A stretch of DNA of 64,000 nucleotides from a virus (taxonomy: Duplodnaviria > Caudoviricetes), in IMG/VR virus record IMGVR_UViG_3300037067_004728, positions 1 to 64,000 of that record; one strand, given 5' to 3'. The notes beneath the pieces are model-generated. The model did no database searches. It worked only from the letters and a program-made list of their open reading frames with translations, and was not told where the DNA came from. The number at the start of each line of letters is the position of its first letter. Within the stretch, counting starts at the first letter, position 1. A program made the translations under genes and the position numbers. Below, in pieces: positions 1 to 64,000 of the stretch.

Positions 1-1902
1 ATGCCAACTGGTAATTTTTGCTGGTTGCCTGCTGGGTCAGAAGTTTTCTTAGAATCTGACCCCGATAATCCAGTTCATATCTTAGCCGAAGCTACTGAAA
101 CAGAAGTTTTGTATATTGTAAGTTTAATACCTGGAACAGTGAATAGTGTCGCCGCCTATAAAAAACAACAGACAACGGGGCGAGATTTATTGATGACCGT
201 CCCCTCCAATCTATATGTTGTCTATGAAACAGACTACATTGGTTATACTGTTACAGAAATTGGTTTTGCAGTGCCATTGAGTCGCGTTGATGATTCATGG
301 AGCGATGATATTTATGTGTCATTCACATCTGATGTGGGGCCAAATCCAGTTGACATTATTGACTGGCTGCTAACCAAGTATACAAATTTAACATTTGATG
401 CTACGTCAAAAGCCCATGTAAAAACTCGTCTGACTAACTATCCTAATAATTTCTGGGTCAAGGAAAAACTTAATGTTTTTCAATTGATCCAGGATATTGC
501 ATACCAATCTAGGTGCGCTTTATATATTCGTGATGATGTCGTGTTTATTGTGTACCTAGCAGAAGAACCGACTTCGCTTAGAACATTAACTGAATCGGAT
601 ATTATTGCCAATTCATTTAATATCAAATTAAGTGATTCTAGTGATCTAGTTACAAAATATGTTGCAACATGGAAAGAAACAGAAGCAGGTGTTGTTGCAA
701 CAGATACTACCGATAATAAATTAGTCCTAAAATACAATGTAAATAAGTACGGTATTATGGAAGATAGTACCGATTACTACACTCAAAATACATTCAGTAC
801 AATTCTAAAGTCAGCAACATTTTGGCTCATAAGACTGTCAAATACGTGGAAACAGGTTGAATTTGATGCGCCTCTAACTATGTTGGATTTAGATTTATTT
901 GATTGCATAACATTAGAAGTTGGACAGCTATCATCAACACCTGTCAAATCAATTATTACAAGCATCCAATATGACAATGACAATAATACTATACATTTTG
1001 AATGTTTAACACCTATCAGATCAGGCGAAACTGAACAATATAAATTTTTCTGGCCTGCTGATATTGATCCAGCGAGTTTATTCCCGCCTACTCAAGAAGA
1101 AATAAATGCAGGAGCAGGGTATCCATTTATCATAACTCCACCAATTGGACATATTTTACGTGGTGGCGATGTTGTATTAGATGATGAAACTCATGTAATC
1201 TTATCCGCAGGCGACCAATACCCATCAGACCTTGATGATACTTTTCCAAGTATTACTTGTAAGATTTCTGATGTTATGGATATTGTTGAACCGGAGCCTG
1301 AGATTGTTGCCTTAGAATTGGCTAGAAAAGCGTTCCAAGCAACAAGAAGTAATTATCAACCTCCACCGTATGGTAGCGCTGGTGCCGGTCAAGGGAAGCC
1401 TGATTGTGAAGAATGTGGTCTTGATTGTAACTCGCATACTAATGTTTGTACTTGGCAAGTTTCTGTGACTACGATTATTCCATTCTTGAGTCGAGGTTGT
1501 GGTCAGATGTTTTGTCAATGGGGTGGCGGCGGTCAACCTTGTACAGGCATTGTTAAAACTTGCTGCTATTCATTTGGTAGTTATCAAGATGCTTTGAATT
1601 TCCGTGCTGGACAATTAAATAATGCAGCAGCCGGTATAACTCGATGCGATGATGGATCAACTATTAACACAAGTAATATTACTAGCGTATCACAACCACA
1701 GGTTCACTATGGTAAGAGTATGAATCAAAATCCTCCATTTGGTGGCTGGGTTGTCAGTAAAGAATATGATTTATGCACATCCGCCCCGTCAGCAGGATCA
1801 GGATTCGGTCCTGGCAATTCATTGGGAAGTCAATGCACATGCGTTTGCGCTCACTTTGGCGGTTGTGGTGGACATTATCTTGGTGAATCATGGGAATGCT
1901 AA
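1..1902 (+). CDS. Tail-tip/baseplate hub-like virion protein (probably 5'-truncated by the window) with Cys-rich C-terminal domain
   Basis: 633-aa ORF. NPVDIIDWLL and IQDIAYQSRCALYIRDD segments resemble phage tail-tip proteins. About 16 Cys in the last ~170 aa. Sits in a structural context. Confidence 0.55.
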   Translation: MPTGNFCWLPAGSEVFLESDPDNPVHILAEATETEVLYIVSLIPGTVNSVAAYKKQQTTGRDLLMTVPSNLYVVYETDYIGYTVTEIGFAVPLSRVDDSWSDDIYVSFTSDVGPNPVDIIDWLLTKYTNLTFDATSKAHVKTRLTNYPNNFWVKEKLNVFQLIQDIAYQSRCALYIRDDVVFIVYLAEEPTSLRTLTESDIIANSFNIKLSDSSDLVTKYVATWKETEAGVVATDTTDNKLVLKYNVNKYGIMEDSTDYYTQNTFSTILKSATFWLIRLSNTWKQVEFDAPLTMLDLDLFDCITLEVGQLSSTPVKSIITSIQYDNDNNTIHFECLTPIRSGETEQYKFFWPADIDPASLFPPTQEEINAGAGYPFIITPPIGHILRGGDVVLDDETHVILSAGDQYPSDLDDTFPSITCKISDVMDIVEPEPEIVALELARKAFQATRSNYQPPPYGSAGAGQGKPDCEECGLDCNSHTNVCTWQVSVTTIIPFLSRGCGQMFCQWGGGGQPCTGIVKTCCYSFGSYQDALNFRAGQLNNAAAGITRCDDGSTINTSNITSVSQPQVHYGKSMNQNPPFGGWVVSKEYDLCTSAPSAGSGFGPGNSLGSQCTCVCAHFGGCGGHYLGESWEC

Positions 1903-1918
1903 AATAAGGGAGAGAATT

Positions 1919-2260
1919 ATGTTAGCATGTAAATTTCAATTAGCTGTGTTTGATGTCAATAGTCAACTTAATTTTATTTCTTGTACGAATCCTATAAATA
2001 CGAATCTATATTATACTTTAGTTAATTCGCATATTTGTGGCCAATGTCCATTTGCAGAACTTGAGGAGGTTCATCGGTTTGAAGAACGACAATCGGAACC
2101 ACGGTCCCCAGAGTCAGTTAAACAAATGTTTGAAACTTCTTGTGCCCAATGTCCTGACTATCAACCCGATAAAAAGTGTTGTTACCAGATGCATAATTCT
2201 AAGACGATTAAAGAAATGCTTACTGACTCATTGGGTCATTGTCCGAGGCGATTATGGTAA
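1919..2260 (+). CDS. Cys-rich small protein ending HCPRRLW
   Basis: ATG at 1919 after GGGAGAG. Multiple CxxC motifs. C-terminal CPxxLW shared with the next gene. Confidence 0.6.
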   Translation: MLACKFQLAVFDVNSQLNFISCTNPINTNLYYTLVNSHICGQCPFAELEEVHRFEERQSEPRSPESVKQMFETSCAQCPDYQPDKKCCYQMHNSKTIKEMLTDSLGHCPRRLW

Positions 2261-2958
2261 ATTGTACACGTTGTCAAAAAATTGTTCGTAGGGAAGCAAA
2301 TGGTACTACACAAGAACGGTATAAATGTGTCAATGGAATGGCAAATACTTTTCGGCAACAAGTTGATGAGGAGACTTGTACAAAATGTGTTTTAAAACAA
2401 GCCTGGGATTGTTTATGTAATTTAAATCCACCAAGGCTCCCAATTTTAAACCAACCAACTTTAGGTTGTAATAATGAAATAATATATTCTAATGGTGAAC
2501 CTCCGTGCCCGTATGGATATAAGCCGACAGATGATCCTTTAAAATTTGAACCAGATTGGCCTGAATGCACATATTTAGAATCTGCTAATGAATTAAATGC
2601 TGATGGATCAGTTAAAATTAAGGCTCGGTGTGCAATTACACATAAATTAGTTGACCCGCAAACTTGTAAAAGTTGTGCCGGTGATGTTAATTCAATCGCT
2701 CCAAAGGAATATCCAGCACTAGCGACAGAATTAACTACTTATGTTCAGGCTGTTAAGGGGTGGGTATCTGAGGGGCGCCCCGTAAGAACTGATGAAGAGG
2801 TCGCGGAAATTCATGCAAAATATTGTTCGCAATGCGATTGGTATGATGCAGAACAACAGCGTTGTAAGGGGTGCGGATGTAAAACACGAGCCGAAGGTGC
2901 TGCTCTATTAAACAAAATTAAAATGAGTACGCAACACTGTCCCAAACAACTATGGTGA
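2254..2958 (+). CDS. Cys-rich multi-domain protein ending HCPKQLW
   Basis: Many CxxC motifs; C-terminal CSQC...CKGCGC...CPKQLW. Middle domain resembles ORF 10951..11238. Confidence 0.65.
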   Translation: MVNCTRCQKIVRREANGTTQERYKCVNGMANTFRQQVDEETCTKCVLKQAWDCLCNLNPPRLPILNQPTLGCNNEIIYSNGEPPCPYGYKPTDDPLKFEPDWPECTYLESANELNADGSVKIKARCAITHKLVDPQTCKSCAGDVNSIAPKEYPALATELTTYVQAVKGWVSEGRPVRTDEEVAEIHAKYCSQCDWYDAEQQRCKGCGCKTRAEGAALLNKIKMSTQHCPKQLW

Positions 2959-2961
2959 TAT

Positions 2962-3522
2962 ATGGATTTCTCTTGGTTATCCGATATTTTTAATGCAATA
3001 CTAAAATTTATCCCCCGTCCCATTATTGTAAGAGCAACGCATGGAGGAGTAAAGTGGCGTTTTGGAAAATTTGTTAAAGAAATGAAGCCAGGATGGCATT
3101 GGGTTTGGCCTTTAACAACTGACCATGAAATTATAGTAACCGCCCGACAAACAAACCATCAACCTGGGCAGGCATTGTCTACCAGGGATAAAAAGCAAGT
3201 TGTCGTAAGTGTCCTGGTGGTCTTCTCTGTCAAAGATGTAGTGAGAGCCATCGGCGAGCAGAACTGGGATGTTGGCACGACAGTAAACGACATCACACAG
3301 GCTGCGACAGTCGAGGTTGTCACCCGATGGAACCTAGATGACTTGCTTGAGAATGTATCCGGTAAAGTTAAAGAAGAACTTACCGATGAAGTACGTAAAC
3401 AACTGAGACAATTTGGTGTTTATGTGCATAGAGTTTGTTTAACTGAATTATCACCTTGTCGAGTATTTAAACTTGTTGGGCAGAGTGGTACTTCACCAAC
3501 CTTTAATATTGAAGGCATTTAA
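2962..3522 (+). CDS. SPFH/band-7 family membrane protein
   Basis: IIVRATHGGVKWRFGK...PGWHWVWP, TRDKKQVVVS and FGVYVHRV are typical SPFH motifs. Confidence 0.8.
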   Translation: MDFSWLSDIFNAILKFIPRPIIVRATHGGVKWRFGKFVKEMKPGWHWVWPLTTDHEIIVTARQTNHQPGQALSTRDKKQVVVSVLVVFSVKDVVRAIGEQNWDVGTTVNDITQAATVEVVTRWNLDDLLENVSGKVKEELTDEVRKQLRQFGVYVHRVCLTELSPCRVFKLVGQSGTSPTFNIEGI

Positions 3523-3524
3523 TA

Positions 3525-4094
3525 ATGAAAAATACCGCTCAATATCCCTATAAAATTTTTGACGGGTGTTCTACAGGCAATCCGTCACGAAACTCGCGTT
3601 TTGATGATATAAATCCAACGGCTAGAGATTATGACCAATTAGCGGCTGAAATTATAGCAACTCAAACTAAATTAAATTCTAGCGGTATTGTTGATCCTAC
3701 ATGGTATGAACAGGTAGAAAATAATTCAGGGGTTGATGTACAAATAGGACAAGTTGTTTGTTTAAAATCTAATGGAAAATTTACCTTAGCCCATGCCAAT
3801 AATATTACAACGTCGGAAGTATTAGGTTTAGTTGCCGATGAAATAATTTCAAATGGAAATATTGGTACAATTCAATTGATGGGGTCATTAGATTCAACAA
3901 CTGTGAAATGGGACGCAATTACAAATCAAAGCGGAGGGTTGACACCAAATAGTATTTATTATCTTAGTGTTGATACGCCGGGTAAATTATCTATTACACC
4001 AACAACAATTGACAATACATGCCTTGTAAGGGTAGGAAAGGCATTGAGTCCAGTGACGTTACTTATCTACCCACAAGAACCCATATTACTATGA
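3525..4094 (+). CDS. Virion decoration/fibre protein
   Basis: IGQVV...GLV...GTIQ..G...WDAIT..GGLTP.SIYYLS domain, paralogous to the C-terminal domain at 4817..5200. Confidence 0.6.
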   Translation: MKNTAQYPYKIFDGCSTGNPSRNSRFDDINPTARDYDQLAAEIIATQTKLNSSGIVDPTWYEQVENNSGVDVQIGQVVCLKSNGKFTLAHANNITTSEVLGLVADEIISNGNIGTIQLMGSLDSTTVKWDAITNQSGGLTPNSIYYLSVDTPGKLSITPTTIDNTCLVRVGKALSPVTLLIYPQEPILL

Positions 4095-4106
4095 AAGGTT
4101 TAAAAA

Positions 4107-5200
4107 ATGGCTGAGCGTAAACCCGTTACTTTAGTCAATGGGCACTTAGGCCAACTGCCATCTGGCGATCAATTGTCAGCAGGCGCGTTCGTTTTTCCAG
4201 CAACCGACGGTAATGCTAATCAAGTATTAAGTACCAACGGTGAAGGAGGCGTAACATGGGTCGATCAAGCTCAAGGTCCAAGTGGACCTACAGGTCCAGA
4301 AGGCCCCACAGGACCATCAGGCCCGTCAGGTCCATCAGGTCCAAGCGGCCCCCAGGGTGATACTGGTGCTGAGGGAGCAACAGGCCCGGAGGGGCAACAG
4401 GCCCATCAGGTCCATCAGGTCCAAGCGGCCCATCAGGTCCGCAGGGAGAGACTGGTGCCGAAGGTGCCACAGGTCCAGAAGGTGCCACAGGTCCATCAGG
4501 GCCGTCTGGACCGTCAGGACCATCTGGCCCGCAGGGTGACACTGGTGCAGAGGGGGCAACTGGCCCGGAAGGTGCTACAGGCCCAAGCGGCCCGTCAGGT
4601 CCGTCAGGTCCGAGTGGTCCAGAAGGTGCTATAGGTCCAGAAGGTGCTACAGGCCCGGAGGGGGCGACAGGCCCATCAGGTCCAAGCGGCCCGTCAGGCC
4701 CAAGCGGTCCAGAAGGTGCGACTGGTCCATCAGGGCCGTCAGGTCCGAGCGGTCCAGAAGGTGCTACAGGCCCGTCAGGTCCGAGCGGCCCAGAAGGCCC
4801 AAGTGGCCCAGGTCTATTGTTTACAGCAACAAATGCTCAAGGTTCAACAATCAATATTGGTCAACCAGTATATGCAGATGCTAGTGGTATAAAACTTGCA
4901 GATGCCGATGCTTGGGCAACCAGCAGTGTTGTCGGTTTAGTAGCCGATACAACTATTGATAATGAAGCGAGCGGTACGATTCAAAATGCCGGCGCTTTAA
5001 CAGCAACCACTGGGCAATGGGATGCCGTAACAGGTGGATCAGGAGGTCTCACCCCTGGTTCTGTTTATTACCTATCAACAACGGAAGGTGGTTTAACCAC
5101 CACTGCTCCGACAGAAGCAGGTGATGTAGTCGCTCCAATAGGAAAGGCTCTAACTGCAACAGTGTTGATAATCAACATTCAGATACCAGTCGAGTTGTAA
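4107..5200 (+). CDS. Collagen-like (Gly-Pro-Ser/Thr/Glu) fibre protein interrupted by a 1-nt frameshift at 4391-4394
   Basis: GPS/GPE/GAT repeats continue in a shifted frame into the 4817..5200 domain. Adding one G gives a single 364-aa ORF (1095 nt). Confidence 0.75.
4275..4812 (+). repeat. GC-rich degenerate 9-bp-period collagen-coding repeat
   Basis: Recurrent ggtccatca/ggcccgtca/ggtccaagc/ggtccagaa units. Confidence 0.9.
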
Positions 5201-5202
5201 AA

Positions 5203-5469
5203 ATGTTAAGAAATCCCCTGGTTATTATTAACGGTAGAGTACAATCACTACCCGAAGGGGATACTATTGATGCTCCCAGTGGTCCGACGGGTCCGAGTGG
5301 CCCGTCAGGACCGGCTGGCCCATCAGGTCCAGAGGGGGCAACTGGCCCGTCAGGTCCGAGCGGCCCTAGCGGTGCAAGTACAAATTTACCCAATGCACCT
5401 GTTGTTAATGGTGATTATGCGTTACGAGTGGCAAATTCGGGCGCAACAATTACATGGGTAGTAGTCTAA
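5203..5469 (+). CDS. Short collagen-like protein
   Basis: N-terminal [17 protein letters not shown] shared with neighbours, then GPS repeats, then STNLPN...GAT(I/L)xW. Confidence 0.75.
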
Positions 5470-5933
5470 TGTTACAAAAACCACTTGTTCTGGTTAATGG
5501 AAAGCCACAGCATTTACCTGCCGAAGATATATTAGATGGAGCCAGTGGTCCGAGTGGGCCATCAGGTCCAAGCGGCCCATCTGGTGTAGAAGGACCATCT
5601 GGTTCTTCGGGACCAAGCGGCCCGTCTGGCCCTTCTAGCACTAATTTACCTAATTATCCGACTGAGGATGGGCTTTACAAATTGCACATTGCTGACGACG
5701 GGGCTACCCTTAGCTGGACTCACATTGACAAAGTTAGAATAACTCGCCAATATGTGGACTCGCTAGGAAGCGGATTTGGTAAGTTACGAGCCACTCGTCA
5801 GTATGTTGATGTAATAGGTCCGGGCGAAGCAGGCAAGATTCAAATTACCCGACAATTCATCAATGCTCTAGGCGGCGCTGATGGGGCTATTCTTATTAGC
5901 CGCCAGTATGTAGAAATTTTAAGCGATGCTTAA
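5469..5933 (+). CDS. Collagen-like protein with four C-terminal (T/S)RQ(Y/F)(V/I) repeats
   Basis: TAATG coupling to the previous gene. KPLVLVNGKPQHLP, GPS repeats, then RITRQYVD/RATRQYVD/QITRQFIN/LISRQYVE. Confidence 0.75.
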   Translation: MLQKPLVLVNGKPQHLPAEDILDGASGPSGPSGPSGPSGVEGPSGSSGPSGPSGPSSTNLPNYPTEDGLYKLHIADDGATLSWTHIDKVRITRQYVDSLGSGFGKLRATRQYVDVIGPGEAGKIQITRQFINALGGADGAILISRQYVEILSDA

Positions 5934-6550
5934 AGAATTGGCATTTGCAACAATGCCTTGTATAGTTTGGCCTCAGCTAAAGCATCGGCCAGGGCGTCAT
6001 GTGCATTTATAATAGGAATCTTTAATTTTTGGCACATGGATTTTAAGCTGACCGAGTTAAATGGTGGTTTTTCACCTTGAAAAAATGCTCTGTCATTAAG
6101 AGCAATACCATACATCATTGAATCTCGTGGGTGTGGATGAAAAAATTGGTTAAAGGCTTCAATCCCCAACCATGCCTTCAAAAATCCGGCCTCAAAGGCC
6201 CAATTATGAGCCAGAGGCACTAATGATTTGCGGTAAGGTAATTCAAGACGTTGAAACCACTCATCAAACATATCAGCCGCTCTAATTTGACTAATTGCAT
6301 TTTGCTGCAAGTCATAAATATTAAGCCCATGCACTGTTGTAGCCTCTTTTTCAGCCCGCTCTGGATACTCTGGCGCGACTTGCATATAAAAAGGGCGTAC
6401 ATCAGGGAATGGGTCTAAATTTGCATCCAGTGGTTGTACTGCAATTTGTATAATTTCATGGTAGCCAGGCATTCTTCCAGTTGTTTCAACATCGACAGCC
6501 GCCATTAAATTGTAGTTTAGACTAATTAGACTATTATATGATCTGGGCAT
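5930..6550 (-). CDS. DEDDh 3'-5' exonuclease (DnaQ/RNase T-like)
   Basis: DVETTG, AHNWAFE, HDALADA motifs. Confidence 0.85.
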   Translation of the reverse strand: MPRSYNSLISLNYNLMAAVDVETTGRMPGYHEIIQIAVQPLDANLDPFPDVRPFYMQVAPEYPERAEKEATTVHGLNIYDLQQNAISQIRAADMFDEWFQRLELPYRKSLVPLAHNWAFEAGFLKAWLGIEAFNQFFHPHPRDSMMYGIALNDRAFFQGEKPPFNSVSLKSMCQKLKIPIINAHDALADALAEAKLYKALLQMPIL

Positions 6551-6789
6551 TATCCTCTCCTAAAAAAGCCGTGCCGACAGGCTTCTCTCCATAAATGTGG
6601 ATTCGCTTCTATAGCATCAAAGCCAACACTATTAGCCCAGTCTCTAAAGGCTTCATAAATCTTATTTCTAGGATAGCCGCCACCAACAACAATGGGGTTG
6701 GGTAGTGCTACTAGATAAATCAAGAAGTCATAAAAACCACCGGCTATCAAAAGTCGGGCTTCCTGTGTATTAGGATTTGCGTCGTCCAT
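6550..6789 (-). CDS. Hypothetical protein
   Basis: 79-aa ORF coupled between operon neighbours. Confidence 0.5.
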   Translation of the reverse strand: MDDANPNTQEARLLIAGGFYDFLIYLVALPNPIVVGGGYPRNKIYEAFRDWANSVGFDAIEANPHLWREACRHGFFRRG

Positions 6790-7267
6790 TCTTTCGTGTC
6801 CTCTTTGCAGATTTTGCGACGGGCTTAGAGCGACGTTTTATCAACTCACTGTCAGGAGTTGTGGTGTCAATACCCAATGGATTGTCGGTTATTTCCAGCG
6901 GGTTAAATGGCAAATCATTTAAGGCTGGGTCTAAAAGTCCTTCTTCAATTCGCATACGAGTTTCAATAAGACAAAGAATATTCCAAGCGGCCATTGAATC
7001 ATGTGGTTCATCGCGGTCGCCACGAAGATATTTCATAAAATGACGGATAGCACTATCGGCATATCTACTAAGAGGTATACCCTTTTCCCAATTTCGAGCG
7101 GCATATTTCTTAGCCCCAGCTTCAAATACTTTTGCCACTTCAATAAGAGCGCGAACAGGTAGGAGGTCCATTCGTCCCTTGCCTTCTTGGGCATCCCGCA
7201 CCGCCCCGGTTCCGAATTCTGCTCTGGTGCCACTATCCTTAATTTGCCACTTTGCTTTTGTCGCCAT
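6770..7267 (-). CDS. dATP/dGTP diphosphohydrolase domain protein (DUF5664-like)
   Basis: GAVRD..GKGRMDLLP..AL.EVA.V...GA.KY..RNWEKG...SRY.DSA.RH...EPH...AAWN. Confidence 0.8.
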   Translation of the reverse strand: MATKAKWQIKDSGTRAEFGTGAVRDAQEGKGRMDLLPVRALIEVAKVFEAGAKKYAARNWEKGIPLSRYADSAIRHFMKYLRGDRDEPHDSMAAWNILCLIETRMRIEEGLLDPALNDLPFNPLEITDNPLGIDTTTPDSELIKRRSKPVAKSAKRTRKNGRRKS

Positions 7268-7520
7268 ATTTTTCCTCCAATAATTGAATCAAAACATCAC
7301 CATGACAAGGTAGTGGCTTACAATAACAACCCAGCCGCTTACCTCTAAGTATCTCAAGCTGTTCTAATAGTTGAGGTTGTGTCAATATCCATTGCCTATA
7401 AAGTTCAATTACTGCACTTCTTGTGCCATCGACCCCAATAGTAAATGGATTTCCCCATTGGCCACCGCGACCAATATAGACATCATAATCATCGTGTTGA
7501 ATATTTACAACCGTTGTCAT
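7239..7520 (-). CDS. DUF4326 family protein
   Basis: DVYIGRG..WGNPF...LRGKRLGCYCKP.PCHGDVL. Confidence 0.9.
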   Translation of the reverse strand: MTTVVNIQHDDYDVYIGRGGQWGNPFTIGVDGTRSAVIELYRQWILTQPQLLEQLEILRGKRLGCYCKPLPCHGDVLIQLLEEKYGDKSKVAN

Positions 7521-7525
7521 TAAAT

Positions 7526-7723
7526 TTACACGTAGTTGATTTGATCGGCTAATTCCATATAGTCATCAAGACTTTGAATTTCAATAAAGTCCCCACCATG
7601 CTGTTTTGCAAAGTGGGCGTGACTTCTATGAAACTCGCCTGTCCAACGAATTTCGGCCACTGGAATAGCGTGGTCTCTAGTCAACCATTTGTACACTGTA
7701 ATAATACAATCCATTTTAAACAT
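7526..7723 (-). CDS. Hypothetical protein
   Basis: 65-aa ORF overlapping the primase stop. Confidence 0.45.
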   Translation of the reverse strand: MFKMDCIITVYKWLTRDHAIPVAEIRWTGEFHRSHAHFAKQHGGDFIEIQSLDDYMELADQINYV

Positions 7724-10445
7724 CCGGTTCTAAAACTAGGTAGCCCTGATGGGTAATAAAGTGCCCATTTGTTACTACGTCTGTTTTTGTTAATGATAAA
7801 TTACCTACATGCTTTTTACCATTTGCAAGAAGTCGTCCAATCGGAAAATTATGCGGCATTGAATTCAAAACCGCAGACCGATTCCAATATAGTTGCTCAT
7901 TTGCAGAAATACTAGAATAAAACTGCGACATGAACTCATCAAAAGCTGTTGTTAAGCCGGGGGTTACAAAACAATGTTCATCAATAAAGTTTTCTAATGC
8001 ATTTTTATTAGCATCAATCAATTGTTCTTTACTTGATGTATCCACAATAGGTAATCGTAAACGATGCTCTACGTCAGGCAGGGGGAGATTCATTATAGTA
8101 TACATAAAATATGGGGCTTCCTCTTCCAATTTTTTAATCATGTGCCTTGTAGGAATTTCATGCACTAATTGATCGACATACATCATTGTAACCCGCGTGT
8201 CACCCGGAAATACAGGGCAATGGTCCCGTGAATTAGAACATTGAATCCAGTGTGTAGTATTGGGCTGCATACATACTTGTTTATATTTAGCATGTATTGG
8301 AATCTGGTCAGCAAGCACCAAGTCCTTAATCTTATTATATACTGCTTGCGCATTTTGCGAGATATTCTTTTCTTCAACAACGCAAAGCACAGCCCCCGTT
8401 AATTCCCCATTAAAATCGCTGGTGTTTGTAAGAGCCGAATCAGCCCGCATAACACCGCCTTCCATCAACACTTGAATAGCTTGATGCAAAATAGTTTTAC
8501 CAGTATTCTGATTACCCCATAAGTATAAATACGGCAAATGCTCAAAAGGCTCTCGAATCATCAACGCAATCCAGCGCTGTAAATAATCCTTACCTGTTGT
8601 AATACCATTCCTTTGTGCCCAAGCCAACTCACGTAAATTTGCTGTTAAATCGGCTCCTGTATGCTCTAAAATCATATCCCAATGTGGATGAGGTGAGATT
8701 CCTGGTTCATAAGGTTCTGGCTTGTACTTCAATTTAGGGGCGCGAAGATTCCATTGACGATTGCCTGGGAATTCATCCTGAAAGGGCACATGAGTAATGG
8801 TCCAGGCTTTCGATAGAATCTCCCCTAAAATACCCTCAGCATTATCTTCATATCCAATCGCTTTTAAGCGTGACCGGGCATCATCTTTTGTTGTAAATAC
8901 CCAAGCCCCCTTCTCATGCCAGTAGGCCCATCCAGATGTATTGTTATCAGAAGAAATCAAACAACGTACATACTTATCAATTTCTTCAAAATCAATATTG
9001 GTCTCGCCGCGTGTGCGTATATCAATATTGTAGATTTTGAAAAACTTACCCTTCTTTTGCATCCAGCCTTCGGGTTCAGTTTTGTCATCATCATGTTTAA
9101 CAACTTCAACAAGCAGCTTATCTTTTTTGTATGCTTGTAGTCGTATTTTTCTATTTTCTAAGTTTTCAGGGATTTCGATAACATGACCCATTGCTCTAAG
9201 GGCCGAGACAGCAGCCTCTCCATCAGGAAAGGTATAGCCGCCGCCCTTGATGTCATCTTCCAGACCCTCAAAGGCTGCGGCTGCTCCACTCAAAGAAAGG
9301 GGTTTATTATAAAAACAATAGGTCCAATTACTTTTATCTAATTTCCAAGTTTCATGTTCTGTAGTTCCTTTACCAAATCTAACAGCGCGAAACGCTCCGT
9401 TCTCCATTGGAAACAGGAATACATTAGGTTTTCCAGGGTCTTTACCTTCGGCTAAGGTTTCAAACGCACCTAGAATAGGATTGCCTTCTTCGGCCCTCCT
9501 ATCAAATAAAATTTTCAAGAGTCTGGTGTGGGTCTGTAGCAAATGGTGGTCAGGAACCCAAACTGTTGTATATTCACGATACTCTTGTAATTCGGCAATA
9601 ATTTGTTTGTGTGCATCATCTAGGGGTATATTACGTTGCGCCGCCGCTTTATTTGCTATTTTATCCTGATCTTCTTCGTCAACACCTTCAATGCGAACTT
9701 TTGATCGACGCCTAGCGGCTACATCAACATAGGCTTGCCAATTCTCTGGTGGTTGAAAATATGCTCGCGTACCATCAGGATACACATTATCTTTTAATGT
9801 CGTGAGTCCTTCATTTTCAAGCGTCATCTTTCGTGCCCAAACCCACATATTGCCGCCGCCAACATCCATGCTGGCCTCAAAATTAAATCCTACTCGGCGG
9901 GAGATTTCTTTGAGGCAGGCAATCGCCAAGGCAGAGTGTTCGGTATGGTTGGCTGTCTCTGGCAAGTCAGCGGGGTCAAACTCGAAATAGACATGCAATC
10001 CACTGCCGCCCGTGCTTTTCAGTACCAGAGCTTCGGGCACTTCCATTAGTTTTGCAAGGATGGCGTTTAACTGTTCTTCTTCAACACCAACACCTTTAGC
10101 ATGGCTTGTAATTGCATCATAGTCAAATCCACAACGAATTGATTTACGATTACGCCAATCCCAGCCAGTTAATCCAATGGACCCGGCGTGTCTATCTAAT
10201 GGATACCGTAATTCATGGTCATTATCGACTGGTTCAGTATTTGCATTTTTAGGTAGCCTAAAATTATACCAGTCATACGCATAATTGTTACTACAATAAA
10301 CTCCATTTTTGCCGGCAACAGGTTCGCCATCATCCTGAGCGACTAAAACTTGAACTTCCATGTCAGGTGTATACCAACCGGCTACTCGCGGGTTATTATG
10401 CGGCATTAGTTTAAAAAATGCCGAAAGTTGTTCAGTGGTTCTCAT
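7716..10445 (-). CDS. AEP-type primase-polymerase fused to a C-terminal P-loop (SF3/DUF5906-like) helicase
   Basis: FDYD and STGGSGLHVYF (AEP motifs). GNQNTGKT Walker A, VVEE Walker B, FNGEL. GGAG ribosome-binding site upstream. Confidence 0.85.
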   Translation of the reverse strand: MRTTEQLSAFFKLMPHNNPRVAGWYTPDMEVQVLVAQDDGEPVAGKNGVYCSNNYAYDWYNFRLPKNANTEPVDNDHELRYPLDRHAGSIGLTGWDWRNRKSIRCGFDYDAITSHAKGVGVEEEQLNAILAKLMEVPEALVLKSTGGSGLHVYFEFDPADLPETANHTEHSALAIACLKEISRRVGFNFEASMDVGGGNMWVWARKMTLENEGLTTLKDNVYPDGTRAYFQPPENWQAYVDVAARRRSKVRIEGVDEEDQDKIANKAAAQRNIPLDDAHKQIIAELQEYREYTTVWVPDHHLLQTHTRLLKILFDRRAEEGNPILGAFETLAEGKDPGKPNVFLFPMENGAFRAVRFGKGTTEHETWKLDKSNWTYCFYNKPLSLSGAAAAFEGLEDDIKGGGYTFPDGEAAVSALRAMGHVIEIPENLENRKIRLQAYKKDKLLVEVVKHDDDKTEPEGWMQKKGKFFKIYNIDIRTRGETNIDFEEIDKYVRCLISSDNNTSGWAYWHEKGAWVFTTKDDARSRLKAIGYEDNAEGILGEILSKAWTITHVPFQDEFPGNRQWNLRAPKLKYKPEPYEPGISPHPHWDMILEHTGADLTANLRELAWAQRNGITTGKDYLQRWIALMIREPFEHLPYLYLWGNQNTGKTILHQAIQVLMEGGVMRADSALTNTSDFNGELTGAVLCVVEEKNISQNAQAVYNKIKDLVLADQIPIHAKYKQVCMQPNTTHWIQCSNSRDHCPVFPGDTRVTMMYVDQLVHEIPTRHMIKKLEEEAPYFMYTIMNLPLPDVEHRLRLPIVDTSSKEQLIDANKNALENFIDEHCFVTPGLTTAFDEFMSQFYSSISANEQLYWNRSAVLNSMPHNFPIGRLLANGKKHVGNLSLTKTDVVTNGHFITHQGYLVLEPDV

Positions 10446-10474
10446 TCAATATCTCCACAGACCCATTGTTCTCT

Positions 10475-10503
10475 ATTATAATAGACTGTTTTGACGCGGT
10501 AAA
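10475..10503 (-). promoter_or_regulatory. Leftward sigma70-like promoter (TTTACC-N17-TATAAT) for the primase operon
   Basis: Within the left IR arm, 29 nt upstream of the primase ATG. Confidence 0.55.
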
Positions 10504-10910
10504 AAACAAGTAGAAAATTTGAAATTGACTTTTGAAACTCATAAGTATTCTTTTGTCTTTTTGATTTCGCCAAATTAACCAACTTCTTGAATTGCAAAAA
10601 CCGTACCAAAAATCAGTTAGGTAATTTTGAAACGCAAATGTGTTATTTTTAGCTTTGGAAGAGTTCTCTTATACAAAAAGAAAAATTTTTCTCTCGCGTA
10701 GTAAAACTTTTTCTTGTGAGAAATACATTTTTAAGTTTCAATTTGCTATAAGTATTTTTGATGCTAGTTACTAACGTGAAGATTCACATATTGTTATAAC
10801 AATTGAAACGCAAAGTTAAGTCCGGGGGGTGTGCGGACTTTTGGCGAAATCCAAACATACAAATATCGCTTTTGCGTTTCAAAAGTCAATTTCAAATTTT
10901 CTACTTGTTT

Positions 10911-10939
10911 TTTACCGCGTCAAAACAGTCTATTATAGT
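10911..10939 (+). promoter_or_regulatory. Rightward sigma70-like promoter (TTTACC-N17-TATAGT)
   Basis: Within the right IR arm, 11 nt upstream of ATG 10951. Confidence 0.55.
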
Positions 10940-10950
10940 AGAGGGAAGAC

Positions 10951-11238
10951 ATGCATGGTACACCGAGAATTTTAGATGATGGAACAATTATTTACCCGAA
11001 GAAGGGAAAGGAACCGCCACCATGCTTAGAAGGGTATCGCCGGAAGGCTGAGCAAGGCCCGGATGCTTGGATACTTATTCCATTATGGCGTGATTGTGAC
11101 TTTAGACAGCAAGTATTACGACGACGAGAAGATTGTAATTGTGAAATGTTAGTGAATGTTTGTGGACATCCTTTAGGTCAAAATCTTGAACTTACGATTT
11201 CGATTTGTGAATCTTGTATTTTATGGCAGAGAAGTTAG
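10951..11238 (+). CDS. Cys-rich protein, paralog of the middle domain of 2254..2958
   Basis: IIYPKKGKEPPPCLEGY...IPLWRDC vs IIYSNGEPPCPYGY...EPDWPEC. Confidence 0.65.
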   Translation: MHGTPRILDDGTIIYPKKGKEPPPCLEGYRRKAEQGPDAWILIPLWRDCDFRQQVLRRREDCNCEMLVNVCGHPLGQNLELTISICESCILWQRS

Positions 11239-12185
11239 CAAATTTGTCGGTTGATTTATTAGTTCCTGCTTTTGTACTCTTGCGATTAGTTGATAAAACA
11301 TCGTTAGATTACATTGAAATGCGGGACTCTATGGCCGCACACGGCTTTTTCGGCACAATTTGTGTCCGACCTTCTAAGCGGCAGCCAGGAAAATATGAGA
11401 TAATTGACGGTTTGCATCGTTATTGCTGCGCTGTTGATTGCGGGCTAAAAGAAGTTCCTTGTATTATTAAAGAAGCTACGGATGCTGAGGTTAAAAATTG
11501 GCAAATACAGGCAAATATTATTCGACGCGAGACGGCAAATTCTGATTATGCGGCTCGATTGAAAATGTTATTCATTGAAAATCCTGAATTGACAATGGAA
11601 ATATTAGCTGTGGAATTACATTGCCGACCAGCAAAAATTCAAGCCATTTTGCGATTAAATAGGTTAATTCCAAAAGCAAAACAACACTTAGATATTGGAG
11701 AATTACCTATTACATCCGCTTATTCATTAGCGAAACTTCCTAAGAAGTTACAAGAGGATTTATTAGAAAAGGCTTTAACGCTGAGTGTGCGTGAGTTTAT
11801 TCAAATAAGTAACGGGTATAGAAAAGCCTATCAAGAAGCAGTAAATGAAGGGCGATTACAAAAGTATCTATATTTGCCAGTAAAACCAAAACCGCATCTG
11901 CGAACATTTAAAATGGTTCGTAATGAATATGAGCATTTAACAGCGGGTAAAATTTTGGTAAAAGATTCAGAAAAACTTGAGGTCTGGAAGCTGGCTTTGG
12001 CATGGGTTTTGCAGTTAGATTCCTTATCACAGCAAGAAATACAAAAAAAGGCGGATAAACGAGCAGACAGTGACCGACAACGAATTGCCAGCCGTAAAAA
12101 AGATTTAGATAGGCGGCTGCGAAGTAAAGCGAGTAAGATGGGGGCGGACCCCGATGACGACGATATGATAGAAGTTGTTATCTAG
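11223..12185 (+). CDS. ParB/Srx-like N-terminal domain protein with HTH
   Basis: ICVRP...KYEIIDGLHRY..A...GL.EVPCII, ANIIR; HTH-like segment follows. Confidence 0.85.
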   Translation: MAEKLANLSVDLLVPAFVLLRLVDKTSLDYIEMRDSMAAHGFFGTICVRPSKRQPGKYEIIDGLHRYCCAVDCGLKEVPCIIKEATDAEVKNWQIQANIIRRETANSDYAARLKMLFIENPELTMEILAVELHCRPAKIQAILRLNRLIPKAKQHLDIGELPITSAYSLAKLPKKLQEDLLEKALTLSVREFIQISNGYRKAYQEAVNEGRLQKYLYLPVKPKPHLRTFKMVRNEYEHLTAGKILVKDSEKLEVWKLALAWVLQLDSLSQQEIQKKADKRADSDRQRIASRKKDLDRRLRSKASKMGADPDDDDMIEVVI

Positions 12186-12221
12186 TTTTAGTTTCTATAA
12201 CCATGTTTGAGGAGTATTGTT

Positions 12222-12959
12222 ATGAGTAATGAGTTAGCTACTGTGAATTTGGAGCAGCTACCAGCGGTAGGTGTCAACGCTGCAAGCGATTTGCTTTGTG
12301 AGTTGACAAAGAGTAGTGAATTTTTTGATCGAATTCAATTGTATAGCAAAGGTAGCGCAATTGATAAGGACTTAATTCGTCCAGGGCATTTTGGTGTTCC
12401 AAGTGGCGAAGAGAGTATTCAAGATTTGGGCACAGAAATTGATATTCTGCCCTTAGTGTGCCGAGCAAAGGCACTTGATTTGAGTGATCGTGATGCGATT
12501 GTAACAAATTACGATCCGACTTCGGAAGCATTTAGGGCGATCAAGGAACGAGCGTCAATTCAGAATTCTGGTTGTATGTATGGATTGACTTTTCTAGTGT
12601 TTGAACGAAGCACAGGGCGATTTTATGAATTGTTCTGCGGTGTGAATAAGTCAATGCGAATGGAATCCAAGAAGATTACTATTTTCCTCCCTTTGACAGA
12701 GGCCGATGCGACTAGCCTAGAGGAAAAGGATGGGGTCAAGCGTGAATCACATAGTTCTCTGCCTTGTACCTTAAAGACAAAGTATGTAACAAAGAGGAAC
12801 TATGGATGGCACGTTCCGGTATGTGTGCAATGTTCGACGCCGTTTACAAACTTGCCGCCAATTGAGCGCATCCAGGCGGAAATTAACAAGTTTATGAGCC
12901 TATCAAACACGGAAGTTGAAAAGGTAGAAGAAGCCCAGACGACACGGCGGGCGCGATAA
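12222..12959 (+). CDS. Putative ssDNA-binding/annealing protein
   Basis: Replication context; beta-rich; KRNYGWHVP motif; RRAR C-terminus. Family not certain. Confidence 0.4.
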   Translation: MSNELATVNLEQLPAVGVNAASDLLCELTKSSEFFDRIQLYSKGSAIDKDLIRPGHFGVPSGEESIQDLGTEIDILPLVCRAKALDLSDRDAIVTNYDPTSEAFRAIKERASIQNSGCMYGLTFLVFERSTGRFYELFCGVNKSMRMESKKITIFLPLTEADATSLEEKDGVKRESHSSLPCTLKTKYVTKRNYGWHVPVCVQCSTPFTNLPPIERIQAEINKFMSLSNTEVEKVEEAQTTRRAR

Positions 12960-12974
12960 GTTGTTGGTGGTATG

Positions 12975-13005
12975 CCAGGATTGAAGTGGGGCACTTCAAT
13001 CCTGG
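12975..13005 (+). other. Perfect 14-bp stem-loop
   Basis: ccaggattgaagtg-ggg-cacttcaatcctgg, with no U-tract after it. Confidence 0.8.
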
Positions 13006-13027
13006 TAGGTTGTTTAGGAGAAATCAC

Positions 13028-13279
13028 ATGGATATTTTATATGGTCGTGTAATTAGAGTGGGTGATATTTGGACCTCTAATGGCGACGGCTATCTTTTAA
13101 TGAGAAGCGAACGAACAACATTTACAGTTAATATTGTTGGGTCCGCTGACCGTGAAAATGAGACTAAGATAATTTTACGAACTGTAAAGTATGTTAGTCA
13201 ATTAGTTGGTCGGAAGATAAAGGTAACTGGAAAACTTAGGGGTGTAAGTATCACTGCTAAAGTTATTGAGGAGATTTAA
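13028..13279 (+). CDS. Hypothetical protein (OB-fold-like)
   Basis: AGGAG upstream; LVGRKIKVTGKL. Confidence 0.5.
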   Translation: MDILYGRVIRVGDIWTSNGDGYLLMRSERTTFTVNIVGSADRENETKIILRTVKYVSQLVGRKIKVTGKLRGVSITAKVIEEI

Positions 13280-13435
13280 TATGGGTAAAGATCGAACGTA
13301 TCAATTTAATATGAAGAACGGTCAACTCATAAGCGTACAGGAAGTGAGTAATGAAGATTCAGTGGCATCATCCTTACCATTGGATACTTCGAGTAATCCT
13401 ACTAGGGATGATGAACAGTGTTTGGAGGACAAATA

Positions 13436-13621
13436 ATGTCTACGTTAGTTACAGTGCTGGTAGCGTATTACCTCGGCGGTGGCACTACTCTTCTTTTGAA
13501 TGAGTTGGATGACACTGGTGATGGTATCCAAGTGGCTGATGTGGTATCAGTCGTGGCATGGCCGGTGACGGCTCTTGCTTTAATTGTCAAGAAGATTCAG
13601 GATTATCGAAAGGGAACCTAA
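13436..13621 (+). CDS. Small membrane protein
   Basis: GGAGG upstream; two hydrophobic segments; similar to the next gene. Confidence 0.55.
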   Translation: MSTLVTVLVAYYLGGGTTLLLNELDDTGDGIQVADVVSVVAWPVTALALIVKKIQDYRKGT

Positions 13622-13791
13622 TGAAAAAGACGCTGATACGTTATGGGGTTCCTTTGGCCGCATTTTGGACTGGCGGCATGGCAACGATTCTGATTGATGT
13701 GCATAGTAAGATTGGTGAACTTCCTCTTGATCTTGTGTATCAAGTCGCTAAGTGGCCATACTATGCCGTGTTGTATCTTTTCGGTGGGTAA
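13621..13791 (+). CDS. Small membrane protein
   Basis: TAATG coupling; AFWTGG...KWP pattern similar to the previous gene. Confidence 0.55.
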   Translation: MKKTLIRYGVPLAAFWTGGMATILIDVHSKIGELPLDLVYQVAKWPYYAVLYLFGG

Positions 13792-13814
13792 AACTCATCA
13801 GCCCTTCGGGGCGT

Positions 13815-13887
13815 AGCGGGGTGGAGCAGTTGGTAGCTCGGCTGGCTCATAACCAGCAGGTCGCAGGTTCGAGTCCTGCCCCCGCCA
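13815..13887 (+). tRNA. tRNA-Met(CAT), initiator-like
   Basis: Cloverleaf AGCGGGG...GCTGG-CTCATAA-CCAGC...GTTCGAGTC...CCCCGCCA. A1-C72 mismatch and A11-U24 pair. No encoded CCA after the discriminator. Confidence 0.92.
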
Positions 13888-13910
13888 TTTCATTTTGTAA
13901 AGGGGGTTTT

Positions 13911-14303
13911 ATGAGATATGTTCTAACATTGATTTTGTTGTGTATTACACAAATTGGCTATGGGCAAGTGGTCGTTAGTGACCAAGTACCAATGCCTATA
14001 AAGTATCCTGCCGAAGTCTATAAAATGACTGACGCCGAGTTTTTCCAATGGGCAACTGATTTTAATAAGAAACAAGTTGCTGATTTGGAAACTCGTAGAA
14101 AACAAATAACTGAGCCACGTTATTATTACGGAACTCAAGTACGGCAGGAAGGGTTATTTAACAACTATAAAGCTAACGATTCTCGGTCATACAGCCGACA
14201 AACAACTATTTATTCAAAGCAATGGTCAAACTCAAATTATGTTGGCCCAGGACCATTGACAATTGTTAATCCATACTGTCGGCCAACAAAGGTAGAAAAA
14301 TGA
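13911..14303 (+). CDS. Secreted hypothetical protein
   Basis: Signal-peptide-like MRYVLTLILLCITQIGYG. Confidence 0.6.
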   Translation: MRYVLTLILLCITQIGYGQVVVSDQVPMPIKYPAEVYKMTDAEFFQWATDFNKKQVADLETRRKQITEPRYYYGTQVRQEGLFNNYKANDSRSYSRQTTIYSKQWSNSNYVGPGPLTIVNPYCRPTKVEK

Positions 14304-14815
14304 AAGAACGAACTGCAACCTTTTGTGGCTATGTCTTGTTTATTACGATTTTCCTATCGGTGGTTGTTGGCATTGTAAGTTTAATACGTTCACGGACAGC
14401 CGACCCGGTAGTTGATGATACTAATATGGCTCCTGTTACTGTAGAAGCACATATAGGAACTAATACAACTCCACCTATATTGTATGTACAAGTACATATT
14501 AAAAAAGGGCATCATATTTATTCCATCAATGCTAAAACCCCGGAACCAATTAGAACATTATTGGTTGTAGAGCCTAGTCCTGAATTTGGAGTAACAGGCG
14601 ATTGGTTTACCATAACTAAACCCAAGACTGTAACTATTCCAGGGTTTGGTGAACTTGAAGAACATGCGTATGGCGCTCTTTTTGGATTACATATTAACCC
14701 GTTAGTTGATATAAAAACTTTAAAAATAAAAGGGTCAATTACGGTTGCTCCGTGTAATGATGAGCGCTGTTATTTACCAGAGAAAATTCCATTTGAAGCC
14801 ACGGTTGTAGAATAA
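14300..14815 (+). CDS. Membrane-anchored DsbD N-terminal-like (Ig-fold) domain protein
   Basis: N-terminal TM; IKKGHHIYS and KGSITVAPCNDERCYLP match the DsbD-alpha pattern. Confidence 0.7.
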   Translation: MKERTATFCGYVLFITIFLSVVVGIVSLIRSRTADPVVDDTNMAPVTVEAHIGTNTTPPILYVQVHIKKGHHIYSINAKTPEPIRTLLVVEPSPEFGVTGDWFTITKPKTVTIPGFGELEEHAYGALFGLHINPLVDIKTLKIKGSITVAPCNDERCYLPEKIPFEATVVE

Positions 14816-14817
14816 TT

Positions 14818-15042
14818 ATGACATTGGGCTGGGTTGGTAATATTCTTATTCTTGTTGCCTTGTGGCAAACTGGTTGCAAGAATAAGACAGGGTGGTTGTG
14901 GAGTATTGCTGGTAATACAGTTTGGAGTTATTATGCAATAAGATTGCAGATGTGGGACATGCTGTTTGTGGATTTAACTGCATTATTTTTAGCGGTCTAT
15001 AATTGGCAGAAATGGAGAAAAGATGCCAAAGCGACGACGTGA
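14818..15042 (+). CDS. Small PnuC-like membrane protein
   Basis: GWLWSIAGNTVW...AVYNWQKW; about three TM segments. Confidence 0.55.
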   Translation: MTLGWVGNILILVALWQTGCKNKTGWLWSIAGNTVWSYYAIRLQMWDMLFVDLTALFLAVYNWQKWRKDAKATT

Positions 15043-15700
15043 AAGACAAGCAGAACGTGAACAAACTAGAACAACATTAACTTTTGAGTTTCGTACAGAG
15101 AAACAACAATGTGCCAGTGAGGTCTATCAAGCAAATGATATTATTTTTCTTGCAGGACCGGCTGGTACAGGCAAGACATTTTTAGCAATGGCGTTTGCGA
15201 TTCAAGATATTTTACAGAGGAAACGGAATAAGATTATCTTGACTCGGCCAATTGTTGAGGCAGGAGAATCCCTTGGATTTTTACCCGGTGATTTTACTGA
15301 AAAGGTTAATCCATACATGGTGCCATTGTATGATTGCTACCATGCTCTTTGCCCTGGTATAACGCTTCGTAATAAATGGATTGAACAGGCATTTGAAGTT
15401 GCTCCGCTGGCGTACATGCGTGGGCGCACATTCAATAATGCTGTGTGTATTTTTGATGAGGCACAAAATGCCACCAAATCACAACTCAAGTTATTTTTAA
15501 GCCGATTTGGATTAAATTCAAAAATCATTATTACAGGCGACCCTAATCAGTCGGATTTAGGGAAGTCGGGTGGTTTTACAAATGTTATGTCGAGTCTTGA
15601 CGGATTAGATGGTGTCGGAATTGTGCGTTTCTCTGATCTTGATATTGTTCGCCATTCACTTGTTTCAGCCGTATTAGCACGACTTGAAGAAGGGGTTTGA
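15023..15700 (+). CDS. phoH: PhoH-like ATPase
   Basis: GPAGTGKT, LTRP.VEAGE.LGFLPG, YMRGRTF, DEAQN, TGDPNQSD. Confidence 0.95.
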   Translation: MPKRRRERQAEREQTRTTLTFEFRTEKQQCASEVYQANDIIFLAGPAGTGKTFLAMAFAIQDILQRKRNKIILTRPIVEAGESLGFLPGDFTEKVNPYMVPLYDCYHALCPGITLRNKWIEQAFEVAPLAYMRGRTFNNAVCIFDEAQNATKSQLKLFLSRFGLNSKIIITGDPNQSDLGKSGGFTNVMSSLDGLDGVGIVRFSDLDIVRHSLVSAVLARLEEGV

Positions 15701-15701
15701 T

Positions 15702-16058
15702 ATGCTTGAAAAACCAGTTACAATTTCAAGTTTAATTGAGGACTCGCATCAAACTGCAATAGAAAAAGGATGGTGGGATACTTTAGATAAAGTTAGAAAT
15801 TTCGGTGAGCAGTTGATGCTAATGGTTACAGAGTTGTCGGAAGTAATGGAGGACTACCGAATACATGGTATTGATGAGCATAGTCTACTGCGTATTGAAA
15901 ATGGTAAACCCGAAGGTATTGCTGCCGAGTTTGCCGATGTTTTGATTCGATTGACTGATACGTGTGGTAGGTATAATATACCATTAGAAGAGGCCCTTAT
16001 ATTAAAAGCTGAATACAACCGTCATCGACCCTATCGGCACGGAGGAAAATTAGCGTGA
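15702..16058 (+). CDS. MazG-like nucleotide pyrophosphohydrolase
   Basis: LMVTELSE.ME...EFADVLIRL.D...K.EYN..RPYRHGGK. Confidence 0.85.
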   Translation: MLEKPVTISSLIEDSHQTAIEKGWWDTLDKVRNFGEQLMLMVTELSEVMEDYRIHGIDEHSLLRIENGKPEGIAAEFADVLIRLTDTCGRYNIPLEEALILKAEYNRHRPYRHGGKLA

Positions 16059-16558
16059 ATCCCAGTGCTATCCTGATTTTACAGCCGCAATTTAATCAAG
16101 GTCTTTTTTTGACTTTGTGTAAAGATATGCTAGGTGAATCGCCAGCAAGATCGGCGGATGCTGAGGGTTTACGGGGATTATCCCACCTAATAGCGGTACT
16201 ACGAGACTTTAGTGGCAAACCTGAAACCGATGTTTACAATTTACTACAATTCGGTTGTCTTATGGCAGCAGATGAACGGGATACGCCATTACTATTAGAG
16301 GCTCTTTCTGGTATGCAATTTGCACTGACGGACACTGTGATTCGTGGTGTTCATGCTATTGTTGTAAGCGGAACTTTGAGTCAGTGGATTCAAGCGGTGT
16401 CAAAAGGATGCCGAAAAGAACAAACGACGGCGGTTAGATACTGTTTTGATAAGATTTATATGTGCTTTTGCCAACAGGGTTTAGCATCAGTTTTCAATTG
16501 TGTAAAGCATGATTTACCGGATCATACGTTTTATTTAACTGAGGAAAAGAGGAGATAA
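16055..16558 (+). CDS. Hypothetical protein, weak ThyX-like C-terminal resemblance
   Basis: AIVVSGTLSQW resembles the ThyX C-terminal strand-helix, but the RHR signature is absent. Confidence 0.3.
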   Translation: MNPSAILILQPQFNQGLFLTLCKDMLGESPARSADAEGLRGLSHLIAVLRDFSGKPETDVYNLLQFGCLMAADERDTPLLLEALSGMQFALTDTVIRGVHAIVVSGTLSQWIQAVSKGCRKEQTTAVRYCFDKIYMCFCQQGLASVFNCVKHDLPDHTFYLTEEKRR

Positions 16559-16560
16559 CA

Positions 16561-16779
16561 ATGGTTTTTGATAACGATGATTTTGATATTGATGATTTTG
16601 ACGAATTCGACGAGGATGACGATTGGGGTTATGATGATGAATATGAAGATGATGAATACGATCCTGATTTGGACGACGATGAATTTGAAGGATTGATTGA
16701 TGAAGCGATGGCTGATGAGGACGACGACTGGGACGATGACGATGACGACTGGGACGATGACGATTGGGATGATGAATAA
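16561..16779 (+). CDS. Extremely acidic 72-aa protein
   Basis: GAGGAG upstream; 47/72 residues Asp/Glu, no Lys/Arg/His; TAATG-coupled to the helicase. Confidence 0.75.
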   Translation: MVFDNDDFDIDDFDEFDEDDDWGYDDEYEDDEYDPDLDDDEFEGLIDEAMADEDDDWDDDDDDWDDDDWDDE

Positions 16780-18791
16780 TGGGAATTGCATTAAATACAC
16801 CGACCGCAATTAAACTTATTACTGAGACACAATCTGGTACTCGGATTAAAACTCCGGCTACCATTTTAGTGACCCCAGCACGTATTGAATTTTTGAAATC
16901 GCCTTTTTCATTAAAAGACGAAATTAAAGCGATGCGAAGTGCAAGGTGGCATGGTTTTGATGACCCACCCAGAAAGATTTGGTCGGTTGAAAATTGTACA
17001 CGCAATTGGTTTCAATTACAAGTGATGATGGGTGAAAATCCATACGCTTGGTTTGATAGGCAGATTCAAAATTTTGACTATGAACGCCCGCTTCGTTTGC
17101 ATCAAAAAGATATGGCTGATGCGGGTTTAACCTACCACTATCAAATTTTTGGAGCGGAAATGGGTTTAGGTAAGACTCTCTCTGCTATTGAAGTGATGGA
17201 AAAATCTGGAAAACGCTTGTGGTGGTGGGTTGGTCCCAAATCGGGTCTATATGCTGTGGAACGTGAATTTAAGAAATGGGAAGTTAGTTCTAATCTTGAA
17301 ATTGAGTTGATGACGTATGAGGGCTTGGTAAAACGCATGGGACTTTGGAAGCCCGGCGACCCGGCTCCAATGGGTGTAATATTTGATGAAATTAGTCGAG
17401 CTAAGACTGCCAAGACACAACGAACCCAAGCGGCCCAAGCCTTGGCCGATGGTGTCCGTAAAGATTGGGGCATGGAAGGTTTTGTTATTGGAATGTCTGG
17501 TACACCGTCGCCAAAATCACCTGTTGATTGGTGGGCACCATGCGAGATTGTTTGGCCTGGATTCTTACGAGAAGGTGATGCCGATACATTTAAATTTAGA
17601 TTAGGTATCCATCGTAAAGAGGAAGGGGCGATGGGTAACGCCTTTTGGCAATTAGTCAATTGGCGTGATGATGAGCATAAGTGCGATATATGTGGTGAGC
17701 TAGAAGATGAAGGAAAACATACACATCTTATTGGTACAGAGTTGACAGGTGTGGAAGATGGAATACATGATTTTAAACCATCCAAAAATGAGGTCGCATA
17801 TTTAAGTGAGCGTCTTAAAGGTTTGGTGATAGTTAAGCAAAAGAAGGATTGTCTTGATTTGCCAGAAAAACAATATCGACAGGTCTATTGCAAACCTTCA
17901 CCCGCAACACTTCGCGTAGCTTCATCATTGATGAAAGCGTCACCAAATACAATTACAGGCTTGACTCGGTTGCGCGAATTAAGTGATGGTTTTCAGTATC
18001 GAGATAAAGTTGTTGGTAAAGAACGCTGTCCAATATGTTCGGGAACCTGTAAAAATACTTATTGGGTTGATCCAGAAGATGCTGAACGGGCTTTTACAAT
18101 GACAGACATGCTCGACCCTGAGTATGTTGCGACATTGGTTAAGACTGAATTGACTTGTGTTTCATGTAATGGAACGGGAGAAGTAGATAAAATCGAGCGT
18201 ACTGTAAAAGAAGTACCTTGTCCAAAAGAAGAGGCATTAGTTAATCTGCTTGATGAGAATGAAGAAACTGGCCGGTTGGTTGTATTTGCAGGATTTACTG
18301 GTTCAGTTGACAGAGTAACTAAGGCTTGTTTAAAACATGGATGGGATGTGGTGCGTGTTGATGGTCGTGGTTGGTTAGTTTATCGGGCCGATGGACAGTC
18401 AACAAGTGATGCCCCGTTAGATTACTGGGCAGCAGTTGATAAACATCCACGAGTTTGTTTTGTTGCCCATCCTAAATCAGGTGGGTTAAGTTTGACATTA
18501 GTAGAGTCGCGGATGGCTGTTTATTATTCAAATGACTATAACCCTGAATCCCGTTCTCAGAGTGAAGATCGTATTCATCGTATGGGGATGGATGAGAATA
18601 AGGGGGCAACGATTGTAGACCTTCTACATTTGCCAACGGATGAGAAGGTATTAAATGTTTTACGTGATAATCGACGACTTGAATTGATGTCAATGGGTGA
18701 ATTTCAAGAATGCTTTGAAGGGCTTGATGATGATGTTGAAAGCGAAGAAGAAGAAGAAAGACCCCAGCCATCCACTTCGGTCGTTGGCTAA
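16779..18791 (+). CDS. SNF2-like SF2 helicase with Zn-finger insertions
   Basis: EMGLGKT, DEIS, SGTP, QSEDRIHRMG; inserts CDIC...H and CPICSG...CVSCNGTG. Confidence 0.9.
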   Translation: MGIALNTPTAIKLITETQSGTRIKTPATILVTPARIEFLKSPFSLKDEIKAMRSARWHGFDDPPRKIWSVENCTRNWFQLQVMMGENPYAWFDRQIQNFDYERPLRLHQKDMADAGLTYHYQIFGAEMGLGKTLSAIEVMEKSGKRLWWWVGPKSGLYAVEREFKKWEVSSNLEIELMTYEGLVKRMGLWKPGDPAPMGVIFDEISRAKTAKTQRTQAAQALADGVRKDWGMEGFVIGMSGTPSPKSPVDWWAPCEIVWPGFLREGDADTFKFRLGIHRKEEGAMGNAFWQLVNWRDDEHKCDICGELEDEGKHTHLIGTELTGVEDGIHDFKPSKNEVAYLSERLKGLVIVKQKKDCLDLPEKQYRQVYCKPSPATLRVASSLMKASPNTITGLTRLRELSDGFQYRDKVVGKERCPICSGTCKNTYWVDPEDAERAFTMTDMLDPEYVATLVKTELTCVSCNGTGEVDKIERTVKEVPCPKEEALVNLLDENEETGRLVVFAGFTGSVDRVTKACLKHGWDVVRVDGRGWLVYRADGQSTSDAPLDYWAAVDKHPRVCFVAHPKSGGLSLTLVESRMAVYYSNDYNPESRSQSEDRIHRMGMDENKGATIVDLLHLPTDEKVLNVLRDNRRLELMSMGEFQECFEGLDDDVESEEEEERPQPSTSVVG

Positions 18792-18987
18792 AGCAGTAAG
18801 TTGGGAAACTATTTCACTGGTCTTGACCATGTTAATAGCTTATCCATTTACACATAGTATTTGTTCGAGTGTTGAGTTAGCACTTGCTTGTTTAGCGATA
18901 AAGATAATTTTCTATTATCACCATGAGCGGGTGTGGCATCAAATTGATTGGGGTAAAATTAACGGAGAGAATAACAATGAAACGTGA
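18727..18987 (+). CDS. DUF2061 membrane protein
   Basis: RSLAKAVSW...YYHHERVW..I.WG. Start position approximate. Confidence 0.85.
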   Translation: MMMLKAKKKKKDPSHPLRSLAKAVSWETISLVLTMLIAYPFTHSICSSVELALACLAIKIIFYYHHERVWHQIDWGKINGENNNET

Positions 18988-19786
18988 AGTAGTTTACAAA
19001 GATGGCCGATGCTTTGGTCGGGTGATTCATTTTGATGAGCGTAGCCGACAATACCCATTGTTGCTTAAAGCAATGATTCTAGTAACAAAGACTTGGGATT
19101 GTAAGAAACATCTTGACCAAGGAAGCGAGGGGTCGTGTGTTGGATTTGGCTGCGGGCATGAATTGATAGCTGATCCAGTTGAAGTTCTTTCAATAGATTA
19201 CACATACTGTAGGGAAAAAATTTACTGGGCGGCACAAAAACTCGACGAATGGGATGGTGGAGCCTATCCTGGTGCAAGCGAGTATTATGAAGGGACGAGT
19301 GTTCTAGCTGGCTTAAAGGCATTAAAACAAGCTGGCTGGTGTACAGAATATAGGTGGACATTTAGTTTCGATGATTTTAAGAATGGAATCTCAAATGAAG
19401 GCCCAGCTATTGTTGGGACAAATTGGTATAGTGGAATGATGGACACCGATAAAAATGGTTTTGTTCATGTTACCGGGTCCAATGAAGGTGGTCATTGTTG
19501 GCTAGTGAAAGGTATAAATGTTGAGGAAGAATATTTCATCGGTCACAATAGTTGGGGAACGGCGTGGGGAGTGAGTGGGGATTTCAAGATAAGTTTTGTG
19601 GATATGGAAAAGTTGTTAAAAGCTGATGGTGAAGCAGCGTTTCTAATTGGACGGACTGATACGCCGGAACCAGAGCCGGAACCAGAGCCGGAACCAGAGC
19701 CGGAACCAGAGCCGGAACCAAACAGTTTTTGGGCCTTTATTAAGGCGCTGATAAAATTCATTCTAAGTCTATTTGGATTTAATTGA
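18977..19786 (+). CDS. Papain-like (C1) cysteine peptidase with PE linker and C-terminal amphipathic membrane helix
   Basis: DQGSEGSCVGF, GGHC, HNSWG..WG; (PE)n linker; NSFWAFIKALIKFILSLFG tail. Confidence 0.85.
   Translation: MKREVVYKDGRCFGRVIHFDERSRQYPLLLKAMILVTKTWDCKKHLDQGSEGSCVGFGCGHELIADPVEVLSIDYTYCREKIYWAAQKLDEWDGGAYPGASEYYEGTSVLAGLKALKQAGWCTEYRWTFSFDDFKNGISNEGPAIVGTNWYSGMMDTDKNGFVHVTGSNEGGHCWLVKGINVEEEYFIGHNSWGTAWGVSGDFKISFVDMEKLLKADGEAAFLIGRTDTPEPEPEPEPEPEPEPEPEPNSFWAFIKALIKFILSLFGFN
19664..19720 (+). repeat. 12-bp tandem repeat (ccggaaccagag) x4.75 encoding the Pro-Glu linker
   Basis: Perfect tandem copies seen directly. Confidence 0.95.
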
Positions 19787-20382
19787 TGGGTTTAATTGCA
19801 CAAACAAAAACGATGTTTAAGTCCGTGCTACATTGGGTAGCACGGACTCGACCTTATTTATTTGTAGTGCGGGATATTCTACCGTATGCAAGAATTTCAT
19901 GGGGTCATACTAGATTAACAGGTAAAAAATATAGGGAAGGGTATAAGTTACTAAAACCAGGGCATATAATTCTTTCAACTGACGAAGAACGTATTTCATC
20001 ATTTTTAACTCCGGGCGATTTGGATCATGCAGCAATTTGTGTCGGTGTTGGTTCGGACTATGAAATTGGTGAAATGACACACTTGGGATATACACAAAGT
20101 TTATTTTTTGATATTTGTCATACCTCAGATCGAGTCGTTATTTTAGATTGTACAGATTGGGATGATGAATATAAACAAAGAGTCATTGAGAAATGTCGTT
20201 CACTGGTTGGGATGCAGTATGATTTTCAATTTGAAGTGGGAGACACGGTACTATATTGTTCGGAATTGGTTTTCTGTTGCGACATAGAGAAGCGATTGGA
20301 AATGGTGTTTGGAGATTATATCTTACCCGAAGATATTTATAAAGCTAAGAATGTAAAAGTTATTTGGGATTCAGACGCATGA
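19783..20382 (+). CDS. Permuted papain-like NlpC/P60 (YiiX/YaeF-type) amidase
   Basis: LKPGHII, DHAAI, YDF.F, LYCSELV, ILPEDI. Confidence 0.8.
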   Translation: MMGLIAQTKTMFKSVLHWVARTRPYLFVVRDILPYARISWGHTRLTGKKYREGYKLLKPGHIILSTDEERISSFLTPGDLDHAAICVGVGSDYEIGEMTHLGYTQSLFFDICHTSDRVVILDCTDWDDEYKQRVIEKCRSLVGMQYDFQFEVGDTVLYCSELVFCCDIEKRLEMVFGDYILPEDIYKAKNVKVIWDSDA

Positions 20383-20927
20383 TATTTTTTACCGCCGACA
20401 CGCATTTTGGACACGCCGGTATTTTAAAGCATATTCCTGCGCGAGCAGCGATGTTTTCTAATGTCGATGAAATGGATGATGCACTAATTGAGCAATGCAA
20501 TCAAACTGTTCAATCGCGGGATGAACTTTGGTTACTTGGCGACTTTGCATGGAAGGCCAGTAAGTATGGTCATTACAGACAACGCCTACGTGTGCGCAAA
20601 TTACACGTTGTAATGGGCAACCATGATTCTACTTCTCTAAGAGCGCATGTGTCTTCATTAAAGGAAATGGAATATCGGCGTTTTGGAACACAAAAGTTTC
20701 ATTTAACCCACTATCCGATGGCTTCCTGGCGTGGAAGAGAATCGGCCAAATCAATCCATTTATATGGGCATTCTCACGGTACAATTGAGACTCATTTAGA
20801 TAGATGCTTTCCTGGGCGACGATCAATGGATGTTGGTGTTGACAATGCTTACCAATTTTTTGGTATTTGGCGACCATTTTCTATAGATGAAATTATCGAG
20901 ATATTAAACAGTAAAGGAAGTGGATAA
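20379..20927 (+). CDS. Calcineurin-like metallophosphoesterase
   Basis: DTHFGH, LGDF, GNHD, THYP, GHSH, DVGVD. Confidence 0.9.
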   Translation: MIFFTADTHFGHAGILKHIPARAAMFSNVDEMDDALIEQCNQTVQSRDELWLLGDFAWKASKYGHYRQRLRVRKLHVVMGNHDSTSLRAHVSSLKEMEYRRFGTQKFHLTHYPMASWRGRESAKSIHLYGHSHGTIETHLDRCFPGRRSMDVGVDNAYQFFGIWRPFSIDEIIEILNSKGSG

Positions 20928-22135
20928 TGACTAGATGTATTGTTTGTGGCCATACAATTTCGTATAAATTATTTGATCCAGGTCCACAACCATTGGCGGC
21001 ATTAAATCTACCTCGTTGTGAATCAGATGCATTAGAAGCTATAAAACACCCCATGAATTTCCATGCGTGTGCAATTTGTGGCCATGTATGGAACACTGAA
21101 TTTGAATATGCACAAGTGCCTTATGCCGGTGATTCAAATTTGATGTACAATAATGGGATGTTATGGCGCACACACATGCAGTTGCTAATTGATAAATTGG
21201 CTGAAAATTCTGCTATGTGGCTTAATAGGCCAATTATTGATATTGGTTGTGGCGATGGTCTTTTCTTTTCACAGTTATTAGAAACCATACCAGAGGCTCA
21301 ATGTATAGGGTTCGAGCCAGGAATTGAGGGTGATAAGATTGTAGACTTTGAGTGCATACGTGACTACTTCATACCTGAACGAGATTTAAAGCGTCTTAAA
21401 CCATCGCTTCTTGTATGTCGGCATGTTATTGAACATCTTGAAAATCCGCGTGATTTTGTGGCTGAGATTGCCTATTGGTGTGGACGATATGAACTTGTGC
21501 CAATTTTTCTTGCCGAAGTCCCTTGTTTTGATAAGGCATTAGAAACTGGGCGTATTTCAGACTTTTTATATGAACACGCATCAAATTTTACTCTAAACAG
21601 TTTATATACGTTGTTCGCTACATCAGGATTTCAATTATTAGAGACTTCCCGTTTATACGATGAAGAGGTTGTTGTTGGGTTCTTTCAACCACATGATGTT
21701 GCCTTAAATCAACATCGAAAGATTGCAGAAGATTTTGATGAAAAAGTTACACGAACTTTTGAGAGTGTGGGAGAGACATTATCTCAATTACGCAAATCGA
21801 CATTAGCATTTAGGTCTGGACAGTCGATTGTTGCCTTGTGGGGCGGCACTGGTAAGAGCGCTGCATTTCTTAATATGTTTGATCTAAATCATAAAGATTT
21901 TCCATTGGTGGTTGATTCGGATGAACATAAAGTTGGGAGATATGTTCCTGGTACTGGACAAAAAATTCAATCGCCTGATGTGTTGCAGGGTTTGACGCCT
22001 ATAATTATCATCACAACATCGTGGCGAGCAAAAGATATTTATACCGAGATTCAAATGCGAGGTATCCAATACCAAAGCATTCTGGTACTTAAAGACGGAG
22101 TTTTAAATGAATATGCCCCCGATGCCGAAGTTTGA
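20927..22135 (+). CDS. NDP-sugar C-methyltransferase-like SAM-dependent methyltransferase
   Basis: N-terminal CIVC...CAIC Zn site, DIGCGDG, RHVIEH, YEH, WGGTGK, K.GRYVPGTG. Confidence 0.85.
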   Translation: MTRCIVCGHTISYKLFDPGPQPLAALNLPRCESDALEAIKHPMNFHACAICGHVWNTEFEYAQVPYAGDSNLMYNNGMLWRTHMQLLIDKLAENSAMWLNRPIIDIGCGDGLFFSQLLETIPEAQCIGFEPGIEGDKIVDFECIRDYFIPERDLKRLKPSLLVCRHVIEHLENPRDFVAEIAYWCGRYELVPIFLAEVPCFDKALETGRISDFLYEHASNFTLNSLYTLFATSGFQLLETSRLYDEEVVVGFFQPHDVALNQHRKIAEDFDEKVTRTFESVGETLSQLRKSTLAFRSGQSIVALWGGTGKSAAFLNMFDLNHKDFPLVVDSDEHKVGRYVPGTGQKIQSPDVLQGLTPIIIITTSWRAKDIYTEIQMRGIQYQSILVLKDGVLNEYAPDAEV

Positions 22136-23870
22136 TTTTAATGAAATCTTTACCGCGTATTGCCGAAAAGACTTCATGCATGTTTCGCAGTTAATCGTAG
22201 ATGTAATAAAGCATTTTAACGATGTTAATTATACAGGTTTTAGTCGTGAGCAGAAAACACAATTTGATGATTGTGTGATGACCATTTTTTTCATCTTATC
22301 TCAACCAGATTTTCAAATACCCTCGGAATTCGCAGGAGTTTTTGTCAATGTAGGTCATATACTAGCTAACATGGCTAAAGCCTCGGCTATTGGGTCTACT
22401 CAGCCATTTTTAAATCGCGTATGTAGTCAAGAAAATAATTACGTCAAAATTTTGATGTTTAATACTTGCCATAATACGCTGGCTATTGATTTAGAGGCGC
22501 TGTTTCAACCAAACCCTGATTTAACATCCTTATGGTGGGCGAATTATCAGACTTCGGCTCAAGGTACACTATCTGCCGAAGTCCATGAGCGAGTTGTAAA
22601 ACATTTACAATCTGTACCCAAAGAATTTAGATTGCAAGATTTTAGAACCGCACCCTTATATTTTCAGTGTACCTATTTCTCGCCCGAAACCGATCATATT
22701 ATCAAGCAAGAATTTAATCGACAAGTTCGTGTGAAATTGGCTGGGGCTAAAATTCACAACCATCCTAATCCTAAGAGTATTGCAATTATTTGTGATAGAT
22801 GGCAACCAACTACTGCTGTCTATAAAAGTTGTTATCATCAAATTGAACGCTTATCGGAACGATATGATTTAACACTCGTTCATTTTAGTGAGGATAAAAT
22901 ATCGCAAATTGACACACGACTCTTTAAGCATGTCAAACGAGTACAACTACTGGACAATATGACTCGTTTAAATTTTGCCGAGATTAAATACAACGATTTT
23001 CAGTTTGCGTACTTTCCTGATATTGGAATGAACTACGAATCGGTTTGTTTATCAAATATGCAGGTTGCTCCTATTATGGCCACGGGTTATGGGCACCCAG
23101 TAAGCACCTTTGGATCGAAGATTGATTATTTTATTGGTGGATTGGATTCTGAATTACCAGCATTAGCAACAACGAATTATAGCGAGAGGTTAGTTTTAAT
23201 TCCTGGTATAGGAGCGCATCCAGTTTTTCCAAATTATCAGCGTAAACACCCAACACCAGATAAGTTTATTATCAATTGTTGCTGGACGACACAAAAGACT
23301 AATTATCCGATGTTGGAAGCATTGCGAAATATTCAAGAACGTGCAAATATACCTGTTCACTTTAATTTTTTCCCGTCTTGGACGATTAGCCGTTATCAGG
23401 CAGCGATTTCAGTGCGGCAGGAATTGACCAATTTTTTCAAAGGGGCTGTGACTATTTATTTTGATACCCCCTATCATGGGTATTTAGAAATCTTGGAAAA
23501 TGGCCGATTAACACTTGACTCGTATCCGTTTGGAGGGTATAATACAATAGTGGACTCTCTGTTTGTAGGGTGTCCTGTTGTTACTTTAGAAGGTACGCGA
23601 TTCTTTAACCGTGCCTCTTCGGCTTTAATGCGAAAAGTAAATCTCCCGCAGCTTGTTACAACTAATCGTGATGATTATGTGGATAAAGCGGTAGAACTTA
23701 TTAACCACCCAGAAGAGTTACAACATATAAGAGACGCTGTGACGGTTATTGATATGAAGGCATTACTGGTGGATACTGAGGAACCGACTTACTTTGCGAA
23801 TGCTATTGATTACTTAATAAAGCATCATTCGGAATTAAAAGATGGCCGGGAGCCTCTTATTTTGGCATGA
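22107..23870 (+). CDS. GT41-family protein glycosyltransferase (HMW1C/OGT-like)
   Basis: FPDIGM, APIMATGYGHPVST..SKIDYF, LDSYPFGGYNT..DSL..G.PVVTLEG; helical N-terminal half as in HMW1C. Confidence 0.8.
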   Translation: MNMPPMPKFDFNEIFTAYCRKDFMHVSQLIVDVIKHFNDVNYTGFSREQKTQFDDCVMTIFFILSQPDFQIPSEFAGVFVNVGHILANMAKASAIGSTQPFLNRVCSQENNYVKILMFNTCHNTLAIDLEALFQPNPDLTSLWWANYQTSAQGTLSAEVHERVVKHLQSVPKEFRLQDFRTAPLYFQCTYFSPETDHIIKQEFNRQVRVKLAGAKIHNHPNPKSIAIICDRWQPTTAVYKSCYHQIERLSERYDLTLVHFSEDKISQIDTRLFKHVKRVQLLDNMTRLNFAEIKYNDFQFAYFPDIGMNYESVCLSNMQVAPIMATGYGHPVSTFGSKIDYFIGGLDSELPALATTNYSERLVLIPGIGAHPVFPNYQRKHPTPDKFIINCCWTTQKTNYPMLEALRNIQERANIPVHFNFFPSWTISRYQAAISVRQELTNFFKGAVTIYFDTPYHGYLEILENGRLTLDSYPFGGYNTIVDSLFVGCPVVTLEGTRFFNRASSALMRKVNLPQLVTTNRDDYVDKAVELINHPEELQHIRDAVTVIDMKALLVDTEEPTYFANAIDYLIKHHSELKDGREPLILA

Positions 23871-23892
23871 AACTTGCACTTAGGAGTTAAAT

Positions 23893-24960
23893 ATGAGCGA
23901 ATTAAAAATTGAAGCTGTTATACTCGACGAAGTTTTACCGCACCCAAACGCTGATAAGCTAGATTTATTGCGTTTTGGTTCAAATACGGTGTGCGATGAG
24001 CGCGGCAAATATAAAGCCGGTGATGTTGTTGCCCATTTTCCACCTGACATGCTTATTCCTAATGTCTTGGCTAAACAGTTAGGGGTAGAGAATTATCTTA
24101 AAGAGGCAATTTATCCAGGTGATGCCTATAAGTCAAAATGTCGCGTGGCAGCCATTAGATTGCGGGGTTGCCCTTCTTTTGGGTTTGTATTCCCAACTCG
24201 TTGGGCATATAGTCCAGGTGACGATTTGACGGCTCGTTTTCATGGTGTTAAATTTGAACCACCTGAACCTACATGGTATACGACCGGGTTACATGCCAAG
24301 GGTGATCCACGTTTTCATTGTTATACGGAAATTGAAAACTATCGTAATTCAAGATATACTAATGCAATTCCAGTAGATACTCTTGTTAGAGTAACTGAGA
24401 AAATTCATGGTACTAATAGTCGTGTTGGTATTATTGATGGTGAATTTATGTGCGGCTCGCATAAATGTACCATGAAGGAACTTGATAAAAATGACAATCC
24501 ATCTGTTTACTGGCAACCATTAACTGGCGATATGAAGGATATGCTTTATTGTCTTGCCGAAGGCGGTAAGAATGTAATTGCATTTGGCGAAATTTTCGGC
24601 TCAAAAGTTCAATGCATGGATTATGGAATTGTCGGACGCGGAGGCTATCGCCTCTTTGATATTTCTGTTAATGGTGAATATCTCTCATGGGAACAGGTTG
24701 AATACTATGCAACTCGTTTTTGTATTCCTTTGGTTCCATTACTGTATAAAGGTCCGTTCTCCCATGAGATAGTTGACCAGTTTGTGGATGGTTTGACAAC
24801 AGTAATTGATCCTGAGCAAATTAAGTCTAAGTTTAAAGGTCGTGAAGGTATTGTTATTACGCCTTTGATTGAACAATTTAGTCCTGAATTGGGTGGCCGC
24901 ATGATTCTAAAAGCGGTTTCAGTTGATTACTTACAGAATAGAAAGAGTGATTCACACTAA
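23893..24960 (+). CDS. RNA ligase, DRB0094/Rnl5-type
   Basis: HPNADKL N-domain; TEKIHGTN (motif I), FGEIFG, LFDI, REGIV, ILKAVS..YL. Confidence 0.9.
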   Translation: MSELKIEAVILDEVLPHPNADKLDLLRFGSNTVCDERGKYKAGDVVAHFPPDMLIPNVLAKQLGVENYLKEAIYPGDAYKSKCRVAAIRLRGCPSFGFVFPTRWAYSPGDDLTARFHGVKFEPPEPTWYTTGLHAKGDPRFHCYTEIENYRNSRYTNAIPVDTLVRVTEKIHGTNSRVGIIDGEFMCGSHKCTMKELDKNDNPSVYWQPLTGDMKDMLYCLAEGGKNVIAFGEIFGSKVQCMDYGIVGRGGYRLFDISVNGEYLSWEQVEYYATRFCIPLVPLLYKGPFSHEIVDQFVDGLTTVIDPEQIKSKFKGREGIVITPLIEQFSPELGGRMILKAVSVDYLQNRKSDSH

Positions 24961-24961
24961 C

Positions 24962-25252
24962 ATGACAAAAGACCTTATTGCAAAATTTGTGAGGGAATAC
25001 AATGGAAGTGACCTCCCTGGTGATTTGTTTACTTATTTAACAAAGATGGAGGGTATTAAAGAGACACGCCGTAAATTGGAGAAAGAGCGTTGTCAAATTG
25101 ATGCCAGCTACCATAAAGCTAAGGAAGAGTGGGCACTTAGATTGCGAGCATTGCAAGCTACTTGTCCTCACCCTGAGACTGCATTCTGTGGCGACCCTGC
25201 GGGAGGGCATGACTCGTATTACATCTGTACATATTGTGAAAAGGTATTATAA
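24962..25252 (+). CDS. Hypothetical protein with C-terminal CxH...CxxC
   Basis: CPHPE...CTYC. Confidence 0.55.
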   Translation: MTKDLIAKFVREYNGSDLPGDLFTYLTKMEGIKETRRKLEKERCQIDASYHKAKEEWALRLRALQATCPHPETAFCGDPAGGHDSYYICTYCEKVL

Positions 25253-26562
25253 TGAAATTAAACACAAAGAAAGCATCGGACATTAAGGCTCGATTAGCAG
25301 CCGGAGCCACGCAAAGACAGGTGGCAAAAGATTATGGTATTAGTAGATCGGTTGTGTCCGATATTGCTACTGGGCGTATTTGGAAATCCGCCCCTGGTAC
25401 TGTCCCGGCTAAACGTGCTGGTGGGCAATCTAAGCCATCCGCAAAATATAACCCTACGGATGAACGTATTTTAGAGTTAGGGGCTGAAATAAATCATCTG
25501 CGTGATGAACGGAGTGTTTTACAGAAGCAGGTTAAGGCCATGTCAAAATCGCATGGACTCTTTAAGGCAATTACAAAGGAAATGGGCGCCCTTGTTAAAC
25601 CTCTGACTGCTTTACCAACTGTGGTCTCAGTAAAGCGTGGGCACGTAAAAGATCGACAAATTGAAGAACATCTTGTGATGCATTTGAGTGATGGGCACCA
25701 CGATCAAATTGTTAAGCCGTCTGATTGTGGTGGTTTAGAAAGATATGATTTTAGAATCAGTATGCGACGTGCCGAACAATATGTTGATACTGTTTTAAAG
25801 TGGACCCAGCAAACTTTAAATCCACAGTTTTATTTTCCGTCATTGACTGTATTGGCGTATGGCGATCATACAAGCGGTGAAATTCACAACCACATGCAGC
25901 GGTCGTACTTCCGAAATATGTTTAAGAATGCGTCCGCCATTGGTCAACTTCATGCATTGATGTATCGTGACTTGGCTCCGTATTTTGAGACAGTGAATGT
26001 TGTTTATGTTCCAGGCAATCATGGTCGCCGGTCTATTAAGAAGGACTATCATGGCGCTCACGATAATTGGGACTATTTAGTTGCAGATACAGCGGCTCAG
26101 CATTGTAGCGATATTAAAAATATCAATTTTGTTATTCCAGATGCATGGTCTATCAATTTAGATATTAACGGCGTTGGTTTTAGTGTATTTCATGGTGACG
26201 ATGTACGTTCGCAATTGGGTGTGCCGTGGTATGGAATGGAACGACGACAGAATCGTATCACTGCTCTTACATCTTTGCAGGGTGGTAACAGAATTCGTTA
26301 CTTTTGTTGCGGGCATTTTCATCGTCCAGCCACTTTGTCACAGTTTGATGGTGAATTATTGATGAATGGCCCGTGGGTTGCTACCGATGCCTATTCTTAT
26401 AATGCGTTTGGTGGTTATACTGAACCAACACAATTGCTACATGGAGTTGGACAAAAATATGGTGTAACATGGAGGTTGCCTGTTAAGCTAAAGACTGATG
26501 ATGAACACCTGGGACCACAACGCTATAAGATTGATTTAATGCGAGAAATTGGAAATGCCTAG
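25252..26562 (+). CDS. HTH plus coiled coil fused to a calcineurin-like phosphoesterase/nuclease
   Basis: TQRQVAKDYGISRSVVSDIATG.IW; SDGH, GDH, GNHG, HGD, GHFH. Confidence 0.85.
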   Translation: MKLNTKKASDIKARLAAGATQRQVAKDYGISRSVVSDIATGRIWKSAPGTVPAKRAGGQSKPSAKYNPTDERILELGAEINHLRDERSVLQKQVKAMSKSHGLFKAITKEMGALVKPLTALPTVVSVKRGHVKDRQIEEHLVMHLSDGHHDQIVKPSDCGGLERYDFRISMRRAEQYVDTVLKWTQQTLNPQFYFPSLTVLAYGDHTSGEIHNHMQRSYFRNMFKNASAIGQLHALMYRDLAPYFETVNVVYVPGNHGRRSIKKDYHGAHDNWDYLVADTAAQHCSDIKNINFVIPDAWSINLDINGVGFSVFHGDDVRSQLGVPWYGMERRQNRITALTSLQGGNRIRYFCCGHFHRPATLSQFDGELLMNGPWVATDAYSYNAFGGYTEPTQLLHGVGQKYGVTWRLPVKLKTDDEHLGPQRYKIDLMREIGNA

Positions 26563-27490
26563 TACAGTTGAGCGATTAACTCAAAAAGGACTAATCCGCC
26601 CACCATCTTGGTTAGCGGATAATGTCATTTATGAAACCGTGATGGGTTCAGTAGCTTATGGTGTTTCTGTTGATATATCTGATTTTGATACGATGGGTGT
26701 TTGTGTTCCGCCTAAAGAAATGGTATTTCCACATTTAGCCGGACGTATTGAAGGATTCGGCAGGCAACATCAGAAGTTTGTTTGTTATCAAAAGCATCAT
26801 GTACTTGTACCTGATGACCTCGGTGGCCGAGGGCGGGAATATGATTTAAATGTCTATAATATAGTGCATTATTTTCATTTATGTATGGAGAATAATCCTA
26901 ATATGGTGGCGTCACTATTCACGCCACAAGACTGTGTATTGCATTGTACAAAGATTGGAAATATGATTCGTGATAAGCGTCGAATCTTTTTGCATAAAGG
27001 CTGCTGGCATAAATTTAAGGGATATGCTTACAGTCAACTTCACAAGATTCGGACTCGTAACCCCGAAGAAGGCAGCAAGCGGGCTGAGATTATTGATAAG
27101 TTTGGATGGGATGTGAAATTCGGGTATCATACGGTGCGTCTATTATCTGAGGTTGAGCAGATTCTAACCGAAGGCGATTTGGACATTAGACGTAATCGTG
27201 AACAGTTAAAAGCTATTCGTCGCGGTGAAATGACGGCTGAGGATTGTATTGCGTGGGCGACCACGAAGGAACAAGCCTTGGAGCGGGCGTATGAAACAAG
27301 TCAATTGCCGTATGGTCCTGATGAACAAGCAATTAAAACATTATTGTTTGAATGCCTTGAAGAACATTGGGGGTCATTAAAAGGCTGTGTCTATGGTGAG
27401 TCGCCATTAAATGCGGCATGTCGTTTAATGCAAGACATGCAACAATTGATAAATCATTATCAAGTGGAGTTGAATGATGGAGAAAGATAA
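26555..27490 (+). CDS. Pol-beta-superfamily nucleotidyltransferase (YcgL/RlaP-like)
   Basis: GSVAYG...SDFD, NNPN, FKGYAYSQ, GWDVKFGYH.VRL, LKAIRRG, S.LP..PD. Confidence 0.85.
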   Translation: MPSTVERLTQKGLIRPPSWLADNVIYETVMGSVAYGVSVDISDFDTMGVCVPPKEMVFPHLAGRIEGFGRQHQKFVCYQKHHVLVPDDLGGRGREYDLNVYNIVHYFHLCMENNPNMVASLFTPQDCVLHCTKIGNMIRDKRRIFLHKGCWHKFKGYAYSQLHKIRTRNPEEGSKRAEIIDKFGWDVKFGYHTVRLLSEVEQILTEGDLDIRRNREQLKAIRRGEMTAEDCIAWATTKEQALERAYETSQLPYGPDEQAIKTLLFECLEEHWGSLKGCVYGESPLNAACRLMQDMQQLINHYQVELNDGER

Positions 27491-27746
27491 ACAAAATAAC
27501 GACTTGCGGGTTGCGCCCAATAAAGGGACGGGGGAGTGTGGGCGCACCCGCAGTCATAAAAATGTGATACAGTGGGTACAATGTGCGAGTTCACTTGTGG
27601 GTTGTCCTATTTTTCACGATCAACGTATTGTTGAGGTTAAATTATGATGCCTGTCTTTATTTCTGCGTTAGAGTTTCTTGGGCTACCGATGGAGGATGAG
27701 GACGAAGATTTATCAGAATTTGAAAACTTACAATTGGAGTTCGAGG

Positions 27747-28667
27747 ATGAATCTAGTTGACCAACTATTACAACATGCTGAGGGCTGCGCGGAAAAATCG
27801 GAAACTTCTCGACAACAAGTTTCCACTTACCAAGATATGATGGATTCGTTACCTCGGTTGTTTCCCGCCCCTGATGATATGTATGTCCGGTCGCCTGATA
27901 TTGAATATGATTTGGCTCTTTTTTATTCATTACAGTCAAAGGAACAAGATGATGCTTTGAGAATGGTTTTAAGCATGACCTTTGGAGCGCTTGAATGGGA
28001 GGGGGAAATTGACAAAGCGGAAAATACATTGACTCTTCGGACGTTAGTAAAGTGTGGAGAGTATACAGTTTTGATTAAGATTATTGGAGCCAATCATAAA
28101 CACTATCATTTGACAGACGTTCAAGATGTTGGTTTAAAATTAGTTGGTAGGGCTACCAGTGTTAAATTTGTTCCGTGGGAGATTTTACGGCCTGACATCA
28201 CACCTGAAATTTTATTAGAACAATGCGTTCAGTCAAATGCGGTATCTTATGTCTCTCGTCAGCAAGCTAAGATTCTGAGTGAATTGGCAGCAGTATTACC
28301 GCCAAATGTACCGGCAGCCGATGGAGTATCTGCTACTTTGGGTTTAAGTTACGACGCTGATATTACTTATCTTTGTGATCCTTCGGGTAAAAAGCGGGCA
28401 TTTTTAGACAAGTATCTTGGTTATAATGGTTGGTCGGCAACGATTCAAAAACGAACGGCTGATTTTAGTCTACATACAATTTTTGAAATTAGATGTAAAA
28501 TAGGTAAGTTGCGGTTACGAGTGTCGATTGTTGATGCTTGTAAAGATAAAGAACAATTATTTCTTGTTGGTGATTTACCAGAACTTTTAGTTTACAAGGC
28601 CGTGCGTAGTACCGACCCAGATTACAAAGCTACACTTAAAATGTTTAAGACAAAATATGGATATTGA
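27747..28667 (+). CDS. Hypothetical protein with an internal two-fold repeat
   Basis: SRQQ...LP..(F/V)PA.D...YD occurs in both halves. Confidence 0.65.
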   Translation: MNLVDQLLQHAEGCAEKSETSRQQVSTYQDMMDSLPRLFPAPDDMYVRSPDIEYDLALFYSLQSKEQDDALRMVLSMTFGALEWEGEIDKAENTLTLRTLVKCGEYTVLIKIIGANHKHYHLTDVQDVGLKLVGRATSVKFVPWEILRPDITPEILLEQCVQSNAVSYVSRQQAKILSELAAVLPPNVPAADGVSATLGLSYDADITYLCDPSGKKRAFLDKYLGYNGWSATIQKRTADFSLHTIFEIRCKIGKLRLRVSIVDACKDKEQLFLVGDLPELLVYKAVRSTDPDYKATLKMFKTKYGY

Positions 28668-29208
28668 ATCAGTAGCCGAAGCGCTCAAAAATCCTAAATT
28701 GAATCTGATGGAGCAAGCACGTTTGTTGCAAACATTAGAACCTCGCAAACGTAGTGTTCATGGTTTAACGCTACGTGAAATAGGGCGCAGGGTTGGAAAG
28801 TCCTATTTATGGGTACGACGCCGGTTGGCATTATTACAATTACCAGAAGAAGTCCAAAAGGCAGCCGAAGAGGGACTATTTACGCCTACCGATTTAGAAA
28901 CAATGTTTAGTTATGGAAAGTCGCGTTGGAATCAATCGGCTTTACGAATATTAAAAGATAAGAAGAAAGGTTTAAGGACAGATAGGAACGATTTACGTCA
29001 TAAGACAACTCGTAAGAGCCATGAACGTATCCGACAGATGATTCGATACTTAATGAGTAAAAATATTGGTGGTTTACCAATTCGATTGTTAGCGTGGTGC
29101 TTAGGTCGTGTTGATGACCAGCAGATTTATGCTGAGGTTAAGGAACTAATAGGAGACGACCATGCAGAAGAAGATGTACCCTTCACCGGAAGAACTGATG
29201 AAGCATAA
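28657..29208 (+). CDS. ParB-type HTH DNA-binding protein
   Basis: LNLMEQAR...GLTLREIGRRVGKSYLWVRRRLALLQLPEEVQ. Confidence 0.8.
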   Translation: MDIESVAEALKNPKLNLMEQARLLQTLEPRKRSVHGLTLREIGRRVGKSYLWVRRRLALLQLPEEVQKAAEEGLFTPTDLETMFSYGKSRWNQSALRILKDKKKGLRTDRNDLRHKTTRKSHERIRQMIRYLMSKNIGGLPIRLLAWCLGRVDDQQIYAEVKELIGDDHAEEDVPFTGRTDEA

Positions 29209-29536
29209 AGCCGAAGGTGTGGTAGAACCTACTAAATTAGCAAAAGGTATTAAGTTATTAGTTGAGACAACAGCTAAGATTTTTGAGTTTGAAATGCTCG
29301 GCGGAGGGCGTGCAATTGTTAGAAGTACAGGCAAAATTTTCAGGAAGAATACGCCCTGTCAAATTGTTGGAAGTTTATCGAAAGATGGCACGTTATTTGC
29401 TGATATGGTAGTTAGAGAAAAGCATCTAATTATTGCTTTACCTAAAGGACGTTATACCACAGGATTGATACGTGGTGCTAGTTTACAGGGTCCAGATTGG
29501 TCGTATGAAATGTGGGCAGCGGAGATTCGTAAATGA
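29162..29536 (+). CDS. Hypothetical protein
   Basis: 124-aa ORF coupled (ATGA) to the polymerase. Confidence 0.55.
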   Translation: MQKKMYPSPEELMKHKAEGVVEPTKLAKGIKLLVETTAKIFEFEMLGGGRAIVRSTGKIFRKNTPCQIVGSLSKDGTLFADMVVREKHLIIALPKGRYTTGLIRGASLQGPDWSYEMWAAEIRK

Positions 29537-31920
29537 TATTTCTTGATACGGAAACTTGTGGTCTACATGGAATGCCGGTTCTTTTGCAATATGCAGAAGA
29601 TGATGGCCCTATTCATTTATGGGAATTTTGGAAGGAACCTGTACAACGCACCCTTGATCTAATTGAATACATTACTCACCATGAAATTGTAGGTTTTAAT
29701 CTTGCATTCGACTGGTTTCATTTAGCAAAGATTTACACAATTTGGAGTCTATTACCACCAGATTGGATACCTGAACAGCATATTGGTGAGATTGCTTTGA
29801 AGGAACCAGAAGGCATGGATGGCCCTTGTATAAAGCCGGTGGCAGCTTGCGATCTTCTCTTACACTCGCGTCGTGGTCCATATCAGTCTTTAATGGCTCG
29901 TGAGGATATTCGCATACGGCGTGTACCTACAGCTTTGGCATACGCCCTAGCTCAAGAATTAGAGAGGCGGATTGAACTTGATGGAATCTATTTTGCAAAA
30001 TCGGCGGATAAAGAAGCACCAAGATGGAAGGTCTATGATATTGTTTCAAAACGTGGAATTGTAAACCAAGATTTCAAAGATGTTGTCTTAAAGTTTCATG
30101 CCGCTGGTGGTCTAAAATTCTTAGCAGAGTACGCATTGAAAATGCCCCCAAAACATTATTTTTCGGACGTAGAACTAGATTCTAGCTGGCGTCCGTATGA
30201 GCTTGGTTATGCCCCAACCGCCCTGGCTGTAGCAAACCAACCAGATTGGAATTGCTATGATGATAGTGGCAAACTGATAGGGATGGCTTGGCCCGCTTTA
30301 ATTTACGAGCATATTAAACATTGGAGTACCAACGAACCGGCAAGGGAATATGCAAATGACGATGTAAAATATACACGACTTTTGTGGGAGCATTTTGGCA
30401 AACCAGAGCCGGGGGATACTGATTCAGAATTAGCGTGTATGGTGGCTGCTGTTCGATGGAGAGGGTTCACAATTAACAAGGAAGGTATTGAAGAGTTACT
30501 ACAAAAAGCTGTAGCAACTGTTGCACAATCTCCTGTTAATGTAAATAAGCCACATGCTGTCCGTAAATATCTTTCTGAATGTATGGATGAAATGGAATCC
30601 TTGATTATCGAGGAAAGCACTAAGAAACAAAACATCGAACAAATTGAAACTTGGACAATTGATGAGGAAGAACAATGTACCAAGTGTGGTGGCGATGGTG
30701 ATGAGGGACATTGTATCCGTTGTAATGGAACTGGTAAGTTGTTTGTAGGCAGGCACCCCGCTGCAATTAGAGCCGCTGAAATTTTAGCCGTAAAGATTGC
30801 TGCCAAGGAAGTTGAATTATATACCAAACTTCTACAGGCTGGCAGGCTTCATGCAAGTTTCAAAGTTATTGGTACGCTGTCATCACGTATGTCTGGCGGT
30901 GATGGACTTAATGCTCAAGGCATTAAACACGCTGAGAATGTTCGTATGATGTTTCCATTAACATGGCCAGGATACATGCTATGTGGCGGTGACTTTGATT
31001 CATTTGAAGTAACGATTGCTGATGCTGTGTTTGATGATCCCGACTTGCATCAAACGCTCTTAGATGGTAAGAAGATTCATGCTCTATTAGGTGTAGAACT
31101 TTATCCACATCTAAGCTATGATGAGATTGTTGCATCGGATGGAGCCAAAGCCCCTGACATTGATTTTTATACCCGGTCTAAGCAAGGTATGTTCGGATTT
31201 CTTTACGGTGGGGACCATACAACATGGAATAAGCGTCTGAATATTCCTGCCGAGCAAGCACATAAAGCCTATGACAAGTGGTGTGCAAAATACCCCGGTA
31301 TCGGCCGATCCAGATTGCGTATTCAAAATGACTTCTGTTCAATGCGTCAACCAGAAGGTATTGGCAAACAAGTTGTCTGGCACGAACCAAAAGATTATGT
31401 AGAAACTTTCCTTGGATTCCGCCGATATTTTACACTTGAAAATAGGATTTGTAAAGCATTATTTACGCTTGCAAATAAACCGCCAGCGGCATGGAGAAAT
31501 TGCCAAATTAAGGTGGTACGTAGGGATCGTATGCAGACCGCAGGTGGCGCTGTGCAAAGTGCCCTATTTGGCGCAGCCTTTCAGATTCAAGCGGCTAATA
31601 TGCGGGCGGCTAATAATCACTTAATTCAATCGGCAGGTGCCCAGATTACTAAAGAAACCCAGCGTAGAATCTGGGACTTGCAACCGGCTGGTGTTAATGA
31701 ATGGCGGGTAGCCCCCATGAATATTCACGACGAAATTATGTGCGTTACACATCCTGATTTCAAACGAGCCGTGGCTGAGCGTGTGCGCGATACAGTTGAA
31801 TCCTTTAGACCACAAGTACCATTGATTGGTATAAAATGGAATCTTAACATGGAGCATTGGGCTGAGAAAAAGAAGTCTGGCCCCGATATGATGCATGTAA
31901 CTTATAAGAAAGCAGGTTAA
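29533..31920 (+). CDS. Family A DNA polymerase with 3'-5' exonuclease and a DnaJ-type Zn-finger insertion
   Basis: Exo: DTET, FNLAFD, YANDD. Pol: SRMS, DFDSFE (A), KQGMFGFLYG (B), NIHDEI (C). Insert CTKCGGDG...CIRCNGTG. Confidence 0.92.
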   Translation: MIFLDTETCGLHGMPVLLQYAEDDGPIHLWEFWKEPVQRTLDLIEYITHHEIVGFNLAFDWFHLAKIYTIWSLLPPDWIPEQHIGEIALKEPEGMDGPCIKPVAACDLLLHSRRGPYQSLMAREDIRIRRVPTALAYALAQELERRIELDGIYFAKSADKEAPRWKVYDIVSKRGIVNQDFKDVVLKFHAAGGLKFLAEYALKMPPKHYFSDVELDSSWRPYELGYAPTALAVANQPDWNCYDDSGKLIGMAWPALIYEHIKHWSTNEPAREYANDDVKYTRLLWEHFGKPEPGDTDSELACMVAAVRWRGFTINKEGIEELLQKAVATVAQSPVNVNKPHAVRKYLSECMDEMESLIIEESTKKQNIEQIETWTIDEEEQCTKCGGDGDEGHCIRCNGTGKLFVGRHPAAIRAAEILAVKIAAKEVELYTKLLQAGRLHASFKVIGTLSSRMSGGDGLNAQGIKHAENVRMMFPLTWPGYMLCGGDFDSFEVTIADAVFDDPDLHQTLLDGKKIHALLGVELYPHLSYDEIVASDGAKAPDIDFYTRSKQGMFGFLYGGDHTTWNKRLNIPAEQAHKAYDKWCAKYPGIGRSRLRIQNDFCSMRQPEGIGKQVVWHEPKDYVETFLGFRRYFTLENRICKALFTLANKPPAAWRNCQIKVVRRDRMQTAGGAVQSALFGAAFQIQAANMRAANNHLIQSAGAQITKETQRRIWDLQPAGVNEWRVAPMNIHDEIMCVTHPDFKRAVAERVRDTVESFRPQVPLIGIKWNLNMEHWAEKKKSGPDMMHVTYKKAG

Positions 31921-32115
31921 AATGAGTGATACCGATGATCTACATCCGCGAGTGATGAGGGCCTGGGCTTTAAATATGTTACATGGTCGGCGTAAGGAAT
32001 TAGATCAAGCTGCCCTCCGTGAAGATTACCCAGAAGCCGTTTTAATGGCGATCAATTATACATTGATGGAATTGGAATTAGATTTGGCCGAGAAAACCGG
32101 AGAGATTGAACCACG

Positions 32116-32556
32116 ATGATTAAGGTTTCTATTGATCCACGAGTCTACAAAGATTATCACGGGTTGCTGCGAGCGGCTTGTGATTGGCTAAGAGAAACGC
32201 AGCGTATTCCGCATAGATTAAATGTTACATTGTTTACCGACAAAAATATGCGAGAATTTGTGAGATTAGTTGATTATCCTGAAAAGAATGCATTGGGTAT
32301 TTTCTTTTTAAATTCACGCGATATAATCATTAGACAGCGACGGTATGAAAATGTAAAAGTTGTCAAAGATGGTCGTAAATTTAAACATAGACTTGACCGA
32401 TTCCTTTATGTAATAATGCACGAGTTTGCTCACTATGAACAATTCCGCGATGGAAAAGAATTAAGCCATCGTAACATTGAATCAAGAGGAATGCATTTGG
32501 TTAGACAATTTAAGGATTATTGGCATGAACAATGCTCTCTATTACACAGTGCTTAA
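32116..32556 (+). CDS. HExxH metallopeptidase-like protein
   Basis: MHEFAHYEQ with a downstream Glu. Confidence 0.6.
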   Translation: MIKVSIDPRVYKDYHGLLRAACDWLRETQRIPHRLNVTLFTDKNMREFVRLVDYPEKNALGIFFLNSRDIIIRQRRYENVKVVKDGRKFKHRLDRFLYVIMHEFAHYEQFRDGKELSHRNIESRGMHLVRQFKDYWHEQCSLLHSA

Positions 32557-32884
32557 TCATTTAGCGGAGAATACTAAACTCTCGCAGTTGATTTCTCTGC
32601 TTGTCTATACTTATAAATTAGATGATATACCATTTCCAGAGGATAAATTAGTTGGGGACTGGGAAGTAGCGCGTCCTGGCCGAAGAGTAAAAATTACTTG
32701 GACTGATCCATATCGTGTTGAGTATGGTTTTCTTTTTACATTACCAGGATTGTGCGAGGATTTATTTAAGGGCGGGTTGGTACAAATTCCTGAAAGTGAA
32801 GATGATCCAACAACACAACGCTGGTATACTCTAAAGCATTTAGCAATTTTTGCAGACACATTAGAATTGGAGCCAGAATTATGA
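32525..32884 (+). CDS. Hypothetical protein
   Basis: ORF in the coupled gene string; start inferred. Confidence 0.45.
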   Translation: MNNALYYTVLNHLAENTKLSQLISLLVYTYKLDDIPFPEDKLVGDWEVARPGRRVKITWTDPYRVEYGFLFTLPGLCEDLFKGGLVQIPESEDDPTTQRWYTLKHLAIFADTLELEPEL

Positions 32885-33385
32885 GCGAGAATCGTGATGT
32901 TGAATTAGAAGTAGATAGCCTTGCGACCCGTGAGGTAAGGGCCTTGGCAAGTCAATGCAAGTTTGATGACTGGAAAACTGGACCAATTGCTAAGCTACGA
33001 CGAAAGATTGTAGACTTAGCAAAGACTAACCCCGAAATTCTTGATGGAGAAAAGGCATGAATTGGGAATCTGCTGTAAATACAATTCGTGGCAAGAATCT
33101 GGTTGGTTTAACAACCAAAGAAGATGTTGATTTACTTTTTCAATATATGGATAAAATTGAATTCGGTCTGGAACGTCTTGCAGGAGAGGGCGATGAAAAA
33201 GCCCTATGTGTTATTAAAGGCGACTGGCGAGAATACTGTGGGGTGGCTTAATGAGATATGCTTACATTTTATGGTGTTTACTTTGGCTTCCAGTTTTGTA
33301 TATTAGTCGTTATGTATTTTGTTTTAGTGTTTTAATGATTCACGGGGTCGAAAGATTTAACGACGCTCTTGATTGGACGCGATAG

Positions 33386-33829
33386 ATGGATAAGCCACGA
33401 ATTCGTAAACAGCATGGCCCTGAGTATGGCATACAACGTGCCATAGTCAAGTTTCTACGGCTACGTGGATGGCATGTGGAGCGTGTGGTTGGCATTGGTT
33501 GGCAGTATGGTTTGCCAGACCTTTATATTACACACCCTAAGTTTGGTCAGCGTTGGTTAGAAGTTAAGAATCCCGATGAATATACATTTACTAAACATCA
33601 AAGACAAAAGTTTCCAATCCTTGATGCATTTGGCACGGGCATCTGGATTATGGTAGGTGCAACTGAGGAAGAGTATGAGAAACTTTTTAAGTCACCTAAT
33701 TGGAAAGAATACTGGAAGGATTCTTGGGGAGAAATTGATATAGACGCCTTATTACTTGAAATAGAGGAAGAAGAAAATGCCAGTTCATACAACGACGAAG
33801 AACGGGAAACCGGCTTATCAATGGGGTAA
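33386..33829 (+). CDS. VRR-NUC/PD-(D/E)XK resolvase-like nuclease
   Basis: E..IQ, GLPDL, WLEVK, FT..Q. Confidence 0.8.
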   Translation: MDKPRIRKQHGPEYGIQRAIVKFLRLRGWHVERVVGIGWQYGLPDLYITHPKFGQRWLEVKNPDEYTFTKHQRQKFPILDAFGTGIWIMVGATEEEYEKLFKSPNWKEYWKDSWGEIDIDALLLEIEEEENASSYNDEERETGLSMG

Positions 33830-33950
33830 TACCGGCAAAAAGTATACTTACACAGCCGGTAATGCTGCGAGCCGCGAGCGAGCTAAGAAGAAAGCAATCC
33901 AACAGGGGTTAGCGGTTGCTAACAGGACTGGAACGAAACCAGAATTATAA
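33777..33950 (+). CDS. Small basic phage protein (57 aa, below the ORF-track cutoff)
   Basis: Hand translation MPVHTTTKNGKPAYQWGNTGKKYTY...RERAKKKAIQQGLAV...; GAGGA upstream; TAATG-coupled to the next gene. Confidence 0.65.
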   Translation: MPVHTTTKNGKPAYQWGNTGKKYTYTAGNAASRERAKKKAIQQGLAVANRTGTKPEL

Positions 33951-34459
33951 TGTTATTACAAGTTAATCCTAATAGTTGGTCGTGTATGGCAGCCGCCTTT
34001 TCGACGGCATTAGGCATACGATTTGCTGATTTTATTAAGTTGATGGGGCATGATGGAAGTGGACAACCTTATGAAGATAAAAGATTTCATCGTGGTTTCC
34101 ATATTCAAGAGTGTATTGATCTATGTTTAATGACAGGATTTGCTTGTACTGAGATTCAATGCTATTATGGTTCAAAACCTTTTGTCGAGTCTATTGAGTC
34201 AGTTCCAGTTTATCCACTTAAAGACTGTGAATTTCGTTTTCAGCATTATCTACGAAAAACTAAACGTGGTGTTATTACTGGATTGGGACAATGTTTCGGT
34301 CATGCTGTAGCTTGGGACGGAAAATTTATTTATGATCCTCGCTCACCTGGATATATGTATCGGTTTGAGGACGCTGTAAAATATAATTTTCGGCCACAAA
34401 CATTATGGATATTGACAAAAATGGAGCCGGATGATGTCAAAAAGATTCTGGAAGGTTGA
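33950..34459 (+). CDS. C39-like papain-fold peptidase
   Basis: Q...SCMAAA, GHAVAWDG..IYDP. Confidence 0.65.
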   Translation: MLLQVNPNSWSCMAAAFSTALGIRFADFIKLMGHDGSGQPYEDKRFHRGFHIQECIDLCLMTGFACTEIQCYYGSKPFVESIESVPVYPLKDCEFRFQHYLRKTKRGVITGLGQCFGHAVAWDGKFIYDPRSPGYMYRFEDAVKYNFRPQTLWILTKMEPDDVKKILEG

Positions 34460-35096
34460 CGATCCATTGTTTGAATCGTTGCCTAACTATGATAAAACAA
34501 AAATTCAAGAATTACTAAAGTCTGTTCAGCTTGGTCGAACAGATATTAAAGATGAATTAACACTACAGTTATTATCACTTTGTAAAGTTATTCTTCAAAA
34601 ACGATTATATAAAAATCCTGCTTTGCAACGCTGCGCAGCGGATTTAGTCGGAAATTTGATGTTGCGAACTTGCACCTTTGTTGATGAAGTTTTGAATCAA
34701 AATTATTGCTGCGATGACTTATTTCGATATTATTGTCAAATCATAAAGAATGCTATTTATGATTTCAATATGGAGGATAACCCTGGTGTGACAGGTAGCG
34801 GTCCTAATAAGCAATATTGTCAACGGTATAGAAAAGGTCGAACAATGCCAGTGAGGGTTAAATTAAAGGATGAATTGCTACAAGTAAACCCGACATTGGT
34901 GGTAGAACTTGAAGATATACTCTTGACATTGGCTGAGACAGACCACGAGCGTGAGGTTATCGTCTTACGATTTCAAAATTATACTGAGTCTGAAATTGCT
35001 GATAAATTAGGTGTCACACAACAATGGATCAATCAAATACGTGTTGCATTAGAAAAGCGGTATGATGAATATTTACAACGTGAGCGCCTTACATAG
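34431..35096 (+). CDS. Sigma-70-like RNA polymerase factor
   Basis: Region-2-like helices and region-4 EREVIVLRFQNYTESEIADKLGVTQQWINQIR. Confidence 0.7.
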   Translation: MMSKRFWKVDDPLFESLPNYDKTKIQELLKSVQLGRTDIKDELTLQLLSLCKVILQKRLYKNPALQRCAADLVGNLMLRTCTFVDEVLNQNYCCDDLFRYYCQIIKNAIYDFNMEDNPGVTGSGPNKQYCQRYRKGRTMPVRVKLKDELLQVNPTLVVELEDILLTLAETDHEREVIVLRFQNYTESEIADKLGVTQQWINQIRVALEKRYDEYLQRERLT

Positions 35097-35109
35097 AAAG
35101 GGACGTAGC

Positions 35110-35682
35110 ATGAGAAAGATTTTGTATCCTGTGTTGGCTGTGTTGGCATTGGCTGTGATCGTTGTCGATCATTATACAGTGAATACTTATCTTAGCGAAT
35201 TTGAGGAGGCCCGCAATTATAATACTGCGGAAATGGTGCAAGCCTTCCAGATGCAAGACACTGTATTGTTTGCACAAGGCTTACAAGAGACGTTGATGAT
35301 AACCAGTCGAAGACTTGAAAAGACAGAAAATCAAGTAATCGAGTGTGTTAAATACATCCAACAATTACGTGAAACAATTATGCAACAAGAGACGGCAGTA
35401 TTAAGTGCGTCTGCAACTATTAAGGAATTGACAGATGATAATGCTAAGTTGCAAAAGAGTCTTGATGAATGTTCTTCACAATTGGAACTAAAACGACGTG
35501 AATTGGAGCGTGTTAAAAAGGAATTGGAAGATTTAAAAGACACCACTAAAGATTTAAAGAAAGCTAAAAAGGATTTGGAAGCAACTAATAAGACGCTTGT
35601 AGATGGTATTAACTGGATTCGGGCCGAATATGAGCGTATTACTGGTACGCCTGCCCCACTTCCTCCTGACACGTTGAGGTAA
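35110..35682 (+). CDS. Membrane-anchored coiled-coil protein
   Basis: N-terminal TM followed by a long heptad-repeat region. Confidence 0.65.
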   Translation: MRKILYPVLAVLALAVIVVDHYTVNTYLSEFEEARNYNTAEMVQAFQMQDTVLFAQGLQETLMITSRRLEKTENQVIECVKYIQQLRETIMQQETAVLSASATIKELTDDNAKLQKSLDECSSQLELKRRELERVKKELEDLKDTTKDLKKAKKDLEATNKTLVDGINWIRAEYERITGTPAPLPPDTLR

Positions 35683-35875
35683 ATTATGCGGCTATTTTTA
35701 TTTGCATTATTGGTGTTTAGTGGCATAGGATTTGCTCAATATCATAGATGTGTTCAGGTGCAACGATGGCATTTAACACAACGAAATCTTGAGATTCAAC
35801 ACCAACTAAATCGCCTTCGTTATAAATTTGACTTACTGAGACAGCATACCGACGATTTACAATTGGAATTGTATA

Positions 35876-36967
35876 ATGTTAAAACGCCGTGAATTCTTAA
35901 TGCAGGCCCACAAATATAATGCTAAAAAGCATAATGTTAGTGGTCACTATATTTCAGAAAAATTAGACGGCACGCGCTGTTTCTGGGATGGCGGCATTAG
36001 TCGTGGTCTACCAACTGACCAGATACCGTGGGCGAATCTCTTTCACCCTAAGACTGGCGAAAGAAAATCAAAGATCAAGCCAGTGGCTTCTGGTTTGTGG
36101 AGTCGTTATGGTAATCCTATCATGGCTCCTGATTGGTGGCTTAATTTACTACCATGTATCCCATTAGACGGAGAACTATGGGCTGGTCGTGGTAATTTCC
36201 AACTATGCCGATCAATCTGTTCAAAGGATGAACCTATATCAGAAGAGTGGCAGAAAATTGATTATGCTGTTTGGGGCAGTCCGCCTTTTGAAGCTGTGTT
36301 TATGGACGGTCGCATTAACTGCCCACAATTCAGGCGGGAGGTTTATTTCGATGAAGTTACTAAATGGTTAAAAACTCGCCCGGAAGGATTTTTGCGCGAC
36401 TATCGTTTCTTGTCAATCGGCACAACCTTTGAGGCTGAGTTAAGTATTCTACGGAATGCAATACAGTCTGAGGGACAGATTTACCTGTGGCAACAAAAAC
36501 GACTTCCACTGGACGGAGCCGATGAGATTGTCGAACAGGAACTTAATCGAGTTTTAGATTGTGGCGGCGAGGGAGTTGTTATACGCGATCCTGATGGAAC
36601 ATGGATGCCTCAGCGCTTATATACGGTGTTAAAATACAAACCATTTGAAGATGCCGAAGGTACGATTGTTGGTTTTACAAGCGGTCGTGAAACGGAACGT
36701 GGGTCAAAACATCTTGGAAAGATTGGAGCATTGATTCTTGACTATGAGGGCCAACGACTTGAGTTATCCGGCTTAACGGATGAAGAACGCGAGTTTGCAG
36801 ATAAGGATGAATTTTTTGCCCGGACAAATCCTGGGGTTGATATGCCAAAGGGAGTTCAGGCAAAACATTTTAAATATGGACAAATAGTTACTTTTAAATA
36901 CCGTGAGCTATCGGACGATGGCATTCCTAAAGAAGCCCGGTACATGCGACAAAGGGGTGAAGAATGA
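35876..36967 (+). CDS. ATP-dependent DNA ligase
   Basis: SEKLDGTR, LDGELW, GEGVV, LKYKP, OB-fold VTFKY...GIP. Confidence 0.92.
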   Translation: MLKRREFLMQAHKYNAKKHNVSGHYISEKLDGTRCFWDGGISRGLPTDQIPWANLFHPKTGERKSKIKPVASGLWSRYGNPIMAPDWWLNLLPCIPLDGELWAGRGNFQLCRSICSKDEPISEEWQKIDYAVWGSPPFEAVFMDGRINCPQFRREVYFDEVTKWLKTRPEGFLRDYRFLSIGTTFEAELSILRNAIQSEGQIYLWQQKRLPLDGADEIVEQELNRVLDCGGEGVVIRDPDGTWMPQRLYTVLKYKPFEDAEGTIVGFTSGRETERGSKHLGKIGALILDYEGQRLELSGLTDEEREFADKDEFFARTNPGVDMPKGVQAKHFKYGQIVTFKYRELSDDGIPKEARYMRQRGEE

Positions 36968-37956
36968 GATTACCACATTATTTAAGTCCGTCACAGATTG
37001 CTCTTTGGTATTCAGATCGTGATGAATATTATTTGCGACATTTAGCTGAAATGCGTGTGCAAGCAATGCCGCAGGCGACTTATATGTCAATCGGTGCATC
37101 ATTTGATGCTTATGTTAAATCAGCAATGTTTGAAACAATTTTTGGTAAAGGGGCGGACCCTCGATTTGAATTTGATGCTATTTTTACCGATCAGGTAGAT
37201 GAAGTCAATCGTGACTGGGCGAAGGAACACGGCAAGTATGTTTTTGAATCATACAAATTATCGGGAGCGTATGATGAATTATTGTCGTTATTACAACAAA
37301 GCAAATACGCCCCTCAATTTGAGTTTAAGATTGAAGGCACAGTTGAAAATGTACCACTTTTAGGTAAGCCAGACTTGCGTTTTGTGCATCCTTTAGGTGC
37401 CCATGTTATTTTAGACTGGAAGGTAAACGGTTATTGTTCTAGGTCAGCTACAAGTCCTTGTAAGAATTATCGGCTAGTTAGGGATGGTTGGACTGCCGAA
37501 GTAGCAAAAGCGTCTCGTGGCGCTAATTCGCCACATAAGGATTATAAACCAATGGATTGGAAGGGCGTCGAGATTCATAATGGATGGCTGGAAGAAGCTA
37601 ATTCAGATTGGGCGGACCAATTAGCTATTTATTCATGGATGTTAGGAGAGGCTGTAGGGGATGAAAATGTAATCGTATGTATAGACCAAGTGGTAGCCAA
37701 ACCAAATGAACCACGGCCACTACTTAGAATTGCTAATCATAGGGCACGAATTTCATCCGTACATCAACAAAATTTAATGCGGAATATTCAAGCCTGCTGG
37801 ACGGCAATTACTACAGGTTATATTTTTGATGACTTGACTAGAGAAGAAAATGATGAGAAATGTGCGTTACTTGAACAGCAAGCAATCCGCACGAATATTG
37901 ATACACCAGAACAGCAATGTATTAACGATCTGACACGCCAACATAGGTTTAAGTAA
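36964..37956 (+). CDS. PD-(D/E)XK exonuclease
   Basis: LSPSQI, GKPDL, ILDWK, QLAIY. Confidence 0.8.
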   Translation: MRLPHYLSPSQIALWYSDRDEYYLRHLAEMRVQAMPQATYMSIGASFDAYVKSAMFETIFGKGADPRFEFDAIFTDQVDEVNRDWAKEHGKYVFESYKLSGAYDELLSLLQQSKYAPQFEFKIEGTVENVPLLGKPDLRFVHPLGAHVILDWKVNGYCSRSATSPCKNYRLVRDGWTAEVAKASRGANSPHKDYKPMDWKGVEIHNGWLEEANSDWADQLAIYSWMLGEAVGDENVIVCIDQVVAKPNEPRPLLRIANHRARISSVHQQNLMRNIQACWTAITTGYIFDDLTREENDEKCALLEQQAIRTNIDTPEQQCINDLTRQHRFK

Positions 37957-38459
37957 TGCTTACCAACATACGGAAGCCTGAACCGCAAGACTTAAATTAT
38001 ATCCTTGACATTGATTTAAAATGTTTTGAGGATAACTGGTCTTATAATGAGTGGAGAGAAACATTATATGACCCGCGTTATGGGGTTCTAGTTGGTACGT
38101 ACAGAAGTTTACCTGTTGGATTTATAGTGTGGTTTAGTGGAACAAAAGAAGGTTTAATTACACGCTTAGGAGTTAAACCAGCTTATCAACGAAAAGGTGT
38201 TGGCTCTCAACTTTTATCCGCTGTTGAAGTTATTTTAGTACAGCAAGCTATAAAGGAAGTTCATTTTCCTATTACAGAAAGTCTTTGCCAACCTGGACAA
38301 TCAAATGATGTAAGTCGTTGGTTGACAAAACGTGGTTATCGTGCTACTTGTTTGATACGCGGGAAGGGAATTTATTGCGGGGTGAAGGAAGATGAAATTG
38401 TCTTTCAAAAACTTTTAGAGGAGACAAGTAAACATGCGACAGAGAATCGCAAATCATAG
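37956..38459 (+). CDS. GNAT acetyltransferase (RimI-like)
   Basis: LGVKPAYQRKGVGSQLL acetyl-CoA loop; CF...WS. Confidence 0.85.
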   Translation: MLTNIRKPEPQDLNYILDIDLKCFEDNWSYNEWRETLYDPRYGVLVGTYRSLPVGFIVWFSGTKEGLITRLGVKPAYQRKGVGSQLLSAVEVILVQQAIKEVHFPITESLCQPGQSNDVSRWLTKRGYRATCLIRGKGIYCGVKEDEIVFQKLLEETSKHATENRKS

Positions 38460-38954
38460 AATGAATCGAAGAGATTTCTTTGAATCCAGAGTACGTCCTG
38501 TACGCCCATTGACAAAATTAGAGGTACAAAAAAAAGCTGAACGGTTTGCAAAGAAATATTTAAAGGAACAGGGCTTAATTGGTCCTAAACTCCCTACTAT
38601 GTGGAAAGTAGATATTGGTGAAAAAGAGCCACTTATTGTTACGGCCTTAACTCGTTCAGATGCGAGGTCAGAAATTAAGAAAGAACTAGGCGTTAAGAAA
38701 CTTCCAGTTGGACTTAAAATTGAAAAGGTAGTTTATGAACCCCCTATTTACAGACAGATTAAAGGCAGCTAATCTCACTGGTGAAGTTATATTTAATATC
38801 TTCACACATTTAGAGACTATTTTGCGCGAGTCAAATTCAGGTCAAGCTGCATTGACTTTGGGCTACATTGCACCGACTGATGATATACAAGAAGGTGACT
38901 TAGTACCAACAATCAATGTTGTTTTGACACAATATCAAAAGCCGGACTACGATC

Positions 38955-39212
38955 ATGCTAATAAATCCTGATGTGACACTATTGCCACGATTGCCAGAAG
39001 GGGCGGTGCCATTATCAGGAGTTGGGCACGTACAGTTAGCTATTTATAAGCAAACAAGGTATCATTGGTGCCCGGCATGTGATGGTTGGGTCGCAGGCGA
39101 CCCAATTACAACATTTGAACATGAACGTGGTATTTTATGTGGTAGGCACGGCACGTCATATCATTGCCGCCGCTGTAGAACAGAACTCAGTTTTGTAGGG
39201 TGCTATTTTTGA
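38955..39212 (+). CDS. Zn-ribbon protein
   Basis: CPAC...CRRC. Confidence 0.55.
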   Translation: MLINPDVTLLPRLPEGAVPLSGVGHVQLAIYKQTRYHWCPACDGWVAGDPITTFEHERGILCGRHGTSYHCRRCRTELSFVGCYF

Positions 39213-40009
39213 TGGATTATCCTCGCGTGATTCATATTGAAACAACCGGACGATGCAATTCACATTGCGTATTTTGTCCACACAGTCGGTCATACCGACG
39301 ACTGATGGATATGCCACAAATATTGTTTGAGAAAATTTTAAAGGATGTAAAAGATATACCACAACGAGTTATTATTGTACCTTTAAAACTTGGCGAACCA
39401 CTTGTGGACCCATTATTTTCAAAACGCTTGCTACAAATTGATGAACAGCTACCAGAGGCTTATTTAGAATTGCATACAAACCTTAATATATTACCACGCG
39501 AGTTTATTCCAACACTTAGAAAGTTACGGCGTGTTAATCACATCTGGGTGTCATTGAATTATTATACGGCAGCGAGTTACCAAGCGGCTACCGGAATGAA
39601 ATTTGACCAAACCCTGTACAACATTAAAAAGTTATTGGAAGCCCGACTACCACATACGATTGCCATTGGACGGGTTTTAGATTACACCATCGAGGACCAA
39701 AAATGGTTAGATTGGGTTAGACGCACTTTTCCACAAGCTAAACCGGCATTTTTACATCGTGGAGATTGGTGCAATAATATTGAAACACCAAATACTATCA
39801 ATGATGGATTTTGTAAGCGTACACTTGAAGTGTCTATTTGCTGTGATGGTAAGGTCGCACTTTGTTGTATGGATGGGTTGTGTGAATACCCATTAGGAGA
39901 TATAACTAAAGAGCATATTTTAGAGGTTTATAATGGGTCAAAAGCGAGCGCCCTGCGTCGTATGACACAGAGGTTACAAGAACCCTGTGCCTCTTGTACT
40001 TTTGTCTAA
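39212..40009 (+). CDS. Radical SAM enzyme with SPASM/twitch domain
   Basis: CNSHCVFC, GEP, C...DGKVALCC.D...LGDI...CASC. Confidence 0.92.
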   Translation: MDYPRVIHIETTGRCNSHCVFCPHSRSYRRLMDMPQILFEKILKDVKDIPQRVIIVPLKLGEPLVDPLFSKRLLQIDEQLPEAYLELHTNLNILPREFIPTLRKLRRVNHIWVSLNYYTAASYQAATGMKFDQTLYNIKKLLEARLPHTIAIGRVLDYTIEDQKWLDWVRRTFPQAKPAFLHRGDWCNNIETPNTINDGFCKRTLEVSICCDGKVALCCMDGLCEYPLGDITKEHILEVYNGSKASALRRMTQRLQEPCASCTFV

Positions 40010-40022
40010 GGAGGCGACAAAT

Positions 40023-41276
40023 ATGTGGGAATTTTTAACGACTCAACTTGCTAATAATCAATTCTTATCCGGCGGTGCGGTACTAGCCATTTTTGGTGGA
40101 TTAGCATTATATCTACGAAGTATCCCTTCATATATTTTTACGTGGACAAAACATCGTTTAATTACAGAAATTGATATTCCAGATCGTGACGAAGCCTTCA
40201 AGTGGATGAATGTTTGGTTGTCTCAACATCCTTATAAAAAGCGTTGCCGTTGGTGGACGGTTCAAACACGTCGTCAAAGAGATTATGACGAAGGGCCAGG
40301 AGATTCACGGGAACGAAAGAAACCGAAGATTATTTTATCACCTGCCCCCGGCTTGCATTTTTTGTTTTATAAACAGAAGTTAATGATTTTGTATCGTGAA
40401 CGAAAAGATACTCAAGGTAAGGGTGACACGGCGGCATTAGGTTTTCGTGAAACTTTTACCATCAAGTTATTTAGCCGTAACAAACAAGTTGTTTATGATT
40501 TGATTGAAGAAGCAAGACTTGCTGCGCATCCAGTCGATTCAGAACGACTAAGGATTTTACGTCCTGACTATAATGAGTGGTGTGAAATTACAAAAAGATT
40601 ACTACGCCCATTCAAATCTGTCATTCTGGATAATGACCTCAGTGGTAGAATCCTACAAGATGTTAAACAGTTTATTGAGTCAGAAAAATGGTATAATGAA
40701 ATAGGTATACCATATCGTCGTGGGTATTTACTTTCTGGCCCTCCTGGTAACGGTAAAAGTTCATTAGTTACTGCAATTGCATCAGAGTTACGTCTTGATA
40801 TTTGTACCTTAAATTTAAGTAACCATAGTCTAAATGACGAAAAACTTGTGGAACTTATGGCGAATGTTCCAATGAATAGTTTAGTTTTAATCGAGGATGT
40901 TGACTGTGTATTCCATGAGCGCAAAAAGGTGGATGATAGTGAAAGTGTTACCTTTTCTGGTTTACTGAATGCAATTGATGGTGTAATGTCTAGTGAGGGC
41001 CGGATTTTATTTATGACAACCAATCATAAAGAAGTGCTGGACCCCGCTCTGATCCGCCCAGGTCGAGTTGATGTAGACATAACAATCGACAATGCATCAA
41101 GGGCACAGGCCAGTAATTTATTCCTTAGATTCTTTCCTGATATGCCTGATCTGGCTGAGGGCTTTGGTGATAAAATGACAAAAACGTCAGTAAGCATGGC
41201 ACAATTGCAAGGGCATTTGTTAAAATATCGGCACGATGCAATCTCGGCCTTGACTTACCCCGTAAATGAGGTATAA
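40023..41276 (+). CDS. BCS1-like AAA+ ATPase
   Basis: N-terminal TM, BCS1_N-like ILSPAPGLHFLFY...ETFTI; WY..IGIPYRRGYLL.GPPGNGKSS, IEDVD, TFSGLLNAIDG, MTTNH...LDPALIRPGRVD. Confidence 0.9.
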   Translation: MWEFLTTQLANNQFLSGGAVLAIFGGLALYLRSIPSYIFTWTKHRLITEIDIPDRDEAFKWMNVWLSQHPYKKRCRWWTVQTRRQRDYDEGPGDSRERKKPKIILSPAPGLHFLFYKQKLMILYRERKDTQGKGDTAALGFRETFTIKLFSRNKQVVYDLIEEARLAAHPVDSERLRILRPDYNEWCEITKRLLRPFKSVILDNDLSGRILQDVKQFIESEKWYNEIGIPYRRGYLLSGPPGNGKSSLVTAIASELRLDICTLNLSNHSLNDEKLVELMANVPMNSLVLIEDVDCVFHERKKVDDSESVTFSGLLNAIDGVMSSEGRILFMTTNHKEVLDPALIRPGRVDVDITIDNASRAQASNLFLRFFPDMPDLAEGFGDKMTKTSVSMAQLQGHLLKYRHDAISALTYPVNEV

Positions 41277-41281
41277 TTGTA

Positions 41282-42136
41282 ATGATGAAGCGTCTTTTAA
41301 TAGCCTTGATTATTTTTCTGCCAAATGTTGTATTTGCACAACAGGCTGATGAATTAAAGAAACACGTTGAGTACCTAGCGTCCCCTGAATTGGATGGACG
41401 ACAAGTTGGTACAGCCGGATGTGATAAAGCAGCGGAGTATATTATACAGCAATTAAAGGTATTTGGTTATACCCCAGAAGAACAACCATTTACCATGCAA
41501 CGAGTAACAGCAAAAAATGTAATTGCGGTGCGTAAAGGCAGCCTTGATACGGTAATTGTTGTAGGTGCCCATTATGACCACCTGGGACGCCGTGGTAATC
41601 GCTATTACCCTGGGGCCGATGATAATGCCTCTGGCACAGCAGCGGTTTTAGAGCTATCTAGGATGCTTAAAACGAGTCGGCGAACCATTGTGTTTATACT
41701 ATTCTCTGGGGAAGAGGATGGTTTATATGGTTCGACCTACTATGTAAAGCATCCTAAATATCCAAATGATAAAACGATATTTATGCTTAATCTTGATATG
41801 ATTGGGTATTTACGGCGCGATACACAAGCCTACGTACCAGATGTTCATAAAATATTGAAAGAGTTGTATATCCAATATCCGTGGGCACCGTCCATAGTTA
41901 TTTTGGGTGGTACGGCCAGCGACCAAGAACCTTTTGCAGATATTGGCATACCAGTTGCTTTCTTACATACTGGTTTGCATGGCAATTACCATAGAACAAC
42001 CGATACACCAGATAAACTTAATTATAAAGGAATGGAGCAGATTGTACGCTTTTCGTATGATTTGATTAAAGCCCTTGACACCCACGATTTACCAGACTAC
42101 AATATTACAGGAGTAAAGTATGAGCCAGTCAAGTGA
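41282..42136 (+). CDS. Secreted M28 family aminopeptidase
   Basis: Signal peptide; GAHYDH, GADDNASG, GEE.GL.GS, NLDM, YH...D. Confidence 0.9.
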   Translation: MMKRLLIALIIFLPNVVFAQQADELKKHVEYLASPELDGRQVGTAGCDKAAEYIIQQLKVFGYTPEEQPFTMQRVTAKNVIAVRKGSLDTVIVVGAHYDHLGRRGNRYYPGADDNASGTAAVLELSRMLKTSRRTIVFILFSGEEDGLYGSTYYVKHPKYPNDKTIFMLNLDMIGYLRRDTQAYVPDVHKILKELYIQYPWAPSIVILGGTASDQEPFADIGIPVAFLHTGLHGNYHRTTDTPDKLNYKGMEQIVRFSYDLIKALDTHDLPDYNITGVKYEPVK

Positions 42137-42373
42137 AAGTCTAACTTTGAAGTATTATGGTTTAGAACGGGATTATGAAGGTAAGGGGGAGTGGATTGCT
42201 TGCGGTATTGTTGGCGCAACGTCTGATGTAACGTATTCCGAAGTACGAGAAGCACTTTCTATTTTGGAAAATTTTAGAGTGCGCCCGATTGAGGACAAAA
42301 ACGCATGGGCCGATGTATTCAAGGCCGGAAAAATTATTGAATTCAAAACTCTTTGTACGGCAATTTTGATTCT

Positions 42374-43021
42374 ATGTACCAAGTAATTTGTACGGACGCA
42401 TTGACCTTATTAGATTCCATAGATTATGTCCGCATGATTTTTGTGGACCCGCCAGATACTACCAAACGCTCTGGTTATATGCTGTGGTTAGCGGATATTA
42501 TTGAAATGGCCGCAGCAAAATCCGATATATTCTGGTTGTCATACAATTCTAAATGGACTTTTGAAGTCGGGGCAGTTATTGCTAGTTTGTTGCATAGGTA
42601 TGAAGGGCTACAAGCAAAGCCTTGTGTTCAAATCTATGAGGACAAGCATCGGCCACTTATTCGTATAACACAGTCAAATGTGGAATTATACCCCACACCT
42701 GATAATCAAACTTTAAGCGATGTATTTGTATACCCTCGCATTAGTGATACATTGATTGAACGCTGTGTGCGGCTTTGTTGCAAGCCGTATGATACGGTGG
42801 TCGATCCATTTGCAGGCAATGGGACGACTTTACGAGTATGCAAGCGCTTAGGAATATCTTGTACGACTGGTGATATTGATCCAAATTATTGTAAGATGAT
42901 TGCCGAGGAAAATGGATTACAACCTGCGATTACTAAATTTTGGCCAGCAGGTCGTTGGTATGGTGGAAAAGGAATAGGACTTGCCCATGCACCAAAGGAA
43001 CTGACTAATGGACGAGAATAA
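42374..43021 (+). CDS. Degenerate N6/N4 DNA methyltransferase-like protein
   Basis: DPFAGNGTT SAM motif retained; DPPY replaced by DPPD; shortened. Confidence 0.65.
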   Translation: MYQVICTDALTLLDSIDYVRMIFVDPPDTTKRSGYMLWLADIIEMAAAKSDIFWLSYNSKWTFEVGAVIASLLHRYEGLQAKPCVQIYEDKHRPLIRITQSNVELYPTPDNQTLSDVFVYPRISDTLIERCVRLCCKPYDTVVDPFAGNGTTLRVCKRLGISCTTGDIDPNYCKMIAEENGLQPAITKFWPAGRWYGGKGIGLAHAPKELTNGRE

Positions 43022-43345
43022 TATTCAGTTTGGCGACGGTGTGTGTTTGGACTGTGGATTATTTTGGTCGGAGGCATTATGTAAAGATGAAGATGCAAGT
43101 ATTTTAGAATGCTTACGATGTGGTAGTAAAAATTGTCGCTTTGATCCAGTTGAAGGTACTATAGAAGAATTATTTGGGCCATTTAATGATTAAAGACGAA
43201 CAAATTGAAGGCTGGATAGTAGGATACGATGAATGTCGTATTTGTGGTTATACAGGTGTGTTTGTAGCACCTGCAATTTGTGACCTTGATAATATGGAAT
43301 GTGCCAATTGTGGTAATATGACATGCGAAATGATTGGAGACGAAC

Positions 43346-43597
43346 ATGGCAGACATTGTATGTGATTTTGGTGGCCGTCCTATTGAGCCGGGTGATGTGG
43401 TTGCGTACCCTGTGAGGCGTGGATCAGAAATGTGGCTTCGATCCCTACGAGTGTCACATATTGAAGTTATCCGTTCTACTCCACCAGTTTATCGAATTGC
43501 TGGTTCAAATGATTCAGGGCGTCCAGTCAAATTAGAAAATCCTGATAGATGTGTTATTCTAACAAAGGTGGTGAAAAATGCCGGGACCAGTAAGTGA
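43346..43597 (+). CDS. Small SH3-like phage protein
   Basis: DFGGRPIEPGDVVAYPVR. Confidence 0.5.
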   Translation: MADIVCDFGGRPIEPGDVVAYPVRRGSEMWLRSLRVSHIEVIRSTPPVYRIAGSNDSGRPVKLENPDRCVILTKVVKNAGTSK

Positions 43598-43828
43598 TGC
43601 GTATGATCCTGTGTGGGGTACAACAGATAATGCTAATGAAGTTAGACGCGCTATAAAAAGTGTGCGTGAAATGGTGTCGCATTTGATTGGCAGCGATCCA
43701 CAATATATTTTAGATGTAATTCGTTATCAGAATAACAATGAAAATTTAAGGCATGTAACTTTAAGTGAACGCCAGTTACGTATTATTAGATTCTGTTTAA
43801 GTGTGGCTTTGAATGAGGAGGTTGTCTG

Positions 43829-44098
43829 ATGCCAACTTATGATTATACTTGTCAAGCATGTGGCGAAACTTTTACTGAAAATCAACGCTATGATGATCCT
43901 ATGCCATCCTGTCCTAAATGTAAATCAAAAGATACATTACGACATTTTCCATGCCCGGCTGTGCATGTTTTTTATTCACCTTGCCATCCAAGGCATAATC
44001 GTGGAATGGTAGATCAAAAACCACCTAAGATTCAACCTCAATTTCGCAATGGTGTAGGCCCAAAGAAGAAAAGGCGCACTAAAAATGACAAAAACTGA
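43829..44098 (+). CDS. FmdB-type Zn-ribbon protein
   Basis: MPTYDYTCQACG..F...CPKC. Confidence 0.85.
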   Translation: MPTYDYTCQACGETFTENQRYDDPMPSCPKCKSKDTLRHFPCPAVHVFYSPCHPRHNRGMVDQKPPKIQPQFRNGVGPKKKRRTKNDKN

Positions 44099-44561
44099 AA
44101 AACGATTTATTAAAGCGAGTTTGCATGTTATAAAGTTATTGTTGATTGCAATTGCAATAGAAGTAGCCCTTCCATTTGCGGGTGGTATTTGGTATTCTAA
44201 TTGTGGGGAGAGATATGTAGAGCAAGTTTGGCTAGACCGAGCAATTTTTCATTTGAAAATTTTGCGTAGGCGATGTACCGACCCTGAATTGATTAGTGTT
44301 TTAGATTATACGATCAATCGGTATCATCATGTCGGCGGATTTGATGTAATGGTAGCTCCGTGCTTTTCTCCTGGTCGTGACTATAAAATAATAGGGCTTA
44401 ATCAACCATATTGCCCCGGAGTTACAATTGATCCAGAAGTCATGTTTTACCCAATCCATGAAGGGGCTTTAGTTTTAGTTCACGAAGCACTACATGATTA
44501 TTTTCCATATTGGGGTCATTCGCATGTTACACCCATTATGAAAAGGATTGAAGCGCTTTGA
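44085..44561 (+). CDS. Membrane-anchored HExxH protein
   Basis: N-terminal TM; LVHEALHD...GH. Confidence 0.55.
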   Translation: MTKTEKRFIKASLHVIKLLLIAIAIEVALPFAGGIWYSNCGERYVEQVWLDRAIFHLKILRRRCTDPELISVLDYTINRYHHVGGFDVMVAPCFSPGRDYKIIGLNQPYCPGVTIDPEVMFYPIHEGALVLVHEALHDYFPYWGHSHVTPIMKRIEAL

Positions 44562-45040
44562 CCAGCCTTGAATTTAAGTTGACGACTCGTTTTAACACAG
44601 AAAAATTGAGTCGTAAATTGAGAAAAGATTGGTTAAGTACCTGTCATCGGTATCGTATTACGTGGCGAAAACAATTTATGGGCGTGTCTGTATTGCCACG
44701 GTACTATGCCATGCGGCTTAATCGCCGACCTGATGGTACAACTTTTTGGGACTTTGCATTGGATAGCGAACGTCGTCCATATAAGACATTTAAAAGGGCG
44801 TATCAAGCATGTTGTAAGGCAGCGGGTATTCAACTCGAAGAAGAGTTACCTAAACGCCGAAAAAAGAAGGAAAAGAAATATACCATTACTATTTCTAAAT
44901 CACAGCTTTTGTCGCACTCGCACGAGGATAACGGATGCGATATTTCAGCCGGTGTGCCAACTTTGGCACAAGATTTGCCCATTAAACGTAAACGTGGACG
45001 ACCAAAGGGTAGTAAAAATAAGCCGAAAGATATAAAATGA
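44558..45040 (+). CDS. Basic protein with C-terminal AT-hook
   Basis: KRKRGRPKGSKNKPK. Confidence 0.6.
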   Translation: MTSLEFKLTTRFNTEKLSRKLRKDWLSTCHRYRITWRKQFMGVSVLPRYYAMRLNRRPDGTTFWDFALDSERRPYKTFKRAYQACCKAAGIQLEEELPKRRKKKEKKYTITISKSQLLSHSHEDNGCDISAGVPTLAQDLPIKRKRGRPKGSKNKPKDIK

Positions 45041-45164
45041 GCGATAATATTGTGCTTATACTTGGATTCCTAGTGATTATAGTTGCAGGATTTTTGTGCG
45101 GCTATTTGATGTTTTCTATGCTTAAAATACTTTATGAATTGGCACTTATGCAGGTAGTTATTCC

Positions 45165-45821
45165 ATGAATTATACAAAAGAACAGATAGCCGCTGCGCTT
45201 GATTATGCTGTCTTAAAACCAACGGCAACTTTGGATGATGTTCAGCGGGCGTGTTTTTTAGCTCAGAGAGAACACTTCGCCTCAGTCTGTGTTCGGCCTT
45301 GCGATGTTCAATTTGCCGCCCAATTCTGTGATGTTCCAATTTCAACGGTTGTTGGTTTTCCACATGGAACTAATGCACCAGAAATCAAACGATTAGAGGC
45401 GCAACAAGCAATACGCGACGGTGCCGAAGAACTTGATATTGTTATGAATTACTCTCGTCTTTTAGGAAAAGACTATGCGTATGTTTATAATGAATTACTT
45501 TACATAACAGAACGACTGCCGTTGAAACCAATTATAAAGGTAATTTTGGAAACGTGTTATTTAACACCGGAGCAAATTACCTCGGCATGTTTATACATTC
45601 AAAAAGTACCTCGCGCGTCGTTTGTTAAAACTTCAACAGGTTTTGGTTCAGGTGGGGCAACTTGTATGGCCGTTGAAATTATGGCTGAGGCAATAAAAAC
45701 TTCAACACTACAAATAAAAGCAAGTGGTGGTATCAATACCTATCAAGATGTTTGCACCTTTTTAGACTTGGGGTGTACTCGTTTAGGTTCGTCGAAATGG
45801 AGCGAATTGTTACCATGCTAA
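45165..45821 (+). CDS. deoC: Deoxyribose-phosphate aldolase
   Basis: D.A.LKP, VVGFPHG, GAEELDIV, KVILET, FVKTSTGF, IKASGGI, RLGSS. Confidence 0.95.
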   Translation: MNYTKEQIAAALDYAVLKPTATLDDVQRACFLAQREHFASVCVRPCDVQFAAQFCDVPISTVVGFPHGTNAPEIKRLEAQQAIRDGAEELDIVMNYSRLLGKDYAYVYNELLYITERLPLKPIIKVILETCYLTPEQITSACLYIQKVPRASFVKTSTGFGSGGATCMAVEIMAEAIKTSTLQIKASGGINTYQDVCTFLDLGCTRLGSSKWSELLPC

Positions 45822-46642
45822 ATGTACCACCCATTTATATCAATCTTGCAGACCAACTTCGATTAAAACAATGTCGATATGGTCCAATGCTATTTCTTGC
45901 CAATGATAGATATATTGGCGGGGCTTTAGATAAATATGGAGAGTTTTCAGAAGGGGAAGTCCACTTGTTTAGGCAGCTTGTGCAACCAAACTGGACAGTT
46001 ATGGATGTAGGAGCCAATCACGGAACTCATACAGTAGCCTTAGCTCAAATAGTTGGAGCTTTTGGTAGAGTTTATGCGTTTGAACCGCAACGGGTTCTAT
46101 TTCAACTGGTATGTGCTAATCTTGCTTTGAATTCACTCGGAAATGTATATGCTTATTGTGGTGGTGTAGGCCGTGAATTAGGCTTTCTTAATGTTCCGCA
46201 AGTTGATTATACACGCCCAAATAATTTTGGAGCCTTGGAAATGGGAGGCATTGGTGGAGATTCTGTGCCATTAGTTACTATTGATTCCTTAACCTTACCA
46301 CAATTGCATTTTGCGAAAATTGACGCCGAAGGTATGGAAGGTGATGTGATAATAGGTGCGACAGAAACAATTGCTAGGTATCGACCATTATTGTACATGG
46401 AAAATGATCGTGAAGATAAGTCCCCCGCACTTATCCAACAAATGTGGGACTTAGACTACGAATTATATTACCATATTCCATTCTACTATAATCGGTACAA
46501 TTTTTACGGAGTCGCCGAGAATATTTATGGAGGAACAATATCGGTTAATATGCTTTGTGTACCGAACGACAAGCCAATAACAGTGCCTAATGAATGCCAT
46601 CCAATAAAAAATGTAACTGACACTTGGAGAATTTGTGTATGA
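45815..46642 (+). CDS. FkbM-family methyltransferase
   Basis: DVGANHG.HT, AFEPQ, KIDAEGME..V..GA. Confidence 0.9.
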   Translation: MLNVPPIYINLADQLRLKQCRYGPMLFLANDRYIGGALDKYGEFSEGEVHLFRQLVQPNWTVMDVGANHGTHTVALAQIVGAFGRVYAFEPQRVLFQLVCANLALNSLGNVYAYCGGVGRELGFLNVPQVDYTRPNNFGALEMGGIGGDSVPLVTIDSLTLPQLHFAKIDAEGMEGDVIIGATETIARYRPLLYMENDREDKSPALIQQMWDLDYELYYHIPFYYNRYNFYGVAENIYGGTISVNMLCVPNDKPITVPNECHPIKNVTDTWRICV

Positions 46643-47205
46643 ACAGATTGTTTTATAATCGTGTTTATTTAGCTGGACCAATTGACTTAGCGCCTGATTT
46701 TGGAGTTGGGTGGCGTATAAGAATTCAAGAGGACTTGAAAGATTTGAATTTAATTTTTCTTGATCCTTGTCATAAACCAATGTTTCCTGGATATGAGTGT
46801 CCAGATTTGGAAGATCATGTAGCTCGACAGCGTTTGAAAGAACGGGGTGACTGGGAAACTTTATCGAAACAAATGCGTGAGATACGTTGCATCGACCTTC
46901 GATTATGTGATATTTGTGATTTTTCCATCGTGCATCTTGATATGAATGCCTACTCAACTGGTACAATGGAAGAATGGACAACTCTCAACCGACGTAAGGC
47001 ACCAATTCTTTTGCACATGGAACAAGGTTTACGAGCCGTTCCCGATTGGTTACGCGGCGTCCTTCCACCAGAAATGATGTTTGAACGCTGGTGTGATTTA
47101 ACGGCGTATGTCAGACATATTGCTTATGATAGAGAAATTGATACATTAGGTCGATGGCGATTTTTTGATTGGTCACGACTCTATAAGATTCCTCAAGCAC
47201 AATGA
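46639..47205 (+). CDS. Nucleoside 2-deoxyribosyltransferase / dNMP N-glycosidase-like protein
   Basis: VYLAGPI...WR, DP, D...D, STGT.EE. Confidence 0.75.
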   Translation: MNRLFYNRVYLAGPIDLAPDFGVGWRIRIQEDLKDLNLIFLDPCHKPMFPGYECPDLEDHVARQRLKERGDWETLSKQMREIRCIDLRLCDICDFSIVHLDMNAYSTGTMEEWTTLNRRKAPILLHMEQGLRAVPDWLRGVLPPEMMFERWCDLTAYVRHIAYDREIDTLGRWRFFDWSRLYKIPQAQ

Positions 47206-47536
47206 ATGAACCACATTATATTTGCGGCTCCTCCCTTAGCGGTCTTATCGTTAATAAAATACTGGGCGATAATCAAGTTAGTTTAACTTGTCATCGAAGT
47301 ATAGCAGTTTCTACCCAACGTGGGGATTTAACGTCGCCTATTACTACTTCTGAGTGGTGGTTGTATTGGCAGCATGGCACCCTTCTTATTGGGGATATGC
47401 CAGAGTATGAAGCTCGTGAAGCCGCTGCGTTATTTGTATACCTCTATGGGCAGGGTATTCCTTATCCAATAGCCAGTGTAATCGCTATAGATGCGATAAA
47501 CTGGCGTCTAAAATGCAAAAATCGTTGAGTATCTGC

Positions 47537-47564
47537 TTGACAACGATAAAATTCATGCTAAAGT
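47537..47564 (+). promoter_or_regulatory. Sigma70-type promoter TTGACA-N16-TAAAGT (extended TG)
   Basis: ATG lies 6 nt after the -10 box. Confidence 0.8.
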
Positions 47565-47570
47565 TGTAGT

Positions 47571-48107
47571 ATGAAGATACTCAAACGTCGTTTATCCAGT
47601 GGTTTCGTCAAGTATCCGAAAGATTTTGATAGGCGTATTATTGATGGAACCGCCCGGTTTCGTACAAAATGCGATATGCTTGTCGGACCTTGTGCTTGTG
47701 GAGGCGTTCATCAAGAACATGACGATTGGGTCCAACAGCTATTAGGGGATAATGACGCTGTTATTGAGCCATTGATGCTGGCCCCAGAAGAATCTGGAAT
47801 CATACTCATCCCACGGTATTGGTTGAGGCCACGCGGCCACGAGCGTTGTACGGTATTGTCAGGACGATGTGCTTGTGGACGTAATCATACTGCCAACGAG
47901 CGCTGGGTTGTTGACTTGCTTGCGAGTCATGGGGCTAAACTTATTGGATGTAAAGAAGTAGATTTGCCGCCTGTAGGTGACGTGGCTAATGAAATAAACG
48001 AGTACGATGATGCTGGTGGAGCGACTATTGGATGCCCGTGCGAAAATTGTCAGCATCGTAGACAAAATGCTCGATTCGGGCGACGATTAAATCGGAGTCA
48101 GATTTAA
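47571..48107 (+). CDS. Protein with a duplicated C-x6-CACG-x2-H metal-binding repeat
   Basis: CDMLVGPCACGGVH...W and CTVLSGRCACGRNH...W; C-terminal CPCENC. Confidence 0.7.
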   Translation: MKILKRRLSSGFVKYPKDFDRRIIDGTARFRTKCDMLVGPCACGGVHQEHDDWVQQLLGDNDAVIEPLMLAPEESGIILIPRYWLRPRGHERCTVLSGRCACGRNHTANERWVVDLLASHGAKLIGCKEVDLPPVGDVANEINEYDDAGGATIGCPCENCQHRRQNARFGRRLNRSQI

Positions 48108-48409
48108 TGCGATTGCAAGAATTTATGGTTGAATATCCGCAAGATGTAAAGCGGATGAAAACACAAATTATTAGTATGACAAAAATTTTCAGCGTTCTTG
48201 AAATGAAGGACGGTGAGGTTTTTGTAGAAACTGAGGATACGGATGAAGAAGGGGTTACTACTATTGAAGTATTACGTAGTAGGGATAGAACCCACTTCAC
48301 GATAGTATGGCGTGAGCGTAAGGGGGTTGAGCATAATGAAATGCGATCATACCCCCGTGATAATCAATTCCCTCTTTTTAGTGTTGTAAGACTTAATGCC
48401 AGTATTTAG
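48107..48409 (+). CDS. Hypothetical protein
   Basis: TAATG-coupled 100-aa ORF. Confidence 0.55.
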   Translation: MRLQEFMVEYPQDVKRMKTQIISMTKIFSVLEMKDGEVFVETEDTDEEGVTTIEVLRSRDRTHFTIVWRERKGVEHNEMRSYPRDNQFPLFSVVRLNASI

Positions 48410-49700
48410 TAGAACATATCGTCGCCCGGCAAACCATGATCCACGACCAGTTTTTATGCGCCCGGATGCAGAAATCCGTCGTGAAGATGTGGTCTTTGAA
48501 ACCGTAGATCGACATTTTGATATTAGTTGGGATCAGCCAACCGATGAAGTAGCCCTTATTTTTGATCGTGACCACCCGGAAAACAGACCAATTATGTGCC
48601 GGGCTAGTGCAGGAGATTTTGCGGCGATTGAGCGAGAAATTTATCGGCTGATGGATGAAGAACGTGCCAATGAGGACCGCCAACGCCATCATTCTTGGTT
48701 CCACGGCGTTGATGTGGGCCGTGATCCCCAGTTGATCGAACATACATTTTATGGCCCAGACTCTCATGCCGATCAATTTCATAGAGAGTACATGGCAGAA
48801 CCGCTTGAAGAAGTCCCTGCGGTTACTCCTGGTTTGATTGAAGAACAGGAACGTCGAGCTAGGGACGATTACCGACGATTCATGGACAATTATATTGCCA
48901 ATCGCCTTAATATACCATCGCCAACACAACCTGCCCCTAATGCTCAAAATCTAACGCCTGGGGCCGAAGTATTTTCGCATTGGGTGTCGGACGAATCCTC
49001 TAGTGTTAGCGGGTCGTTGGTACAGCAATTAGCTCGAATGGACCGTGATAGAGAGACTCAGAGGCAGCGAACACGTCGGAACCGTAATTATTTGACATGG
49101 ATGCCATATAGTAGCTATCGTAAGTGTGCAGCTTGTTTTGAAGATTCTGATCTAAAGCACATGCGAGTTAATATACTGCGAACATTACGATACCTTGAAC
49201 GTAATTCTCGGCCAACACGGCACAAGGCGGTTGAACTGTGGCGCGGTTTTGAACAGTCACTAATTAGATATGGGATTGCAATTGCCTTAGAATGTCGTCA
49301 AAGAGGTTTTAGTGACACGTCATTAGTTACCTTACGATCAAAGTACCGGCACGGCTATAGTCAAAAGCCGGATTGGGTTTATTGGACCGACTTACAAGAA
49401 TCACATCGGGCCTATTTACTGTTACGTAATGAACGCCGATTTGCTGTTAAATTGTTAGGTCACTATGCTCGTCGAACAGTAACAGAATGGTGTAGTCATC
49501 GAGATTTCTGTCACAATATTGGAATCCGTGCCAAGCGTGAGTGGACGGTAGATGATATAAACACTATTCGTCATGTTATGGGGGATGTTAGTGGCGGAAA
49601 TATAAATCTTGTAAATGATAATTTTTATCGTCAGTATGGATGGACTCAAGAACCAACTGAGTCTTTCCGCTATCCACAGGATAATTTATGCTCAGCATAG
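48396..49700 (+). CDS. Acidic N-terminal region fused to a pyrimidine-dimer-glycosylase-like (MSMEG_6728-type) domain
   Basis: TWMPY...H.AV.LWRGFE..L..YG.A...E...RGF.DT...KPDW...SHR..LL. Confidence 0.65.
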   Translation: MPVFSRTYRRPANHDPRPVFMRPDAEIRREDVVFETVDRHFDISWDQPTDEVALIFDRDHPENRPIMCRASAGDFAAIEREIYRLMDEERANEDRQRHHSWFHGVDVGRDPQLIEHTFYGPDSHADQFHREYMAEPLEEVPAVTPGLIEEQERRARDDYRRFMDNYIANRLNIPSPTQPAPNAQNLTPGAEVFSHWVSDESSSVSGSLVQQLARMDRDRETQRQRTRRNRNYLTWMPYSSYRKCAACFEDSDLKHMRVNILRTLRYLERNSRPTRHKAVELWRGFEQSLIRYGIAIALECRQRGFSDTSLVTLRSKYRHGYSQKPDWVYWTDLQESHRAYLLLRNERRFAVKLLGHYARRTVTEWCSHRDFCHNIGIRAKREWTVDDINTIRHVMGDVSGGNINLVNDNFYRQYGWTQEPTESFRYPQDNLCSA

Positions 49701-50080
49701 GAATGTTAGTCGAGTTTATTAAAGACCTTCGCGGGATAGTCCCTGAACCTGCGAGAAGTGAAATTGCTCATCGGCTGGGGGATTTAATTTCAAATGTTTT
49801 AAGAAACGCCGATAATGATAATTACCGTCGGTGGGTGTCCGAAGATAGACTGCGATTTCTGCGGCATTGTGAGCTAGTCAATCTTGATCGTTGGGTGCCG
49901 GATGATTTATATATTGAACCTACGGTATTGGCTGAATTTTGCAATCGGTGGATGAGTTGCAATCTCTTCAAAATTCGTAATGACCCCTCAGCAGAGTGGA
50001 AGCCAATTACTCCCGAAATGAATGGATTACGTGTAACAATGATCGAGGAACTACGTTCACTTGACAAGGCGGGAAAATAG
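49688..50080 (+). CDS. Hypothetical protein
   Basis: 130-aa ORF; AGGA upstream. Confidence 0.55.
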   Translation: MLSIGMLVEFIKDLRGIVPEPARSEIAHRLGDLISNVLRNADNDNYRRWVSEDRLRFLRHCELVNLDRWVPDDLYIEPTVLAEFCNRWMSCNLFKIRNDPSAEWKPITPEMNGLRVTMIEELRSLDKAGK

Positions 50081-50088
50081 TGTATAGT
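50061..50088 (+). promoter_or_regulatory. Sigma70-type promoter TTGACA-N16-TATAGT
   Basis: Lies 8 nt before ATG 50097. Confidence 0.8.
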
Positions 50089-50096
50089 TATGGTAT

Positions 50097-50450
50097 ATGA
50101 CTTTACCCGATTTAGTAACGCAGAAGTTAAGCGGGCTGTCCGCCCCAGCCGCTTACGATCTCTTAGCAGCCCTGGGACATGCCAATGTGTTCATTTATTT
50201 ACAGGGGCAGCTAGTGGTGGTGAAGGATTGGGTCAAGGACGACGAAGTGGCATGGTTGCCAGCGAACAACACACCAGAGACCACCTTCTGGGGAGGTCCA
50301 CCAACCAAATTGGGGTACTACCAAGGGAACCTTTACATATTGTTACTGGACAGGATTTACGATTACTTATTAACACACACTTTGGGCGAACTCTATCAGA
50401 CGATGGGGATAACGCCGAAGCAAAGGACATTTCAATGGTTGTCCGCGTAA
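50097..50450 (+). CDS. FxGGPP-family paralog 1
   Basis: KLSGLSAPAAYDLL...FWGGPPTKLGYYQGNLYILLLDRI. Confidence 0.8.
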   Translation: MTLPDLVTQKLSGLSAPAAYDLLAALGHANVFIYLQGQLVVVKDWVKDDEVAWLPANNTPETTFWGGPPTKLGYYQGNLYILLLDRIYDYLLTHTLGELYQTMGITPKQRTFQWLSA

Positions 50451-50791
50451 CAAATAAAAATCCGACACTATACACCGCCCTACGTGAGAAGCTAAGCAAA
50501 TTATCGGCAGCCCGCGCGGTTAATTACCTAAATTATAGTTTTGATGCGGGCTTTGAAGAAATAGAAATCAACGGAGTTAAATCAACGCCAGTAGCATTGA
50601 TGAGTGATTTGCCCGGATTGCAAACTGTATTGGCCTGTGAAGTTGCCCCTCTTTCATTTTGGGGTGGTCCCCCTGGGAAGCGAACTTGGTATGATGGCAG
50701 CCTTTTAACACTTCTAGCCGATCATATCATGCGAGCCGCCGATGCAGGCAATTTAGCATTGCTAGGGCGGTTTCTGAATCTAACAATATGA
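50435..50791 (+). CDS. FxGGPP-family paralog 2
   Basis: ATG 50435 after AAGGA; KLSKLSAARAVNYL...FWGGPPGKRTWYDGSLLTLLADHI. Confidence 0.8.
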   Translation: MVVRVTNKNPTLYTALREKLSKLSAARAVNYLNYSFDAGFEEIEINGVKSTPVALMSDLPGLQTVLACEVAPLSFWGGPPGKRTWYDGSLLTLLADHIMRAADAGNLALLGRFLNLTI

Positions 50792-51147
50792 AAAAGAATC
50801 ATTTGAAACAGGCCGAAGCATTAGTCGGCCATTTTAAGCCGATTGACTTGGACTGTGCTTATACATTGGCGTATGCCCTGGGGCATCAAGATACAGATGT
50901 ACTCTTAATGACACCCAATGTGCGAACAACAGTGCGCCAGATTTATGCAGGAACGGCCCCTGGCTGTCCTGCGGATCGGATTCATATTCAATTTTATGGT
51001 GGTCCTGTGGGTCATGGGGCTTGGTATACTGGTACTATCTACAGTTTTATTTTAGATATTGTTGCCGCAAAGATTCAAATGGAAGGCTTTGAAAGGGTAC
51101 GACAATTATTGAGACTAAGACGCCAATCTGGATGTCCGCCATTCTAG
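50788..51147 (+). CDS. FxGGPP-family paralog 3
   Basis: FYGGPVGHGAWYTGTIYSFILDIV. Confidence 0.8.
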   Translation: MKKNHLKQAEALVGHFKPIDLDCAYTLAYALGHQDTDVLLMTPNVRTTVRQIYAGTAPGCPADRIHIQFYGGPVGHGAWYTGTIYSFILDIVAAKIQMEGFERVRQLLRLRRQSGCPPF

Positions 51148-51494
51148 CAACTTTGTATTCATCGTTAGGTAATTTAACGGTGATTCAATTTGTACAGAAT
51201 ATGCGTGAATTGAATTCTATGGATGATACATTGACTATTCCTGCTTTCAAAGGTAATGGTCGCTGTTCAGTTTGGGAATTAGGTACTGTTTCATTTGGAT
51301 TGGCAAAAGCCCGAACTATTCCATGTCGTTTTTATGGTGGACCGCCACATAATAGAGCAATGTATACTGGAACACTATTAACTATGTTTATTGATAGATT
51401 GCTTACAACTGCTTTAGAACGTAATTTCAATGTAATCGACAAATTCGTCCCCGCTGAAATCCCTGATGGCCCAGCAATGGGTTGGATTGGTTGA
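51132..51494 (+). CDS. FxGGPP-family paralog 4
   Basis: FYGGPPHNRAMYTGTLLTMFIDRL. Confidence 0.8.
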   Translation: MSAILATLYSSLGNLTVIQFVQNMRELNSMDDTLTIPAFKGNGRCSVWELGTVSFGLAKARTIPCRFYGGPPHNRAMYTGTLLTMFIDRLLTTALERNFNVIDKFVPAEIPDGPAMGWIG

Positions 51495-51518
51495 CAATCT
51501 TCTTTTGTGTGCTATTAT
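51491..51518 (+). promoter_or_regulatory. Sigma70-type promoter TTGACA-N16-TATTAT (extended TG)
   Basis: ATG 51525 lies 6 nt after the -10 box. Confidence 0.8.
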
Positions 51519-51524
51519 TAAGGT

Positions 51525-51872
51525 ATGGCGATTGACAGCAATCTTTTAAATGAACTTTCGGAAATAAGTGCAGAAGATGCCATCGAATTACTTTGCACTG
51601 AATTTGGTTTGGGTCGCTCTTGGATAACCTTTGTCAATACTCATAATAGAGCGGAAGTCAAATCATTTTTAGGCGCGATTTATTTACGTGGTATAGCGGC
51701 GGCGGATGTTGGACCAATTGAATTTTGGGGTGGGCCTCCGACTCGAAAAGGGTATCAAAAAGGTACGCTATTAACTTATCTTTGTGACGCGATTCTTTTA
51801 CACTGGGCAATCGAAGGTAATTACGCGGATATGGTTCAAGGAACACATGAAGATCAACTTTACGTTACTTAA
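51525..51872 (+). CDS. FxGGPP-family paralog 5
   Basis: ELSEISAEDAIELLC...FWGGPPTRKGYQKGTLLTYLCDAI. Confidence 0.8.
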   Translation: MAIDSNLLNELSEISAEDAIELLCTEFGLGRSWITFVNTHNRAEVKSFLGAIYLRGIAAADVGPIEFWGGPPTRKGYQKGTLLTYLCDAILLHWAIEGNYADMVQGTHEDQLYVT

Positions 51873-52176
51873 AAACCGTTTTGGTGACATATCCGCATTA
51901 GATGCTCTTGAACTGCTTTGTTGGACCTTTGGAGCAGATAAGGCATATATAACCGTTGATGGTATGCGTATGCCATTAGTCGATTTATATGATGATACTG
52001 GAATGTTTACTTGGAAAGCATCGGATGTTGACCTTCAATTTTATGGAGGACCGCCACCTGCAAAATGGTGGGATGGTACACTTTTAACTATGCTTCTGGA
52101 TCATTTTCTCTATGCTTATTCTAAAAATGATTTGGTCAAGGTACATAAAGCCTTGAAAGTACATGCGACCGTTTGA
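51847..52176 (+). CDS. FxGGPP-family paralog 6
   Basis: ATG 51847 after AAGGA; RFGDISALDALELLC...FYGGPPPAKWWDGTLLTMLLDHF. Confidence 0.8.
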   Translation: MKINFTLLKNRFGDISALDALELLCWTFGADKAYITVDGMRMPLVDLYDDTGMFTWKASDVDLQFYGGPPPAKWWDGTLLTMLLDHFLYAYSKNDLVKVHKALKVHATV

Positions 52177-52504
52177 AGATTATCAACGTGAATTTGCAGA
52201 TTTGTCAGCCGGTGACGCCATTACAATTCTGTCAGAAATGGGTGTGGAAAAAGATCGGATTATTATACAAAGCCCGTCGGGCAACGTAATGACAACGCCA
52301 ATGAAATTATGTTTCAAACTGCCTTATAATTACCCTGCCAGAGAGGTAGGACCAATTCAATTTTGTGGCGGTCCACCTGGACAATATAACTGGATCGAAG
52401 GCTCATTAACTACAATGGTTATGGATCATGTTATGCACCATGATGCAACCGAAGAACAAAAATCTCGTCTTTATGGCACAAAAATTGCAGGGTTAGGCTG
52501 CTAA
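52163..52504 (+). CDS. FxGGPP-family paralog 7
   Basis: EFADLSAGDAITIL...FCGGPPGQYNWIEGSLTTMVMDHV. Confidence 0.8.
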   Translation: MRPFEDYQREFADLSAGDAITILSEMGVEKDRIIIQSPSGNVMTTPMKLCFKLPYNYPAREVGPIQFCGGPPGQYNWIEGSLTTMVMDHVMHHDATEEQKSRLYGTKIAGLGC

Positions 52505-52668
52505 ATGGGACACACATTTCGTCGAAACAGTGATTACGGGTATAAGCACGATTACCGTGAACGCAATGAGCGTAAGTTGAAGAAATACAACAAACGGTTG
52601 CGAAAAGTCACCAATCAAAAACGTATTACCTTCACTCCACCCCCACAAGAGGGACAGGAGTTAGTGTA

Positions 52669-53379
52669 ATGTGTCGTTATATATCAGTCAATAGTGGAAT
52701 TGGAAGTTTTGATTTAGCTTTACAGAGACTTCATAGTTGGACACCAGCTTGTTATGTGGAAAAGAATACCAGAAACATTGAGACACTCATCCAGAGATTC
52801 CGCGATGATACGATCCAAGATGCTCCAATCTGGGATGATTTCGCCACATTCGACGGGCGACCTTGGCGTGGATGCGTGGATTGCATTGCTGGCGTCGAAT
52901 TGGCCGAAATTGACAGCGAATCCCGCGAGTGTTCTACAGCATCTTCAAATAAACTCATTAGTCTTACAAAAGAAGTGGAACCGAGCCACATCCTCTGGCA
53001 ATTCTCATCTGCGACTAAAGCGGAGGCAGTCGCAAGTGCGGATTATCTCGCCAACGGGCTTGAAATTCTTGGCTACCGCACGGCAATTCTCAAAGTGCGG
53101 TCGAGTGATTTGGGCGCTGACCATAGACGGACTAGATTGTTTGTCTGCGCAGAAATGGCGAACACCCAACCAGCAAATGGCGGGGAACGAATCGAGGAAA
53201 TCGACGAACGCCTGTCAACACCTTGCCGAGCAACTAGGTGGACTTCCGCACCCCGAATTTGTCGAAGAACTGATGGGATTACCGATAGGATGGAGCGCCT
53301 TGACGCACTTGGACGAAGCACGATACCGGCAATGGTCTCAGCGGTTTCGACGATTCTCGATGCAGGAATTGTGTTTTAA
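52669..53379 (+). CDS. C5-cytosine DNA methyltransferase-like protein lacking catalytic motifs
   Basis: SGIG, IWDD..TFDG.PWRG.VD, GA.H.R.RLF and RLDALG retained; PC (motif IV) and ENV (motif VI) absent. Confidence 0.7.
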   Translation: MCRYISVNSGIGSFDLALQRLHSWTPACYVEKNTRNIETLIQRFRDDTIQDAPIWDDFATFDGRPWRGCVDCIAGVELAEIDSESRECSTASSNKLISLTKEVEPSHILWQFSSATKAEAVASADYLANGLEILGYRTAILKVRSSDLGADHRRTRLFVCAEMANTQPANGGERIEEIDERLSTPCRATRWTSAPRICRRTDGITDRMERLDALGRSTIPAMVSAVSTILDAGIVF

Positions 53380-53412
53380 TGGACCAAACTGGGCAATAAA
53401 TAGGCGGCACTA

Positions 53413-53736
53413 ATGCGATGCGATCAATTTGCGGGATTACCTGATGATGCGGTAAAGTTTCTCAATGAGAATACGAAACCACCAATTATCTGCCCAACAT
53501 GCAATTGTGTTCGACCAGTTCAAATAGATGTAGTTGGGCACTATGCGGGTATGTTTGGCGATAATTATGATTTGCACCGTCATAAGTTAAATGATGGTGG
53601 GTATGCGGACGAGTATGTACAGGCAGCACCCTGGTCTAGTGGGCCAGTATTTTTTATAGGGCTGCATGTGTATGATAAACATGGTGTTCTTAGGCATAGT
53701 TTTCTGTGGTCTGAGGACGAAATTTGCAATGCTTAG
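53413..53736 (+). CDS. Hypothetical protein
   Basis: CPTC; EYVQAAPWSSGPVFFIGL. Confidence 0.6.
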   Translation: MRCDQFAGLPDDAVKFLNENTKPPIICPTCNCVRPVQIDVVGHYAGMFGDNYDLHRHKLNDGGYADEYVQAAPWSSGPVFFIGLHVYDKHGVLRHSFLWSEDEICNA

Positions 53737-54214
53737 GAGGGTTTTATGATTCGTCGAGTTTTACAGCGTGTGTTGAAGATTGTTGGTCGTGTACTTCGAT
53801 TAACGACGGCGGTATTGACGTTCGCGTATGTAGTGCCGGTCATTTTAATCGGATATGTTTATGGACTGACGACGGCTAGTTTTAGATTGGGGCGCACGTT
53901 GTCTGCGGTGGCGGCAGCAACGGCAATTAACAAGGTATTTGAAAGGATACAGTAATGATTAGTTACACAGTTATTGTTGACACGAGAGAGGGTGATCGGT
54001 TTCGTGGGATTTATCCTACTGTTCCTACACGGGATCAAGTAATTGAGGGTATTCGTAGTAGTGGTACAGATGCAAAATCTGTCACTCGTCTCATTGCTCT
54101 TGTTAAGACGGCAAAGAATTGGCCTGACCGAATTGTTGCTCGTCGTGTCGAAGTTGTCCGCGTTGAGGCAACAATTATTGGAAAGATTGTTTTTGATGTA
54201 CAGCGAGGTCGTTA

Positions 54215-54754
54215 ATGGGTCTTTTATTCAAGGATTATACTTGTCCTAAATGTGGTAAGACATTTAGAGCGTTTAAATTTGGAACGCCAAAGTGTCCTTA
54301 TTGTACCCCGATTGTAATTCCCAATTACGATATTATTGGGACTGTACCAACGGGCGGATTTTCTGATACGGCGTCTGGTTTGATTGAGGCGGGTAAGGTT
54401 TATTCAGGAGCGCATGTTTGTGAATCTGAGATTCATTCTGCTTTAATGGCAATGGCTACACGCCATGCTCAATATCAGGCCGCACATAAGACACAAGGCC
54501 ATCAGCTTTTTGATGCGAGAGTGGCAGAGTTGCGAAAAACAATGACTAATCAGTCATTTGCAGAAATTTGTGCGGAGTCTTGGAAGGAACAGAAGAACGA
54601 CACCAAGCGAGCATTAGGCGATGAAATGTTTAAGTGCTGGCGTCAATCTCCTGGTCACTGGTCCGTTGCCAGTAAAAAGCATAAATATTATGGCGCCGAC
54701 ATGGCAATGGGTTCCAATGGTGTTTGGTATGCCTGTATTATTGTTGCAGATTAA
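54215..54754 (+). CDS. Zn-ribbon plus CAP/SCP domain protein
   Basis: CPKC...CPYC; A..HA.Y.A...GH, EICA, W..SPGH, G.WYA. Confidence 0.8.
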   Translation: MGLLFKDYTCPKCGKTFRAFKFGTPKCPYCTPIVIPNYDIIGTVPTGGFSDTASGLIEAGKVYSGAHVCESEIHSALMAMATRHAQYQAAHKTQGHQLFDARVAELRKTMTNQSFAEICAESWKEQKNDTKRALGDEMFKCWRQSPGHWSVASKKHKYYGADMAMGSNGVWYACIIVAD

Positions 54755-55171
54755 ATGAGATACTGGGTTGATGTTCGAGTAGGTTGTTGTGCTATCAGGG
54801 ATTCCAGAATTTCTGGTGATGAACTGGATGTAATTTTAAATCCCAATCTACCCAGTGTTATTTACTTTTGGGCCGGGAGTACAAAGGTCGTTAAAACGGA
54901 ACACGGTGAATATTTGACTCCCACCCATTGTCAAGTTCCAGAGGAAGAATTACTCTATGCACGGAAACTATGTGAGGAATTAAATGAGCAAGACAAAAAC
55001 CACAGGATGGCAGCGCACGATGCGATGGTTGGATGCTCCCGCACTAAAGCGTTGGTACAAAAAGTTTGTAAGTCGTCGGAATCGTCGCCAAGCAAAGGAA
55101 AAGACTAGACAAGGCGACGATGATTTTAGAGATAAACCACTTGATCCTTGGGCCATTGATTAGGAACTTTT

Positions 55172-55660
55172 ATGTCGATTGCTAGACAAGTTTTACAACG
55201 TCTTTATGAGGCGACTAATGTAGGTTTAGCGGACCATGAGTTAGTTACCTTATGTCCGGCTATTTGTAGTGCCACAGTACGGGGAGCGCGAAAGGATTTA
55301 GAACGCAATGACTTATGTTCCCGTACTGGGCGAACATCCAGAACACCAACAGGATGCTATGGAGCGGTGTATGTGATAACTTCATTAGGTCGTCAGTATA
55401 TTGAGTCTGGCAGAGAATTACCACCCAAACAATTCCCTGATACGGATGATTCAATTTTACGACGTATTGCACAGAAAATCAAACAAGGATATGATTTTCA
55501 GTGTGGTCGGATTGAGGGTGAAAAGAAATATTATGCTGGTTTCTTTGATAATACGGCTAAACGATGCGAAATTTGTGGCGCGCCTAGTTTGGAGCAAGAT
55601 ATTCTTGGTATTAGTGACTCCATTGAAACTGCAATCTTAAAGGCTTTAAACCATGACTGA
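55172..55660 (+). CDS. Winged-helix-like DNA-binding protein
   Basis: GL.D.EL...SATVRGARKDL...TGRT..TPTG...VY.IT..G. Confidence 0.55.
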   Translation: MSIARQVLQRLYEATNVGLADHELVTLCPAICSATVRGARKDLERNDLCSRTGRTSRTPTGCYGAVYVITSLGRQYIESGRELPPKQFPDTDDSILRRIAQKIKQGYDFQCGRIEGEKKYYAGFFDNTAKRCEICGAPSLEQDILGISDSIETAILKALNHD

Positions 55661-56003
55661 TAGTTCTTTATTACGATGGTATGTCTATTTGTGGTTGGTT
55701 GATGTAGACGAACATCCTGAGTATTGTGGTAAGGGATGTGGCGACCGGGATGTAAGCCATCTTAAATTAGATATGAGTTGTCCATTCTGGCATAAACGGC
55801 TACAATATATTCTCGACCATAATATTCCAAATCGCGTGATACGCATTGAAACTTCCTTAACAAATGATGAAGCATTTGCTATTGAAGCAAAAACGATTTC
55901 TAAATATGGTCGCATTATTGATGGTTCAGGAGTATTATATAATATTCACCCTGGCGGTCGCATTAGATGTCATACACGTTATGGAAGTAAAGAATTTTTT
56001 TGA
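55653..56003 (+). CDS. GIY-YIG (LEM-3-like) nuclease domain protein
   Basis: YVY...YCGKG...R; EAF.IE...I..YGR...G.L.N...GG. Confidence 0.7.
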   Translation: MTDSSLLRWYVYLWLVDVDEHPEYCGKGCGDRDVSHLKLDMSCPFWHKRLQYILDHNIPNRVIRIETSLTNDEAFAIEAKTISKYGRIIDGSGVLYNIHPGGRIRCHTRYGSKEFF

Positions 56004-56255
56004 TGAATTAGCTGATTTATCAATTGAATTTGCCAGGGACGAGTTAATTAGGGCTGGGGTTTCGCCGGGGTCAGATGATTGGTTAGTTTTAGACAGCAAA
56101 AAAGAACTCTTATGCAATATTGTTAAACGCTGTTATGCTGACCATGTGCCTGATTCCGATATGCACCCTTATCCGTATACTGATGAGTGGCTGTTAAAGT
56201 TGTGGGTGACACATAGAAAACGACCAGAAAATTATGCGCGAAAAGTAAAAAAAGT

Positions 56256-57068
56256 ATGTCTTTAAATATATTCCGGTATCCTGGTGGCAAATCAAAAGCA
56301 AGTATTCGAGATTGGATACTGTCTCAGATGCCAGATGACACCTTAGAATACCGAGAACCGTTTGTTGGTGGTGGTGGAATTTTCTTTGCTGTTCCACAGC
56401 ATTTACGACGCTGGATAAATGATATTCATCCGGGTTTAATTGCAGTTTATAAAGCATTAAAACGAAATGACGGATTTATTGAATCGTGTAAGCGAATTAA
56501 GGCGGCACAACCAACTGAACCTTTGAATGGCAGGTATAATGCACGACTAGGAAGAGTTTTTGATCGGTTCAAAGCTAATGAGCAAATGGATCAAGCCCTT
56601 CGATACTTTTTTCTAAATAGAACAGTTTTCGCCGGACGAGTGAATTATGCGATTCCATCCCGGCTTTATTATAGTCATCCAGATGGTTGGAATATTGTCA
56701 ATACGACAAAATTAGAACAAGCATCTGATTGCTTACAACACGTTAAAATTACCTGCCGTGATTATGCTCATTTATTAAGTACGCCGGGGGAAAAAGTCTG
56801 GGTATACATTGACCCTCCGTATGTTGTCAATACAAATTTAACTGCATCTTCTCAATTATACCAGTATAATTTTACTCTCGACGATCATAGACTGCTGGCA
56901 ACACGGATTCGAGATTGTCAGCATCGTGTATGTGTAAGCTATGACGATCATCCATTGATTAGAGAACTATATAAAGATTTTCGTATTTTGAATCATTTGA
57001 ATACAAACTGCGGAACAACAAATAGTACCAAACAACGAGTAACAGAACTTTTAATTTTGAACTACTAG
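56256..57068 (+). CDS. Dam/D12-class DNA adenine methyltransferase
   Basis: RYPGGKS, EPFVGGG, INDI, LNRT.F.G, YIDPPY, ELLILNY. Confidence 0.92.
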   Translation: MSLNIFRYPGGKSKASIRDWILSQMPDDTLEYREPFVGGGGIFFAVPQHLRRWINDIHPGLIAVYKALKRNDGFIESCKRIKAAQPTEPLNGRYNARLGRVFDRFKANEQMDQALRYFFLNRTVFAGRVNYAIPSRLYYSHPDGWNIVNTTKLEQASDCLQHVKITCRDYAHLLSTPGEKVWVYIDPPYVVNTNLTASSQLYQYNFTLDDHRLLATRIRDCQHRVCVSYDDHPLIRELYKDFRILNHLNTNCGTTNSTKQRVTELLILNY

Positions 57069-57385
57069 AGGAGATTGATGATGGACTCGGTTAAATTGCA
57101 CATGGGTAAAAGTTTAGACGATAGATACCAATTTCAACCTTGGTATATCAAGTTGTATCGTCAATTACGATGGGGTCCACAATATTGGCTGTTAGCTTGC
57201 TATATCATTATCAAATGGTTTATAACTTTTCGTGGCCAGATTCCACAAGAAGAACGCGATTGGTTTGTCAGTCGGTGTGATTATGTGAAGCATCTTTGGC
57301 GATTAGTGGCTTCATTAGGGTCGATGAAAATGAAGCATTATTACACATTAGATGAAGTAATGGAAAATTGCAAGAGGAAAATTCA

Positions 57386-57697
57386 ATGTCTGAATTCAAA
57401 GTAGAAGGTTTACCTGATTTAGAAAAGTTACGTAATAAAGAAGTAACATGGACCCCTCCACATTCTTTAGAGGAGTTTCTTGATTTGGTAAGCATGGTAA
57501 TTGAAACTAGCAAGTATACAGATTCTTTTATGGACGGAAGCGAGCAGACACTTGAAAATTTGCGGGCATTTGTTCAGGTTAAGGCCAACAGAATTAAAAT
57601 GCACCCGGATGTAGAAGAGTGTATTGATGTAGCAGCTTATGCTTACATGGTTTATCATATTCTTATGGAGAAGTCATGCAGGGTTGGATCGGAGTAG
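57386..57697 (+). CDS. Hypothetical protein, weak MazG-like helix
   Basis: EECIDVAAYAYM. Confidence 0.35.
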   Translation: MSEFKVEGLPDLEKLRNKEVTWTPPHSLEEFLDLVSMVIETSKYTDSFMDGSEQTLENLRAFVQVKANRIKMHPDVEECIDVAAYAYMVYHILMEKSCRVGSE

Positions 57698-58053
57698 ATT
57701 TAGATGGTACGCTGGCTCATTGGGATCATTGGCATGAAGCCGGTATAATTGGTAAGCCTATTGAACCAATGGTCGAGCGGGTTCGTAAATGGCTTGCCGA
57801 AGGTAAGGCCGTGCGAATTTTTACCGCAAGAGCCGATGAAAATGAAGCTGGTTATAAGACAAACATGATCGGCATTAGACTTTGGTGCCAAGATGTATTT
57901 GGGCAAGTCTTACCTATTACAAATAAAAAAGACAGGTGGATGATAGAATTGTGGGATGACAGATGTATTCAAGTTGGTTTAAATACGGGACAACCAGTTG
58001 TACCTTATCTTGAAGGGCAGTGTCGTGAACCTGATAGGGATATGCCTCATTAG
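57676..58053 (+). CDS. HAD-superfamily phosphatase (PNKP phosphatase-like)
   Basis: WIGVDLDGTLA, IFTAR, TNKK, LWDDR. Confidence 0.85.
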   Translation: MQGWIGVDLDGTLAHWDHWHEAGIIGKPIEPMVERVRKWLAEGKAVRIFTARADENEAGYKTNMIGIRLWCQDVFGQVLPITNKKDRWMIELWDDRCIQVGLNTGQPVVPYLEGQCREPDRDMPH

Positions 58054-58714
58054 TGCGATTGTAGCCCAACCAATTGTTCGTGTTGAATCAATTGAACGTG
58101 GGTCTACTTCTTGGGGCACAGGGACGTGCGTTGCCAGTACAAATGAGTCATTGATTATTACAGCGTGGCATGTTATTAGAGACGGGCATGAATTTAAAGT
58201 CAATGGAAAACCTGCAAAGTTAATCAAAGCCGACAAGACATGGGACTTGGCGGCTTTGATTATTGATGAACGAATGCCAACTTTTAATATTGGAAACCAC
58301 CGGCCTAAAATTGGCGAAACATTGATGGTTTGTGGATATGGAAGTGGTGATTACCGGGAATCAAAAGGTCAAATAACGCAGTATGTTAGCCCTAATAGTG
58401 TGCAACCTGCCGATATTATAGAATGCACGGCAAAAGCACGAAATGGAGACTCTGGCGGGCCAATTTTTGATACACATGGCATATTAGTTGCAGTATTATT
58501 TGGCACAGATCAAGTTGGTGCGCATGGAAGTTGTTGTATACAAGTACGTAAGTTTATAGAAAGTTTAACAATTGATGTGAGGCTAAAACAACAGGCTCTT
58601 ATTATTCCGTATGTATTTTATGATAAAACCAAAATCCGCTCAAGAAATAATGGCAGACGCCGGTGTAGTAAATATGTTACAAGGACGGCATTTAACTTTG
58701 AGGTTGTTCAATGA
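58025..58714 (+). CDS. Trypsin-like serine protease, probably secreted
   Basis: TAWHV, DLAAL, GDSGGP; hydrophobic N-terminus. Start inferred. Confidence 0.85.
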   Translation: MNLIGICLISAIVAQPIVRVESIERGSTSWGTGTCVASTNESLIITAWHVIRDGHEFKVNGKPAKLIKADKTWDLAALIIDERMPTFNIGNHRPKIGETLMVCGYGSGDYRESKGQITQYVSPNSVQPADIIECTAKARNGDSGGPIFDTHGILVAVLFGTDQVGAHGSCCIQVRKFIESLTIDVRLKQQALIIPYVFYDKTKIRSRNNGRRRCSKYVTRTAFNFEVVQ

Positions 58715-58984
58715 ATTCAGACTTTTTAGCCGCGCGGCTACGAAAACAGGTCGGACTAGAATGGGAGGATGCAATAGTTTGGATAACAAAGGTAGAGAAG
58801 GTAACAGAGAAACAGGTAGTTTGTAAAAATCGTACACGTAAGCCAGGTAAAAAGAATATTGTCGGTTATTCTACTCTTATGAATGAATCACCTAACAACG
58901 GTCATGCCGGTTGTTTTAATCGTAGGGTTTTTATCGAAGATGCCAATGGCATTGCACCAGAAGCGGCGTTCCCTGGCGTACCTC

Positions 58985-59012
58985 TTGACAAGTGCCGATA
59001 GTATGGTAGAAT
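58985..59012 (+). promoter_or_regulatory. Sigma70-type promoter TTGACA-N16-TAGAAT (extended TG)
   Basis: ATG 59019 lies 6 nt after the -10 box. Confidence 0.8.
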
Positions 59013-59018
59013 ATAAGT

Positions 59019-59441
59019 ATGGAAGAAACCTTGACAAAAACTTTAGAAGTCGATATTCAAAACCTGATAATGGCTTTTGAAGCCCTGTCAACTGGTAAAA
59101 CTTTAGATGATGCGTATTTGCTCGTCGAAGATTTAGGTTATAAGGACCGAATTATTCTTGTCGGGCATAAAGGTATTACCACTCTTTCGAGGGTCTGTAC
59201 TGAGCCAGATTGGGCAAAGCAGCCAATGGAGAAGGTTATCATTAAATTCAAAGGTGGCCCTGGGCCTGAAATTTGTGGCCATTCAATTTTTACTGCGAGT
59301 GTGCGGGCGTATGTTGTGGACCGACTAATTAAGACTGTAATGGCAAGCGGAGTAGAACCGGCTTTAGAAGCCATTAAGGTTATTTGGGGCATTAACGTGA
59401 AGTGCGGAGCATCAATAGATGATCCGGTATTATCAAACTGA
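59019..59441 (+). CDS. Divergent FxGGP-family paralog 8
   Basis: TLDDAYLLVEDLG.KDRII...IKFKGGPGP...VVDRL. Confidence 0.65.
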   Translation: MEETLTKTLEVDIQNLIMAFEALSTGKTLDDAYLLVEDLGYKDRIILVGHKGITTLSRVCTEPDWAKQPMEKVIIKFKGGPGPEICGHSIFTASVRAYVVDRLIKTVMASGVEPALEAIKVIWGINVKCGASIDDPVLSN

Positions 59442-59817
59442 TAAAGGTTATGTTGCGACTGATAGCAGTGTACGTTTACGTGCGAATGATTCGTCCGTCG
59501 GCAATGCTGTGGTTTTCGGGCGCGGCCCGACTGTGGGTTGGGATATTAGCTCGATTACCGACCAAGTTTTTGTCCCCAAGTCGCTTGGGGTAGAAGTGGA
59601 GGCCGATAGCGTACCTCAAGAGTGGCAAGATGCTTTGGGGTTAGCTACTGTGAAAAGTCCTGTCAAGACGGGTGGTTTGTCTCACTCAAGCGGGCTGCCC
59701 GACCTAACAAAGCAAGACGCCGAGCAGGATAGAGGACCGGATCAGGTGGCAAGATTTTTGATGTTTGCGGCGGGCGTTTTTGTAGGTCTAGTATTGGCTT
59801 ACTATTTTACAATCTGA
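59419..59817 (+). CDS. C-terminally anchored membrane protein
   Basis: C-terminal TM FLMFAAGVFVGLVLAYYF. Confidence 0.55.
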   Translation: MIRYYQTDKGYVATDSSVRLRANDSSVGNAVVFGRGPTVGWDISSITDQVFVPKSLGVEVEADSVPQEWQDALGLATVKSPVKTGGLSHSSGLPDLTKQDAEQDRGPDQVARFLMFAAGVFVGLVLAYYFTI

Positions 59818-59898
59818 ATAGTAGTTGTGGAGAAAACTACTTCTGTGACGTGATGTGAGTGGCGGCGGCTGCGGAGCATGACATGGATACCCGCCGAT

Positions 59899-59982
59899 GG
59901 GAGAATTGAGCATTGGCAGGCTCAACTGACTGTAAATCAGCCTACCCAAAAGGTACTGTAGGTTCAACTCCTGCTTCTCCCA
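59899..59982 (+). tRNA. tRNA-Tyr(GTA)
   Basis: GGGAGAA/TTCTCCC acceptor stem, CTGA-CTGTAAA-TCAG anticodon arm, long variable arm, GTTCAAC T-loop. Confidence 0.85.
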
Positions 59983-60004
59983 CTTTAACCATAGGAGCAT
60001 TTAT

Positions 60005-60367
60005 ATGGAAAAATTGATTGTCCTGATTTTGATTTTCATTGTGAGTCTTGTAGGTTTTATGATTACTGACGCTGCATTTAGCACGTCAGAAACCACTCAA
60101 GGTGTTGTGTTGGAAAAGGTTTATTCTCCTGCAACAACTGGCACGGGAGTTGGTGTAGCCGCAGGCGGAAAGACAATAACGCCAGTAGTTGTGGTTACTT
60201 CTTCGGCAGAAGATTTTGTAGTTTTGGTGAAATGCCCGTATGGCACTTTTTCTAGCCATACTACTGCCGGTATCTATGGAAGTGTCGATAAGGGCGTTAT
60301 TGTTACTTTAATTGTTAATAGGGGTTATTGGACAAACGGTATTTGGTGTGTAAAAATTGCAATGTAG
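60005..60367 (+). CDS. Membrane-anchored hypothetical protein
   Basis: AGGAG upstream; N-terminal TM. Confidence 0.65.
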   Translation: MEKLIVLILIFIVSLVGFMITDAAFSTSETTQGVVLEKVYSPATTGTGVGVAAGGKTITPVVVVTSSAEDFVVLVKCPYGTFSSHTTAGIYGSVDKGVIVTLIVNRGYWTNGIWCVKIAM

Positions 60368-60429
60368 CTCAATGGTAGAGCGCCTGCCTGTTAAGCAGTG
60401 GGTTGGAGGTTCGAGTCCTCCCGTTGCAG
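60358..60429 (+). tRNA. tRNA-Asn(GTT)
   Basis: TGCAATG/CGTTGCA acceptor, CTGC-CTGTTAA-GCAG, GTTCGAGTC, discriminator G. Confidence 0.9.
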
Positions 60430-60431
60430 CT

Positions 60432-60504
60432 AGGCCCGTAGCTCAGTGGTTAGAGCAGGGGCCTTATAAGCCCAAGGTCGCAGGTTCGATTCCTGCCGGG
60501 CCTA
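60432..60504 (+). tRNA. tRNA-Ile(TAT)
   Basis: AGGCCCG/CGGGCCT acceptor, GGGC-CTTATAA-GCCC, GTTCGATTC, discriminator A. Confidence 0.9.
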
Positions 60505-60515
60505 CTAGGAGATTT

Positions 60516-60740
60516 ATGATGTATTACATGCTTGAAAGATTTGCTTTTCCATATTGGATTTCTATGGGAATTATCTTGCAAGGTGATTTTCGTAAACACA
60601 TGGTTGTGTTAGAGACATTTCGTAACTTGCATCCTGAAACGGATTTTCGTGCAAAACGTATTAGCGACAAAGCTGCTATGATTTTTGCCGCTCGTGGAAT
60701 GACTATTATGACCGCCCCAGATGTATTAAAAAATGTCTAA
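60516..60740 (+). CDS. Hypothetical protein
   Basis: AGGAG upstream, directly after the tRNA pair. Confidence 0.55.
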   Translation: MMYYMLERFAFPYWISMGIILQGDFRKHMVVLETFRNLHPETDFRAKRISDKAAMIFAARGMTIMTAPDVLKNV

Positions 60741-61530
60741 AATTAGGAAGGTAAAAAAGTCGTATTGACTCATGTTTAGAACGCCGCGATTACTGCTGGA
60801 AGCACATAACGCGGACGGCTGGAAGCCAGTTAGAATTTACTGTAATTTCAAGTCAGTTCGCTTGATGCTAAATGTTTTACCACGTATTGCACAGGCATAC
60901 GGCGGTATTGATAATGTGCGTGTAAAATATTTAGCAACACACGAACAAATTGCAGAAGCAAAATTAGCTATTGATAGGCAAAATAGACCATGACAGAACA
61001 TATAAATAAGTGGCAAGTATCGAATGAGAAAATGACGGTATTGGTGCAAACTAGAAACGGTATTATTACAAACGCCGCGCCCGTTGTTCAAATTTTTATT
61101 GGTCAGCCATTAGATAATTTGGCAGTTTGGATGAGTAAAATGGGGTCAACAACTATTACCCCTTTAGAAGGGCATATATGCTAAAACGAATTGTGTTTGG
61201 CACGATATTTGCTTATTTGATTCTAGGTTTGCCGGTATTGGCAATGGGGTTTATTTTTCCAGCGGCAGCCGGTGCCCCATTATGGCAAGCTATTTTATTT
61301 GCTATTTTTGCTTGGTTGCTGTGGCCATTTATTATTACAGGAACTTTTTGTGGTTGACGATATTGTTGATTGCATTATAATGTGGATTGTTGTAATCATA
61401 GTCGCTATAGGCGCTATTGGATCAGTAATTGGATGGGCGCTCTTGTATCTTGTGTATGCCATTGCAGTAGCCGGTGTTTATGGGCTGGCCTATTGTATTT
61501 TACCATTTGTCTGGTTACGGAGAAAAATAA

Positions 61531-62109
61531 ATGCGTTACGTGAGTCTTGATATAGAAACAACGGGCTTGGGTGATAATTGTCAGATTCTACAATTAGCTG
61601 CCGTACTTGATGATACAAACAAGCTACTGACTGATTCTCTGACGTTTAATGCTTTGGTGTATGATTATTGGTATGGCGGTGAACCTTTTGCTTTAGCCTT
61701 GAATCATAAGATTTTTGAAACTTTGTCTAAATGTAAGCCGGGCGATATTTCAGTTCACAATGGTAAGACAGTTTTGATTCTGGAACCGCATACATTGATT
61801 CCCGCATTTAGTCTCTGGTTGAAGGAAATTGGAGAAGAAAAGATTTTACTTGCAGGTAAGAATGTTGCCAGTTTTGATCTTCGTTTTCTAAAGAACATGG
61901 AGGGCTGGTCAGACGTTAAGCATCATTACCGTTTTCTCGATCCTGGTAATCTTTTCCTATTACCAACTGACACCATTCCACCAAGTACCGATGAATGTTT
62001 GAAACGGGCTGGGATTAAGAAGGAAGTATCTCACGACGCTTTAGATGATGCGTATGATGTTTGTATGCTAATTCGTAATTGGATTTGTAGACAGGAACAA
62101 TTACGATGA
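61531..62109 (+). CDS. Second DEDDh 3'-5' exonuclease
   Basis: LDIETTG, GKNVASFD, HDALDDA. Confidence 0.85.
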   Translation: MRYVSLDIETTGLGDNCQILQLAAVLDDTNKLLTDSLTFNALVYDYWYGGEPFALALNHKIFETLSKCKPGDISVHNGKTVLILEPHTLIPAFSLWLKEIGEEKILLAGKNVASFDLRFLKNMEGWSDVKHHYRFLDPGNLFLLPTDTIPPSTDECLKRAGIKKEVSHDALDDAYDVCMLIRNWICRQEQLR

Positions 62110-62490
62110 CGAGTATATTTGAATTATATGGATTGATTACAGAAGGCAAATTAAGTAGGATTAGAAAGTGTGTCGGAATAGATCGGACTGGGCGTAAAAA
62201 ATATGAAGAAGTCTGTATTAGCACAACCGAAGAATATGCCCGTCTTATTATAACTTTATTAAATCAATCTATTGATGACACATTTGACGGGACACCCGGC
62301 GCTCATCCGGCATATTGGCGCGGTCAAGATGATGCTCTTGCGGCAATATGCCTCAAAATAAATCAAATTCTTGATGGTAAAGATGATGGGCGCGGCGTTG
62401 CCAATGAACCGTGGGAATCTGTGCGGCGTCGATTATTGAATTTGACAGAAGCCTATAATCTATACCTTCATTGTAGAACTAGGTCATAGC

Positions 62491-62907
62491 ATGGACTACC
62501 TAAAACACGCAATTGAACTAGCCCGAAATAGTAAGGGTGGACCATTTGGAGCCTGCTTAGTTAAAGCCGGAGTGTTAGTAGAGGGTCAAAATGAGGTTGT
62601 GCCTACACATGACCCTACGGCACATGCAGAAATTGTGGCTATTCGCAAAGCCTGTGCGGCTATTGGTAGCCATGATTTGAGTGAATGGACTTTGTATTCG
62701 AGTTGTGAACCATGTCCCATGTGTCTTGGAGCAATTCAATGGGCGCGTATCAAAAAGGTTGTGTATGCGGCGACTCGGTTTGATGCTCAGGAAGTTGGTT
62801 TTGACGATGTGGCTTTTTATGGTCGGCCTACAATTAGTATTGAACAAGGTAATCTTTGGAAAGAGGCTCGTGAAATGATGCTATCGTGGAAAGGACAAAT
62901 ATACTAA
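62491..62907 (+). CDS. Zn-dependent nucleoside/guanine deaminase (CDA fold, GuaD-like)
   Basis: GGPFGA, DPTAHAE..AIR.AC, SSCEPCPMCLGAI.WA, GFDD..FY. Confidence 0.88.
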   Translation: MDYLKHAIELARNSKGGPFGACLVKAGVLVEGQNEVVPTHDPTAHAEIVAIRKACAAIGSHDLSEWTLYSSCEPCPMCLGAIQWARIKKVVYAATRFDAQEVGFDDVAFYGRPTISIEQGNLWKEAREMMLSWKGQIY

Positions 62908-63230
62908 TGTGGACGCCAGAAATTGAAAGTATGTGGAAGTCTCGGTTTGAATTTATGAAGCATCCTGACTGGGCGTTCCATGATTTTGTAACAATGTGTT
63001 CGGAGCAGGAGGCTTTGCAAGATTTAGAATTGGCAATTGCCGAGATTGAGAGGCTTCGTGAAACCAGTAAAACGTGATGATGGTTGGTGGGTCACAGAAA
63101 TACCAGATTGCGATGATTGTGGCCCTTATGCTACTAAAGCGGACGCTGAGGACACTAGACGTGGATTACAGCGAACTTTTGACAACATGGATGATTGGAG
63201 TTTTTGGACCTCTGAACCGGAGCCTAAGAA

Positions 63231-64000
63231 ATGTTAAGATTAGCGCATAGAATACTGAGTCAAAGGAAAAATCAATTACCAGATGCCTATAAACCTGAAA
63301 TGAAGGAAGTTGTCGGAGGTATCTGGAACTCAACCCAAAAAGTTTTAACCGATGGGCAACCAATTATTATTGCCGATAACATTGCAGAGTATGTAAATAA
63401 TCTATATGCTGACACTGCTACGGCACCTACATCATATCATATTTTTCCACCCTGCCCGCCGCCATTTAAATCATTTTTTATTGAATGGAATTGTCCACCT
63501 GGAATCAGGTATCCAGGGACTCGAACTTTTAGAGAACATGGCTATGTACAAGTTGGTTGTCAAATTGAAACCTTCGACTCTCGAAAAAATTCAAGAGTTG
63601 AATTGGATGATCTTAGAAAAACTATGGTTGATGATAAACTTATAAATATATTTGATTCCATTGACTGGCGGTGGTTTTTAATTGGAATAAGTTTTGCATG
63701 TTTACGTGATGGTCGTGCTGTTCCAGTTGAATTTACTGAAATTTTCCTAGATGAAGATGGTAATTATATGCAGGCATTGGGATATAGTTTATTTGAATTT
63801 TGCAGAAATGAATCTACTCCAATGTTATATGCAGAAGCAATCGTAATGCAAACTCTTGCATTTATGCAATGCAAAAATGTAAATACTATTGATGTTACTG
63901 AATCCGAGGGGCCAGAACGTCGTTGGTGTCGCCGACAACGTGTTCCTGAATTAAAATATCAAATGTTGCAGATTGATCCTAATTCAACCCGAACTTTGCG
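63231..64000 (+). CDS. Hypothetical phage protein, runs off the window end
   Basis: Hand translation MLRLAHRILSQ...PPPFKSFFIEW...TLAFMQCKNV...; not in the ORF track because it has no stop in the window. Confidence 0.7.
   Translation, partial: MLRLAHRILSQRKNQLPDAYKPEMKEVVGGIWNSTQKVLTDGQPIIIADNIAEYVNNLYADTATAPTSYHIFPPCPPPFKSFFIEWNCPPGIRYPGTRTFREHGYVQVGCQIETFDSRKNSRVELDDLRKTMVDDKLINIFDSIDWRWFLIGISFACLRDGRAVPVEFTEIFLDEDGNYMQALGYSLFEFCRNESTPMLYAEAIVMQTLAFMQCKNVNTIDVTESEGPERRWCRRQRVPELKYQMLQIDPNSTRTL

Follow-up and report, generated by a model that had tools for sequence, protein, structure and literature searches.

Seven small genes lie head-to-tail in the DNA of an uncultured phage and encode diverged versions of a single protein. 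What does the phage do with so many of them: does each copy act on a different target in the host, or do they all build one structure? We examined this locus in a window that comprises the first 64,000 nt of a source record of 105,376 bp (about 105 kb).

The array and its dispersed member

An earlier note on this DNA had described seven consecutive, mostly overlapping small ORFs, and all of them (7/7) were located where it had placed them, on the + strand, spanning positions 50097-52504 and each encoding a protein of about 110-120 aa. The eighth copy that it counted corresponds to a real paralog at 59019-59441, about 6.5 kb downstream of the seven-gene block, which matches a 32-copy profile with an E-value of 9e-24. 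No ninth copy is present elsewhere in the 105,376-bp record. The copies and the two genes that border the block are as follows:

49688..50080, + strand: conserved gene of 130 aa, not a paralog, directly upstream of the array in 8 of the 8 lineages examined
50097..50450, + strand: copy 1 (c1), 117 aa; its orthologues group as a clade in the tree
50435..50791, + strand: copy 2 (c2), 118 aa; motif RAVNYLNYSFD; the most conserved type
50788..51147, + strand: copy 3 (c3), 119 aa; basic in the four lineages with computed charge (window, L008, L013, L011)
51132..51494, + strand: copy 4 (c4), 120 aa
51525..51872, + strand: copy 5 (c5), 115 aa; acidic in the four lineages with computed charge (window, L008, L013, L011)
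51847..52176, + strand: copy 6 (c6), 109 aa from the ATG at 51847, a start that matches the orthologues
52163..52504, + strand: copy 7 (c7), 113 aa
52505..52669, + strand: very basic gene of 54 aa, starting directly after the c7 stop; kept in L008, L013 and L016
59019..59441, + strand: copy 8 (c8), 140 aa; the dispersed paralog; motif FKGGPGP; its tree neighbour is c3

Neighbouring genes within the array overlap by 16, 4, 16, 26 and 14 nt, and the sole intergenic gap, of 30 nt, falls between c4 and c5. Most starts in the block have no clear Shine-Dalgarno sequence, and the seven-gene block is predicted to be translationally coupled. In the L016 lineage, c5 and c6 are joined in a natural in-frame fusion, recorded from three sources and known from this single lineage only; fused or multi-domain forms of the family of at least 246 aa were sought and none was found, which is weak evidence. 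The gene overlaps with their predicted coupling and the one c5-c6 fusion are the only hints, both indirect, that the paralogs may associate physically.

The setting is one of replication, nucleotide-metabolism, DNA-modification and DNA-repair genes, not of structural genes. Neighbours include a pyrimidine-dimer glycosylase-like domain, a C5-methyltransferase-like gene and a Dam-like methyltransferase. Between 46 and 64 kb, the only Rfam families detected are tRNAs.

A large family without annotation

That the copies share an FxGGPP-type motif, as had been proposed, is confirmed by their full-length alignment, in which F64, G66, G67, P68, G77 and D85 (copy-1 numbering) are invariant across the seven, and by BLASTP, with all 21 of the 21 pairwise comparisons significant (E 1e-15 to 4e-4). 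DNA-level repeats among the copies are limited to the segments coding FxGGPP and GTLLT, in keeping with the earlier remark that no obvious repeat exists at this level. A profile built from the seven copies, the family search that the note had suggested, retrieved 332 database cluster representatives at E<=1e-3 (metagenome clusters at 50% identity). Across 111 diverse members the F, G, G, P, G and D are near-invariant, each kept in at least 90% of sequences.

The note had not recognised this family, and no library or fold search that we tried did so either. Against Pfam-A, PHROGs v4, NCBIfam 20 and PADLOC-DB 2, searches with the eight copies produced only chance-level rows at E<=0.1-1; the upstream 130-aa protein and a 233-aa overlapping ORF described below likewise had no match in these four libraries. 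A Pfam search over the 111 aligned family members returned no meaningful match, and sequence-profile searches of the PDB with the 7- and 111-sequence profiles reached best E-values of 0.08-0.6, on unrelated chains.

The AlphaFold model is confident (pLDDT 94, pTM 0.84) and predicts the order helix-helix-hairpin-two short helices-hairpin-helix-helix. In the predicted structure, the second hairpin turns at F-x-G-G-P-P, and the invariant Asp lies in the following helix. Monomer modelling followed by Foldseek had also been called for, and no confident match to a characterised family emerged: the pLDDT 94 model had no PDB match at E<=1e-3, and an earlier model (pLDDT 84.6) had none in PDB or BFVD. 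A VIA-wide structure search with both models found no significant match (best Z 4.5), a second look with VIA gave nothing, and ESM Atlas returned scores under the lead level or no usable match. By these models, the array proteins represent an alpha/beta domain of about 110 aa from a previously undescribed family that has no annotation anywhere, with a confidently predicted fold for which the PDB and viral structure libraries yielded no match.

Two groups of known domains deserve mention as the nearest neighbours. Death-fold domains (DD, DED, CARD, PYD) occupy about half of the top 50 rows of the structure search; the FADD DD (6aci_H) scores Z 4.5 with an rmsd of 3.1 over 69 residues, whereas unmatched models typically reach a best Z of 7-8. 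Like the array proteins as we tentatively read them below, death-fold domains build hetero-oligomers from paralogous domains; however, in our model two beta-hairpins take the place of helices 3-4, and no sequence signal links the array proteins to death-fold domains. We did not adopt a death-fold reading, the Z being only at noise level. The N-terminal helix pair L-x2-L-S-A-x2-A-x2-L-L-x3-G resembles a SAP/HeH motif, with weak matches at Z 2.8-3.5 to the FAN1 and PIAS1 SAP domains, the Rho N-terminal domain and LEM. Only about 45-57 residues align, however, and no Pfam SAP/HeH match appears even at E<=1; with Z again at noise level, this reading was not adopted either.

Fixed order and slow evolution

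Five lineages (the window, L008, L013, L011 and L016) carry seven tandem copies and one dispersed copy. A sixth, L018, has the seven tandem copies, and its DNA does not reach the c8 position; c8 is thus kept in 5 of the 5 lineages whose DNA extends far enough. The seven tandem copies and their order are shared by all six, and each copy is closest to its positional counterpart in the other lineages. On the tree, the eight groups require seven label changes, the minimum possible, which was equalled in 0 of 200 shuffles. Class models built without L016 and L018 assign each held-out copy from these two lineages to the same-numbered class by 45-150 bits, and 144 of the 189 database matches fall clearly into classes c1-c7. 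The most distant lineages, L014 and L015, still have seven copies, of which only c1- and c2-like types are recognisable; the layout in L014 is 5+2.

The copies are under purifying selection. The dN/dS ratio is 0.06-0.08 for c2-c4 and c6-c8; it is 0.27 for c1, where synonymous divergence is lowered, and it is not estimable for c5 because synonymous sites are saturated. Identity of the array copies to their relatives equals that of the flanking conserved genes, and number, order and orthology stay fixed across lineages down to about 26-43% identity. From this comparison of sequences we conclude that the eight ancient, diverged paralogs are a fixed set, which agrees with the earlier view that the duplications are old. 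The proposal of a conserved scaffold with a variable loop stands in part: a core consisting of the FxGGPP hairpin and the next helix is indeed shared, whereas the regions thought to be variable are conserved within each positional orthologue. Conservation within orthologues is 0.5-0.9 along the whole length; across paralogs it is low outside the core.

Neither DNA nor protein searches matched the array to any cultured phage, and the DNA polymerase of the phage shares only about 25% identity with its counterparts in Enterococcus and Thermus phages. Species-representative prokaryote genomes, queried with copy-2 orthologues, gave a single match, of 11 residues, which was false. One of the relatives has been assigned to a 'Candidatus Uhrbacteria' MAG, which we treated as unreliable binning. 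A literature search by accession found nothing.

Candidate promoters and predicted leaderless transcripts

Three promoter candidates accompany the family:

50061..50088, + strand: P1, TTGACA-N16-TATAGT with extended -10 TG; the c1 ATG is 8 nt past the -10
51491..51518, + strand: P2, TTGACA-N16-TATTAT with extended -10 TG; the c5 ATG is 6 nt past the -10
58985..59012, + strand: P3, TTGACA-N16-TAGAAT; the c8 ATG is 6 nt past the -10

P1 and P2 are the best promoter-like sites of the region, with 11 of 12 positions of the sigma-70 consensus matched. This supports the claim that two sigma70-type promoters, at 50061 and 51491, split the array into groups of four and three. The promoter pattern is enriched, with 5 matches against 0.43 expected. 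P1 is kept upstream of c1 in L008, L013, L011, L016 and L018; P2 is kept in L008, L016 and L011 and absent in L013; and P3 is kept in L013, L011, L016 and L008.

Since only 6-8 nt separate the ends of the -10 elements from the ATGs of c1, c5 and c8, leaderless mRNAs are predicted; the P1 transcript would be leaderless or carry a 2-nt leader. Consensus sigma-70 promoters are compatible with early expression by the host RNA polymerase, and we may thus suppose that this enzyme makes leaderless mRNAs from P1, P2 and P3, probably early in infection.

A second open frame across copy 1

The start of the array holds another reading frame:

50090..50791, + strand: overlapping ORF of 233 aa (copy-2 long form), running in the +2 frame across all of c1 and continuing in frame into c2

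In the window, its ATG lies 7 nt before that of c1, and the stop codon of the upstream 130-aa gene lies 9 nt before it. Over c1, the +2 frame contains no stop in the window, L008, L013 and L011, versus 3-17 in the other copies, and it is likewise open in L016 and L018, which brings the count to six lineages. When c1 was resampled synonymously in five of the lineages, the probability of zero stops was 5e-5 to 8e-4 per lineage. Judged from these sequences, selection keeps the +2 frame over c1 free of stops. The overlapping layout is shared by at least 11 database clusters (179-261 aa) and recurs at other paralog junctions in other lineages.

The peptide encoded in the alternative frame behaves quite differently from c1: between the window and L013 its identity is 24%, versus 55% for c1, and it aligns to L011 with negative scores. 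It is polar and has no conserved charge. We therefore rejected a functional alternative-frame protein conserved in sequence, the peptide being too poorly conserved. Programmed ribosomal frameshifting at the c1/c2 junction was also set aside: no slippery heptamer was seen there, and frameshifting would not need the whole frame to be open. What is predicted is a long form of c2, of 226-236 aa, with an overprinted and poorly conserved N-terminal extension. Where transcription comes through from upstream, ribosomes that finish the 130-aa gene could restart at the ATG located 4-7 nt before that of c1; they would read the stop-free alternative frame and run into c2, thus producing the long form.

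The long form could be a tolerated by-product and not a functional protein. A related explanation, which concerns the overlapping ORF only and which we regard as a real possibility if a less than even one, is that the stop-free frame has no product of its own and is kept open to carry restarting ribosomes into c2, avoiding premature release and polarity in a block poor in Shine-Dalgarno sequences. The low conservation of the peptide, its polar character with no conserved charge, the scarcity of clear Shine-Dalgarno sequences and the recurrence of the layout at other junctions all speak for it. However, a long polypeptide would be made either way, so that "no product" would have to mean a product without sequence-dependent function, and, had it done harm, the conserved upstream ATG could simply have disappeared. 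The stop-free c2 frame across c1 and the predicted long form are, as read from these sequences, new here. A second case of overprinting adjoins the array, in the methyltransferase-like gene.

What the paralogs may do

We tentatively favor, at a little short of an even chance, the hypothesis that the eight proteins are non-redundant subunits of one hetero-oligomeric assembly. The shared FxGGPP core would give a common packing geometry, and surfaces specific to each paralog and conserved among its orthologues would specify which subunit neighbours which. Fixed copy number and order, positional orthology, dN/dS of about 0.06-0.08 and divergence like that of the neighbouring genes argue against a fast-turnover anti-defence array and favor a hetero-oligomer. 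Each paralog is a distinct orthologue in all lineages, as in hetero-oligomeric paralog sets, and the accessory distribution, rapid turnover and fast evolution of anti-defence arrays are not seen. Of the two options that the earlier note had put forward, the evidence on the same grounds leans away from a diversifying anti-defence battery and towards hetero-oligomer subunits. A more elaborate version, an early-expressed hetero-heptamer or -octamer of new fold, built from the eight paralogs, with a long form obtained through the overprinted frame and a subunit composition set by promoter choice, is distinctly unlikely in all its parts together.

The main rival to the hetero-oligomer, which we consider somewhat unlikely, holds that the paralogs are independent small binders or inhibitors serving host takeover or counter-defence, each neutralising a different host protein. 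The proteins are small and bear no enzymatic signature, the region is one of small ORFs with consensus host-type promoters, paralog-specific regions are set on a conserved scaffold, and the neighbourhood includes DNA methyltransferases, a typical cargo for anti-restriction. Known counter-defence loci, however, vary among related phages in the genes they contain and evolve fast, while here number, order and orthology hold down to about 26-43% identity at a dN/dS of 0.06-0.08 and the copies diverge no faster than neighbouring conserved genes. PADLOC gave no match, its library consisting of defence, not anti-defence, proteins. A fixed copy number under purifying selection would also be expected if each copy bound a different conserved host protein.

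Two other roles fit less well. The Gly-Gly-Pro loop and the Asp might form a pocket, for instance for a nucleotide or a modified base, making the paralogs small ligand-binding proteins or enzymes that differ in specificity and could act as sponges or accessory factors for the adjoining DNA-modification enzymes. The near-invariance of the six motif residues and the glycosylase-like and methyltransferase-like neighbours would suit this role. It is nevertheless improbable: no similarity to an enzyme or ligand-binding family is found by sequence or fold, the invariant residues occupy a hairpin turn and the start of a helix and are as likely to be purely structural, and eight specialised pockets in fixed order would be unusual. 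We deem it very improbable that these are virion-associated proteins (internal, ejected or minor structural) in several diverged copies. Families of small internal proteins do occur in some phages, and a coupled operon would fit high, stoichiometric expression, but the surrounding genes are not structural, the host-type consensus promoters do not suggest a late-gene setting, and no PHROG structural match was obtained.

With at least 332 clusters at 50% identity and a confident predicted fold, this is a large unannotated family. Eight slowly evolving paralogs in fixed order are unlike the usual phage arrays of small genes, which are variable and fast-evolving, and the pattern points to a multi-subunit machine in large uncultured phages. 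The eight genes are short, appear to encode soluble proteins and have E. coli-like promoters, and the hetero-oligomer hypothesis is therefore testable without culturing the host. The array is a clean case of overprinting and, together with its neighbour, offers a natural system for the study of overprinting, leaderless expression and translational coupling.

Comparison with known systems

Tandem poly-immunity or SUKH-type arrays and phage anti-defence clusters also consist of diverged small alpha+beta paralogs in tandem, with a Gly-rich strand-loop motif. Here, in contrast, evolution is slow, and neither copy number nor order nor orthology varies. Pfam gave no match to SUKH or any other immunity family in the 111 members, and no SUKH chain was listed in the fold searches; we rejected a SUKH/SMI1-KNR4 or immunity-array reading for want of profile or fold support and because the dynamics of the locus are wrong for such arrays.

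The open frame across c1 recalls overprinted same-strand viral genes, in which selection acting at the synonymous sites of a pre-existing gene likewise maintains a long second frame. The product of a de novo overprinted region is typically polar and poorly conserved. Two differences should be noted: instead of constituting a gene by itself, the overprinted part here extends the N-terminus of the following paralog in frame, and in other lineages this arrangement turns up at other junctions between paralogs.

As regards the paralog set itself, a comparable evolutionary pattern is that of the eukaryotic Sm/LSm proteins: seven to eight small, ancient paralogs, kept apart as individual orthologues and sharing a core motif while differing in their surfaces, form hetero-heptameric rings. 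The analogy concerns evolutionary pattern only and does not extend to a ring or to RNA binding. There is no match in sequence or fold, and the Sm fold (one helix and a bent five-stranded sheet) is unrelated to the array domain, with its six predicted helices and two hairpins. If the more elaborate version of the hetero-oligomer reading is true, the assembly would be a viral parallel to the origin by duplication of Sm/LSm rings or of death-fold signalling hubs.

An ancient and fixed set of eight paralogs

Seven consecutive ORFs of 109 to 120 aa (copies 1 to 7, or c1 to c7) occupy positions 50097-52504 on the plus strand, as the earlier note had described; the window covers positions 1 to 64,000 of an IMG/VR record that is 105,376 bp long (estimated completeness 79%). 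The shared motif proposed there is borne out: the copies can be aligned along their entire length, F64, G66, G67, P68, G77 and D85 (copy-1 numbering) are invariant, and 21 of 21 pairs among the seven are significant in BLASTP (E 1e-15 to 4e-4). There is likewise no broad DNA-level repeat, DNA repeats being confined to motif-encoding stretches. Adjoining array genes overlap by 16, 4, 16, 26 and 14 nt, and the sole intergenic gap (30 nt) lies between copies 4 and 5. We identified one further, more diverged paralog and none beyond it in the whole 105,376-bp record:

59019-59441, copy 8 (c8), an eighth paralog with motif FKGGPGP

A tRNA cluster directly follows copy 8 (59899-60505, plus strand: Tyr-GTA, Asn-GTT, Ile-TAT); a tRNA-Met is found at 13814.

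The same module is found on contigs from other samples, in this order:

178-aa protein, 100-aa protein, pyrimidine-dimer-glycosylase-like domain protein, 130-aa protein, array, 54-aa basic protein, C5-methyltransferase-like gene

Based on a frame-independent HMM scan of relatives, seven tandem copies and one dispersed copy are present in the window and in the related lineages L008, L013, L011/L012 and L016; L018 and L015 have seven tandem copies and L014 has five plus two. A maximum-likelihood tree was built from 32 copies, drawn from four lineages; its L011 branches are long. On it the eight positional groups require seven label changes, the fewest possible, a value matched by 0 of 200 shuffles. 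Each of c1-c4 and c6 forms a single clade in 75-97% of the bootstrap trees. Class models were then built from the four tree lineages, with L016 and L018 held out; every copy of these two falls into the same-numbered class, by a margin of 45-150 bits. Database hits could be sorted in the same way, 144 of 189 belonging clearly to one of classes c1-c7 (12-38 per class). In the most distant two lineages, c1- and c2-like types alone are recognisable. The eight-copy set is ancient and fixed.

An overlapping frame over copy 1

We report here a new feature of the array, a conserved overlapping frame over copy 1. The c2 frame, which is +2 relative to copy 1, runs the full length of copy 1 without a stop in the window, L008, L013 and L011. 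L016 and L018 also keep it open; the corresponding frame in other copies contains 3-17 stops. When synonymous codons were resampled while keeping the copy-1 protein, 5.7-8.3 stops were expected, and the chance of finding none, P(0), ranged from <5e-5 to 8e-4 across the five lineages resampled. An in-frame ATG lies 4 or 7 nt ahead of the copy-1 ATG in every lineage, which is why gene callers annotate relatives with a protein of 226-236 aa. In the database, at least 11 clusters (179-261 aa) carry a c2-type domain after 'LGR(A/S)T', the +2-frame shadow of FWGGPPT. The alternative-frame peptide is polar, lacks conserved charge and is poorly conserved: its identity to the L013 counterpart is 24%, versus 55% for copy 1, and its alignments to L011 score negative. 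Copy 1 itself shows lower synonymous and higher non-synonymous divergence (dN/dS 0.27), the expected signature of double constraint. Downstream frames are open over upstream copies elsewhere, namely c3/c4 in L011 (8005-8697) and copies 4/5 in L015 (5531-6181), and c3-like long forms occur in the database (P0136, P0138, P0187).

Promoters and translation starts

The two putative promoters said to split the array into groups of four and three, at 50061 and 51491, score highest among the region's sigma-70-like sites (11 of 12 positions). The pattern TTGACA-N15-18-TANNNT-N5-9-ATG occurs 5 times in the window versus 0.43 expected, and of the four on the plus strand, three stand in front of copies 1, 5 and 8. 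Five other lineages keep the copy-1 promoter, and most keep those of copies 5 and 8. At these three copies only 6-8 nt separate the end of the -10 element from the ATG, so their transcripts should be leaderless or nearly so. A clear Shine-Dalgarno is missing at most gene starts of the array block. The upstream ATG of the overlapping frame sits 2-4 nt after the -10 element and should therefore be missing from transcripts started from the promoter at 50061; only transcripts that read through would contain it, 9 nt past the stop codon of the 130-aa gene.

With the pattern TTGAC(A/T)-N15-18-TANNNT and an ATG 5-9 nt later, 19 plus-strand sites were counted at 41-104 kb of the whole record, and none on that strand in its first 41 kb. 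In most of them the -10 is extended by a TG and the ATG follows after exactly 6 nt. Judged by this layout, they form a genome-wide class of putative leaderless consensus promoters, whose members in the window are:

41250, plus strand
47537, plus strand, ahead of the 178-aa protein
50061, plus strand, ahead of copy 1
51491, plus strand, ahead of copy 5
58985, plus strand, ahead of copy 8

Neighbouring genes

The 178-aa protein (47571-48107, plus strand), headed by the leaderless-class promoter at 47537, carries a C-x-C-G-x2-H ... W motif that is duplicated within the protein. It lies upstream of the array in every lineage whose DNA reaches there (L013 stops short). A 434-aa protein (48396-49700, plus strand) has a central pyrimidine-dimer DNA glycosylase-like domain (Pfam Pyr_excise, E 9e-8, residues 234-310) and has changed far more quickly than the genes around it (49% identical to its L008 counterpart, versus 77-91% for them). 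About 9 kb upstream of the array, at 39987-42136 on the plus strand, a gene for a BCS1-like AAA ATPase (BCS1_N + AAA + lid; E 2e-31) precedes one for an M28 peptidase; L008 and L016 keep the pair. Mitochondrial Bcs1 is heptameric.

Beyond the array are two overlapping reading frames:

52669-53379, plus strand, C5-methyltransferase-like gene (236 aa)
52754-53413, plus strand, +1-frame ORF overlapping it (219 aa)

The +1 frame is open over nearly the whole methyltransferase-like gene in five lineages, and the +2 frame contains 10-19 stops. When the window is compared with L008, pS for this gene is far lower than in its neighbours (0.19 versus 0.53-0.77). Residues 166-196 of the +1 ORF match small PHROGs to which no function is assigned (E 6e-6), and the frame-0 protein, inspected by eye, apparently lacks the catalytic Pro-Cys motif. 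The overlap could represent dual coding or a frameshifted methyltransferase.

What the set may be

The earlier note had offered two readings, anti-defence binders or subunits of a hetero-oligomer. The evolutionary rates bear on the first. In the comparison of the window with L008, c2-c4 and c6-c8 have a dN/dS of 0.06-0.08 (c5 is inestimable, synonymous sites being saturated), and orthologues are 77-87% identical per copy (67% for c1); identity is 51-56% with L013 and 26-43% with L011 (local alignment). These values match those of flanking conserved genes. A pace this slow and core-like weighs against a classical anti-defence array engaged in an arms race. Stretches that differ from paralog to paralog are conserved among positional orthologues (0.5-0.9 per column, whole length). 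Charge was computed for four lineages, and in all of them c3 is basic and c5 acidic. In one lineage, c5 and c6 are fused in frame into a 215-aa protein (P0190, L016:10753-11400, same contig as L019) with a shortened c5 C-terminal tail, a fusion recorded in JGI, Logan and ENA assemblies; longer multi-domain forms were not found, which is weak evidence.

The copies are fixed in number and order and orthologous by position; purifying selection on them is strong, each has conserved surfaces of its own, their genes overlap, and a fusion is occasionally seen. On these grounds the second reading is favoured, tentatively: the copies may be non-redundant subunits of one hetero-oligomer. The main rival, that they are independent binders, each for a different conserved host protein, strikes us as somewhat unlikely. 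A shared ligand pocket is less likely still, and a virion role quite improbable. The sole contextual hints to a role are the DNA-modification/DNA-repair neighbourhood and a weak SAP/HeH-like N-terminal helix pair.

Comparison with known families and folds

The family had not been recognised from the sequence, and Pfam, PHROGs, NCBIfam and PADLOC indeed return no match for any copy, nor Pfam for any of 111 aligned family members; a PDB sequence-profile search found nothing. A very confident AlphaFold2 model from the 111-sequence alignment (pLDDT 94, pTM 0.84) predicts helices 5-12 and 16-25, a hairpin at 32-41, two short helices, a hairpin at 62-77 with GGPP as its predicted turn, and helices 79-91 and 96-103. 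Foldseek at E<=1e-3 gave no PDB match with either model and no BFVD match with the first, which is not proof of a new fold. In an exhaustive VIA-align comparison, death domains scored best (Z 4.5) and SAP/HeH domains near Z 3, both under the tool's stated level for chance resemblance. The ESM Atlas yielded no usable lead.

The profile search suggested earlier, run with the seven copies, retrieved 332 cluster representatives (clustering at 50% identity) with E<=1e-3, of which 139 also pass the stricter E<=1e-10; all named hits are 'hypothetical'. No array match was seen in 50,697 deposited phage genomes. A single hit in species-representative prokaryote genomes was judged false. The family is large, and its members are confined to phages that have not been cultured. 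This phage is only distantly related to cultured ones: its DNA polymerase is about 25% identical to theirs.
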